NCBI GenBank assembly: GCA_029570835.1 | Contig: JAKPTX010000128.1 | Span: 1 to 11,666, forward strand | DNA length: 11,666 nucleotides | Direction: 5' to 3' | Source: Bacteroidota bacterium | Lineage (GTDB): Bacteria > Bacteroidota > Bacteroidia > Bacteroidales > WCHB1-69 | In this document: one piece after another, positions 1-11,666 of the stretch | Numbering within the stretch: position 1 is the first letter of the stretch | Layout of the letters: each line of letters begins with the position of its first letter | Notes under the pieces: generated by a model | What the model was told of the DNA's origin: nothing | What the model saw: the letters and a program-made list of their open reading frames with translations, nothing else | Databases searched by the model: none | Made by a program: the position numbers and the translations under genes

Positions 1-95
1 CGTTTTCAAACAAAAAAGCCACGCCAATAGTCGCATGTAGTCAAAAGCCGCATGCTAATCTTTTAATGTGTCTAAAAAAGAATTATAAACAAGAG

Positions 96-112
96 GTGCT
101 GTAAATCAGCAC
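96..112. other. Small perfect hairpin gtgctg-taaat-cagcac (6-bp stem, 5-nt loop) distal to the GmrSD-like gene and element C3. It could help terminate the minus-strand transcript, but no immediate U-run follows.
   Basis: Read directly: gtgctg at 96-101 and cagcac at 107-112 are exact reverse complements. The T-run on the minus strand begins about 15 nt beyond the stem. Confidence 0.2.
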
Positions 113-138
113 TCCACAACTAAATTATTTTCGAATGA

Positions 139-230
139 AACGTTTGGCATTTCGAAGTGGTTTCCTATCAAGTTACAACTACTTTTGATACGAGCTAAAA
201 CGCTCGATAAACCACTGACCGCCAAATGTT
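139..230. repeat. C3, a shorter and diverged third copy of the structured element family (compare 2497-2605 and 3811-3919). Its conserved core is enclosed by its own two-part closing stem, and it sits 36 nt beyond the 3' end of the minus-strand GmrSD-like gene.
   Basis: The core segment tttcctatcaagttaca (161-177) is identical to C1 2527-2543, and accactga (211-218) matches C1 2577-2584 with similar spacing. The outer stem is aacgtttggc (139-148) with gccaaatgtt (221-230), 10 bp with one G-T wobble. The inner stem is agtggtt (155-161) with aaccact (210-216). An internal hairpin is cgagc-taaaac-gctcg (191-206). Confidence 0.4.
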
Positions 231-265
231 TTATATACGATGTTAGAGCCATGTGCATTATTTTC

Positions 266-1993
266 TTAGAAGTTTTCAAGTATAAATTTCACTATTTTTT
301 CTTTACGCAGACTGATTTTTTCTTTGTCCCAAATTTCCGATTCCACTGTCATTTTTTGAATTTCTCGTTGTTGTCCAAGATGATTATACGAACTTCTTTT
401 CTCGCTAAATGGTCTGTTCCCTACAGAACAATTGTGAGATTTTGAAAGAAGCAAATAATTTCCTAAACAGTCAATGTATTGGTTTCTAAATTCTTCATCA
501 TACTCACAATAACCTGCTGCAATTGGTTCTCCATTTGTTGGTGTTTGTGGTGCGATATGTTCTAATTCAGGACTTTCTATATTGTCAAAACGAGTCAAAG
601 AATAACCGTTTTTTCCTTGGTTTTCAGGATGATTTTCGTATTTCCAAAGTAAAAATTTGGCAGTTGCATGATGCATTCCGCCTTGTATTGATTTCTCAAA
701 TTCAGTCGTATTCCAATAAGCCCACCACCAATCAGTTGTGTTTTTCATCCAAACAATTCTATCAATTATGGGCTTTAAGTCTGGTTGTTCTGCTTTAAAT
801 TCTTGGTAAACACCATTTATTCTTGAAGTCATTTCTGCTCTTGTTCCAATAAGTCTATGGCGCAAAACCAATGATTCCATTGATGAACAAATCTTGCAGA
901 TTTCTTTTGTTTGTAGTCCGAAAGTATATGCTTTAATAACAAATGGGATTGCTATTGCAAAACCACCTAAAGTAATAATTGAATGAATCTCGATGTTTTC
1001 TCGTTCATCTTTCCCGAAGAATGTAGTCAAATGCTCAAAACTTACTGCAAGCGAATTTGTAAATGATTTGATAAAAGGAATTGGATTGCTTTCTGATAAT
1101 AGTTTATTGATTTTATCAATTGCATTTGATTCCCAAAGTGAATTGAAATGAACCCGCAAAGTGTAAACTAAAACATCATCTTCGTCTATTTTGTATTCAA
1201 TCGAAGATATTGATTTATAAATTTTTTCAAAGCGGTTTTTTATTTCTTCAATCAAACTGTCTTTTTCTTCACCACCGTACAGGTGAACATTGAACATGAA
1301 TTGGGCTTTAATAATTTCCAAATTTGAAGGCTTTTTCCCTCGATTGTTCTGGAAAATGAACATCTGAATTGCCTCTGATTCATTTTTTACGGGATGAGTA
1401 GTACAAGTTGCCTCGCTAACTGTTTTTAGCATTTTTATCAAAAACTGTTCGTCTTTATCTGCAAACGATTTTGAAAAAAAATCAAATGCTTTTACAATTC
1501 TTCTTGCTGATTCAGTTTCAATACCGTTTTTGTCTTTTTTTGTTTGATTTAAAACATAATCAATAAACAACTGTTTGTCATAATCTACAGTAGCAAATGT
1601 GTAATTAGACCCCAACTTAACCATACTTTTATAAAGAAAATCTTGCTCCTCCGTTAGAGTTCTTAATTCTTTCAGTCTCGTAAATAAAGCTGAAAGGAAG
1701 ATAATAATAGTGGTTAATCTTTGTTGCCCGTCAATTACACCAAAATTCCTACCCCCTTTTTCTTCAAAAAGGAAATGCCCGAAATAATAGGGACTTTCAA
1801 CTAAACTACGGTTATAATCAATTAAATCTTGAAGAAACACATCTGTATGTGTTTTTGTGTTTTTATTTTTATCATCTGATGGGGTTTCCCAAGAATAAGC
1901 ACGTTGATATGCAGGAACAAATATTTTGTTTCCTGCCAACATATTATTTATCGTTGTTGATGGTTCCATAAAATTATTGTCATTTTTTTGCAA
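266..1993 (-). CDS. GmrSD-family protein: an N-terminal DUF262 (ParB-like NTPase) domain fused to a C-terminal DUF1524 (His-Me/HNH-like nuclease) domain. Likely a type IV (modification-dependent) restriction endonuclease or BrxU/SspE-like defence nuclease. The ORF opens with TTG at 1993, and the first ATG (at 1969, residue 9) is the more plausible start.
   Basis: The translated ORF has the DUF262 hallmarks FVPAYQRAYSWE and VIDGQQRLTT near the N-terminus. The DUF1524 hallmarks ELEHIAPQ and GNYLLLSKSHN lie near the C-terminus. The long ORF is AT-rich with an A-rich leader. Confidence 0.8.
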   Translation of the reverse strand: MQKNDNNFMEPSTTINNMLAGNKIFVPAYQRAYSWETPSDDKNKNTKTHTDVFLQDLIDYNRSLVESPYYFGHFLFEEKGGRNFGVIDGQQRLTTIIIFLSALFTRLKELRTLTEEQDFLYKSMVKLGSNYTFATVDYDKQLFIDYVLNQTKKDKNGIETESARRIVKAFDFFSKSFADKDEQFLIKMLKTVSEATCTTHPVKNESEAIQMFIFQNNRGKKPSNLEIIKAQFMFNVHLYGGEEKDSLIEEIKNRFEKIYKSISSIEYKIDEDDVLVYTLRVHFNSLWESNAIDKINKLLSESNPIPFIKSFTNSLAVSFEHLTTFFGKDERENIEIHSIITLGGFAIAIPFVIKAYTFGLQTKEICKICSSMESLVLRHRLIGTRAEMTSRINGVYQEFKAEQPDLKPIIDRIVWMKNTTDWWWAYWNTTEFEKSIQGGMHHATAKFLLWKYENHPENQGKNGYSLTRFDNIESPELEHIAPQTPTNGEPIAAGYCEYDEEFRNQYIDCLGNYLLLSKSHNCSVGNRPFSEKRSSYNHLGQQREIQKMTVESEIWDKEKISLRKEKIVKFILENF

Positions 1994-2005
1994 TTTAAAA
2001 ATAGT

Positions 2006-2030
2006 ATGGTGGTGGCTACGCCACCACCAT
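2006..2030. terminator. Strong GC-rich hairpin (11-bp perfect stem atggtggtggc / gccaccaccat, loop tac) flanked by T-runs on both strands. It is a bidirectional rho-independent terminator sitting between the 102-aa gene and the GmrSD-like gene.
   Basis: Read directly: 2006-2016 is the exact reverse complement of 2020-2030. On the plus strand it is followed by ttttgttatt. On the minus strand it is followed by actattttt. Confidence 0.6.
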
Positions 2031-2038
2031 TTTTGTTA

Positions 2039-2347
2039 TTATCCAGCTCTTTCACTCAACTTTTTGAATGTTTTATCATATGTTCCTATCCAACTTCCCT
2101 TTTTGAAAATTATAGTAGAACCAGAAGCATTACGAAAGTCGCCAAGTGAAGAAACAGCAGCATCTTTAATTTTTTTGCCTGTTTCGTCATATGTACTATA
2201 CCAACTTCCTTTTACAAAAACGATAAAATCACTACCGATACCACAAAGGTCTCCAACTGATGAAGCTGCAATATCTTTAATTTTCTTACCATTACCGTCA
2301 AAAACTGTGTACCAGCTACCTTTTAATTGAACGTCTGAAATTGCCAT
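2039..2347 (-). CDS. Small protein built from three tandem copies of a roughly 36-aa repeat (KGSW-Y/I-x-x-YD-x-x-GKKI...). It resembles WG/KWG-type beta-repeat proteins, and its function is unknown.
   Basis: The ATG at 2345-2347 was confirmed and the leader is A-rich. The repeat KGSWYTVFDGNGKKIKD / KGSWYSTYDETGKKIKD / KGSWIGTYDKTFKKL is visible in the translation. It is also visible as a 108-bp DNA periodicity. Confidence 0.6.
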   Translation of the reverse strand: MAISDVQLKGSWYTVFDGNGKKIKDIAASSVGDLCGIGSDFIVFVKGSWYSTYDETGKKIKDAAVSSLGDFRNASGSTIIFKKGSWIGTYDKTFKKLSERAG

Positions 2348-2408
2348 ATTATCAATTTTTATTTTTTCGCCTACTCTGATTAGTTTTCGGCTTCCCTAAT
2401 TTAAATTT

Positions 2409-2416
2409 CAAAAATA
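2409..2416 (-). promoter_or_regulatory. Candidate Bacteroidota-type -7 promoter element (TATTTTTG on the minus strand, matching TAnnTTTG) about 60 nt upstream of the 102-aa gene start.
   Basis: The plus-strand sequence caaaaata at 2409-2416 is the reverse complement of TATTTTTG. A TTTG lies upstream on the minus strand, but the spacing is shorter than the usual 19-21 nt. Confidence 0.25.
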
Positions 2417-2444
2417 TGTCAAGCCTAAGTCAAAGTATGTCGTT

Positions 2445-2492
2445 GTCTCAAAATCTGTCTGTGTGTCTTTTTTCTTTGCATTGGCTCTAACG
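2445..2492. repeat. TGTC-rich, T-run containing segment (gtatgtcgttgtctcaaaatctgtctgtgtgtcttttttctttgcattggc). It is a direct repeat of the segment at 11604-11660 and directly abuts element C1.
   Basis: By eye, the two segments align as gtatgtcgt / tgtc / tgtc / tgtctttttt / ttgg. The repeat runs in the same orientation about 9.2 kb apart. Confidence 0.4.
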
Positions 2493-2496
2493 GTTG

Positions 2497-2605
2497 ACAA
2501 TATGGCCAGTAAGGGATTGCGGGCGATTTCCTATCAAGTTACACGAGAAGTTGAAGCGGGCTACAACCCTTCGCATACCACTGAAACCCTTATTGGCTAT
2601 ATTGT
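2497..2605. repeat. C1, a 109-nt structured element. A 19-bp closing stem (acaatatggccagtaaggg / cccttattggctatattgt, two G-T wobbles) encloses a 71-nt core conserved with C2. It is a candidate structured ncRNA or structure-specific DNA site.
   Basis: The 5' arm 2497-2515 pairs with the 3' arm 2587-2605. The core shares agtaagggattgcggg, tttcct-tcaa, tacac-gaag, ttga-gcggg and taccactgaaacccttattg with the copy at 3811-3919. The flank aacggttga is shared. Confidence 0.55.
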
Positions 2606-2630
2606 GTGTTGGCGGTTCGTTGTTTCTTTC

Positions 2631-2960
2631 CTAATTCTTTAAGATAAAACTATTTTTCTTATCTGTTAATGAATGTTTTGGGTTTAAAGAACTTTGTATA
2701 TCTGAAATCAATTCATCAATGTTTGAGATTGATTTTCTACGTGCATTATTCCAATCCCAAGTATTGCTATCAATATATTCAGTAATCTCAATTAAATTAT
2801 AATTTGTATTGAAATCATAACTTTTGCACCAGTCATTCCTATAATTATTTATACAAAACAGCCAAAGCATTCCGTCATTCTTAATCATGTAGGATTCGGT
2901 ATTTATACCTGTAAGTCCAAATATCTTAGAAAGTCTATCCTTAATTTCATTTATTTTCAT
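2631..2960 (-). CDS. Hypothetical 109-aa protein, Asn/Trp-rich with no recognisable domain. It is the second gene of a two-gene AT-rich cassette.
   Basis: The ATG at 2958-2960 was confirmed. It lies 18 nt downstream of the 251-aa ORF on the same strand, and the stop lies 10 nt from the outer stem of C1 (25 nt from the C1 3' arm). Confidence 0.5.
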   Translation of the reverse strand: MKINEIKDRLSKIFGLTGINTESYMIKNDGMLWLFCINNYRNDWCKSYDFNTNYNLIEITEYIDSNTWDWNNARRKSISNIDELISDIQSSLNPKHSLTDKKNSFILKN

Positions 2961-2978
2961 AACAATACCTTTTTATTT

Positions 2979-3734
2979 TTAGTTTTTTATCACAGAAATT
3001 ATAGCCTCATGAACCTTATTATTGCTTTCTAGTAATTGAATTAAATTACAAGATGAAAGAGAATTCGTGTCCGAAAAAGAATTGTATCGCCAATATTCAA
3101 ACTGATGACTCATTAGCCACTTTTCGTTCTTAAATATATCCAATAATTCAGATGGTATATTTTCTGAAAATGCAAAAACCTTCAGACTCTCAATAATTTC
3201 ATCACAAATCTTCTTGGGTTTGTCGGAATCATAATCATCAGACTTAGGAACATTATCCTTGTAATGTTTCAATTTTTCGATATTAGATTTTAACAAATCC
3301 ACTAACTTTACAATTGCATCTTTGTCAATACTTGACATAGAATTATCTGTTAAAGAACTCTTTATGTAATCTTTTATTTTGTTCTTGATTGAATCTTGTT
3401 CGTTTCCTGAAATCACTATTTGATAATCAATTGTTTTCTTTGCATCAGATTTTTGAATTAATTTTGAATTATGTCCTCTACGGCAATTATCAAGCGTTTC
3501 ATCTGGATTAAAGAATGAAACATATACCTCTATTGGGCTATCTTGATTACCTGCCCATGATTGTGAGAAGTAATTATCTAATTTTTGAAACAATCCAGTA
3601 ATGCTTTTTGCTTTAATATTATGCTCTATTGCAAAATTAATTACTCTATAATCAGGGAAATCGTAATCCCCCTCAATAAGTTTTGTGGTTACTTCACCAC
3701 CAATCAAATTTAATTCAAATTGTGAGTTTTTCAT
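2979..3734 (-). CDS. Hypothetical 251-aa protein, Lys/Asn/Asp-rich and apparently soluble, with no recognisable motif. It is the first gene of the AT-rich two-gene cassette between elements C2 and C1.
   Basis: The ATG at 3732-3734 was confirmed. The ORF is long and uninterrupted, and element C2 ends 77 nt upstream of it. Confidence 0.55.
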   Translation of the reverse strand: MKNSQFELNLIGGEVTTKLIEGDYDFPDYRVINFAIEHNIKAKSITGLFQKLDNYFSQSWAGNQDSPIEVYVSFFNPDETLDNCRRGHNSKLIQKSDAKKTIDYQIVISGNEQDSIKNKIKDYIKSSLTDNSMSSIDKDAIVKLVDLLKSNIEKLKHYKDNVPKSDDYDSDKPKKICDEIIESLKVFAFSENIPSELLDIFKNEKWLMSHQFEYWRYNSFSDTNSLSSCNLIQLLESNNKVHEAIISVIKN

Positions 3735-3810
3735 TTTAGTACCTTCTATTTTAAAGATTAAACATGAGTTTCCTACTAGTTTCTGGTTTTACAATGACCG
3801 CCAACGGTTG

Positions 3811-3919
3811 AGTGTAGCAGCAGTAAGGGATTGCGGGTTACTTTCCTGTCAAAATACACCGAAGTTTGAGCGGGGCAGAATGCTTGATTTACCACTGAAA
3901 CCCTTATTGCTGCTACACT
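3811..3919. repeat. C2, a 109-nt structured element of identical length to C1. An 18-19 bp closing stem (gtgtagcagcagtaaggg / cccttattgctgctacac) differs in sequence from the C1 stem but preserves pairing.
   Basis: The 5' arm 3812-3829 pairs with the 3' arm 3901-3918, and the pair 3811/3919 extends the stem. There is one G-T wobble at the same position as in C1. The inner stem agtaaggg/cccttatt and the 71-nt core are conserved. Confidence 0.55.
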
Positions 3920-4062
3920 TTGTTACCAACTGGCCTTCTTTCTTGTCAAGCGATACACCTTTTTGTTTATCAACTATTTCTATCATTTCGTTTTGTCTGT
4001 CGGATAGTGTATCAGCAAAGTTTTATTTTTTAAGTGGGATATTTCTTGTTTTTTTCGGGTGG

Positions 4063-4134
4063 GCAAAGCAAGCTCTTTTGCAAACTTTGGTTTGCGGGTT
4101 GGCTTTGAGCGGTTTGCAAATGTGCTTGCTTTGC
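4063..4134. repeat. Long imperfect inverted repeat (gcaaagcaagc-tcttt-tgcaaac ... gtttgca-aatgt-gcttgctttgc). A 26-nt loop between the arms carries ttgcgggtt and tttgagcgg, motifs also found in the C2 core. It lies immediately 3' of the 324-aa gene and is not followed by a U-run on the gene strand.
   Basis: 11 bp plus 7 bp of exact complementarity are separated by a 5-nt mismatch bubble. The 9-mers ttgcgggtt (4091-4099 versus 3831-3839) and tttgagcgg (4104-4112 versus 3865-3873) recur. Confidence 0.4.
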
Positions 4135-4147
4135 GTCCGGGTTCATA

Positions 4148-5122
4148 TTAGTTAAACTTTCCTGTGATTTGTGAAATATCAAATTTGCCGTCAATGTTTT
4201 GAATTTCGATTTTTCCATTCAGAATATCGAAGAAGAAATCGCGAATACGGTCGAAGGTCAAAATGGCGGGCTTTCCGTCTTTTCCAATACCAATATCGTA
4301 AGTTTTCAGCAGTTGTAAACCGAGCGAGGCAGCTGTCAAAAGAAAATGATTTTGAAACTTATCGGTATCCAACAAGTCGGCTGCCAACACTTTACCTATT
4401 ACAGTGTAACTGCGCAACGTTTTCTGAATTTCCTCATTGGTGAGCGTAGTTTTTACCTCATCGGTAGTAATATTCATTTCAATTTTACCTGAATTTTGTG
4501 CCTGTGGAAGTCCTTTGTAAAGTGCGCCCAAGTCAGCCAAACTCAAATTGTAAAGCCTTGCATCGGCGGTAGCAATCATCGGCTCAATTGAAAACGCACT
4601 CGGCAAAAGCAAGGAAATACTGCCTTCTACCCGCACCGACGGCGTGTTGAACGTGCCGACAAGGCTGTTTTTGAGGTCGATTTGCTGCGTAGCAAACACA
4701 CCGCCAACCACTATACTGTTTTCCAACACGACATCATCTGCATAAATGCTGCCCGCCACAAAAGCATTGTAAAGCGCTACACTCTTGGCGTTTATATCGG
4801 AATGGAAAACGAGTTTGGCGTTTTCTGCCCGCGAAACAAGGCTGTTTGCCGAGCCAACGCTCTTTTTGAACGCGATATTGCCTTTTGCCTCGCTGTTGAC
4901 ATAAAGTTCCAATTGCGTGAAAACAGCACCTTGAATTTCGAGGTCGCCGTTTTGGATTTCTAACTTGTGGGCATAAACCGGTCCTTCAACTACCGCATTG
5001 CCCTGCACTGTAATAGTGCGATTGAGTTCCGCGGCCTTTTCGGGCAAAATAGAGCCGCGCACCAGGTTGTCTTTCAATTGTATGTTGCTTTCGTTAAAAC
5101 GAAGTTCTTTTAACTCTTTCAT
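4148..5122 (-). CDS. A 324-aa protein with a bactofilin-like (DUF583-type) beta-helical repeat region at its N-terminus and a distinct C-terminal domain. It is the last gene of the six-gene operon.
   Basis: The ATG at 5120-5122 was confirmed. Residues about 35-175 show the alternating-hydrophobic pattern with Gly/Asn turns (VQGNAVVEGPVYAHKLEIQNGDLEIQGAVF...SIVVGGVFATQQIDL...SVRVEGSISLL), typical of bactofilin beta-helix rungs. Confidence 0.55.
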   Translation of the reverse strand: MKELKELRFNESNIQLKDNLVRGSILPEKAAELNRTITVQGNAVVEGPVYAHKLEIQNGDLEIQGAVFTQLELYVNSEAKGNIAFKKSVGSANSLVSRAENAKLVFHSDINAKSVALYNAFVAGSIYADDVVLENSIVVGGVFATQQIDLKNSLVGTFNTPSVRVEGSISLLLPSAFSIEPMIATADARLYNLSLADLGALYKGLPQAQNSGKIEMNITTDEVKTTLTNEEIQKTLRSYTVIGKVLAADLLDTDKFQNHFLLTAASLGLQLLKTYDIGIGKDGKPAILTFDRIRDFFFDILNGKIEIQNIDGKFDISQITGKFN

Positions 5123-5141
5123 TGTGATATTATTTTTATGA

Positions 5142-6176
5142 TTAAACTGATTTTATTGAGCTGAAATTTAGCATTTTAACAATATTTTCCCGCACACGAT
5201 TTGTGTGTGTATCGCCTGTGGAATAACGATTGCTGACTTCCGCGTTGAAATAACGCCCGATTTTCTCGGCATTGTCTTTGGGAAGGTTTCCCCAAGTTTT
5301 TGCCTGAAAATCAGAAATCATTTCGTTTGCCTGCATTTTTGGCAAAAAATCGGCTTGATACAGATTTTTGTCAATCTGACTTTTTTCGTTTTGCGTTTCG
5401 ATAAAGCAGACAGGCGAATAATGCACGGCTGCAACGCTCTCGTTCAGAACGGTTTGATTGATTGTGTCGTTCAAGCGTTTCTGTTTCACGAGAAAAGTAT
5501 TTGCCTTGCCGATAGTGTCAAACGCGCGTTTTTTGGCAATAGAGGCAGAAAGTCGCACCTGTAAATCGCCGCTCTCCGCGCCAAAAACGGCCACAGTACT
5601 TGCCAAATCGCCTGTCAAGGTGCGTCCTGCATGCTTGTCGCTCTGATTTTTGAAGACGAAAGCAGGCTTGTCCAATTCGTAAATACGGTTGGAAAGTTCG
5701 TTGTCCAAGTCCTCAAAAATTTTCAGGTAACGGCTAGAAATACGCTGATAGTCGCCTTGCATCTGCGTTTGTTTTTCCACACAACGTTTTGCCATTGAGT
5801 GCAGGTGTGCCAAATGGGAATCTAAACGGCTCGAAAGTTCTGCAATCTGCTGGCTGATTTCAGAGCGAATTGTTTTGAAAAAACCTTCTACAATGGTACT
5901 ACCCACTTTCTTTGCGTTGCTGTCGATAGATACAATTTGTGCCGTTTCGGTAGCAACGACTGCACCAGTGAGAACATTTACAGAATTGTTACAATTCGCT
6001 ACACTATTGTCGAAAGGAGTTGTTTCAACATCAATATTTACCTGTACATCTTCGTAAGCCGTACCGCTGTATGGTACACTTCCGCTATATGGTTTTCCAT
6101 CTACAGAACCAGAATAACTGACTCGACCCGAATAGTGAACTGCTATTTGTTTATGAAAACTTTGTCTATAACTCAT
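5142..6176 (-). CDS. Hypothetical 344-aa protein, mainly alpha-helical, a paralogue of the upstream 308-aa protein. It has a Ser/Gly/Tyr-rich N-terminus (YSGRVSYSGSVDGKPYSGSVPYSG).
   Basis: The ATG at 6174-6176 overlaps the TGA stop of the upstream gene (ATGA overlap). It shares GFFKTIRSEISQQIAEL...SSRYLKIF...ELDKP with the 308-aa ORF. Confidence 0.7.
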   Translation of the reverse strand: MSYRQSFHKQIAVHYSGRVSYSGSVDGKPYSGSVPYSGTAYEDVQVNIDVETTPFDNSVANCNNSVNVLTGAVVATETAQIVSIDSNAKKVGSTIVEGFFKTIRSEISQQIAELSSRLDSHLAHLHSMAKRCVEKQTQMQGDYQRISSRYLKIFEDLDNELSNRIYELDKPAFVFKNQSDKHAGRTLTGDLASTVAVFGAESGDLQVRLSASIAKKRAFDTIGKANTFLVKQKRLNDTINQTVLNESVAAVHYSPVCFIETQNEKSQIDKNLYQADFLPKMQANEMISDFQAKTWGNLPKDNAEKIGRYFNAEVSNRYSTGDTHTNRVRENIVKMLNFSSIKSV

Positions 6177-7099
6177 AATTGTTCGTTTTTAAGGGTTTGA
6201 AAATTATTAGCCATAAACAGTTTGTTAGCCATATCTTTTACCCGCTGCGAACTGCCCGAATTAGAAAGATATTTGCTGAACTCGCTTTTTACCTCCTTGT
6301 CGATTTCTTTTGACGGTTGCCACTCAATATTTTCAATATTGGAATTAACCGTGTTTTTAATGGTTGATTGAGTTTGTTTGCTCAACTGTGCATTATTTAA
6401 TTGAATATCAATATTTTTGCTGTCGAATTTATCAAAATTACACTCTAAAATTACCACAGGAACGGACAGGGTAGAATTTTCAACATTGCCTTTTTCAAGC
6501 AAAATTCTGTCAGTCAATTTTTTCTGTTCCGACATATCGGCAAGAAAGTTTGTCATTGAGTTGATAACTCTCAAACCTCGAAATTTTACATTCGAGGCAA
6601 TGATCTTCTGACTTGCCGCCAGCGATTCGAGTTGCGAAACAGGGACGGTTGCCGTCAGGTATTTTGTACGGTTAGATACCTTTTCCAATTCTTTAACTGC
6701 AAAATCGACAGTTGGTTTATCCAATTCAAAAATTCGCTGTTTCAGATTTTGATTCAATCCGTTGAAAAGTTTCAGATAACGAGAGGAAATCATATTATAG
6801 TCGCGTTCCATTCTGCCGCGTATTGCCAAAAGTTGCTTTTTTTGTGCGTTGAGCTGCATTAAATGCGAATCGACATCGCTTTGCAGTTTGGCTATTTTCT
6901 GCGAAATTTGAGAACGTATAAGCGTGTAAAAGCCTTTATTTACGTTGTCGCAAACGTGGTCGGCGGCTTTCTTTTCTGCCAAAACTACGGCAGTTTGCAT
7001 TGCTACAACCGCAGTTGTAGTCCCCTTGATATGATTGGACACTGAATGAATTTCCTGTGCCATCGGGTTGGTATCTACTACGCAATCTATATATGCCAT
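6173..7099 (-). CDS. Hypothetical 308-aa protein, mainly alpha-helical with a coiled-coil, the first of two tandem paralogues.
   Basis: The ATG at 7097-7099 lies 4 nt downstream of the 752-aa gene stop. It shares GFYTLIRSQISQKIAKL...SSRYLKLF...ELDKP with the 344-aa ORF. Confidence 0.7.
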   Translation of the reverse strand: MAYIDCVVDTNPMAQEIHSVSNHIKGTTTAVVAMQTAVVLAEKKAADHVCDNVNKGFYTLIRSQISQKIAKLQSDVDSHLMQLNAQKKQLLAIRGRMERDYNMISSRYLKLFNGLNQNLKQRIFELDKPTVDFAVKELEKVSNRTKYLTATVPVSQLESLAASQKIIASNVKFRGLRVINSMTNFLADMSEQKKLTDRILLEKGNVENSTLSVPVVILECNFDKFDSKNIDIQLNNAQLSKQTQSTIKNTVNSNIENIEWQPSKEIDKEVKSEFSKYLSNSGSSQRVKDMANKLFMANNFQTLKNEQL

Positions 7100-7103
7100 A
7101 ATC

Positions 7104-9362
7104 TTAAATTTTTATTTCGTTATCATTATCAAATTCGCCCTGATTTTCAAGAATATCATCGATTGCCTGCTCGCGATCGAATTCGTCTGCATCGTATTCC
7201 AAACCGAGTTCGTCAAGAATTTGCTGTAAAGACTCATCGTCCAAGTCGTTCAACTCATCTTTGGAATATTGATATTCTTCGGTTTCGTCATCCTCTTCTT
7301 GTTCTTCGTCTTCAGAAACTTCTTCCTCTTCTTCGTTGTCGTCTTCATCCTGTTCTTCGTCTTCAGAAAGTTCATCCTCTTGAATTTCGGAATCGTCTTC
7401 TGTAAGTTCTTCTTCGGAAATTACTGCCTGTTCTACAACAATTTCCTCATCTGCTTGCTCGTCCTCCGCCTCTTCGTTCAGGAGATTCCGACCTTCGTCG
7501 GAATAACCGTCGAATGGAGTTTCTTCTTCGCGTTCTTTCAGGTTTTCCAACGCATTTTTGGCAATAATCGGCAAATTGAGTGCGATATGCTCAAAAGTAA
7601 TGTCTTCTACATTGGGCGTAGGTGGCAATTCCGAAGATTTAGCAAACAGCGGATTAACCAAAGCCAAAGGCTTACGGCGGTCGTTGAGGTCACGTACTTC
7701 ATCGGCGGCAACTGCCACTTCATTGGAATACCCATCGCGAAGTTTTGCATCGTAATATTCGATATGTCCAAATTTATCGGCTTTCTGGTCAATATCTTCT
7801 TTGAGACGTTCCATATAATCTTCAAAATCCGATTGAGTCCGCTTAAATTCGTTTGACTGCATTTCGAATGCAATTAATGTTTCGGCAGCATTATCAACCA
7901 CATCAACAACGGTGCTGTCAAGGTTACCCTCCGACTGTACCATAGTATCTTCGGTGCGTTGCAACGAAACCAAGGTATTATAGGCAGCCACATATTCCTG
8001 CAAACTTTTTCCCATATCTCGAATAATATCAGCGGCTTCGGCACGGTTGCGACCATAAAAATCTTCGCAGTTTTCGTGCCAACGATTCAGATACTCAATT
8101 TTTTGGTCTTTGATATGATTGTAAATTTTAAGGCGTTCAATGCGGTTTTCAGCCATAAGATTTTGAACAACAGGTGTAACGATTTCCTCGTAAATCTGGT
8201 GTACGCCAAAAGGCAAATTGGTTGTGCTGCCATCTTCCGCCGTCCACATTCCCGAAACGAGATTATATTTTACCCGCGAACTCTGTTTGAGTTGGAAAGG
8301 CTCGTATCCCTGCACCGATTCGGTATAATCGAACTTCTCGTTGCGGATACGTTCGATTTCTTCGTGCTCCAAAAGCGGAGAATAGTGATTGTAAGGCGAT
8401 TTGAGAATTTGATACAAAACTTTGTTCGATTCAAAAATTATTTTATCGGTAGAAGCTACCTTCAAGGCAGAAATTGCTTGTACAGAATTTGCCATTGTGA
8501 TCATTAGCCCCTTCAAAACGTCCTCAAACTGTTGTGTTTTGTTCGACAATGAATCTTTTAACCTATTAAGTTCCTGAAATTTATTTACACTACCCGCATA
8601 TTTTTCCTTGTTGAAAACAGGAATAACCGGTGCGTTTTCAGGAATTTCCGTAGTCGCAAATTCATTTAGAAATTGTAGATATTCGCATTTATCGGCAACT
8701 AATGGTAACGATACCGAAGTGGTATCCAAGTCGTCCATACAGTAAGAAATGGTTCGCAGAGAGCGTTCCAATTTGCCGAAATAATCGTGCTGGTTGATTT
8801 CTTGAATAGAAGTAGAATACTCATCTGTTTCAATGGTTTCCGTGTCTTGCGAGGTTTCCACAATCGGAGCTTCCGACGACAAATTTTCAAGGTCAGCGAT
8901 TGTTTCAATGAGCAAATCGTTTTGCCGCGAAAGTTGCAATGTAATTTCCGACTCATTAACCTTGCCTGTGTAATCGACAATGAAACTTTTGTCTTCGTAC
9001 TTGATTTGATCGGCAATGGGAACATAAGCCACGCCCAACTTGCTCACTTTGTAGTCACGGAAAATCTCGCTATGCTGTTTTTTAAATTCGGCAATGCGCA
9101 TGTCTTTGTCCGCAATCTGTTTTCCCAACCCGCTTTTTTTTATGAAATACACAAAGAACAGAATGATTGTGAGAAACCAAACCCACAACTTGGAAATTTC
9201 TGCCTGCAACGCCGTTTTTTCTTCTTCGAGAACGGCAATTTGCTTTTCAATTCGTTCCTCTTCGGCAACGATTTTTTCAGCCGCCTGGCTGTAATAGTTG
9301 AACAATATCTTCGCCTGGTCTTGATAGACATTGTTCGATTCTGGAAAAATTTTACCTGTCAT
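7104..9362 (-). CDS. A 752-aa single-pass membrane protein. It has an N-terminal coiled-coil, one TM helix (LWVWFLTIILFFVYFI), a large central domain and a roughly 130-aa poly-acidic (Asp/Glu-rich) C-terminal tail with internal repeats.
   Basis: The ATG at 9360-9362 was confirmed and the ORF is long and uninterrupted. The tail reads SEDEEQDEDDNEEEEEVSEDEEQEEDDETEE, and the DNA shows a roughly 57-bp repeat at 7288-7382. Confidence 0.75.
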   Translation of the reverse strand: MTGKIFPESNNVYQDQAKILFNYYSQAAEKIVAEEERIEKQIAVLEEEKTALQAEISKLWVWFLTIILFFVYFIKKSGLGKQIADKDMRIAEFKKQHSEIFRDYKVSKLGVAYVPIADQIKYEDKSFIVDYTGKVNESEITLQLSRQNDLLIETIADLENLSSEAPIVETSQDTETIETDEYSTSIQEINQHDYFGKLERSLRTISYCMDDLDTTSVSLPLVADKCEYLQFLNEFATTEIPENAPVIPVFNKEKYAGSVNKFQELNRLKDSLSNKTQQFEDVLKGLMITMANSVQAISALKVASTDKIIFESNKVLYQILKSPYNHYSPLLEHEEIERIRNEKFDYTESVQGYEPFQLKQSSRVKYNLVSGMWTAEDGSTTNLPFGVHQIYEEIVTPVVQNLMAENRIERLKIYNHIKDQKIEYLNRWHENCEDFYGRNRAEAADIIRDMGKSLQEYVAAYNTLVSLQRTEDTMVQSEGNLDSTVVDVVDNAAETLIAFEMQSNEFKRTQSDFEDYMERLKEDIDQKADKFGHIEYYDAKLRDGYSNEVAVAADEVRDLNDRRKPLALVNPLFAKSSELPPTPNVEDITFEHIALNLPIIAKNALENLKEREEETPFDGYSDEGRNLLNEEAEDEQADEEIVVEQAVISEEELTEDDSEIQEDELSEDEEQDEDDNEEEEEVSEDEEQEEDDETEEYQYSKDELNDLDDESLQQILDELGLEYDADEFDREQAIDDILENQGEFDNDNEIKI
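7288..7382. repeat. Imperfect tandem repeat (about 57-bp period) inside the acidic-tail coding region of the 752-aa gene. It is a potential slippage or length-variation site.
   Basis: tcatcctcttcttgttcttcgtcttcagaaacttc (7288-7322) versus tcatcctgttcttcgtcttcagaaagttc (7345-7373). It encodes LSEDEEQDEDD / VSEDEEQEEDD. Confidence 0.5.
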
Positions 9363-9381
9363 GATTTTTATGATTTTAGAT

Positions 9382-10092
9382 TTAGTTTGAATAAATACTC
9401 TTTCTGATTTGATAAATTCTTTCTGCTTTTTTAAGATTGCTACCGATTGCCTCCTCGTTCATCGAATAATTGGAAATTGCAAACGCAATATCGTTGATAA
9501 CACGAATAAATTGCTGTTCCAAACCATGCGCCTCTGCATTTTCGGTTGGTGAAATAAACCGCAAGCTGTCTTCAAGTGTATTTATTTTGCGAATAAAATA
9601 TTCGGGCAAGTTCGGCAAATCGTTCATTTTGTCTTTCAAATCGCGTATTGCCGTTTTCATTTCATTAATACCGTTACGGTTAAATGTTTCCTGCTGATAC
9701 ACTTCCTGAACTTTGTTGCCTGAATGAATAACGGCAATAAAACCAAGCAGTAACAGAAAAAACAGTCCGCAATGAATGATAAACTGCAAAGCAAACGTCC
9801 ATTCGTAAGCAAGGTTTCCAATCAGCATTACAGCAATAGCGGTAATAGCGTAGAGCCAAGTGAAAAACCATCGTAAGCCAAGCGAACCGACTTTTTTACC
9901 CGATTTGTCGTTCAAATCAACCCAAGGAACAAGAATGTCGAGAAAAAGCAGTCCGTAAATGACAGACGAAACCACGATATTTAGCACGAGAATATCGGTT
10001 GCCAAACTGCCGCGAAACAGTAGAAACGCAGCAATAATAATTGCCTCTCCGCCAAGCAGCGCAATAAATGATAATATTTTCTTTGTATCCAT
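9382..10092 (-). CDS. A 236-aa integral membrane protein with four predicted TM helices in the N-terminal roughly 130 aa, followed by a roughly 100-aa soluble helical domain. No recognisable family.
   Basis: The ATG at 10090-10092 was confirmed. Four hydrophobic stretches (ILSFIALLGGEAIIIAAFLLF, LVLNIVVSSVIYGLLFLDILV, WFFTWLYAITAIAVMLIGNLAY, FALQFIIHCGLFFLLLLGFIAVI) are visible in the translation. Confidence 0.7.
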   Translation of the reverse strand: MDTKKILSFIALLGGEAIIIAAFLLFRGSLATDILVLNIVVSSVIYGLLFLDILVPWVDLNDKSGKKVGSLGLRWFFTWLYAITAIAVMLIGNLAYEWTFALQFIIHCGLFFLLLLGFIAVIHSGNKVQEVYQQETFNRNGINEMKTAIRDLKDKMNDLPNLPEYFIRKINTLEDSLRFISPTENAEAHGLEQQFIRVINDIAFAISNYSMNEEAIGSNLKKAERIYQIRKSIYSN

Positions 10093-10115
10093 AATTCGTA
10101 ATTTTTAATTCGTAA

Positions 10116-11381
10116 TTATCTCTTATTTCCACATTTTGGGCAAAATTTCACACTCGGAGGTAATGTTGTTCCGCAACGGCTACAACTGTCGCCGGAAGAA
10201 ACCTGTTTTCCGCAGTTTCCGCAGAAAGTTGCCCCAGCCACCATTGGAGCGTTGCAATGCGGACAGTTTCCGCCACCCGATTGTAACGGTGTTCCGCAAC
10301 TTACGCAACGTTTGGCGTTTTTATCATTGTCCGTTCCGCATTTTGGGCAAGGGTTGTATTCATCGCCACAATGCGGGCAAAATCGGGTTGTGCTGGGGAA
10401 CTTTTTGGCGCAGTTGGAACAATACACCATTTTAACCTGTTGTTGCTGCTCTTGATTAAAATTGCCGCCTTGCTGATTATTGCCGCCAAAATTAGGCTGA
10501 TTGAATTGTGGCTGCATCATTCCGCCACCAACAGCGCCGCTGCCACCCATTCCACCCATCATATTCATTGCCATCAGACCGCCAATAAGTCCGCCGTTGC
10601 CATTTCCAAAACCATCAACAGCATTGTTAGCGGTATTGAACATTTGTTCTTGTTGCCAAGTGTGCCCTGTAATTGACATCGACGCTTGCGTTGCAATGGC
10701 TTCCGCTACCTTTCTGCCTTCTTCTGTGGATTTATCAATATCAATCGTTGTAATATTAAATTGCAACAATTCCAAACCCAAGTTGTCCCAAAATGGATTT
10801 AGAACACCTTTTAAATATTCAGACAATTCGTCCAAATAAGCGGATAAATACTTAAAACCGACACGGTGTTTAATCACATATTGAGCAATTTGCGACTTGG
10901 TTTTTGTAGAAAATTCTCCGAAAAACTGATTAGTCAAATCATCCTGCGAAAATTCGGTTTTCGTGCCTACAGATTTTATCAGGAATTTTTCCGCATCATT
11001 GACTTTCAAACCATAACGCCCGCCTGCTACAAGCGGCAGTTGCGTATTGTAATCGGGGTCGTGTATCGGCATTTTGCTTACCGCCCAATCAATGCTGAAC
11101 GTTTGAATTTTGTTTACAAACCACACCTCCGCCGTAAACGGATTTTTCCCACCGAAAGGTATTCCGAACAGCGATCGCAAAATCGGCAAGTTTTCGGTGT
11201 TTAAGGTGTGTTTCCCCGGACCGAATTTACCTACAACCTGCCCTTTTGAGAACAATACCGCTTCTTGTGATTCCTGCACAACGAGTTGCGTGTAGGTACT
11301 CAAATTAGTTTCGGGGAAACGCCAAGCGTAAATGGTTTTACTCCCCTGCGGCGACCATCTGACTAAATCAATTATTGCCAT
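10116..11381 (-). CDS. SPFH/Band-7-like domain protein (YdjI / PF13421-type N-terminal domain) fused through a Gly/Met/Gln/Asn-rich low-complexity linker to four C-terminal zinc ribbons (8 CxxC pairs). It is the first gene of the operon.
   Basis: The ATG at 11379-11381 was confirmed. The N-terminus IIDLVRWSPQGSKTIYAWRFP...LVVQESQEAVLFSKGQVVGKFGPGKHTL...AEVWFVN matches the SPFH Band_7_1 family signature as I recall it. The C-terminus reads CSNC..CPHC, CPKC..CVSC, CPHC..CGNC, CSRC..CPKC. Confidence 0.75.
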   Translation of the reverse strand: MAIIDLVRWSPQGSKTIYAWRFPETNLSTYTQLVVQESQEAVLFSKGQVVGKFGPGKHTLNTENLPILRSLFGIPFGGKNPFTAEVWFVNKIQTFSIDWAVSKMPIHDPDYNTQLPLVAGGRYGLKVNDAEKFLIKSVGTKTEFSQDDLTNQFFGEFSTKTKSQIAQYVIKHRVGFKYLSAYLDELSEYLKGVLNPFWDNLGLELLQFNITTIDIDKSTEEGRKVAEAIATQASMSITGHTWQQEQMFNTANNAVDGFGNGNGGLIGGLMAMNMMGGMGGSGAVGGGMMQPQFNQPNFGGNNQQGGNFNQEQQQQVKMVYCSNCAKKFPSTTRFCPHCGDEYNPCPKCGTDNDKNAKRCVSCGTPLQSGGGNCPHCNAPMVAGATFCGNCGKQVSSGDSCSRCGTTLPPSVKFCPKCGNKR

Positions 11382-11500
11382 ATCTTTTTGATTTTAAAGT
11401 TTGTATTTATAAATTTACTCTTTTCGTGCGAAGGGAAAAATGGCTCTTTGACTTTTGCGAAGCGTTGACTTGTGTGTTGGGCAAAAGGTAATGTGCCATT
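11382..11500 (-). promoter_or_regulatory. Leader and promoter region of the six-gene operon. It has no Shine-Dalgarno sequence. A palindromic TAAATTTA (11410-11417) is a weak -7-like candidate. Direct repeats TTGACTT (11448-11454 and 11465-11471) and GCGAAG (11428-11433 and 11457-11462) are candidate regulator sites.
   Basis: The repeats were read directly from the sequence. No canonical TAnnTTTG or TTTG pair at correct spacing was found, so the exact promoter is unresolved. Confidence 0.3.
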
Positions 11501-11603
11501 TTCGTGGTGGTTTCTAAAAACAAAAAAAGCGGGTCGGTAAAAAATAAAACTTTATCGGGACGGCTGGTGTAGTAGGCAGTCATTCCGATTTGATTTTCTT
11601 CTT

Positions 11604-11660
11604 TGTCTTTGTATGTCGTCTTGTCAATTTTCATGTCGCTGTCTTTTTTTTAGGCTTGTT
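11604..11660. repeat. TGTC-rich, T-run containing segment (gtatgtcgtcttgtcaattttcatgtcgctgtcttttttttaggcttgttggtaac). It is a direct repeat of the segment at 2445-2492.
   Basis: The 9-mer gtatgtcgt is shared exactly. Four tgtc motifs are shared in register, as are tgtctttttt and the terminal ttgg...taac. In the other copy this segment is followed immediately by element C1. Confidence 0.4.
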
Positions 11661-11666
11661 GGTAAC

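What the first reader, a model, noticed from the sequence alone, without database searches (positions are those of the whole stretch)
139..230. Third, shorter variant of the element (C3) with its own, different closing stem
C3 retains a 17-nt exact core match (tttcctatcaagttaca) and the accactga block at the same spacing, but it lacks the agtaagggattgcggg segment. It is closed by yet another stem sequence: aacgtttggc with gccaaatgtt (one G-T wobble, again in the plus sense), plus agtggtt with aaccact.

A third independent stem solution around the same core strengthens the structure-over-sequence argument. C3 shows that the family has length variants. Like C1, it directly follows the 3' end of a minus-strand gene (the GmrSD-like ORF).
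Basis: seen in the sequence. Interest (0 to 1): 0.6.

Follow-up and report, generated by a model that had tools for sequence, protein, structure and literature searches.

The report
Decayed integron-type cassette recombination site
The 92-base feature is a damaged copy of a hairpin-forming recombination site that marks the end of a mobile gene cassette, and it belongs to a large, apparently undescribed integron-like system in Bacteroidota whose nearby recombinase lacks the hallmark domain of integron integrases.

Summary
The sequence facts are correct, but C3 is neither a short variant nor a third independent stem solution. It is a copy of a widespread full-length subtype ("type B") of a ~125-nt element. 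I found this element in 103 loci from GTDB species genomes, mostly Bacteroidota and Ignavibacteriota.

C3's aacgtttggc/gccaaatgtt stem is the covariation-supported inner helix P2, homologous to cagtaaggg/cccttattg in C1 and C2. Its agtggtt/aaccact stem is unique to this copy. What C3 lacks is the outer 5' arm and the AACGGTTG box.

The elements behave like integron attC sites:
- They form same-strand arrays, and 257 of 269 neighbouring ORFs are antisense to the element's plus sense.
- Each sits just after a stop codon.
- Each inter-element segment is bounded by exact 9-10-nt inverted repeats, GTTNNNNNN...NNNNNNAAC. This holds for 3 of 3 segments in the window and 44 of 70 elsewhere, against 0.6% of random pairs.
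- One cassette with its element is found inserted alone in an ATPase gene, and removing it restores that gene.

Array ends abut ~270-370-aa XerA/IntI-like tyrosine recombinases that lack the IntI-specific insertion. No canonical IntI turned up.

C3 lacks the crossover box, so it is probably a dead site that freezes the GmrSD cassette in place.

The parts
135..244 (+). C3: a type-B copy of the element. It retains helix P2, the core, the 3' half of P1 and the terminal GTT. It lacks the 5' half of P1 and the AACGGTTG crossover box.
   Evidence: Covariance model R1 scores 125.5 bits over 114-262, but C3 was in the seed alignment. Independently, blastn homology to the intact L051 copy starts at 135 and the alignment is.
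137..148 (+). 5' arm of helix P2 in C3 (gaaacgtttggc). It pairs with 221-232.
   Evidence: The fold is. The homologous columns 26-36/110-122 show compensatory changes across the family.
161..218 (+). Conserved core: TTTCCTATCAAGTTACA, 33 nt, then ACCACTGA. It is conserved in sequence, with no covariation-supported structure.
   Evidence: The inner hairpins are 80% pairable, which is no better than the shuffles.
221..232 (+). 3' arm of helix P2 in C3 (gccaaatgtttt).
233..239 (+). 3' arm of outer helix P1 (atatacg). Its 5' partner, which is cgtatat in intact copies, is missing from the window.
   Evidence: Alignment A1, comparing winC3 with L007, L017 and L059.
242..251 (+). R-box flank GTTAGAGCCA. 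It is the exact reverse complement of 2482-2491 and marks one end of the GmrSD cassette.
   Evidence: first row, and direct reading.
252..2481 (-). Cargo of cassette A: a GmrSD-type nuclease (266-1993) and a 102-aa repeat protein (2039-2347). C3 is this cassette's site.
   Evidence: Pfam GmrSD_N and GmrSD_C. PADLOC HEC-06/Orf5/SspE-like. The same cassette at 83% identity sits beside an intact site in L051.
2482..2491 (+). Left flank of C1, TGGCTCTAAC. It is complementary to 242-251. The inferred crossover lies between A2490 and C2491.
2489..2610 (+). C1: a complete type-A element, running from AAC through GGTTGA, P1, P2, the core, P2' and P1' to TGTGTT.
   Evidence: R1 scores 158 bits. Alignment.
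2608..2616 (+). Right flank of C1, GTTGGCGGT. It is the reverse complement of 3797-3805.
   Evidence: second row.
2617..3796 (-). Cargo of cassette B: ORFs 2631-2960 and 2979-3734, with no family match. C1 is this cassette's site.
3797..3805 (+). Left flank of C2, ACCGCCAAC.
3803..3924 (+). C2: a complete type-A element.
   Evidence: R1 scores 122.9 bits. Inverted repeat I4.
3922..3930 (+). Right flank of C2, GTTACCAAC. It is the reverse complement of the last 9 bases of the window.
3931..11657 (-). Cargo of cassette C: a 45-aa ORF and a seven-gene operon (4148-11634). C2 is this cassette's site. Cargo, flank boxes and site together make a 7.85-kb mobile unit.
   Evidence: The same unit is found as a solo insertion in L109 and L110 with boundaries G|TTACCAAC...CTCAACCG|. 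Removing it from L110 restores a 373-aa AAA_14/DUF4143 gene.
11658..11666 (+). Left flank GTTGGTAAC of a fourth element (C4), which is cut off by the end of the window.
   Evidence: The element continues in L013 and in the window's own contig at L104 2079-1930, where R1 scores 84.9 bits.
96..112 (-). Terminator-like hairpin just downstream, in gene sense, of the decayed C3. It may mark the distal end of the array.

Best explanation
C3 is the recombination site of the GmrSD gene cassette, equivalent to an integron attC site. It sits in a chromosomal integron-like cassette array of a Bacteroidota bacterium.

The element. A full site is about 125 nt in the plus sense: AAC-GGTTG, outer helix P1, inner helix P2, a roughly 70-nt core conserved in sequence, then P2', P1' and (T)GTT. 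The plus strand is the bottom strand relative to the cassette genes. I infer that it folds as single-stranded DNA into a long hairpin.

The reaction. A tyrosine recombinase cuts at AA^C of the AACGGTTG box, which is G^TT in gene sense. A cassette therefore consists of TT, 6-7 cassette-specific bases, the gene or genes, and the site up to CAACCG. In the excised circle the cassette-specific bases pair with the other end of the site. This is why every inter-element segment is bounded by 9-10-nt inverted repeats.

The recombinase. The enzyme most likely responsible is a ~270-370-aa XerA/IntI-like recombinase. It is found at the gene-sense upstream end of such arrays beside an attI-like junction, and it lacks the IntI-specific insertion.

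C3 itself. It has lost the 5' P1 arm and the crossover box. It is therefore predicted to be inactive, leaving the GmrSD cassette fixed as the last unit before a terminator-like hairpin.

What is shown and what is inferred. Shown: the conserved fold with strand bias, the array organisation, the cassette boundaries, the mobility of a cassette together with its site, and the adjacency of the recombinase. Inferred: the single-strand pathway, which enzyme acts, the role of the core, and the inactivity of C3.
For: - Family and fold. There are 103 loci, and R1 gives 194 hits in 100 of them. P1+P2 are 92% paired, 14 of 18 pairs are compensatory, and 0 of 500 shuffles reach the observed covariation. 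Conserved G-T pairs favour the plus strand.
- Arrays. Up to 9 same-strand elements occur within 8 kb. The window's own 22-kb contig is one array of at least 7 cassettes.
- Polarity. 257 of 269 flanking ORFs are antisense to the element's plus sense, and the stop codon abuts the site.
- Cassette ends. The right flank of one element and the left flank of the next are exactly complementary over 9-10 nt, starting at GTT. This holds in 44 of 70 adjacent pairs, against 1 of 157 for the two flanks of the same element and 19 of 2958 for random pairs. It holds for all 3 segments in the window.
- Mobility. The seven-gene cassette with its C2-type site is inserted alone at two unrelated places, with identical ends. 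Removing 7,852 nt from L110 restores an intact AAA_14/DUF4143 ORF.
- Minimal homology at junctions. Partner sites share at most 3 nt (AAC) with the site. This fits integron-type single-strand exchange and does not fit a classical 6-8-bp overlap.
- Recombinase. In L024, L082, L102, L002 and L057 the attI-like junction lies about 105-150 nt from the gene. An 85%-identical homologue in L111 heads two tandem arrays of the same elements. Nine of 80 more distant homologue loci carry R1 hits, and in each the array extends in the geometry expected for a recombinase at its upstream end.
- Cargo typical of chromosomal integrons: GmrSD, EcoRI methylase and type I restriction-modification genes.
- C3 decay..
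Against: - No canonical IntI was found. The neighbouring recombinases miss the insertion regarded as essential for attC recognition: NCBIfam TIGR02249 scores 179-212 bits against a cutoff of 265 and matches in two stretches, and the alignment shows the gap directly.
- At least one such recombinase, in L090, is paired with an IS91 Y2 transposase, so some neighbours may belong to other mobile elements.
- Several apparent array ends have no recombinase within reach.
- The helix has no extrahelical bases, which are the classic attC strand-selection feature.
- A ~70-nt core conserved in sequence is not a feature of attC sites in general. Its role is unknown.
- Only GTTR of the GTTRRRY consensus is conserved.
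- No experiment and no circular-junction read was examined.
- The apparent invariance of the core in the first 103 loci is partly due to ascertainment, because the search pattern required it. Lower-scoring array members have a decayed core.
Confidence: 0.8

Rival explanations
1. These are ordinary attC sites of a classical integron or CALIN. The true integrase is a canonical IntI located elsewhere in each genome, and the short recombinases at array ends are unrelated neighbours such as IS91-associated or Xer-like enzymes.
For: The site architecture and the cassette logic are those of classical integrons. A Chondrinema megaplasmid array carries heterogeneous AACG...GTTRNN sites and has no recombinase nearby. 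The L090 recombinase sits beside an IS91 Y2 transposase. IntegronFinder reports integrons in Chlorobi and Ignavibacteriae and one in Salinibacter (PMC9024848).
Against: tblastn with IntI1 over 645 kb of array-proximal DNA found only recombinases lacking the insertion. In 5 loci the junction lies 105-150 nt from such a gene. L111 has two recombinase-array units in tandem. In 9 of 9 distant-homologue loci the array extends in the expected geometry.
Confidence: 0.13
2. The element is a structured RNA transcribed from the plus strand or carried in the 3' UTR of the minus-strand genes. It would act as a regulator, stabiliser or terminator. Its position between genes would then reflect RNA function rather than recombination.
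For: The helix shows strong covariation and conserved G-U-compatible pairs in the plus sense. The core is conserved and single-stranded. The element always sits next to a stop codon.
Against: No Rfam family matches at E up to 1. There is no T-run after the hairpin. RNA function does not explain flank complementarity across cassettes, the precise solo insertions or the recombinase junctions. The mRNA-sense strand would carry A-C mismatches at the two conserved wobble positions. A secondary RNA role is not excluded.
Confidence: 0.04
3. The element is a selfish hairpin repeat that spreads on its own into intergenic regions, like a REP/BIME unit, a MITE or a PATE mobilised by a Y1/HUH transposase.
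For: It is a highly repeated, palindromic, intergenic element found in many genomes. An IS91-type HUH transposase lies near one array.
Against: The two flanks of a single element are not complementary or duplicated: only 1 of 157 reach 9 nt. The mobile unit seen in L109 and L110 is the genes plus one element, not the element alone. Outer stems differ between copies while the ends stay AAC/GTT, unlike transposase-defined terminal repeats.
Confidence: 0.03

Closest known systems
Integron attC sites, especially the homogeneous sites of sedentary chromosomal integrons such as the Vibrio cholerae repeats (VCRs)
   Same: Both are imperfect palindromes of about 60-140 nt placed 3' of promoterless ORFs in same-orientation arrays. 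The ends are ...YAAC and GTTR.... The crossover is at G^TT, so the start of each cassette pairs with its own R'' box. One strand folds better than the other. Partner sites share minimal homology. Cassettes can insert at secondary sites. The cargo is rich in defence genes. Related sites share extensive sequence identity.
   Different: The helix is a continuous ~19-bp duplex with two conserved G-T pairs and no extrahelical bases. The unpaired spacers are asymmetric: 5 nt (GGTTG) against 1-3 nt. A ~70-nt core is conserved in sequence across phyla. R-box complementarity is cassette-specific and 9-10 bp long, continuing after a 3-nt mismatch, in place of the 7-bp RYYYAAC/GTTRRRY consensus. Cassettes reach 7.85 kb. 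The adjacent recombinase lacks the IntI insertion.
IntI integron integrases (e.g. VchIntIA, PDB 2A3V; NCBIfam TIGR02249)
   Same: The array-end recombinases are 30-34% identical to IntI1 over nearly their whole length and share the C-terminal (K/R)SP(L/F)D motif. They sit at the upstream end of arrays beside an attI-like junction, either divergent from or co-directional with the cassettes.
   Different: They are ~270-370 aa, the longer ones carrying N-terminal extensions, and lack the roughly 40-residue insertion. They fall below the TIGR02249 cutoff and score best on NF040815, 'XerA/integron integrase'. Their best solved relative is archaeal XerA 4A8E at 131 bits, ahead of IntI4 at 121 bits.
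[quoted passage not shown]
   Same: The window and its 22-kb contig are an array of sites with no integrase in view.
   Different: CALIN is an operational class defined by hits to the IntegronFinder attC model. Whether that model recognises these sites could not be tested here.
Xer/dif-based modules (pdif modules, IMEX elements)
   Same: A Xer-family tyrosine recombinase is involved, and modules are bounded by inverted short sites.
   Different: There is no contiguous 28-bp dif-like site with a shared 6-8-bp central region. Junction partners share at most 3 nt. The site is a ~125-nt hairpin with a strand bias.

Membership tests
The element family defined here (model R1; types A and B) | Scaffold AACG..-P1-GTATG-P2-ATT.CG-core-P2'-TATAC-P1'-TGTT, with a paired P1 and P2 | tested here: inconclusive
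   C3 has P2, the core, the 3' arm of P1 and TGTT. R1 scores it 125.5 bits, but it was a seed sequence. It is near-identical to about 30 independent type-B copies over 135-244. The AACG box and the 5' arm of P1 are absent. C3 is therefore a member, but an incomplete one.
Integron attC site | An imperfect inverted repeat of about 50-150 nt that folds as a single strand, with one strand favoured | tested here: met
   Folds. Covariation. G-T 193 against A-C 25 cells.
Integron attC site | Terminal core sites R'' = RYYYAAC and R' = GTTRRRY | tested here: inconclusive
   AAC and GTT are near-invariant. The next base is R in 79 of 80 right flanks and Y in 69 of 76 left flanks. The remaining three positions do not follow RRY/RYY.
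Integron attC site | Crossover at G^TT, so the cassette runs from TT... to ...G and its first bases pair with its own R'' box | tested here: met
   44 of 70 adjacent pairs and 3 of 3 in the window are complementary from GTT. The solo-insertion boundaries are G|TTACCAAC...CAACCG|. The target gene is restored on removal.
Integron attC site | Lies 3' of ORFs in arrays of one orientation | tested here: met
Integron attC site | Extrahelical bases on the bottom strand and a symmetric unpaired central spacer between the R and L boxes | tested here: not met
   P1+P2 form one continuous helix without bulges. The spacers are 5 nt against 1-3 nt. This departs from the textbook anatomy, which I cite from my own knowledge of the attC literature.
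Integron attC site | Detected by the IntegronFinder attC covariance model | not testable with these tools
   That model is not in Rfam and is not available here.
Integron (complete) | An adjacent IntI carrying the IntI-specific insertion in the catalytic domain | tested here: not met
   Only recombinases lacking the insertion were found in 645 kb of array-proximal DNA. None lies in the window or its contig.
Any Rfam RNA family | A covariance-model hit on the element | tested here: not met
   No hit on 114-262, 2481-2628 or 3795-3942 at E up to 1.
REP/MITE-type autonomous repeat | The element alone is the mobile unit, with target duplication or its own terminal repeats | tested here: not met
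   The two flanks of a single element are unrelated. The mobile unit includes the genes.
Xer/dif site | A contiguous ~28-bp site with two arms and a central region shared between partners | tested here: not met
   Junction partners share only AAC or G.

The most novel reading that the evidence does not exclude
The window samples a previously undescribed class of integron-like platform that is widespread in Bacteroidota and Ignavibacteriota, with sporadic occurrences elsewhere. In it a short XerA/IntI-like tyrosine recombinase, lacking the domain thought essential for attC recognition, would capture and shuffle cassettes. It would do so through long bulge-free hairpin sites that carry a conserved single-stranded core and cassette-specific 9-10-bp R boxes. 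The cassettes include multi-gene units up to 7.85 kb, some carrying known defence genes, and they can also insert into ordinary genes.
Probability: 0.4. Interest if true: 0.8.

Novelty: new variant of a known kind. Interest (0 to 1): 0.62.

Why it matters
- Integron biology holds that attC recognition depends on extrahelical bases read by the IntI-specific domain. A cassette system that works with neither would show a second solution to single-strand site recognition.
- It would extend integron-type gene capture to a phylum where complete integrons are reported as nearly absent (PMC9024848).
- The arrays are a ready catalogue of mobile cargo. It includes known defence genes (GmrSD, restriction-modification) and unknown multi-gene units such as the seven-gene SPFH operon.
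- The cassette-specific R-box complementarity may bear on the unsolved question of how cassettes are created.
- For C3 itself the result is modest. It is a decayed terminal site, useful mainly as the thread that led to the family.

Tried and rejected
- Rfam search of the whole window at E up to 1. Nothing fell on the elements.
- Looking up the contig through the GmrSD protein failed. The likely cause is that the ORF as I read it (575 aa, TTG start) differs from the called gene (567 aa). Other window proteins worked.
- Reading the element as coding. Type-A and type-B copies are open in different frames across the same conserved core, so no conserved peptide exists. This is my reading of the sequences.
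- Inner hairpins of the core (TATCAA/TTGATA and CGAGC/GCTCG). They are pairable in 80% of cells, which equals the shuffles, and only two isolated cells show a change on both sides. They are therefore unsupported.
- C3's agtggtt/aaccact stem. It is not conserved.
- A canonical IntI near arrays. None was found.
- A phage origin. There is no match among 50,697 phage records.
- Plasmids. Only 5 weak matches, all on Cytophagales megaplasmids.
- Literature. Six searches, one of them for the sequences themselves, found no description of these elements. The library is incomplete, so a prior description cannot be excluded.
- Extending the window to the left. At least two assemblies (L104, L106) end within about 20 nt of window position 1.
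- A presence/absence comparison of cassette B with L051. It was not clean, because L051 carries a different cassette with the same R box.

Full report
**1. Checking the observation.**

The bases are as described. TTTCCTATCAAGTTACA lies at 161-177. It recurs exactly at 2527-2543 and with 3 mismatches at 3842-3858. That is 3 matches against 0.09 expected, and no shuffle reaches 3. ACCACTGA follows 50 nt after the start of the 17-mer in C3 and C1, and 49 nt after it in C2.

aacgtttggc (139-148) pairs with gccaaatgtt (221-230) with one G-T pair. agtggtt (156-162) can pair with aaccact (210-216). The plus strand of 131-240 folds at -19.6 kcal/mol, z = -4.97. The GmrSD ORF (Pfam GmrSD_N and GmrSD_C) ends at 266-268.

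**2. The core is not a chance word.**

I scanned one genome from each of 185,579 species for TTTCCTRTCAARWTACA-N28-38-ACCACTGA. The scan returned 103 loci. My own estimate of the chance expectation is about 0.1.

Most loci come from Bacteroidales, Prolixibacteraceae, Marinilabiliaceae-type isolates, Saprospiraceae and Ignavibacteriota. A few short contigs are binned to other phyla.

**3. What C3 is within the family.**

The copies fall into subtypes. Type A, which includes C1 and C2, reads AACGGTTG-P1-CAGTAAGGGATTGCGGG-core-ACCACTGAAACCCTTATTG-P1'-TGTT. Type B reads AACGGTTG-CGTGTAT-GAAACGTTTGGCATTTCGAAGCGA-core-ACCACTGACTGCCAAATGTTTT-ATACACG-TTGTT.

C3 is a type-B copy, and 32 of the 87 aligned copies are type B. 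In the alignment the segment said to be missing is replaced column for column, not deleted. C3's closing stem is therefore helix P2, homologous to cagtaaggg/cccttattg in C1 and C2.

The consensus fold has an outer helix P1 and an inner helix P2. Together they are 92% paired, 14 of 18 pairs carry compensatory changes, and 0 of 500 shuffles reach the observed covariation. Slid controls are 32-43% paired.

Two positions are G-T in 81 and 85 of 87 copies. Overall there are 193 G-T cells against 25 A-C cells, so the plus strand is the folding strand.

C3's second stem is private to this copy. 23 of the 32 type-B copies read AGCGATT where C3 reads AGTGGTT. Its central pair forms in 1 of 87 copies, and no pair in it shows a compensatory change. 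The candidate hairpins inside the core pair no better than shuffles, so the core is conserved as sequence.

What C3 does lack is the 5' arm of P1 and the AACGGTTG box. An 83%-identical copy of the GmrSD cassette in L051 has an intact type-B site, and homology stops at window position 135.

**4. Arrays and polarity.**

A covariance model built from the 87 copies finds only C1, C2 and C3 in the window. It finds 194 hits in 100 loci, with up to 9 per 8 kb, and within each locus they lie on one strand with a single exception, L083.

Of the ORFs next to an element, 151 of 153 on the 3' side and 106 of 116 on the 5' side are antisense to the element's plus sense. The stop codon lies at the edge of the site.

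The window ends in GTTGGTAAC, which is exactly the left flank of a fourth element. That element is seen whole in L013 and in the window's own contig. The contig is ENA ERZ27257415 k141_850013, 21,970 nt long. It is one array of at least 7 cassettes. In gene sense they are:
- a GmrSD_N protein;
- an EcoRI-type methylase with a GmrSD/HNH protein;
- an Rv1490-like protein with UbiA, HAD and EamA genes;
- a Fib_succ lipoprotein with a 298-aa protein;
- the seven-gene SPFH operon;
- the 251-aa and 109-aa ORFs;
- the 102-aa ORF with GmrSD, followed by C3.

**5. Cassette boundaries.**

In the window, each right flank is the exact reverse complement of the next element's left flank:
- C3 right flank GTTAGAGCCA (242-251) and C1 left flank TGGCTCTAAC (2482-2491);
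- C1 right flank GTTGGCGGT and C2 left flank ACCGCCAAC;
- C2 right flank GTTACCAAC and C4 left flank GTTGGTAAC.

Over all loci, 44 of 70 adjacent pairs show exact 9-10-nt complementarity starting at GTT. The figure is 1 of 157 for the two flanks of a single element and 19 of 2958 for random pairs. Many of the failures have an undetected, divergent site between the two elements. The complementarity resumes after a 3-nt mismatch.

This is the signature of integron cassettes. The crossover is at G^TT, so the first bases of a cassette are those that pair with the R'' box of its own site once the cassette is circular. That reading rests on established integron knowledge.

**6. Direct evidence of mobility.**

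The seven-gene operon with a C2-type site also occurs alone in two unrelated places. In L109 it lies among SiaC genes on a 202-kb contig. In L110 it lies inside an AAA_14/DUF4143 gene next to a Cas9 locus.

In both places homology starts at ...ctatG|TTACCAACAAGCC and ends at ...CTCAACCG|. Deleting the 7,852 nt from L110 restores an uninterrupted 373-aa ORF with full-length AAA_14 and DUF4143 domains.

The mobile unit is therefore the genes plus the site on their 3' side. Target and cassette share only 1-3 nt at the junction. This argues for integron-type single-strand exchange and against a classical tyrosine-recombinase overlap region.

**7. The recombinase.**

They lack the roughly 40-residue IntI-specific insertion. 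They score best on NCBIfam NF040815, 'XerA/integron integrase'. On TIGR02249 they fall below the cutoff, matching in two stretches that skip the insertion. Their closest solved relatives are XerA 4A8E at 131 bits and IntI4 2A3V at 121 bits.

At array ends the last cassette closes with its complementary ...AAC followed by AT-rich non-element sequence. An example is ACGGCTAAC|TCATTTATTTACGAA in L024. In L024, L082, L102, L002 and L057 the recombinase gene lies 105-150 nt from that junction, either divergent from the cassettes or co-directional with them.

I then tested the association from the recombinase side.
- The L024 enzyme has thousands of homologues; nearly all of the 120 best listed are ~270-280 aa.
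- An 85%-identical homologue in L111 heads two tandem arrays of the same elements, with a junction 95 nt before its ATG.
- Among 80 more distant homologue loci, 9 carry R1 hits, and in each the array extends in one of the two expected geometries.

There are caveats.
- The L090 recombinase is paired with an IS91 Y2 transposase.
- Some array ends show no recombinase.
- Homologues at 58-63% identity have no strong R1 hit nearby.

**8. Heterogeneity of the sites.**

Lower-scoring array members keep the scaffold (AACG, GTATG, ATT.CG, TATAC, TGTT) but have a decayed core. Many partner sites are followed by hairpins that the model misses.

A Chondrinema litorale megaplasmid carries a 19-ORF same-strand array. 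Its intergenic sites share only AACG...GTTRNN and range from 100 to 230 nt.

The conserved core therefore marks a large subfamily and is not a requirement of the system. The invariance seen in the first 103 loci is partly due to ascertainment, because the search pattern required the core.

**9. Comparison with known systems.**

Of the attC features, four are met:
- folding of a single strand with a strand bias;
- position and orientation in arrays;
- crossover at G^TT;
- complementarity between the R'' box and the cassette start.

One feature, the RYYYAAC/GTTRRRY consensus, is only partly met, as GTTR/YAAC.

Two features are not met:
- extrahelical bases with a symmetric spacer;
- an adjacent IntI carrying the insertion.

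Rfam has no family for the element. IntegronFinder 2.0 reports complete integrons as nearly absent from Bacteroidetes (PMC9024848). Six literature searches, one using the sequences themselves, found no description. The library is incomplete, so I rate the system as a new variant of a known kind and not as categorically new.

**10. Verdict on C3.**

C3 is the site of the GmrSD cassette. It has lost the arm and the box where strand exchange is inferred to occur. It is followed in gene sense by terminator-like hairpins at 112-96 and 37-20.

It is most likely a dead terminal site that fixes the GmrSD cassette in place. At least two assemblies (L104, L106) stop within about 20 nt of window position 1, so the next unit could not be seen.

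Noticed in passing
window 2368-2400 (-): A near-threshold match to the Rfam DUF805b cis-regulatory motif: 33.1 bits against a gathering score of 35.6, E = 2.9e-6. It lies 20 nt upstream of the ATG of the 102-aa ORF (2039-2347). That ORF is built of roughly 37-aa internal repeats, seen as direct repeats D1 and D4 spaced 111 nt apart.
   Followed up: no
window 2006-2030: A perfect 11-bp GC-rich hairpin flanked by T-runs on both strands, a candidate bidirectional terminator. It lies between GmrSD and the small ORF, inside a single cassette, so the two genes of cassette A may be transcribed separately.
   Followed up: no
window 4148-11634 (-): A seven-gene operon encoding proteins of 75, 421 (SPFH/Band7 with multiple zinc ribbons), 236, 752, 308, 344 and 324 aa. 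It has no PADLOC hit and almost no Pfam hits. It travels as one 7.85-kb cassette. Its 75-aa protein is indexed in 517 blocks of the collection, and the operon is inserted alone in at least two non-array places. It is a candidate for an unknown accessory or defence system.
   Followed up: partly
window 4063-4134: A 23-nt-arm inverted repeat, 91% complementary with 26 nt between the arms. It lies after the last gene of the operon and before the 45-aa ORF and C2. It is conserved in L109 and L110. It has an A-run after it on the gene strand and no T-run, so it is not a standard terminator.
   Followed up: no
window 3849-3986 (-): A 45-aa ORF called as a gene in several assemblies. It starts upstream of C2 and ends inside it, using the conserved core as coding sequence. 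It may be an artefact of gene calling or a site-overlapping micro-ORF.
   Followed up: no
L002, L011, L024, L025, L049, L082 (GTTAGCCGTTCGGTG); L013, L014, L017, L100 (GTTGTGCGTTCGTGC); window 2608-2622 and L083 (GTTGGCGGTTCGTTG): The cassette-specific R-box sequences come from a limited, recurring repertoire shared by cassettes in different genomes and phyla. They often have the form GTT-N6-TCG/TGG-N4. I do not know why unrelated cassettes reuse the same 12-15 nt.
   Followed up: partly
L033 2448-2619 and L047 1912-2080: Two elements carry a roughly 25-nt insertion (acttttctcacgaccaaagggagta and actattctcacgaccgcagggagta) immediately after ACCACTGA. These are true length variants of the family, unlike C3.
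   Followed up: no
L090 4369-6390 (-): A recombinase of the same type is directly followed by an IS91-family Y2 transposase (Y2_Tnp with Zn_Tnp_IS91). The pair sits about 340 nt beyond an array-end junction at 4027. The relation between IS91-linked and array-linked recombinases is unresolved.
   Followed up: partly
L111 3884-20126: Two recombinase-plus-array units lie in tandem on a 542-kb contig. The attI-like junction of the first unit looks degenerate: GGCCATAAT where GCCCATAAC is expected.
   Followed up: partly
L024 6172-6190, L011 about 3141-3160, L111 about 9900-9925: AT-rich junctions next to divergent recombinases share a TTAT(T/A)TACGAA(C/T)T-like motif about 5-15 nt from the crossover. 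It is a candidate recombinase-binding site of the attI equivalent.
   Followed up: no
window 1-20; ends of L104 and L106: At least two independent assemblies of this region (L104, L106) stop within about 20 nt of window position 1. This suggests an unresolved repeat immediately beyond the decayed C3.
   Followed up: no

Follow-up and report, generated by a model that had tools for sequence, protein, structure and literature searches.

The window, the whole 11,666-nt stretch of DNA that we analysed, reads as hairpin element, genes, hairpin element, genes, as the original prediction had it. Three elements (C1, C2 and C3) lie on the plus strand, and the minus-strand genes between and beyond them form three segments, which we call cassettes A, B and C. 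The features are as follows.

115..251, plus strand: C3, a decayed attC-like site closing the GmrSD cassette (covariance-model match of 113 bits, E = 1e-27; alignment; fold); stem ~130-239, ORF-proximal GTT box at 242-244, within GTTAGAGCC (242-250)
245..2488, minus strand: coding part of cassette A (Pfam, PADLOC, boundary 9-mers); bounded by GTTAGAGCC (242-250, plus strand) and its exact reverse complement GGCTCTAAC (2483-2491)
266-1993, minus strand: cassette A gene for a GmrSD-type restriction enzyme (Pfam GmrSD_N and GmrSD_C)
2039-2347, minus strand: cassette A gene for a 102-aa three-repeat protein
2489..2610, plus strand: C1, attC-like site of cassette B (covariance-model match of 142.6 bits; fold; covariation); AAC box 2489-2491 followed by a 5-nt spacer, 19-bp stem of 2497-2515 with 2587-2605 (G·T at stem positions 8 and 13), branched loop, 2-nt spacer before the GTT box 2608-2610
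2611..3802, minus strand: coding part of cassette B, with ORFs of 109 aa (2631-2960) and 251 aa (2979-3734); bounded by GTTGGCGG (2608-2615) and CCGCCAAC (3798-3805)
3803..3924, plus strand: C2, attC-like site of cassette C (covariance-model match of 123 bits; repeat search); AAC box 3803-3805, stem of 3811-3829 with 3901-3919 (a single G·T, at stem position 13), GTT box 3922-3924
3925..11666, minus strand: coding part of cassette C, an operon of seven main ORFs (324, 344, 308, 752, 236, 421 [SPFH plus zinc ribbons] and 75 aa); bounded by GTTACCAA (3922-3929) and TTGGTAAC (11659-11666, the final bases of the window)

The GmrSD-like protein was the only one among all window proteins to match in PADLOC (HEC-06, Orf5), and neither ORF of cassette B had a Pfam or PADLOC match. 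A Pfam search found no recombinase in the window, which holds cassettes only.

C1, C2 and C3 are homologous imperfect hairpins, all on the plus strand, with covarying stems. The original prediction described two copies of equal length with alike interiors and with outer stems that are unrelated yet self-complementary, and these features are borne out: C1 (2497-2605) and C2 (3811-3919) are 109 nt each, both have a closing stem of 19 bp in the fold prediction, their interiors are ~78-80% identical, and their outer 10 bp show no sequence relation between the copies while being self-complementary within each. The two G·T mismatches of C1 and the one of C2 were likewise recovered on the plus strand. 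The family is not limited to two copies, since a covariance model, a search that had been proposed with the prediction, detected exactly three in the window, all on the plus strand (E = 1e-35, 2e-30 and 1e-27), and the core motif TTTCCTRTCAANNTACA occurs three times against 0.09 expected. In C3, the cassette-distal box is mutated (AAA at 122-124 instead of AAC) and the outer 5' arm is degenerate; in a related locus (L106), the flank GTTAGAGCCATGTGCATTATTTTCTTA, the same as at C3, adjoins a copy whose 5' arm matches the consensus and which retains the AAC box. The stems were correctly placed for C1 and C2, and the unit extends further on both sides, to the AAC and GTT boxes that bracket each copy. 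Both copies are placed after the stop codon of a minus-strand gene, but not at the ~10 nt first proposed: gene 2631-2960 ends 25 nt from the edge of C1, and gene 4148-5122 ends 228 nt from that of C2, a gap that holds a terminator-like palindrome (4063-4134).

Selection in this family acts on the fold and not on the sequence, in agreement with the compensatory covariation claimed from the first two copies. Across 105 homologues, 91.7% of the pairing cells pair, compared to 75% in shuffles and ~40% in slid controls, and compensatory double changes were seen in 16 of the 26 named pairs and in 12 of the 13 RNAalifold pairs. The AAC box is kept in 92-98 and the GTT box in 93-98 of these copies, both flanking the covarying 19-bp stem. 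This stem is continuous and free of extrahelical bases in the two main subtypes, and has one bulged T, on the cassette-distal arm, in subtype C; the arms are non-complementary and chimeric in 15 of the 105 copies. The loop is variable and may be either short, as in L128 (~75 nt), or long and branched. The model excludes inner loop helices beyond TCAA/TTGA because these could not be aligned consistently across the subtypes, and the apparent invariance of TTTCCT.TCAA..TACA and CCACTGA in the alignment is a product of the search pattern and is thus no evidence of function.

The G·T mismatches at stem positions 8 and 13 are near-invariant (96 and 102 of 105 copies), and they also indicate the strand. 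Read on the plus strand, the copies contain 230 G·T cells versus 21 C·A cells, and the plus-strand fold is more stable than the minus-strand fold in 84 of 105. The claim of a plus-strand fold, antisense to the genes, therefore stands, while a discrete ~110-nt RNA is neither needed nor supported. A structured RNA, acting as a stabiliser or terminator in the 3'-UTR on the mRNA strand or as an antisense small RNA from the plus strand, would agree with the strong covariation, with plus-strand wobbles that are compatible with G·U and with elements that directly follow stop codons. On the mRNA (minus) strand, however, the conserved wobbles become C·A clashes. In addition, C1, C2 and C3 had no match when the full window was compared with Rfam by cmscan at E ≤ 1, consistent with the earlier statement that no known RNA family was recognised, and other sites of the same arrays share the stem geometry but not the loop sequence. 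We consider an RNA function very unlikely, also because it leaves unexplained the complementary 9-mers, the AAC breakpoints and the recombinase platform described below. The only near Rfam match in the window was DUF805b-like, at 2368-2400.

All three inter-element segments of the window are bounded by exactly complementary 8-9-mers, and the 9-mer of cassette A (GTTAGAGCC/GGCTCTAAC) is found in the window at its two boundaries only. The same relation holds between adjacent element pairs more widely: all 6 variable positions were complementary in 32 of 53 pairs, compared to 1.1% of random pairs. In more than 120 related loci, mostly from Bacteroidota, the arrays are co-oriented and follow the same boundary rule. 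Thirty-six loci carry 2-6 copies, which within any locus all point the same way, and in 149 of 154 cases the ORF next to the GTT box runs antisense to its element, its stop codon lying a median of 13 nt away. Array sizes are under-estimated, since our generic AAC...GTT hairpin scan is crude and recovers only some of the divergent sites.

The largest cassette provides evidence of movement. C2 and the coding part of cassette C make up one 7.86-kb mobile unit (3803-11666), which recurs at ~99-99.9% identity in four unrelated contexts (L121-123, L124, L125 and L126). Its neighbours differ between these contexts and the similarity stops exactly at the AAC triplets; the similarity of the window to L124, L125 and L126 begins at 3800-3803. 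The unit thus behaves as an independently mobile cassette with a GTT/AAC crossover. The original prediction had suggested DNA excision at the stems, and this was the right direction, with the breakpoints lying at the AAC/GTT triplets. In a related contig (L121_rc), the next attC-like site starts at the position that matches the window end, and we suspect that such repeats break assemblies.

These observations also bear on a selfish palindromic repeat of the MITE or REP type, spread through intergenic regions. The elements do resemble one in being abundant, intergenic palindromes of ~110-130 nt that occur in many genomes. A MITE or REP is itself mobile and inserts in either orientation, usually creating target-site duplications, whereas here the orientation is strictly co-linear with the genes (the 149 of 154 cases above) and genes move along: the moving unit is genes plus one element and not the element alone. 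Target-site duplications are absent, the complementary sequences flank gene segments and not elements, and no pair of empty and filled sites was seen in which a ~120-nt element alone had been inserted. We therefore regard this explanation as extremely unlikely.

The related loci further contain a candidate for the enzyme. An IntI1-like tyrosine recombinase (30-33% identity to the IntI1 query, which served as a probe only) is present in 12 of 120 loci that were collected by the element and covered by 8 kb of DNA each, and it lies on the upstream side of the array in 12 of 12. In 11 of these 12 loci, the boundary word of the first cassette is located in the interval that separates the first ORF from the recombinase gene; it is a 9-mer in all of the 11 but L050, where it is an 8-mer. 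A search begun from recombinase homologues led back to co-oriented sites on the expected side in 4 of 6 contexts. The junction next to the recombinase gene has an attI-like consensus, nnnnnnAAC/GTCTTATTTACG...ACATTCGTAAATA...TTTACGAATGTTT...ATG, which is conserved in six contexts and has a diverged form in L128, the seventh. The recombinase ATG follows the AAC/GTCTTATTTACG... junction at ~190 nt, and the sequence on the other side of the junction is variable and belongs to the cassette. Such adjacency was found in the related loci only and is absent from the window; a 22-kb contig (L121) also had no recombinase and no attI. Since neither contains these parts, the platform of the present array is inferred from its relatives.

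The recombinase differs from IntI in one region. Among the recombinases, a 280-aa family stands beside one that has an N-terminal extension. When the protein of L045 was aligned with VchIntIA (PDB 2A3V), two blocks were obtained (query 14-182 with IntI 13-179, and query 202-278 with IntI 242-318), between which 19 recombinase residues stand opposite ~62 IntI residues. The IntI-specific insertion of ~45-60 residues, which includes the I2 helix, is thus absent from the array-adjacent recombinase. TIGR02249 matched in two stretches with at most 238 bits against a cutoff of 265, while the score of NF040815 was at or just above its cutoff. The best full-length match was XerA (PDB 5HXY; E = 2e-47), gapless where IntI has the insertion. 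The alignment to VchIntIA continues through the C-terminal IKSPLD tail, whereas that to XerA ends ~8 residues earlier.

A recombinase without the insertion might be a bystander, Xer-like or transposon-linked, next to ordinary attC sites whose actual enzyme, a canonical IntI with the I2 helix, is encoded elsewhere. The AAC/GTT boxes, the cassette rule and the mobility are all classical integron features, and canonical integrons are known from Chlorobi, Ignavibacteriae and one Bacteroidetes genome (PMC9024848). We also observed an IS91-linked recombinase subtype that adjoins elements in L120 and L124, and some of the adjacency is therefore incidental. We nevertheless judge this scenario improbable. 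When the 120 element loci, L121-L128, L130 and L132-L134 were searched by tblastn with IntI1, no I2-bearing IntI was found and every match lacked the insertion. The upstream position in 12 of 12 loci and the first-cassette boundary abutting a conserved attI ~190 nt upstream of the gene also speak against it, and an I2 helix would find no extrahelical bases to dock in these sites.

Taken together, C1, C2 and C3 are very probably attC-type sites, each of which ends a mobile cassette of an integron-like array transcribed on the minus strand, a better fit than an unknown RNA family. The basis for this reading is genetic and not thermodynamic, namely the boundaries exactly at AAC/GTT and the attI/recombinase platform at the array ends. 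For attC-type recombination sites of a cassette array, the relevant folded form is most likely single-stranded DNA rather than RNA. We read the platform as a non-canonical, I2-less, integron-like one.

We compared the arrays with integrons as defined by IntegronFinder and MacDonald 2006. Like integron attC sites (59-base elements, VCR-type), the elements are imperfect palindromes that keep structure more than sequence, with a variable loop, an invariant AAC...GTT (inverse core and core) at the hairpin base and a better-folding strand that is antisense to the ORFs. The cassettes are organised as in integrons: the ORFs are co-oriented with one site at each cassette 3' end, each cassette begins with sequence complementary to its own site's inner box (the inverse core), the crossover is at the cassette-distal triplet, and attI adjoins the recombinase gene. 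The cargo also includes defence functions as in integrons, with GmrSD in the window and restriction-modification enzymes or a reverse transcriptase with a trypsin-like protease in relatives.

The differences are equally clear. The associated recombinase lacks the I2 insertion in the catalytic domain that characterises IntI. In canonical attC sites, an extrahelical G and T of the bottom strand mark the strand and dock into IntI; the present sites have no such bases, and G·T mismatches at stem positions 8 and 13 stand in place of the bulged G/T. Their spacers are strongly asymmetric, at 5 nt and 2 nt, and the longer one is on the arm opposite to the canonical extra bases, which, according to MacDonald 2006 and Bouvier 2009, reportedly lie on the ORF-proximal arm. 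In the present sites, it is the cassette-distal arm that carries the longer spacer, the bulged T of subtype C and the G in every G·T pair. Compared to canonical integrons, the complementary boundary words are longer (at least 9 nt versus 7), many cassettes are multi-gene operons of up to 7.9 kb, and the hosts are mainly Bacteroidota, a group in which IntegronFinder 2.0 reported a single complete integron (PMC9024848).

Two Xer systems share individual features with the arrays. XerCD acting on folded phage ssDNA (CTXφ attP(+), IMEX elements) is a Xer-type recombinase without the I2 helix that uses an ssDNA hairpin, and it is said to exchange one strand pair on this hairpin and to leave resolution to replication (Val et al. 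2005). The target in that case is the 28-bp chromosomal dif and the element is the phage genome, whereas here a dedicated recombinase gene, its own attI and many-cassette arrays are found. The folded-ssDNA scenario for XerCD has been discussed (PMC7790495). XerA, an archaeal and bacterial protein (NF040815, PDB 5HXY), is closest over its full length as noted above, but it resolves chromosome dimers at dif, while the gene here is at cassette arrays beside attI.

From these comparisons, a working scheme can be proposed. Each site would fold on a single strand, most likely the plus strand of the window (the bottom strand, antisense to the genes), into a long hairpin whose base unites the conserved AAC box with the conserved GTT box. 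A tyrosine recombinase would cleave at the cassette-distal AAC, and the cleavage would either excise the cassette (genes and one hairpin) as a circle or insert it at attI. The partner enzyme would be an IntI/XerA-like recombinase without the I2 insertion, the near-invariant G·T mismatches would replace the strand-marking extrahelical bases, and the recombination would be resolved replicatively.

We lean, on balance, towards the broader view that these arrays represent a distinct integron lineage without the I2 helix and extrahelical bases, in which a Xer/IntI-like recombinase reads two-G·T hairpins. Such a lineage would be widespread in Bacteroidota (Bacteroides, Petrimonas, Marinilabiliales) and in other FCB-group and neighbouring phyla, would stockpile defence and other accessory operons, and would have one of three origins: as the missing intermediate, still without I2, between Xer and IntI, as a lineage that lost I2 secondarily while its sites co-evolved, or as a cassette system invented independently. 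The innovation that created integrons is considered to be the I2 helix together with the extrahelical bases that it docks, and intermediates from Xer-like recombinases to IntI are lacking (PMC7790495). Integron surveys have found Bacteroidetes almost devoid of integrons (PMC9024848), and in the openly accessible literature we came across no account of arrays of this kind, or of an integron integrase lacking I2, in Bacteroidota. If our reading is correct, a cassette platform without I2 or extrahelical bases would make the origin of integrons experimentally testable and would give tyrosine recombinases a second mode of reading DNA hairpins. It would also mean that tools requiring the IntI-specific domain have overlooked a large cassette reservoir in gut, sediment and digester Bacteroidota, with restriction enzymes, reverse-transcriptase systems and uncharacterised operons among its contents.

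Beyond the loci described so far, a phage collection gave no match, and plasmids gave five partial matches, none of which had an annotated feature beneath it. The element was also without annotation in the one annotated record that we inspected. On a Chondrinema litorale plasmid, where no recombinase was found and a second site was only weak, the element ends a run of ~15 small co-oriented ORFs. Carriers of the arrays include the complete genome CP006772 (Bacteroidales bacterium CF), Petrimonas and Bacteroides heparinolyticus.

The window contains three homologous hairpins, all on the plus strand:

C1: 2497-2605, plus strand, hairpin of 109 nt with a 19-bp closing stem and two G·T pairs
C2: 3811-3919, plus strand, hairpin of 109 nt with a 19-bp closing stem and one G·T pair
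C3: 115-251, plus strand, third copy with a decayed outer 5' arm

The original prediction described C1 and C2 as folded elements of equal length with unrelated but self-pairing outer stems, and both the finding and its structural reading are right. The interiors are ~78-80% identical, the outer 10 bp differ between the copies while pairing is kept within each, and the counts of plus-strand wobbles (two and one) were reproduced, as was the absence of a known RNA family: no Rfam family matched C1, C2 or C3 at E ≤ 1. For the shared motif TTTCCTRTCAANNTACA, the window has three occurrences where 0.09 would be expected, and a covariance model, built later, recovered exactly C1, C2 and C3, all on the plus strand. 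The placement of the elements ~10 nt past a gene 3' end fails for C2, which lies 228 nt from the stop of the 324-aa gene because a palindrome at 4063-4134 separates the operon from it. This palindrome (23-nt, 91%) is directly downstream of the stop and terminator-like.

GTDB species genomes were scanned with a pattern derived from the three hairpins, yielding at least 120 loci. Most are in Bacteroidota; some of those listed, on long contigs, are from Ignavibacteria, Chlorobiales, Leptospirales, Desulfobulbaceae and Neomarinimicrobiota, and binning error may account for a few short contigs assigned to other phyla. We aligned 105 copies and assessed pairing by RNAalifold and by counts on the named structure. 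Stem pairing holds in 91.7% of cells, compared with 75% in column shuffles and ~40% with slid partners, and the compensatory changes anticipated in related copies are present, 16 of 26 pairs being doubly compensated. Three main subtypes differ by the swap of whole stem segments (GTAAGGG/CCCTTAT, GTTTGGCA/TGCCAAAT and GTGCGGG/CCCGCAT). In this alignment, the loop motifs are invariant solely because the search pattern demanded them. In 15 of the 105 elements (e.g. L012, L073, L101, L046 and L055), the two arms belong to different subtypes and cannot pair, which leaves 5 or more of the 19 stem positions open; homologous recombination within the common loop core is the probable origin of these elements, which would no longer function as sites. 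A similar insertion of ~24 nt (ACTnTTCTCACGACCnnAGGGAGT) directly follows CCACTGA in L075 (2452-2606) and L096 (1919-2068), two elements that differ in subtype.

The preference for a plus-strand fold, predicted from the wobbles, extends to the whole family. A plus-strand G·T is found at stem position 8 in 96 copies and at position 13 in 102, the whole stem has 230 G·T cells and 21 C·A cells, and the plus strand folds more stably than its complement in 84 of the 105 copies. These conserved wobbles clash on the mRNA strand, which speaks against the element being a structured RNA; that reading also leaves unexplained the boundary words, exact breakpoints and recombinase platform described below.

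Element copies have AAC at their left and GTT at their right, and in the window the words adjoining these triplets are complementary across each gene segment rather than across an element:

Cassette A (GmrSD, with C3): GTTAGAGCC at 242-250 with GGCTCTAAC at 2483-2491
Cassette B (with C1): GTTGGCGG at 2608-2615 with CCGCCAAC at 3798-3805
Cassette C (with C2): GTTACCAA at 3922-3929 with TTGGTAAC at 11659-11666, the final eight bases of the window

Such pairing is the signature of integron cassettes: once a cassette is circular, its first bases are paired to the inner box of its attC. The rule is a general one: among adjacent element pairs in the related loci retrieved, 32 of 53 are complementary at all six variable positions, compared with 1.1% of random pairs. 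Copies are co-oriented within every locus examined, and at least 36 loci have 2-6 copies, 0.7-6.8 kb apart. The elements had been predicted to lie antisense to their flanking genes; in related loci this is so for 149 of 154 ORFs on the GTT side, whose stops lie at a median of 13 nt, and for 119 of 140 on the AAC side. From the co-orientation, the antisense ORFs and the stop distances, the unit consists of one or more ORFs with one hairpin at the 3' end, and the plus strand of the element corresponds to the integron bottom strand. Fixed orientation and the inclusion of genes in the mobile unit argue against a MITE or REP element. We regard it as very probable that C1, C2 and C3 are attC-like recombination sites of an integron-like cassette array. 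The cassette 5' ends (2470-2491, 3784-3805 and 11642-11666) read GTT + 6 nt + CA..(T)TAAAA-like on the coding strand; this semi-conserved leader (e.g. GTTGGCGGTCATTGTAAAAC, GTTACCAACAAGCCTAAAAAAAAGA and GTTAGAGCCAATGCAAAGAAAA) may belong to the recombination site or act as a promoter element.

Among contigs retrieved as encoding the SPFH protein of the window, the segment 3803-11666, comprising C2 and the operon, occurs at ~99-99.9% identity in four different neighbourhoods (L121/122/123, L124, L125 and L126), and on either side the similarity ends exactly at an AAC triplet in all of them. Over the whole overlap, L121 and the window share 99.85% identity, and a divergent attC-like site starts in L121 exactly at the window end (L121_rc 11546-11677), as the boundary word predicted. 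To the right of the cassette lies another divergent hairpin in both L121 and L126, a short one in L125, and in L124 an attI-like sequence with a recombinase gene behind it that is cut short after ~15 codons (L124_rc 8059-8373), a decayed platform with the large cassette still in first position. This 7.86-kb cassette moves as a single unit with seven main ORFs (4148-11634, minus strand) encoding an SPFH protein with multiple zinc ribbons, a bactofilin-like protein, an acidic 752-aa protein and four unknowns. None of its proteins matched PADLOC, and it may therefore be an uncharacterised defence or membrane system.

No recombinase was found in the window or in L121. With an IntI1 sequence as a tblastn probe only, a tyrosine recombinase was detected in 12 of the 120 element-first loci listed, always upstream of the array and on either strand. 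In 11 of these 12, the interval separating the first ORF from the recombinase gene contains the reverse complement of the boundary 9-mer of the first cassette (8-mer in L050), followed by sequence unlike an element. One array recombinase had 5793 homologues at E ≤ 1e-30, with members of 280 aa, several of them named at source "site-specific tyrosine recombinase/integron integrase". When the search started from the recombinase, co-oriented attC-like sites were on the expected side in four of six independent genomic contexts, including Bacteroides heparinolyticus, where a cassette encodes a reverse transcriptase and a trypsin/TPR protein; a fifth contig ends inside its own first cassette. A conserved attI upstream of the recombinase gene is common to six contexts, with a diverged copy in L128 and an N run masking the region in L127. 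It consists of the variable cassette end followed by AAC|GTCTTATTTACG(C/A)A, then ACATTCGTA(A/T)ATA, AAC(A/T)TTCGTA, and TTTACGAATGTTT ~25-45 nt ahead of the ATG. Cassettes bounded at AAC/GTT move between contexts and gather beside an attI and its recombinase gene. In L124 (gene coordinates 799-2872) and L120 (7050-7970), a distinct recombinase subtype, 42% identical between the two and paired in L124 with an IS91-family Y2 transposase, directly adjoins an attC-like element, which suggests that a second mobile element targets or rides on the arrays.

The array recombinases score best against NF040815 (XerA-type, "tyrosine recombinase/integron integrase") and match the integron-integrase model TIGR02249 in two stretches only, below cutoff. 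The L045 protein aligns to XerA (5HXY) without gaps, and to VchIntIA (2A3V) in two blocks (query 14-182/IntI 13-179 and query 202-278/IntI 242-318), so that ~62 IntI residues correspond to 19. The shortened stretch is where IntI has its specific insertion, the I2 helix; this helix docks the extrahelical attC bases and is seen as the step that gave rise to integron integrases (PMC7790495). The site features match the absence of I2: the two main element subtypes lack bulged bases and carry two G·T mismatches at a distance of five positions, and the box-to-stem spacer is asymmetric, at 5 nt and 2 nt on the two arms. The mismatches at positions 8 and 13 are kept in the short ~75-nt L128 site and the divergent L133 site, and the divergent L121 site beside the window, read from its sequence, retains two G·T mismatches at the same spacing; the loops of these three sites are quite different. 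The extra nucleotides are on the cassette-distal arm, whereas in canonical integron attC sites, reportedly from work by MacDonald in 2006 and Bouvier in 2009, they are on the opposite arm. A canonical IntI encoded elsewhere might serve the sites; against this, the loci searched yielded no I2-bearing match, and the adjacent enzyme is accompanied by a conserved attI of its own that directly borders the first cassette.

With the adjacent I2-less enzyme as the partner of these sites, the recombinase would bind the folded plus-strand hairpin, cleave at the cassette-distal AAC and exchange one strand with attI or another hairpin, and the junction would then be resolved by replication, as in integrons and in the XerCD-mediated integration of single-stranded CTXφ. 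The G·T mismatches may mark the correct strand, since the opposite strand has C·A clashes at these positions.

Among complete RefSeq genomes, IntegronFinder 2.0 reported just one complete integron from Bacteroidetes (PMC9024848), and a review merely lists Bacteroidota among the phyla with integrons detected (PMC8618304). In the non-subscription full-text literature searched, neither arrays of this kind nor an integron platform lacking I2 was found described. On balance, we lean towards a functional, previously undescribed I2-less lineage.

Two further features lie in cassette A. A near-threshold Rfam match to DUF805b RNA (2368-2400, minus strand; 33.1 bits, gathering score 35.6, E = 3e-6) falls within the 5' UTR of the gene for a 102-aa protein (2039-2347, minus strand), which has three tandem repeats of ~37 aa with a 111-nt period and no family match. 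Outside the window, the Chondrinema litorale plasmid NZ_CP111045.1 (524 kb; L135, 302458-326561) carries an unannotated element of the hairpin family that closes a series of ~15 co-oriented small ORFs, most of them hypothetical, and Persicobacter plasmids have similar partial matches.

Follow-up and report, generated by a model that had tools for sequence, protein, structure and literature searches.

A six-gene operon of membrane-attached structural proteins from Bacteroidota, carried as an integron-type cassette

SPFH proteins are expected to assemble as oligomeric rings or cages, and in the SPFH-NfeD cages (HflK/C-FtsH, QmcA-YbbJ) the SPFH protein is encoded with membrane partners. The usual integron cassette is about 1 kb long (~0.5-1.5 kb) and holds one promoterless ORF. 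In the pspA-ydjGHI operon of Bacillus subtilis, YdjI is soluble and is built from an SPFH domain (Band_7_1), a linker of low complexity and one or more zinc ribbons at the C terminus; it depends on the membrane partners YdjG and YdjH and recruits PspA (PMC8581546, PMC11237479). A 4-kb integron cassette was reported to be mobilized poorly or not at all (bioRxiv 10.64898/2026.03.17.712381), complete Bacteroidota genomes to be almost entirely without integrons (PMC9024848), and phage defence to occur among integron cassette products (bioRxiv 10.1101/2024.07.02.601719; PMC12614218).

We analysed a window of 11,666 nucleotides (the whole stretch of DNA studied here) from a Bacteroidota bacterium, near-identical over the region to Bacteroidales bacterium CF. 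It contains a self-contained six-gene operon that is a Bacteroidota-wide unit, here carried as one 7.86-kb integron-type cassette that has been re-inserted at several attC sites (probability about 0.85-0.9). The genes, with their ORF coordinates, are as follows.

10116-11381, minus strand: A, 421 aa
9382-10092, minus strand: B, 236 aa
7104-9362, minus strand: C, 752 aa
6173-7099, minus strand: D, 308 aa
5142-6176, minus strand: E, 344 aa
4148-5122, minus strand: F, 324 aa

Recomputed ORF coordinates agreed with the initial annotation, which had described a co-directional block with the layout of one operon; the gaps from A to F are 23, 19, 4, -4 (ATGA overlap) and 19 nt. Among 80 genome loci from five Bacteroidota orders (Bacteroidales, Flavobacteriales, Chitinophagales, Sphingobacteriales and a 'Cytophagaceae' MAG), 62 carry A to F complete and in this order; the median intergenic gaps are 5.5-23 nt. 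A is missing from three loci, of which two have no B either. Comparison of the flanks of the genome loci revealed no conserved gene beyond A-F. The six-gene block is far from a chance arrangement. The initial annotation had held that an absence of co-occurrence outside the source strain would speak against it; the genes do co-occur in other genomes, and this check leaves the proposal standing. The module was detected in 136 of 185,579 species representatives, patchily across orders and at no fixed chromosomal position. Its distribution is sporadic and horizontally transferred, with recent transfer between families, as C is 100% identical in a Prolixibacteraceae MAG.

A is the sole protein of the six with a family assignment. 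It matched Pfam Band_7_1 (E=2e-34, residues 20-220; the classical Band_7 was weaker, 5e-07), followed by a Gly/Met/Gln-rich linker and four C-terminal zinc ribbons; these correspond to four stretches of match to DZR (double zinc ribbon, 2e-27) and can be read directly as four CxxC...CxxC units. No hydrophobic segment was found in A by hydropathy, and by its sequence A is a soluble SPFH protein of the YdjI type. B, the least conserved component (26-67% identity), has four hydrophobic segments by hydropathy and a C-terminal domain of ~110 aa (128-236); its charge distribution suggests an inner-membrane protein with an N-in/C-in topology and a cytosolic C-terminal domain. C consists of an N-terminal helix, a single hydrophobic segment (residues 58-76), a conserved ~530-aa region of alpha/beta structure plus long helices, and a variable poly-acidic tail (610-752), which carries a charge of -66 out of a net -102. 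The topology of C is ambiguous: by the positive-inside charges its large domain is cytoplasmic, but Cys-rich N-terminal extensions occur in some homologues.

E is a paralogue of D (32% identity, E=9e-33); its start overlaps the D stop (ATGA), and it carries an extra ~45 aa at its N terminus. C and D were modelled as monomers with AF2, at moderate confidence (pLDDT 71-76, pTM 0.27-0.36); the models predicted many 70-90-residue helices in C and, in D, a helix at 11-147 (137 residues), a helix at 157-201 and a small alpha/beta C-terminal domain. In a structure search both models resembled generic coiled coils only, and no specific fold match was found for D. F, the most conserved component (60-86% identity across orders), has a bactofilin-like beta-helix (~35-175) followed by a highly conserved C-terminal domain of ~150 aa. 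The Pfam Bactofilin profile (98 positions) is matched over its positions 6-89 by residues 60-152 (8e-05; 23.3 bits, below the cut-off of 27.9), and 22 of the 33 F family members, i.e. two thirds, gave such a sub-threshold match (best 8e-05). The label 'bactofilin-like' in the initial annotation is, thus, plausible given its recurrence but not proven, as all matches lie below the gathering score; unlike bactofilins (PF04519), F has a longer repeat region and the additional C-terminal domain. The rest of the gene content was as that annotation had described it, judged by Pfam, hydropathy and the paralogue comparison.

Searches of Pfam, NCBIfam, PADLOC, PHROGs and PDB gave no match for B, C or D/E, apart from one chance-level sub-threshold Pfam match of C (PAH_ZNF598, 15.5 bits against a cut-off of 25); no Pfam domain was present among the 120 listed of 1,409 relatives of D. 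With all six proteins, NCBIfam and PHROGs returned only sub-threshold zinc-ribbon and chance-level matches, and the 5,027 models of PADLOC-DB 2.0 returned none at E<=0.1. The neighbouring GmrSD-type gene matched 26 PADLOC models (best HEC-06, 1.7e-39). The searches recovered no domain of the nuclease, protease, NTPase or NADase kind from A-F. Both negative statements made earlier, that the operon is no recognizable defence, secretion or stress system and that it has no evident enzymatic effector, therefore hold against these databases, although strongly conserved parts of C that match no family (e.g. the YNHYSP motif), or F in its C-terminal domain, may hold a catalytic site. The operon is a tightly conserved Bacteroidota module of structural, membrane-attached proteins.

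The initial annotation had also offered a PspA-ydjGHI-like envelope-stress module, of which only the architecture of A stands. Like YdjI, A is encoded alongside integral membrane proteins, to which it could be anchored. However, the operon lacks PspA/IM30 (ESCRT-III), the TPM-domain YdjH and the NTF2-like (ZnR-NTF2-TM) YdjG, and the model of D is not an ESCRT-III hairpin; pspA-ydjGHI, in turn, has no counterpart of B, C, D, E or the C-terminal domain of F. Since there is no PspA/ESCRT-III partner, the analogy to YdjI covers one of the six proteins. The operon shares with SPFH-NfeD cages an SPFH protein encoded with membrane partners, but A, of the Band_7_1 subfamily, has no TM segment or hairpin, Pfam detected no NfeD in the operon, and a client protease is missing.

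Of the six components, a distant variant of the operon has only C, a single D/E copy and a beta-helix like that of F (profile positions 10-178 or 10-195, E=1e-30 to 1e-37). Because only these persist, the evolutionary core, as read from sequence, is C + D/E + F, in contrast to pspA-ydjGHI; the SPFH protein is missing in the variant as well as in some loci. The variant adds an AAA+ ATPase of the SpoVK/EccA type and membrane zinc-ribbon proteins, those of the YdjG/TcaA type recurring in its operon. At least two accessory sets can accompany the core as alternatives: A and B form one, the ATPase and the membrane zinc-ribbon proteins another.

The 'structured elements' beside the operon are attC recombination sites, which had been overlooked in the initial annotation. 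The features of the cassette and the two other attC sites are as follows.

3805-11665, minus strand: whole mobile cassette (7,861 bp), with leader, the six genes, a terminator-like hairpin and attC
11382-11665, minus strand: 5' leader of the cassette, preceding A
11437-11502, minus strand: leader inverted repeat I14 (AAATGGC..TTTTGC, 22 nt, GCAAAA..GCCATTT)
4063-4134, minus strand: hairpin with a 23-bp stem (inverted repeat I3, 91% complementary), directly after the F stop codon
3799-3929, minus strand: the cassette's own attC, with R'' TTGGTAAC (3929-3922), L''/L' stem and R' (G 3805, TT 3804-3803)
2474-2626, minus strand: attC of the next cassette (covariance model 147.7 bits), R'' CCGCCAAC complementing the start GTTGGCGG
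116-260, minus strand: attC of the third cassette (covariance model 103 bits), R'' GGCTCTAAC complementing the start GTTAGAGCC

The cassette begins with TTACCAAC and finishes with ...CAACCG; the right end of the window (11666) is the G of the upstream GTT. It is >99.5% identical in loci L001-L011, where it occurs in eight arrangements whose flanks differ on both sides. These arrangements comprise six different left and seven different right junctions with breakpoints at G|TT: all left junctions are at |(G)TTACCAAC; of the right junctions, the six whose attC is intact are at ...CAACCG|TT, while in L009, which has a hybrid attC, divergence begins earlier. The same G|TT junctions are seen in a finished genome (CP006772, L011).

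The R'' box of the cassette attC, TTGGTAAC, is the exact complement of G plus the first 7 bases of the cassette (GTTACCAA). The same relation between R'' and the 5' end holds for the other two cassettes of the window and for three further cassettes in L003 and L006 (GTTGGGCGC/GCGCCCAAC, GTTATAGGGC/GCCCTATAAC and GTTAGCAGTT/AACTGCTAAC), a complementarity for which recombination of circular cassettes is the only explanation. The DNA fold z-scores of the cassette attC were -3.1 and -3.6, and compensatory changes were found at 15 of 16 stem pairs predicted by RNAalifold from 14 aligned sites. A covariance model matched all three attC sites of the window with 103-149 bits, that of the cassette at 3788-3940 with 149 bits. 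Beyond the operon, the next cassette (2491-3804) has ORFs of 251 and 109 aa, and the third (~125-2490) encodes a 102-aa repeat protein and GmrSD. The GmrSD-type gene (266-1993) indeed lies, as noted before, in AT-richer DNA downstream (GC 0.28-0.35, versus 0.36-0.48 in the operon). Other cassettes of these arrays encode MerB, glyoxalase, beta-lactamase-like, esterase and radical-SAM proteins.

These arrays share with integron cassettes and CALIN arrays the R''-L''...L'-R' imperfect palindrome with unpaired bases, the G|TT crossover, the 5' end complementary to its own R'', co-oriented cassettes and a cargo mixing defence, detoxification and unknown genes. They differ in their long attC sites (~125-150 nt) with a conserved common central region, and the present cassette differs in its size of 7.86 kb, its six genes and, probably, its own promoter.

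As to function, we tentatively propose, at somewhat below even odds, a non-enzymatic supramolecular scaffold under the inner membrane that protects or organizes the envelope and spreads as an accessory cassette. The six products would assemble on the cytoplasmic face of the inner membrane, fastened to it by B (four TM segments) and the one hydrophobic anchor of C. A would oligomerize at the membrane, relying on membrane partners by analogy with YdjI, with its four zinc ribbons as docking modules; D and E would join as a long heteromeric coiled coil, F would polymerize via its beta-helix, and the acidic tail of C would serve as a flexible tether or recruiting arm. When phage, toxins or antimicrobials damage the envelope, such an assembly might stabilize the membrane, partition it or repair it. 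If so, the operon would be an accessory envelope-protection trait, useful only in some niches, and a niche-limited benefit fits the sporadic, horizontally transferred distribution. The defence and detoxification genes among the array cargo indicate 'accessory' and do not single out 'envelope'.

The main rival, which we regard as possible though rather unlikely, is a new defence against phages or mobile elements, non-enzymatic or membrane-acting: abortive infection could proceed through B as a pore or effector that the SPFH scaffold restrains, or DNA entry could be blocked at the membrane. The array studied here includes GmrSD, that of L002 a type I R-M system and an AAA_13/SMC-like ATPase, and those of L003 and L010 a GmrSD_N protein, while the next cassette in L047 encodes an Mrr-helicase protein; phage-defence genes are among those reported on integron cassettes (bioRxiv 10.1101/2024.07.02.601719; PMC12614218). 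The sporadic distribution, the recent transfer between families witnessed by the identical C, and a self-contained module apparently with its own promoter would also suit defence. The operon is, by functional analogy only, reminiscent of Zorya and Kiwa, being multi-gene, membrane-anchored, coiled-coil-rich and sporadic, with restriction genes adjacent in this array, but it has no sequence or profile similarity to them (PADLOC) and no MotAB-like stator, nuclease/helicase effector or DUF4868. The empty PADLOC search and the lack of nuclease, protease, NTPase or NADase domains in A-F argue against defence, as does the conservation of F and C (60-86%), which by our expectation is unusually high for defence genes. 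The earlier argument from a defence island applies to this cassette array but not to other genomes: among 110 immediate neighbours elsewhere, the families matched by at least two neighbours are almost all housekeeping, and the matches listed for them include few PADLOC model names (at least 12 or so), most from single neighbours. Moreover, the MerB, glyoxalase, beta-lactamase-like, esterase and radical-SAM cassettes are a mixed cargo, which makes the array context generically accessory.

An improbable reading is that the module is a constitutive cytoskeletal or membrane-domain organizer for an ordinary cell task (giving an envelope machine its shape or position, or organizing a membrane microdomain), rather than a stress or conflict module. 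Its identifiable parts (SPFH, bactofilin-like beta-helix, coiled coils) all belong to polymer or scaffold classes, it is under strong purifying selection, and in most genomes its neighbours are housekeeping genes. For a core function, however, one would expect vertical inheritance and synteny, and the module was detected in only 136 of the 185,579 species representatives, patchy across orders, without fixed position or conserved neighbour, and borne on a mobile cassette exchanged between families.

The cassette boundaries persist in more distant copies. In L037, L039, L042, L043, L047 and L050, whose proteins are only ~65% identical, DNA-level conservation is seen at the 5' boundary (G|TTAC(C/A)A(A/G)CAAGCC) and in the final ~110 nt of the leader, and an attC of the same type follows F by ~215 bp in L037, L039, L042 and L047. 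A complete integron platform has an integrase IntI with an IntI-specific extra domain beside its array, together with attI and Pc. The flanks of the present arrays showed no canonical IntI; the array head of L006 and L011 instead carries a tyrosine recombinase that is Xer/IntI-like but shorter, along with an IS91-family transposase. This recombinase scored 160.5 bits on TIGR02249 (cut-off 265) and was 28% identical to IntI1 in an alignment in which the insertion region is gapped and the IntI-specific extra domain is absent. The array may be a CALIN served in trans. That no integron-type recombination took place, the arrays reflecting mis-assembly or homologous recombination at a hotspot and the 'attC' being ordinary terminators or repeats, is very improbable: although most contexts are short-read metagenome contigs, the recombinase is no canonical IntI and 4-kb cassettes were reported to move poorly or not at all (bioRxiv 10.64898/2026.03.17.712381), the contexts come from different samples and one finished genome, the junctions lie at one G|TT (save the hybrid attC of L009), different cassette ends share ~5 nt there, too short for a de Bruijn chimera, every R'' box complements its own cassette's first bases, the attC stem covaries, and the boundaries are retained in copies ~35% diverged at the protein level.

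The integron-type cassette probably has its own promoter in the leader, where TAAATTTA, ~30 nt upstream of the ATG, may by our reading be a -7 box of the Bacteroidetes type. A 75-codon leader ORF (11407-11634) is probably not a gene; in L039, L043 and L047 neither its start nor its 5' half is conserved. The leader inverted repeat is conserved but present only in the cassette-borne clade. Among 8 sequences it showed no compensatory changes; it could act as an operator or form a hairpin in the RNA. The 23-bp hairpin after F is likely the operon terminator.

Scanning the window for open reading frames placed all six minus-strand genes exactly where the initial annotation had put them, with the same intergenic gaps of 23, 19, 4, −4 and 19 nt from A to F, the letters following transcription order:

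10116-11381, minus strand, A, 421 aa
9382-10092, minus strand, B, 236 aa
7104-9362, minus strand, C, 752 aa
6173-7099, minus strand, D, 308 aa
5142-6176, minus strand, E, 344 aa
4148-5122, minus strand, F, 324 aa

The earlier description of the proteins also proved correct in all but one respect, as the ORF scan, Pfam, charge and paralogy results agree. A is an SPFH protein (Band_7_1, E=2e-34) with four zinc ribbons (DZR in four stretches), B has the four hydrophobic segments of a 4-TM protein, and C has the one of a single-pass protein (residues 58-76), together with an overall charge of −102 and a poly-acidic tail of charge −66. D and E are paralogues (32% identity, E=9e-33). The exception is F, described as bactofilin-like; its Pfam Bactofilin match is below threshold (23.3 bits versus 27.9) and leaves that assignment unproven, while recurring in 22 of the 33 F family members. 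Downstream, the GmrSD-type gene is present at 266-1993, and the cargo there is indeed AT-rich (GC 0.28-0.35 versus 0.36-0.48 in the operon). The six proteins are conserved, co-transcribed by their layout, partly membrane-anchored and rich in coiled coil and beta-helix, and no catalytic domain is detectable in any of them, in line with the initial remark that no enzymatic effector is evident in the operon.

Nor could we attach a named system or family to the operon. PADLOC gave zero matches for A-F, and scans of all six proteins against NCBIfam and PHROGs returned zinc ribbons at most. Searches of PDB sequences with the single proteins and with the D/E, F and C family profiles gave no meaningful match. 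The D search found 1,409 relatives, annotated as hypothetical and with no Pfam domain among the matches listed, and a profile of D and E together reached at least 1,847 (90%-identity cluster representatives). The C family is small, with 323 representatives among 1.84 billion. In two divergent C homologues, P0258 (777-834) and P0246 (706-773), the last part is a ribosomal L7/L12 C-terminal domain (Pfam 1e-17), at the place where the window's C has the end of its acidic tail; this hints that the tail end of C may recruit a partner, possibly translational GTPases. Other C homologues have N-terminal Cys-rich or zinc-ribbon extensions.

Among 185,579 species-representative genomes scanned, 136 matched, and 80 loci were kept from these; one is in CP006772, the finished Bacteroidales bacterium CF genome, whose D is 100% identical. 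The six genes co-occur well outside this strain: tblastn with the six proteins found the order A-B-C-D-E-F on every sufficiently long contig, and the full set is present in 62 of the 80 loci, where the median gaps are 5.5-23 nt. Among the hosts are Bacteroidales, Flavobacteriales, Chitinophagales, Sphingobacteriales and one 'Cytophagaceae' MAG; the operon defines a widespread yet unnamed protein system. Identity to the window protein is 60-86% for F, 60-85% for C (first ~610 aa), 52-88% for A, 48-86% for D, 36-79% for E and 26-67% for B. A is absent from three loci (L027, L053 and L057), and B too from two of them. All-against-all clustering of 550 flanking ORFs yielded none common to more than six loci, and we rejected a conserved seventh gene.

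Through relatives of the most divergent C homologue we reached a distant variant of the operon in three loci (L091, 9213-15904; L092, 7617-15974; L094, 7689-17925). Its first gene encodes, in two of the three, a TPR protein with two SpoVK/EccA/CbbX-type AAA+ modules. Next come a C-like protein (565-603 aa), a single D/E-like protein (E=1e-9 to 1e-14) and an F-like protein, whose beta-helix matches F profile positions 10-178 or 10-195 at E=1e-30 to 1e-37 and which carries a zinc ribbon at its C-terminus. They are followed by several proteins with N-terminal zinc ribbons, one of which has a weak TcaA-like match that is far sub-threshold (18.7 bits versus a cut-off of 550). Neither an SPFH protein nor B was found in these three loci. 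Since the variant keeps C-, D/E- and F-like proteins without SPFH or B, we take C, D/E and F as the core, around which SPFH plus B and AAA+ are alternative accessory sets; zinc ribbons are the constant theme of both operons. If this holds, the alternation of an SPFH and 4-TM set with an AAA+ ATPase and zinc-ribbon set would offer a way to test how SPFH scaffolds couple to their client assemblies. The core families have no Pfam, PDB or defence-database relatives, which would make the operon a clean target in the search for new membrane or cytoskeletal biology in Bacteroidota, which are central to the ecosystems of guts and digesters.

The exact D protein is present on many metagenome contigs. 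By blastn, window ~3800-11666 was >99.5% identical in L001-L011 (the last being CP006772), with unrelated DNA on either side, and its left boundary coincides exactly with the right end of the window. Every left junction lies at |(G)TTACCAACAAG, and right junctions with an intact attC at ...CAACCG|TT. Together they make up eight arrangements, with six left and seven right contexts, one arrangement being in the finished genome. The right junction of L009 diverges before ...CAACCG|TT; the operon attC there (8228-8381) is a hybrid, with the usual 5′ arm and a 3′ arm from another site, and the arms no longer pair. The segment ends at its 3′ side in a ~130-nt imperfect palindrome, of which the window has two further copies. 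A covariance model, built from a 14-site attC alignment with a 16-pair stem and compensatory changes at 15 pairs, scored 103-149 bits at three window sites, the structured elements of the initial annotation:

3788-3940, minus strand, attC-type site
2474-2626, minus strand, attC-type site
116-260, minus strand, attC-type site

The window thus divides into three cassettes:

11665-3805, minus strand, cassette 1, the six-gene operon
3804-2491, minus strand, cassette 2, ORFs of 251 and 109 aa
2490 to about 125, minus strand, cassette 3, a 102-aa repeat protein and GmrSD

In each of them, G together with the cassette's own first bases is exactly complementary to the R″ box (R″ and start: GTTACCAA and TTGGTAAC; GTTGGCGG and CCGCCAAC; GTTAGAGCC and GGCTCTAAC), and this holds too for three more cassettes in L003 and L006. 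Such complementarity is the hallmark of cassettes that circularise and are re-inserted through recombination at attC. An excised 7.86-kb circle would join the cassette ends as ...CAACCG|TTACCAAC....

The same model found an attC-type site ~215 bp after F in L047, L039, L042 and L037, and four additional ones in L037. The operon proteins of these loci are ~65% identical to those of the window, and the 5′ boundary G|TTAC(C/A)A(A/G)CAAGCC is retained; the persistence of site and boundary at this distance indicates that the operon has long been carried as a cassette. Directly upstream of the cassette start, L037 also repeats ~180 nt of the cassette's 3′ tail (5400-5620), ending R″(CAGCTTGTAAC)-ATGC-R′(GTTACAAGC), which looks like a circle junction or tandem remnant with the attC arms deleted. 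Identity to the window is mosaic in L012, a Prolixibacteraceae MAG (C 100%, A 98%, F 95%, D 93%, E 91%, B 89%), and in L011 (A 98%, B 89%, C-F 99-100%), and points to recent transfer between families and to recombination within the cassette.

The operon unit behaved as an integron cassette in three structural tests; it differs from one in its size, its content and the lack of an adjacent canonical IntI. No canonical IntI was seen at the array head, where the recombinases scored 160 bits on the integron-integrase model against a cut-off of 265. At the array head of L006 (799-3096) and L011 (472-2043), a Xer/IntI-like tyrosine recombinase of 300-305 aa and an IS91-family Y2 transposase form a pair on the opposite strand, head-to-head with the cassettes; after the pair come a small hairpin, TTTAGTTCAAC and a complete attC. 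The two recombinases share 78% protein identity, the two instances are not alignable by default blastn (megablast), and alignment to IntI1 revealed no IntI-specific insertion in either. That the integrase and transposase form a cassette of their own was rejected, as we found no matching cassette start. A tyrosine recombinase also lies directly upstream of the cassette in L042.

The default aggregation distance of IntegronFinder is 4 kb, and a cassette of 7.9 kb exceeds it, so large cassettes are probably missed systematically. IntegronFinder 2.0 gave one complete integron only in Bacteroidetes, in Salinibacter ruber (PMC9024848); the cassette thus occurs in a phylum where integrons are reported to be nearly absent. 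In a recent preprint, cassette recovery dropped with size, and a 4-kb cassette was not recovered (bioRxiv 10.64898/2026.03.17.712381). The operon is a natural example of a six-gene integron-type cassette of about twice the size at which mobility reportedly ends, and its occurrence at 7.86 kb in eight arrangements is outside reported integron experience. L047 has a second very large attC-to-attC interval (13347-20171, 6.8 kb), which holds two ORFs without assignment and encodes a 1,650-aa protein that combines an Mrr nuclease and a ResIII helicase with 13 HA domains; giant cassettes may therefore be general in these arrays. Cargo elsewhere in the arrays is mixed, being of defence type (type I R-M with an AAA_13/SMC-like ATPase, a GmrSD_N protein and this Mrr-helicase protein), of detoxification or resistance type (MerB, a glyoxalase, a beta-lactamase-family protein, an esterase) or neither (a radical-SAM enzyme).

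We rated the operon a gene system outside every known kind. The best-studied relative of A is B. subtilis YdjI, a soluble SPFH protein bearing a zinc finger at its C-terminus; it recruits PspA and depends on the membrane proteins YdjG and YdjH (PMC8581546). Band-7 proteins whose C-terminus carries zinc ribbons have been interpreted as chaperone-like factors that assemble membrane-linked complexes (PMC11237479). In its working the operon comes closest to a YdjI-type SPFH module, but it does not qualify as the proposed PspA-ydjGHI-like module, as the PspA, TPM and NTF2 partners are missing. From these precedents we infer that the six proteins assemble into a sub-membrane scaffold, and we tentatively favour, with a probability of about 0.4, one that protects or organises the membrane under attack. 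B and C would be the membrane anchors, on which A would oligomerise and dock via its zinc ribbons; D and E would form a heteromeric coiled coil, F would polymerise, and the acidic tail of C would recruit or tether a partner, the whole assembly protecting or organising the membrane.

The main rival, a new kind of anti-phage system, is somewhat unlikely. The cassette array does carry defence cargo, and integron-borne defence has been described (bioRxiv 10.1101/2024.07.02.601719; PMC12614218). However, the operon has no effector domain, the array cargo is mixed, and neighbours in other genomes are mostly housekeeping. A general association with defence islands found no support in 110 immediate neighbours. 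The operon also falls outside the known defence systems, and in the full-text literature we found no paper mentioning SPFH together with bactofilin and defence, and neither an SPFH anti-phage system nor this gene set described. A constitutive cell-biological role would suit the classes of protein present, yet it does not match a distribution that is sporadic and mobile, and we consider it improbable. An assembly artefact, which would leave the R″-to-start complementarity unexplained, is very improbable.

The scaffold reading can be joined to the vehicle, and we hold this combination to be unlikely: a Bacteroidota integron-like platform with a long conserved attC, possibly served by the short IntI-like recombinase with its IS91-family transposase, would move 7-8-kb cassettes, and one of them would carry a new enzyme-free membrane-cytoskeletal machine, with C, D/E and F as its core, that shields the envelope from phage or other attack. 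If true, this would be both a new class of immunity or envelope defence and a new class of vehicle.

In cassette 3, the 102-aa ORF (2039-2347, minus strand) is built from three tandem repeats of ~37 aa each (DNA period 111 nt) with the motif KGSWY..YD..GKKIKD and no family match. Just upstream of it (2368-2400, minus strand) is a near-threshold match to the Rfam DUF805b RNA motif (33.1 bits versus a gathering score of 35.6, E=3e-06). In the leader of the operon cassette, a 75-aa upstream ORF is probably not a gene, as conservation is at the DNA level and the ORF start is not retained, and the leader was rejected as a known RNA, having given no Rfam match and no covariation. A conserved inverted repeat (11437-11502, minus strand) occurs there only in the cassette-borne clade and, given the lack of covariation, may act either as an operator for a protein or as an RNA hairpin. 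In non-cassette loci, ordinary Bacteroidetes −7 boxes (TAnnTTTG) lie upstream of A instead.

What the first reader, a model, noticed from the sequence alone, without database searches (positions are those of the whole stretch)
10116..11381. SPFH/Band-7 domain fused to a G/M/Q-rich disordered linker and four zinc ribbons
The N-terminal roughly 230 aa carry the YdjI-type SPFH signature (WRFP..LVVQESQEAVLF..GKFGPGKHTL..AEVWFVN). About 60 aa of Gly/Met/Gln/Asn low complexity follow, then eight CxxC motifs arranged as four zinc ribbons in roughly 100 aa.

In Bacillus, the zinc-ribbon partner (YdjG) and the SPFH protein (YdjI) are separate polypeptides in the PspA operon. Here they appear fused. A prion-like Q/N/G/M linker between a membrane scaffold and a nucleic-acid or protein-binding zinc module is unusual.
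Basis: partly seen in the sequence, partly recalled or inferred. Interest (0 to 1): 0.55.

Follow-up and report, generated by a model that had tools for sequence, protein, structure and literature searches.

The report
YdjI-type SPFH protein with zinc ribbons
The gene encodes an ordinary member of the YdjI/SamI family of membrane-scaffold proteins, in which an SPFH domain, a glycine/methionine-rich segment and C-terminal zinc ribbons are normally joined in one chain; the less expected result is that it leads a conserved six-gene operon of otherwise unannotated proteins.

Summary
ORF 10116-11381 (minus strand, 421 aa) has a PF13421 SPFH domain, a G/M/Q/N-rich stretch and eight CxxC motifs forming four zinc ribbons.

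The interpretation as an unusual fusion of YdjI with YdjG is wrong. [quoted passage not shown] The exact protein is already deposited as "SPFH domain-containing protein". At least 592 stretches in a species-representative genome collection encode relatives. Ribbon number varies from 1 to 5, and Cys-free relatives carry SHOCT or GYF_2 instead.

The "linker" has two parts: a family-wide conserved G/M block and a short, variable Q/N spacer.

Two things go beyond the finding:
- The gene is always followed by a homologous 4-TM protein, which is the likely membrane anchor.
- In Bacteroidota, Spirochaetota, some Clostridia and an Acidobacteriota MAG it heads a collinear six-gene operon with no PspA. 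The five partners have no Pfam, PDB or PADLOC match above threshold.

I read it as a soluble SPFH scaffold recruited to the membrane by the 4-TM partner. The protein is ordinary. The operon is modestly interesting and, as far as I could find, undescribed.

The parts
10116..11381 (-). Gene for the 421-aa SPFH / G-M block / four-zinc-ribbon protein (YdjI/SamI-type); first gene of the operon
   Evidence: ORF. Pfam hits. A 100% identical deposited protein, P0001, is named 'SPFH domain-containing protein'.
10722..11324 (-). SPFH domain (residues 20-220)
   Evidence: PF13421 at 119.4 bits and PF01145 at 30.5 bits. Mean top-residue frequency is 0.70 in 43 orthologues.
10479..10721 (-). Post-SPFH helix region plus the conserved G/M-rich block (residues 221-301; ...ITGHTWQQEQMF...GNGNGGLIGGLMAMNMMGGMGGSGAVGGGMMQPQFNQPNFGG)
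   Evidence: Kept almost unchanged in homologues of 70-100% identity. The family-wide consensus is N.G..GG..GAG.G.GMG...G. Conservation is 0.65 for residues 221-258, 0.58 for the G/M block (259-291) and 0.46 for 292-301. It is the most hydrophobic segment of the protein, but its KD19 of 0.97 is below transmembrane level.
10428..10478 (-). Variable Q/N-rich spacer (residues 302-318)
   Evidence: Lowest conservation in the protein: 0.31, with 14% gaps. Length and sequence vary among close homologues.
10119..10427 (-). Array of four zinc ribbons (residues 319-421; eight CxxC)
   Evidence: CxxC positions. DZR and Zn_Ribbon_1 each match in four stretches. Ribbons 1 and 2 are the best conserved part of the protein (0.72 and 0.77). 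Ribbon 3 is dispensable (0.39, 24% gaps) and is absent in the three-ribbon orthologues.
9382..10092 (-). g236: 4-TM protein with a cytoplasmic helical tail; conserved partner and probable membrane anchor
   Evidence: Hydrophobic segments. It lies directly downstream in 48 of 50 group-1 loci. It is homologous to the gene directly downstream of the five-ribbon relatives in other phyla (hhalign probability 99.3%, E 3.7e-20, full length). No Pfam family.
7104..9362 (-). g752: single-pass membrane protein with coiled coils; highly conserved core and a variable acidic tail
   Evidence: One TM segment at about residues 59-77. Orthologues score E = 0 to 1e-115 (one shortened ORF, L046, at 2e-78) in every locus long enough to contain it. 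No Pfam, PADLOC or PDB relative. The AF2 model is poor, with pLDDT 48.6. The acidic tail is absent in several orthologues.
6173..7099 (-). g308: long coiled-coil protein with a small C-terminal alpha/beta domain; paralogue of g344
   Evidence: 32% identity to g344, E 9e-33. The AF2 model has helices 11-143 and 155-201, pTM 0.25. Structure searches return only generic coiled-coil matches. All database relatives are 'hypothetical'.
5142..6176 (-). g344: paralogue of g308; overlaps g308 by 4 nt
   Evidence: The median g308>g344 spacing is -4 nt across 45 loci.
4148..5122 (-). g324: bactofilin-like beta-helix protein with an extra C-terminal domain; last gene of the operon
   Evidence: Weak Bactofilin PF04519 hits in 16 of 26 orthologues, best E 2.8e-5, all below the gathering score. 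Strongly conserved, at E 1e-80 or better even in Treponema. A 413-nt gap follows it.

Best explanation
The ORF encodes a YdjI/SamI-type SPFH protein. It is a soluble, cytoplasmic scaffold with no membrane anchor of its own. Its SPFH domain is followed by a conserved glycine/methionine-rich segment, a short variable Q/N spacer and an array of four zinc ribbons. Shown here: the domain composition, the family-wide nature of this architecture, and the invariable pairing with a homologous 4-TM protein encoded immediately downstream. Inferred by analogy with B. subtilis SamI, which needs the membrane proteins SamG/SamH to reach the membrane and there restrains their signalling and recruits PspA: the SPFH domain oligomerises beneath the membrane; the 4-TM partner (g236) tethers it there and may be regulated by it; and the G/M block plus the ribbon array is a protein-interaction or oligomerisation module rather than a nucleic-acid binder, because SHOCT or GYF_2 modules occupy the same position in relatives. 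In this lineage the pair is embedded in a six-gene operon with a single-pass coiled-coil protein, two paralogous coiled-coil proteins and a bactofilin-like protein. Together these most likely build a membrane-associated scaffold for envelope maintenance or stress response that works without an operon-encoded PspA.
For: Identity: PF13421 at 119 bits, PF01145 at 30.5 bits, and four DZR/Zn_Ribbon_1 stretches. No hydrophobic segment reaches TM level. The published YdjI/SamI architecture is SPFH + low complexity + Zn finger, and it depends on membrane partners. Family norm: 98 of 124 representatives have C-terminal CxxC motifs, and at least 592 stretches in a species-representative genome collection encode relatives. 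The G/M consensus is family-wide. The C-terminal slot is interchangeable: 7 of 10 Cys-free members have SHOCT and 1 has GYF_2, in line with Eberhardt 2013. Partner: g236 is homologous to the directly downstream gene of distant five-ribbon relatives (hhalign 99.3%). That gene is present in 35 of 40 such loci and in 48 of 50 group-1 loci. Operon: 45 of 45 sufficiently long group-1 loci are complete and collinear, with median gaps of 15, 19, 12, -4 and 13 nt, while the flanks differ.
Against: No experiment or structure exists for any protein of this operon. No solved structure of a PF13421 member was found; stomatin appears only at E about 0.08. No PspA is encoded nearby, so the best-studied output of SamI cannot simply be transferred. 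g236 is not homologous to SamG or SamH as they are described (ZnR-NTF2-TM and TPM domain), because it gives no Pfam hit. The anchoring role is therefore an analogy. What the zinc ribbons bind is unknown. The models of g752 and g308 were too poor to assign folds. The architecture census is biased towards ribbon-bearing proteins, because the query itself contained ribbons.
Confidence: 0.6

Rival explanations
1. One reading: a lineage-specific fusion of the normally separate SPFH protein (YdjI) and zinc-ribbon partner (YdjG), joined by a prion-like linker, which couples a membrane scaffold to a nucleic-acid-binding module.
For: YdjG does contain zinc ribbons. Zinc ribbons can bind nucleic acids in general. 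The ribbon array carries a net positive charge, mean +6.3 in group 1.
Against: YdjI itself already carries the low-complexity region and the Zn finger. The architecture is widespread and old. The ribbons here are DZR-type and C-terminal, whereas YdjG is described as N-terminal ZnRs followed by an NTF2-like domain and a TM segment. SHOCT or GYF_2 replaces the ribbons in relatives. Most of the 'linker' is conserved sequence.
Confidence: 0.03
2. The six-gene operon is an anti-phage or abortive-infection system located in defence islands, with the SPFH protein acting as a membrane sensor or effector scaffold.
For: In the window a GmrSD type IV restriction gene lies downstream. Other copies sit beside EcoRI-like methylase/GmrSD, type I and type III R-M genes, integrases and transposases. 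Strong restriction-enzyme and DRT hits occur among the flanking genes. The distribution across phyla is patchy.
Against: None of the six proteins hits a PADLOC model. The flanks are heterogeneous, with no family in more than 4 of 147 flanking genes. Many copies lie among housekeeping, efflux or Sus-like genes. The control flanks of the unrelated group 2 hit even more PADLOC models, 193 against 107. The block is not found on catalogued plasmids or phages. No nuclease, NTPase or other effector domain is detectable.
Confidence: 0.1
3. An HflK/C- or stomatin/NfeD-like SPFH cage that regulates a membrane protease or channel.
For: The protein belongs to the SPFH superfamily (PF01145 at 30.5 bits; weak stomatin matches). 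JGI auto-annotation calls it 'membrane protease subunit (stomatin/prohibitin family)'.
Against: It has no N-terminal TM segment or hairpin. It has no long coiled-coil wall after the SPFH domain. No protease, NfeD or channel family is present in the operon or recurs in the flanks. PF13421 is a separate branch from HflK/C.
Confidence: 0.07

Closest known systems
Bacillus subtilis YdjI / SamI (pspA-ydjGHI = pspA-samGHI operon)
   Same: [quoted passage not shown] Both are encoded next to integral membrane proteins.
   Different: This protein has four ribbons, where the papers describe a single Zn-finger motif. No pspA, no TPM-domain YdjH and no ZnR-NTF2 YdjG lie nearby. The partner here is an unannotated 4-TM protein, followed by four further conserved genes. 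I could not retrieve the YdjI sequence, so the comparison rests on published descriptions.
SHOCT-terminated PF13421 proteins (Eberhardt et al. 2013)
   Same: They share the SPFH domain and the G-rich segment. They score 150-170 bits on PF13421 and align with this protein throughout the N-terminal 290 residues.
   Different: Their C-terminal module is one or two SHOCT domains instead of zinc ribbons.
Five-ribbon SPFH proteins of Paenibacillus, Cohnella, Clostridia and Deltaproteobacteria ('group 2')
   Same: They have the same overall layout at 33-38% identity over residues 1-420. A homologous 4-TM partner is encoded immediately downstream.
   Different: Most have ten CxxC motifs. They have a further small TM plus zinc-ribbon gene downstream. 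They lack the g752/g308/g344/g324 genes.
Archaeal SPFH-coiled-coil-zinc-ribbon proteins in 'Meth_adaptin' ESCRT loci (Makarova et al. 2024)
   Same: An SPFH domain is combined with a zinc ribbon and linked by gene context to membrane-remodelling machinery.
   Different: They have a coiled coil instead of a G/M block, and sit in an archaeal ESCRT/adaptin context. Homology beyond the SPFH domain was not tested.
HflK/C, QmcA, flotillin and stomatin cages
   Same: They belong to the SPFH superfamily and oligomerise at membranes.
   Different: Those proteins have their own TM segment or hairpin and a long coiled-coil wall. This protein has neither.

Membership tests
PF13421 (Band_7_1) / YdjI-SamI-type SPFH proteins | SPFH domain matching PF13421 above the gathering score | tested here: met
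   119.4 bits against a cut-off of 24, residues 20-220.
PF13421 (Band_7_1) / YdjI-SamI-type SPFH proteins | No intrinsic membrane anchor (soluble SPFH protein) | tested here: met
   No 19-residue window exceeds KD 1.6; the maximum is 0.97, in the G/M block. This is a hydropathy rule only; no TM predictor was available.
PF13421 (Band_7_1) / YdjI-SamI-type SPFH proteins | [quoted passage not shown] | tested here: met
   Composition. Four DZR stretches. The same feature is described for YdjI.
PF13421 (Band_7_1) / YdjI-SamI-type SPFH proteins | Encoded in a pspA operon together with YdjG (ZnR-NTF2-TM) and YdjH (TPM domain) | tested here: not met
   No PspA_IM30, TPM or other Pfam family in the five downstream genes. 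PspA is not among the families listed for the flanks. This feature defines the Bacillus operon rather than the protein family.
PF13421 (Band_7_1) / YdjI-SamI-type SPFH proteins | Membrane recruitment through co-encoded integral membrane proteins; recruits PspA | not testable with these tools
   Only gene linkage to the 4-TM protein g236 can be shown.
Double zinc ribbon (PF12773 DZR) | Paired CxxC...CxxC ribbons matching the model above the gathering score | tested here: met
   95.5 bits against 27.3, in four stretches. Eight regularly spaced CxxC motifs. The best PDB profile hit is the DZANK1 double zinc ribbon, E 6e-5. Zinc binding itself was not tested.
Classical cage-forming SPFH proteins (HflK/C, stomatin, flotillin) | N-terminal TM segment or hairpin and a long C-terminal coiled coil | tested here: not met
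   There is no N-terminal hydrophobic segment. Only about 35 residues separate the SPFH domain from the G/M block. No structure prediction was run for this protein.
Prion-like Q/N-rich disordered linker | Compositionally biased, poorly conserved, freely drifting sequence | tested here: inconclusive
   This holds for residues 302-318 (conservation 0.31) but not for the G/M block 259-291 (0.58) or for the preceding 221-258 (0.65). No disorder or prion predictor was available.
Known anti-phage defence systems (PADLOC-DB 2.0) | Match of any operon protein to a defence-system model | tested here: not met
   Zero hits for all six proteins. Only the unrelated downstream GmrSD gene matches.
Bactofilin (PF04519), for the operon's last gene g324 | Match above the gathering score (27.9 bits) | tested here: inconclusive
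   23.3 bits for the window protein. 16 of 26 orthologues give sub-threshold hits, best E 2.8e-5.

The most novel reading that the evidence does not exclude
The SPFH-zinc-ribbon gene is the lead gene of an undescribed, PspA-independent six-gene membrane-scaffold system. The genes are the SPFH-ZnR protein, a 4-TM partner, a single-pass coiled-coil protein, two paralogous coiled-coil proteins and a bactofilin-like protein. The system is kept strictly collinear in Bacteroidota, Spirochaetota, some Clostridia and an Acidobacteriota MAG. It would be a new kind of bacterial sub-membrane cytoskeletal or envelope-stress apparatus, or less likely a defence apparatus, built around a YdjI-type scaffold. 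The two-gene core (SPFH-ZnR plus the 4-TM protein) would be the ancestral functional unit of the multi-ribbon branch of the family.
Probability: 0.5. Interest if true: 0.55.

Novelty: new member of a known kind. Interest (0 to 1): 0.3.

Why it matters
The protein itself matters little. It is one more YdjI/SamI-type SPFH protein, and the supposed fusion is the family's published architecture.

Three results may be useful:
- The G/M-rich "low-complexity" segment is conserved sequence, and ribbons 1 and 2 are as conserved as the SPFH domain. Both are therefore functional parts to target in SamI-type studies.
- A 4-TM protein is the universal genomic partner of the multi-ribbon SPFH proteins across phyla. 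This gives a concrete candidate for how these anchor-less scaffolds reach the membrane outside Bacillus.
- In Bacteroidota and Spirochaetota, where Psp/Sam biology is essentially unstudied, the pair sits in a six-gene operon of conserved proteins with no annotation. Cultured carriers exist (Capnocytophaga sputigena NCTC11653, Segatella hominis, Barnesiella sp. An55, Treponema zioleckii), so the operon can be tested genetically.

Tried and rejected
1. Electrostatic pairing between the basic ribbon array and the very acidic tail of g752. Rejected: the tail is missing or short in many orthologues, including Capnocytophaga and several Treponema.
2. Defence-island location. Some copies adjoin R-M genes or mobile elements. 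However, the flanks are heterogeneous, and control flanks hit more PADLOC models. Not supported.
3. Carriage on plasmids or phages. tblastn of g752 found nothing in either collection. The SPFH protein gave only five weak phage matches, at 24-27% identity and limited to the SPFH domain.
5. Fold of g752. There are no PDB relatives, and the AF2 model has pLDDT 48.6, so no fold search was run on it.
6. Naming the 4-TM partner family. There is no Pfam family for g236 or for its group-2 homologues.
7. The first genome scan with the 35-sequence alignment failed because no stretch was conserved enough. It was repeated with 10 sequences.
8. Finding the B. subtilis YdjI sequence among the fetched proteins, using the termini deduced from published primers. 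None was found.
9. Confirming from the literature the COG4260 name that I recall ('...contains C-terminal Zn-ribbon domain'). It was not found and remains an unverified recollection.
10. The promoter/terminator scan was uninformative for this organism type. There are no Rfam or tRNA features in the window.

Full report
OBSERVATION

The window has an ATG-to-stop ORF at 10116..11381 on the minus strand, encoding 421 aa.

Pfam assigns the following:
- Band_7_1 (PF13421) at residues 20-220, 119.4 bits against a cut-off of 24.
- Band_7 (PF01145), 30.5 bits.
- DZR (PF12773), 95.5 bits in four stretches.
- Zn_Ribbon_1 (PF13240), 77.3 bits in four stretches.

All 16 cysteines lie in the last 101 residues. 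They form eight CxxC motifs at 321/335, 345/359, 373/387 and 400/414, which makes four CxxC-x10-CxxC ribbons. The only correction is that the gene is on the minus strand.

IS THE FUSION UNUSUAL? NO.

The literature contradicts this:
- Scholz et al. [quoted passage not shown]
- Baur et al. [quoted passage not shown]
- Ravi et al. [quoted passage not shown]
- Makarova et al. 2024 note an archaeal SPFH protein with a coiled coil and a zinc ribbon.

The databases agree:
- The exact 421-aa sequence is deposited as "SPFH domain-containing protein". The 120 best clusters (70-100% identity; Tannerella, Paludibacter, Dysgonamonadaceae, Prevotellaceae, Barnesiella, Capnocytophaga) all have the same Pfam architecture, with eight or nine CxxC motifs.
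- In an exhaustive search of 50%-identity cluster representatives, 1593 proteins match at E of 1e-10 or better. Of the 124 listed representatives of at least 300 aa, 98 have C-terminal CxxC motifs: 41 have four, 29 have six and about 20 have eight or more. Their linkers are nearly always G/A/Q/M-rich. The caveat is that the full-length query favours ribbon-bearing hits.
Full-length matches come from Bacteroidota, Spirochaetota, Bacillota, Desulfobacterota-like MAGs, Synergistota, Acidobacteriota and a Gallionella.
- Cys-free relatives are not truncated. Seven of ten carry SHOCT and one carries GYF_2 at the C-terminus. This matches the report that SHOCT is most commonly associated with PF13421 (PMC3581485).

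THE "LINKER"

It is not a uniform prion-like spacer. Among close homologues the stretch ITGHTWQQEQMF...GNGNGGLIGGLMAMNMMGGMGG.GAVGGGMMQPQ[YF]NQP.FGG is almost invariant, and only the roughly 20 residues before the first Cys vary. Across the whole family the consensus N.G..GG..GAG.G.GMG...G persists.

Mean top-residue frequency in 43 orthologues of 45-100% identity:

| Region | Frequency |
|---|---|
| SPFH domain | 0.70 |
| Residues 221-258 | 0.65 |
| G/M block | 0.58 |
| Q/N spacer | 0.31 |
| Ribbon 1 | 0.72 |
| Ribbon 2 | 0.77 |
| Ribbon 3 | 0.39 |
| Ribbon 4 | 0.62 |

The G/M block is the most hydrophobic part of the protein, but its KD19 of 0.97 is well below transmembrane level. Its resemblance to glycine-zipper or GroEL-tail (GGM) sequences is my own analogy and was not tested.

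CONTEXT

Downstream on the same strand lie five genes with gaps of 23, 19 and 4 nt, a 4-nt overlap and a 19-nt gap, followed by a 413-nt gap:
- g236 has four TM helices and a helical tail.
- g752 has one TM segment and coiled coils; in this copy it also has a highly acidic tail.
- g308 and g344 are paralogues (32% identity, E 9e-33).
- g324 gives a weak Bactofilin hit.

Contigs carrying the identical SPFH protein keep this block while their flanks differ: GmrSD/methylase, integrase/IS91, type I R-M, or an rRNA-adenine-dimethylase-family (RrnaAD) methyltransferase gene. Homologues from Barnesiella, Capnocytophaga and a 3.5-Mb Bacteroidota contig keep it in unrelated surroundings.

Among the 80 genome loci plus these, the relatives fall into two groups.

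Group 1 comprises every locus whose SPFH protein is at least 45% identical to the query. It includes Bacteroidota, Treponema/Spirochaetia, uncultured Clostridia, Butyrivibrio, a Terracidiphilus (Acidobacteriota) MAG and one MAG labelled actinobacterium. All 45 loci with enough downstream sequence have the complete, collinear block. The other 5 are cut off by contig ends.

Group 2 comprises the relatives of 33-38% identity (Paenibacillus, Cohnella, Clostridia and others). They mostly have five ribbons and lack the block. In 35 of 40 such loci the next gene is a multi-TM protein with a helical tail, usually followed by a small TM plus zinc-ribbon protein.

Profile-profile comparison shows that this next-gene family and g236 are homologous over their full length (probability 99.3%, E 3.7e-20). 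The conserved core is therefore a two-gene module, the SPFH-ZnR protein plus a 4-TM protein. The six-gene operon is a lineage-specific elaboration of it.

No PspA is encoded near either group.

THE PARTNERS

None has a Pfam (above threshold), NCBIfam, PADLOC or PHROG assignment. None has a PDB relative by profile search. Their database relatives are all "hypothetical protein". One UniRef label, "TerB-C domain-containing protein", is not reproduced by Pfam on the window protein.
- g324 is probably a bactofilin-like beta-helix; 16 of 26 orthologues give sub-threshold Bactofilin hits.
- g308 is modelled as long helices plus a small alpha/beta domain (pTM 0.25). It matches only generic coiled coils.
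- The g752 model is unusable (pLDDT 48.6).

MECHANISM

Shown: the domain composition, the absence of a TM anchor, the interchangeable C-terminal adaptor slot, the strict linkage to a 4-TM protein, and the operon structure.

Inferred by analogy with SamI, which needs SamG/SamH for membrane association, self-interacts and restrains SamGH signalling:
- The SPFH domain oligomerises under the membrane.
- g236 tethers it there and may be regulated by it.
- The G/M block plus the ribbons mediate protein contacts.

The coiled-coil and bactofilin-like partners suggest a membrane-associated scaffold for envelope maintenance or stress. I put the identity of the protein at about 0.95 and this mechanism at about 0.45.

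RIVALS
- A defence system is not excluded, since some copies adjoin R-M genes. It is unsupported, however: there are no PADLOC hits, the flanks are heterogeneous, the control flanks hit more PADLOC models, and the block is absent from plasmids and phages (0.1).
- An HflK/C-like protease regulator lacks any protease partner and lacks the TM and coiled-coil features (0.07).

NOVELTY AND SCORE

The finding as stated is a new member of a known kind. It differs from YdjI mainly in ribbon number and in gene context. The operon and the universal 4-TM partner appear undescribed in the searchable literature; no paper in the library mentions SPFH together with bactofilin. Absence from that library is weak evidence. 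Interest is 0.3 overall. For the reading that this is a new PspA-independent six-gene membrane-scaffold system, I give probability 0.5 and interest 0.55 if true.

Noticed in passing
window 266-1993 (-): A GmrSD-family type IV (modification-dependent) restriction enzyme. Pfam gives GmrSD_N 4.9e-27 and GmrSD_C 1.5e-17. The best PADLOC hit is HEC-06, 1.7e-39. It is unrelated to the operon and absent from most other copies of the block.
   Followed up: partly
window 2039-2347 (-): A 102-aa ORF made of three ~33-aa repeats (KGSWY.T.D..GKKIKD.A.SS.GD), immediately upstream of the GmrSD gene. It is also called as a gene in L001. No family search was run on it.
   Followed up: no
window 2631-3734 (-) and 11407-11634 (-): ORFs of 109, 251 and 75 aa have no significant match in the libraries scanned. 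They occur only in contigs nearly identical to the window and are not part of the conserved block.
   Followed up: partly
L028:3685-5800 and L038:11043-13210 (Candidatus Limisoma g752 orthologues): In these two genomes the g752 orthologue ends, after its acidic tail, in its own zinc ribbon (CSQCGAPVDADSNFCEECGAKLK). A ribbon has therefore been added independently to a second protein of the system.
   Followed up: no
window 7104-7250 (-) (g752 residues ~700-740): A short C-terminal helical motif (LNDLDDESLQQILDELGLEYDADEFDREQAIDDILENQ) follows the acidic tail. It is the only C-terminal part modelled with confidence (pLDDT about 85) and recurs in L011, L014, L042 and L048.
   Followed up: no
L054-L090, genes +1 and +2 after the SPFH gene: The five-ribbon SPFH proteins of Paenibacillus, Cohnella and Clostridia are followed by a g236-like 4-TM protein and then by one to three small TM proteins that end in a CxxC...CxxC ribbon. 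This is a three-part module with no Pfam families.
   Followed up: partly
window 5142-6176 (-), g344 residues 15-40: The N-terminus of g344 has a short YSG-repeat stretch (HYSGRVSYSGSVDGKPYSGSVPYSGTAY) that is absent from its paralogue g308.
   Followed up: no
P0444 (Dysgonomonas termitidis g752 orthologue): UniRef labels it 'TerB-C domain-containing protein'. No such Pfam hit is found for the window protein, so the label may rest on a weak match.
   Followed up: no
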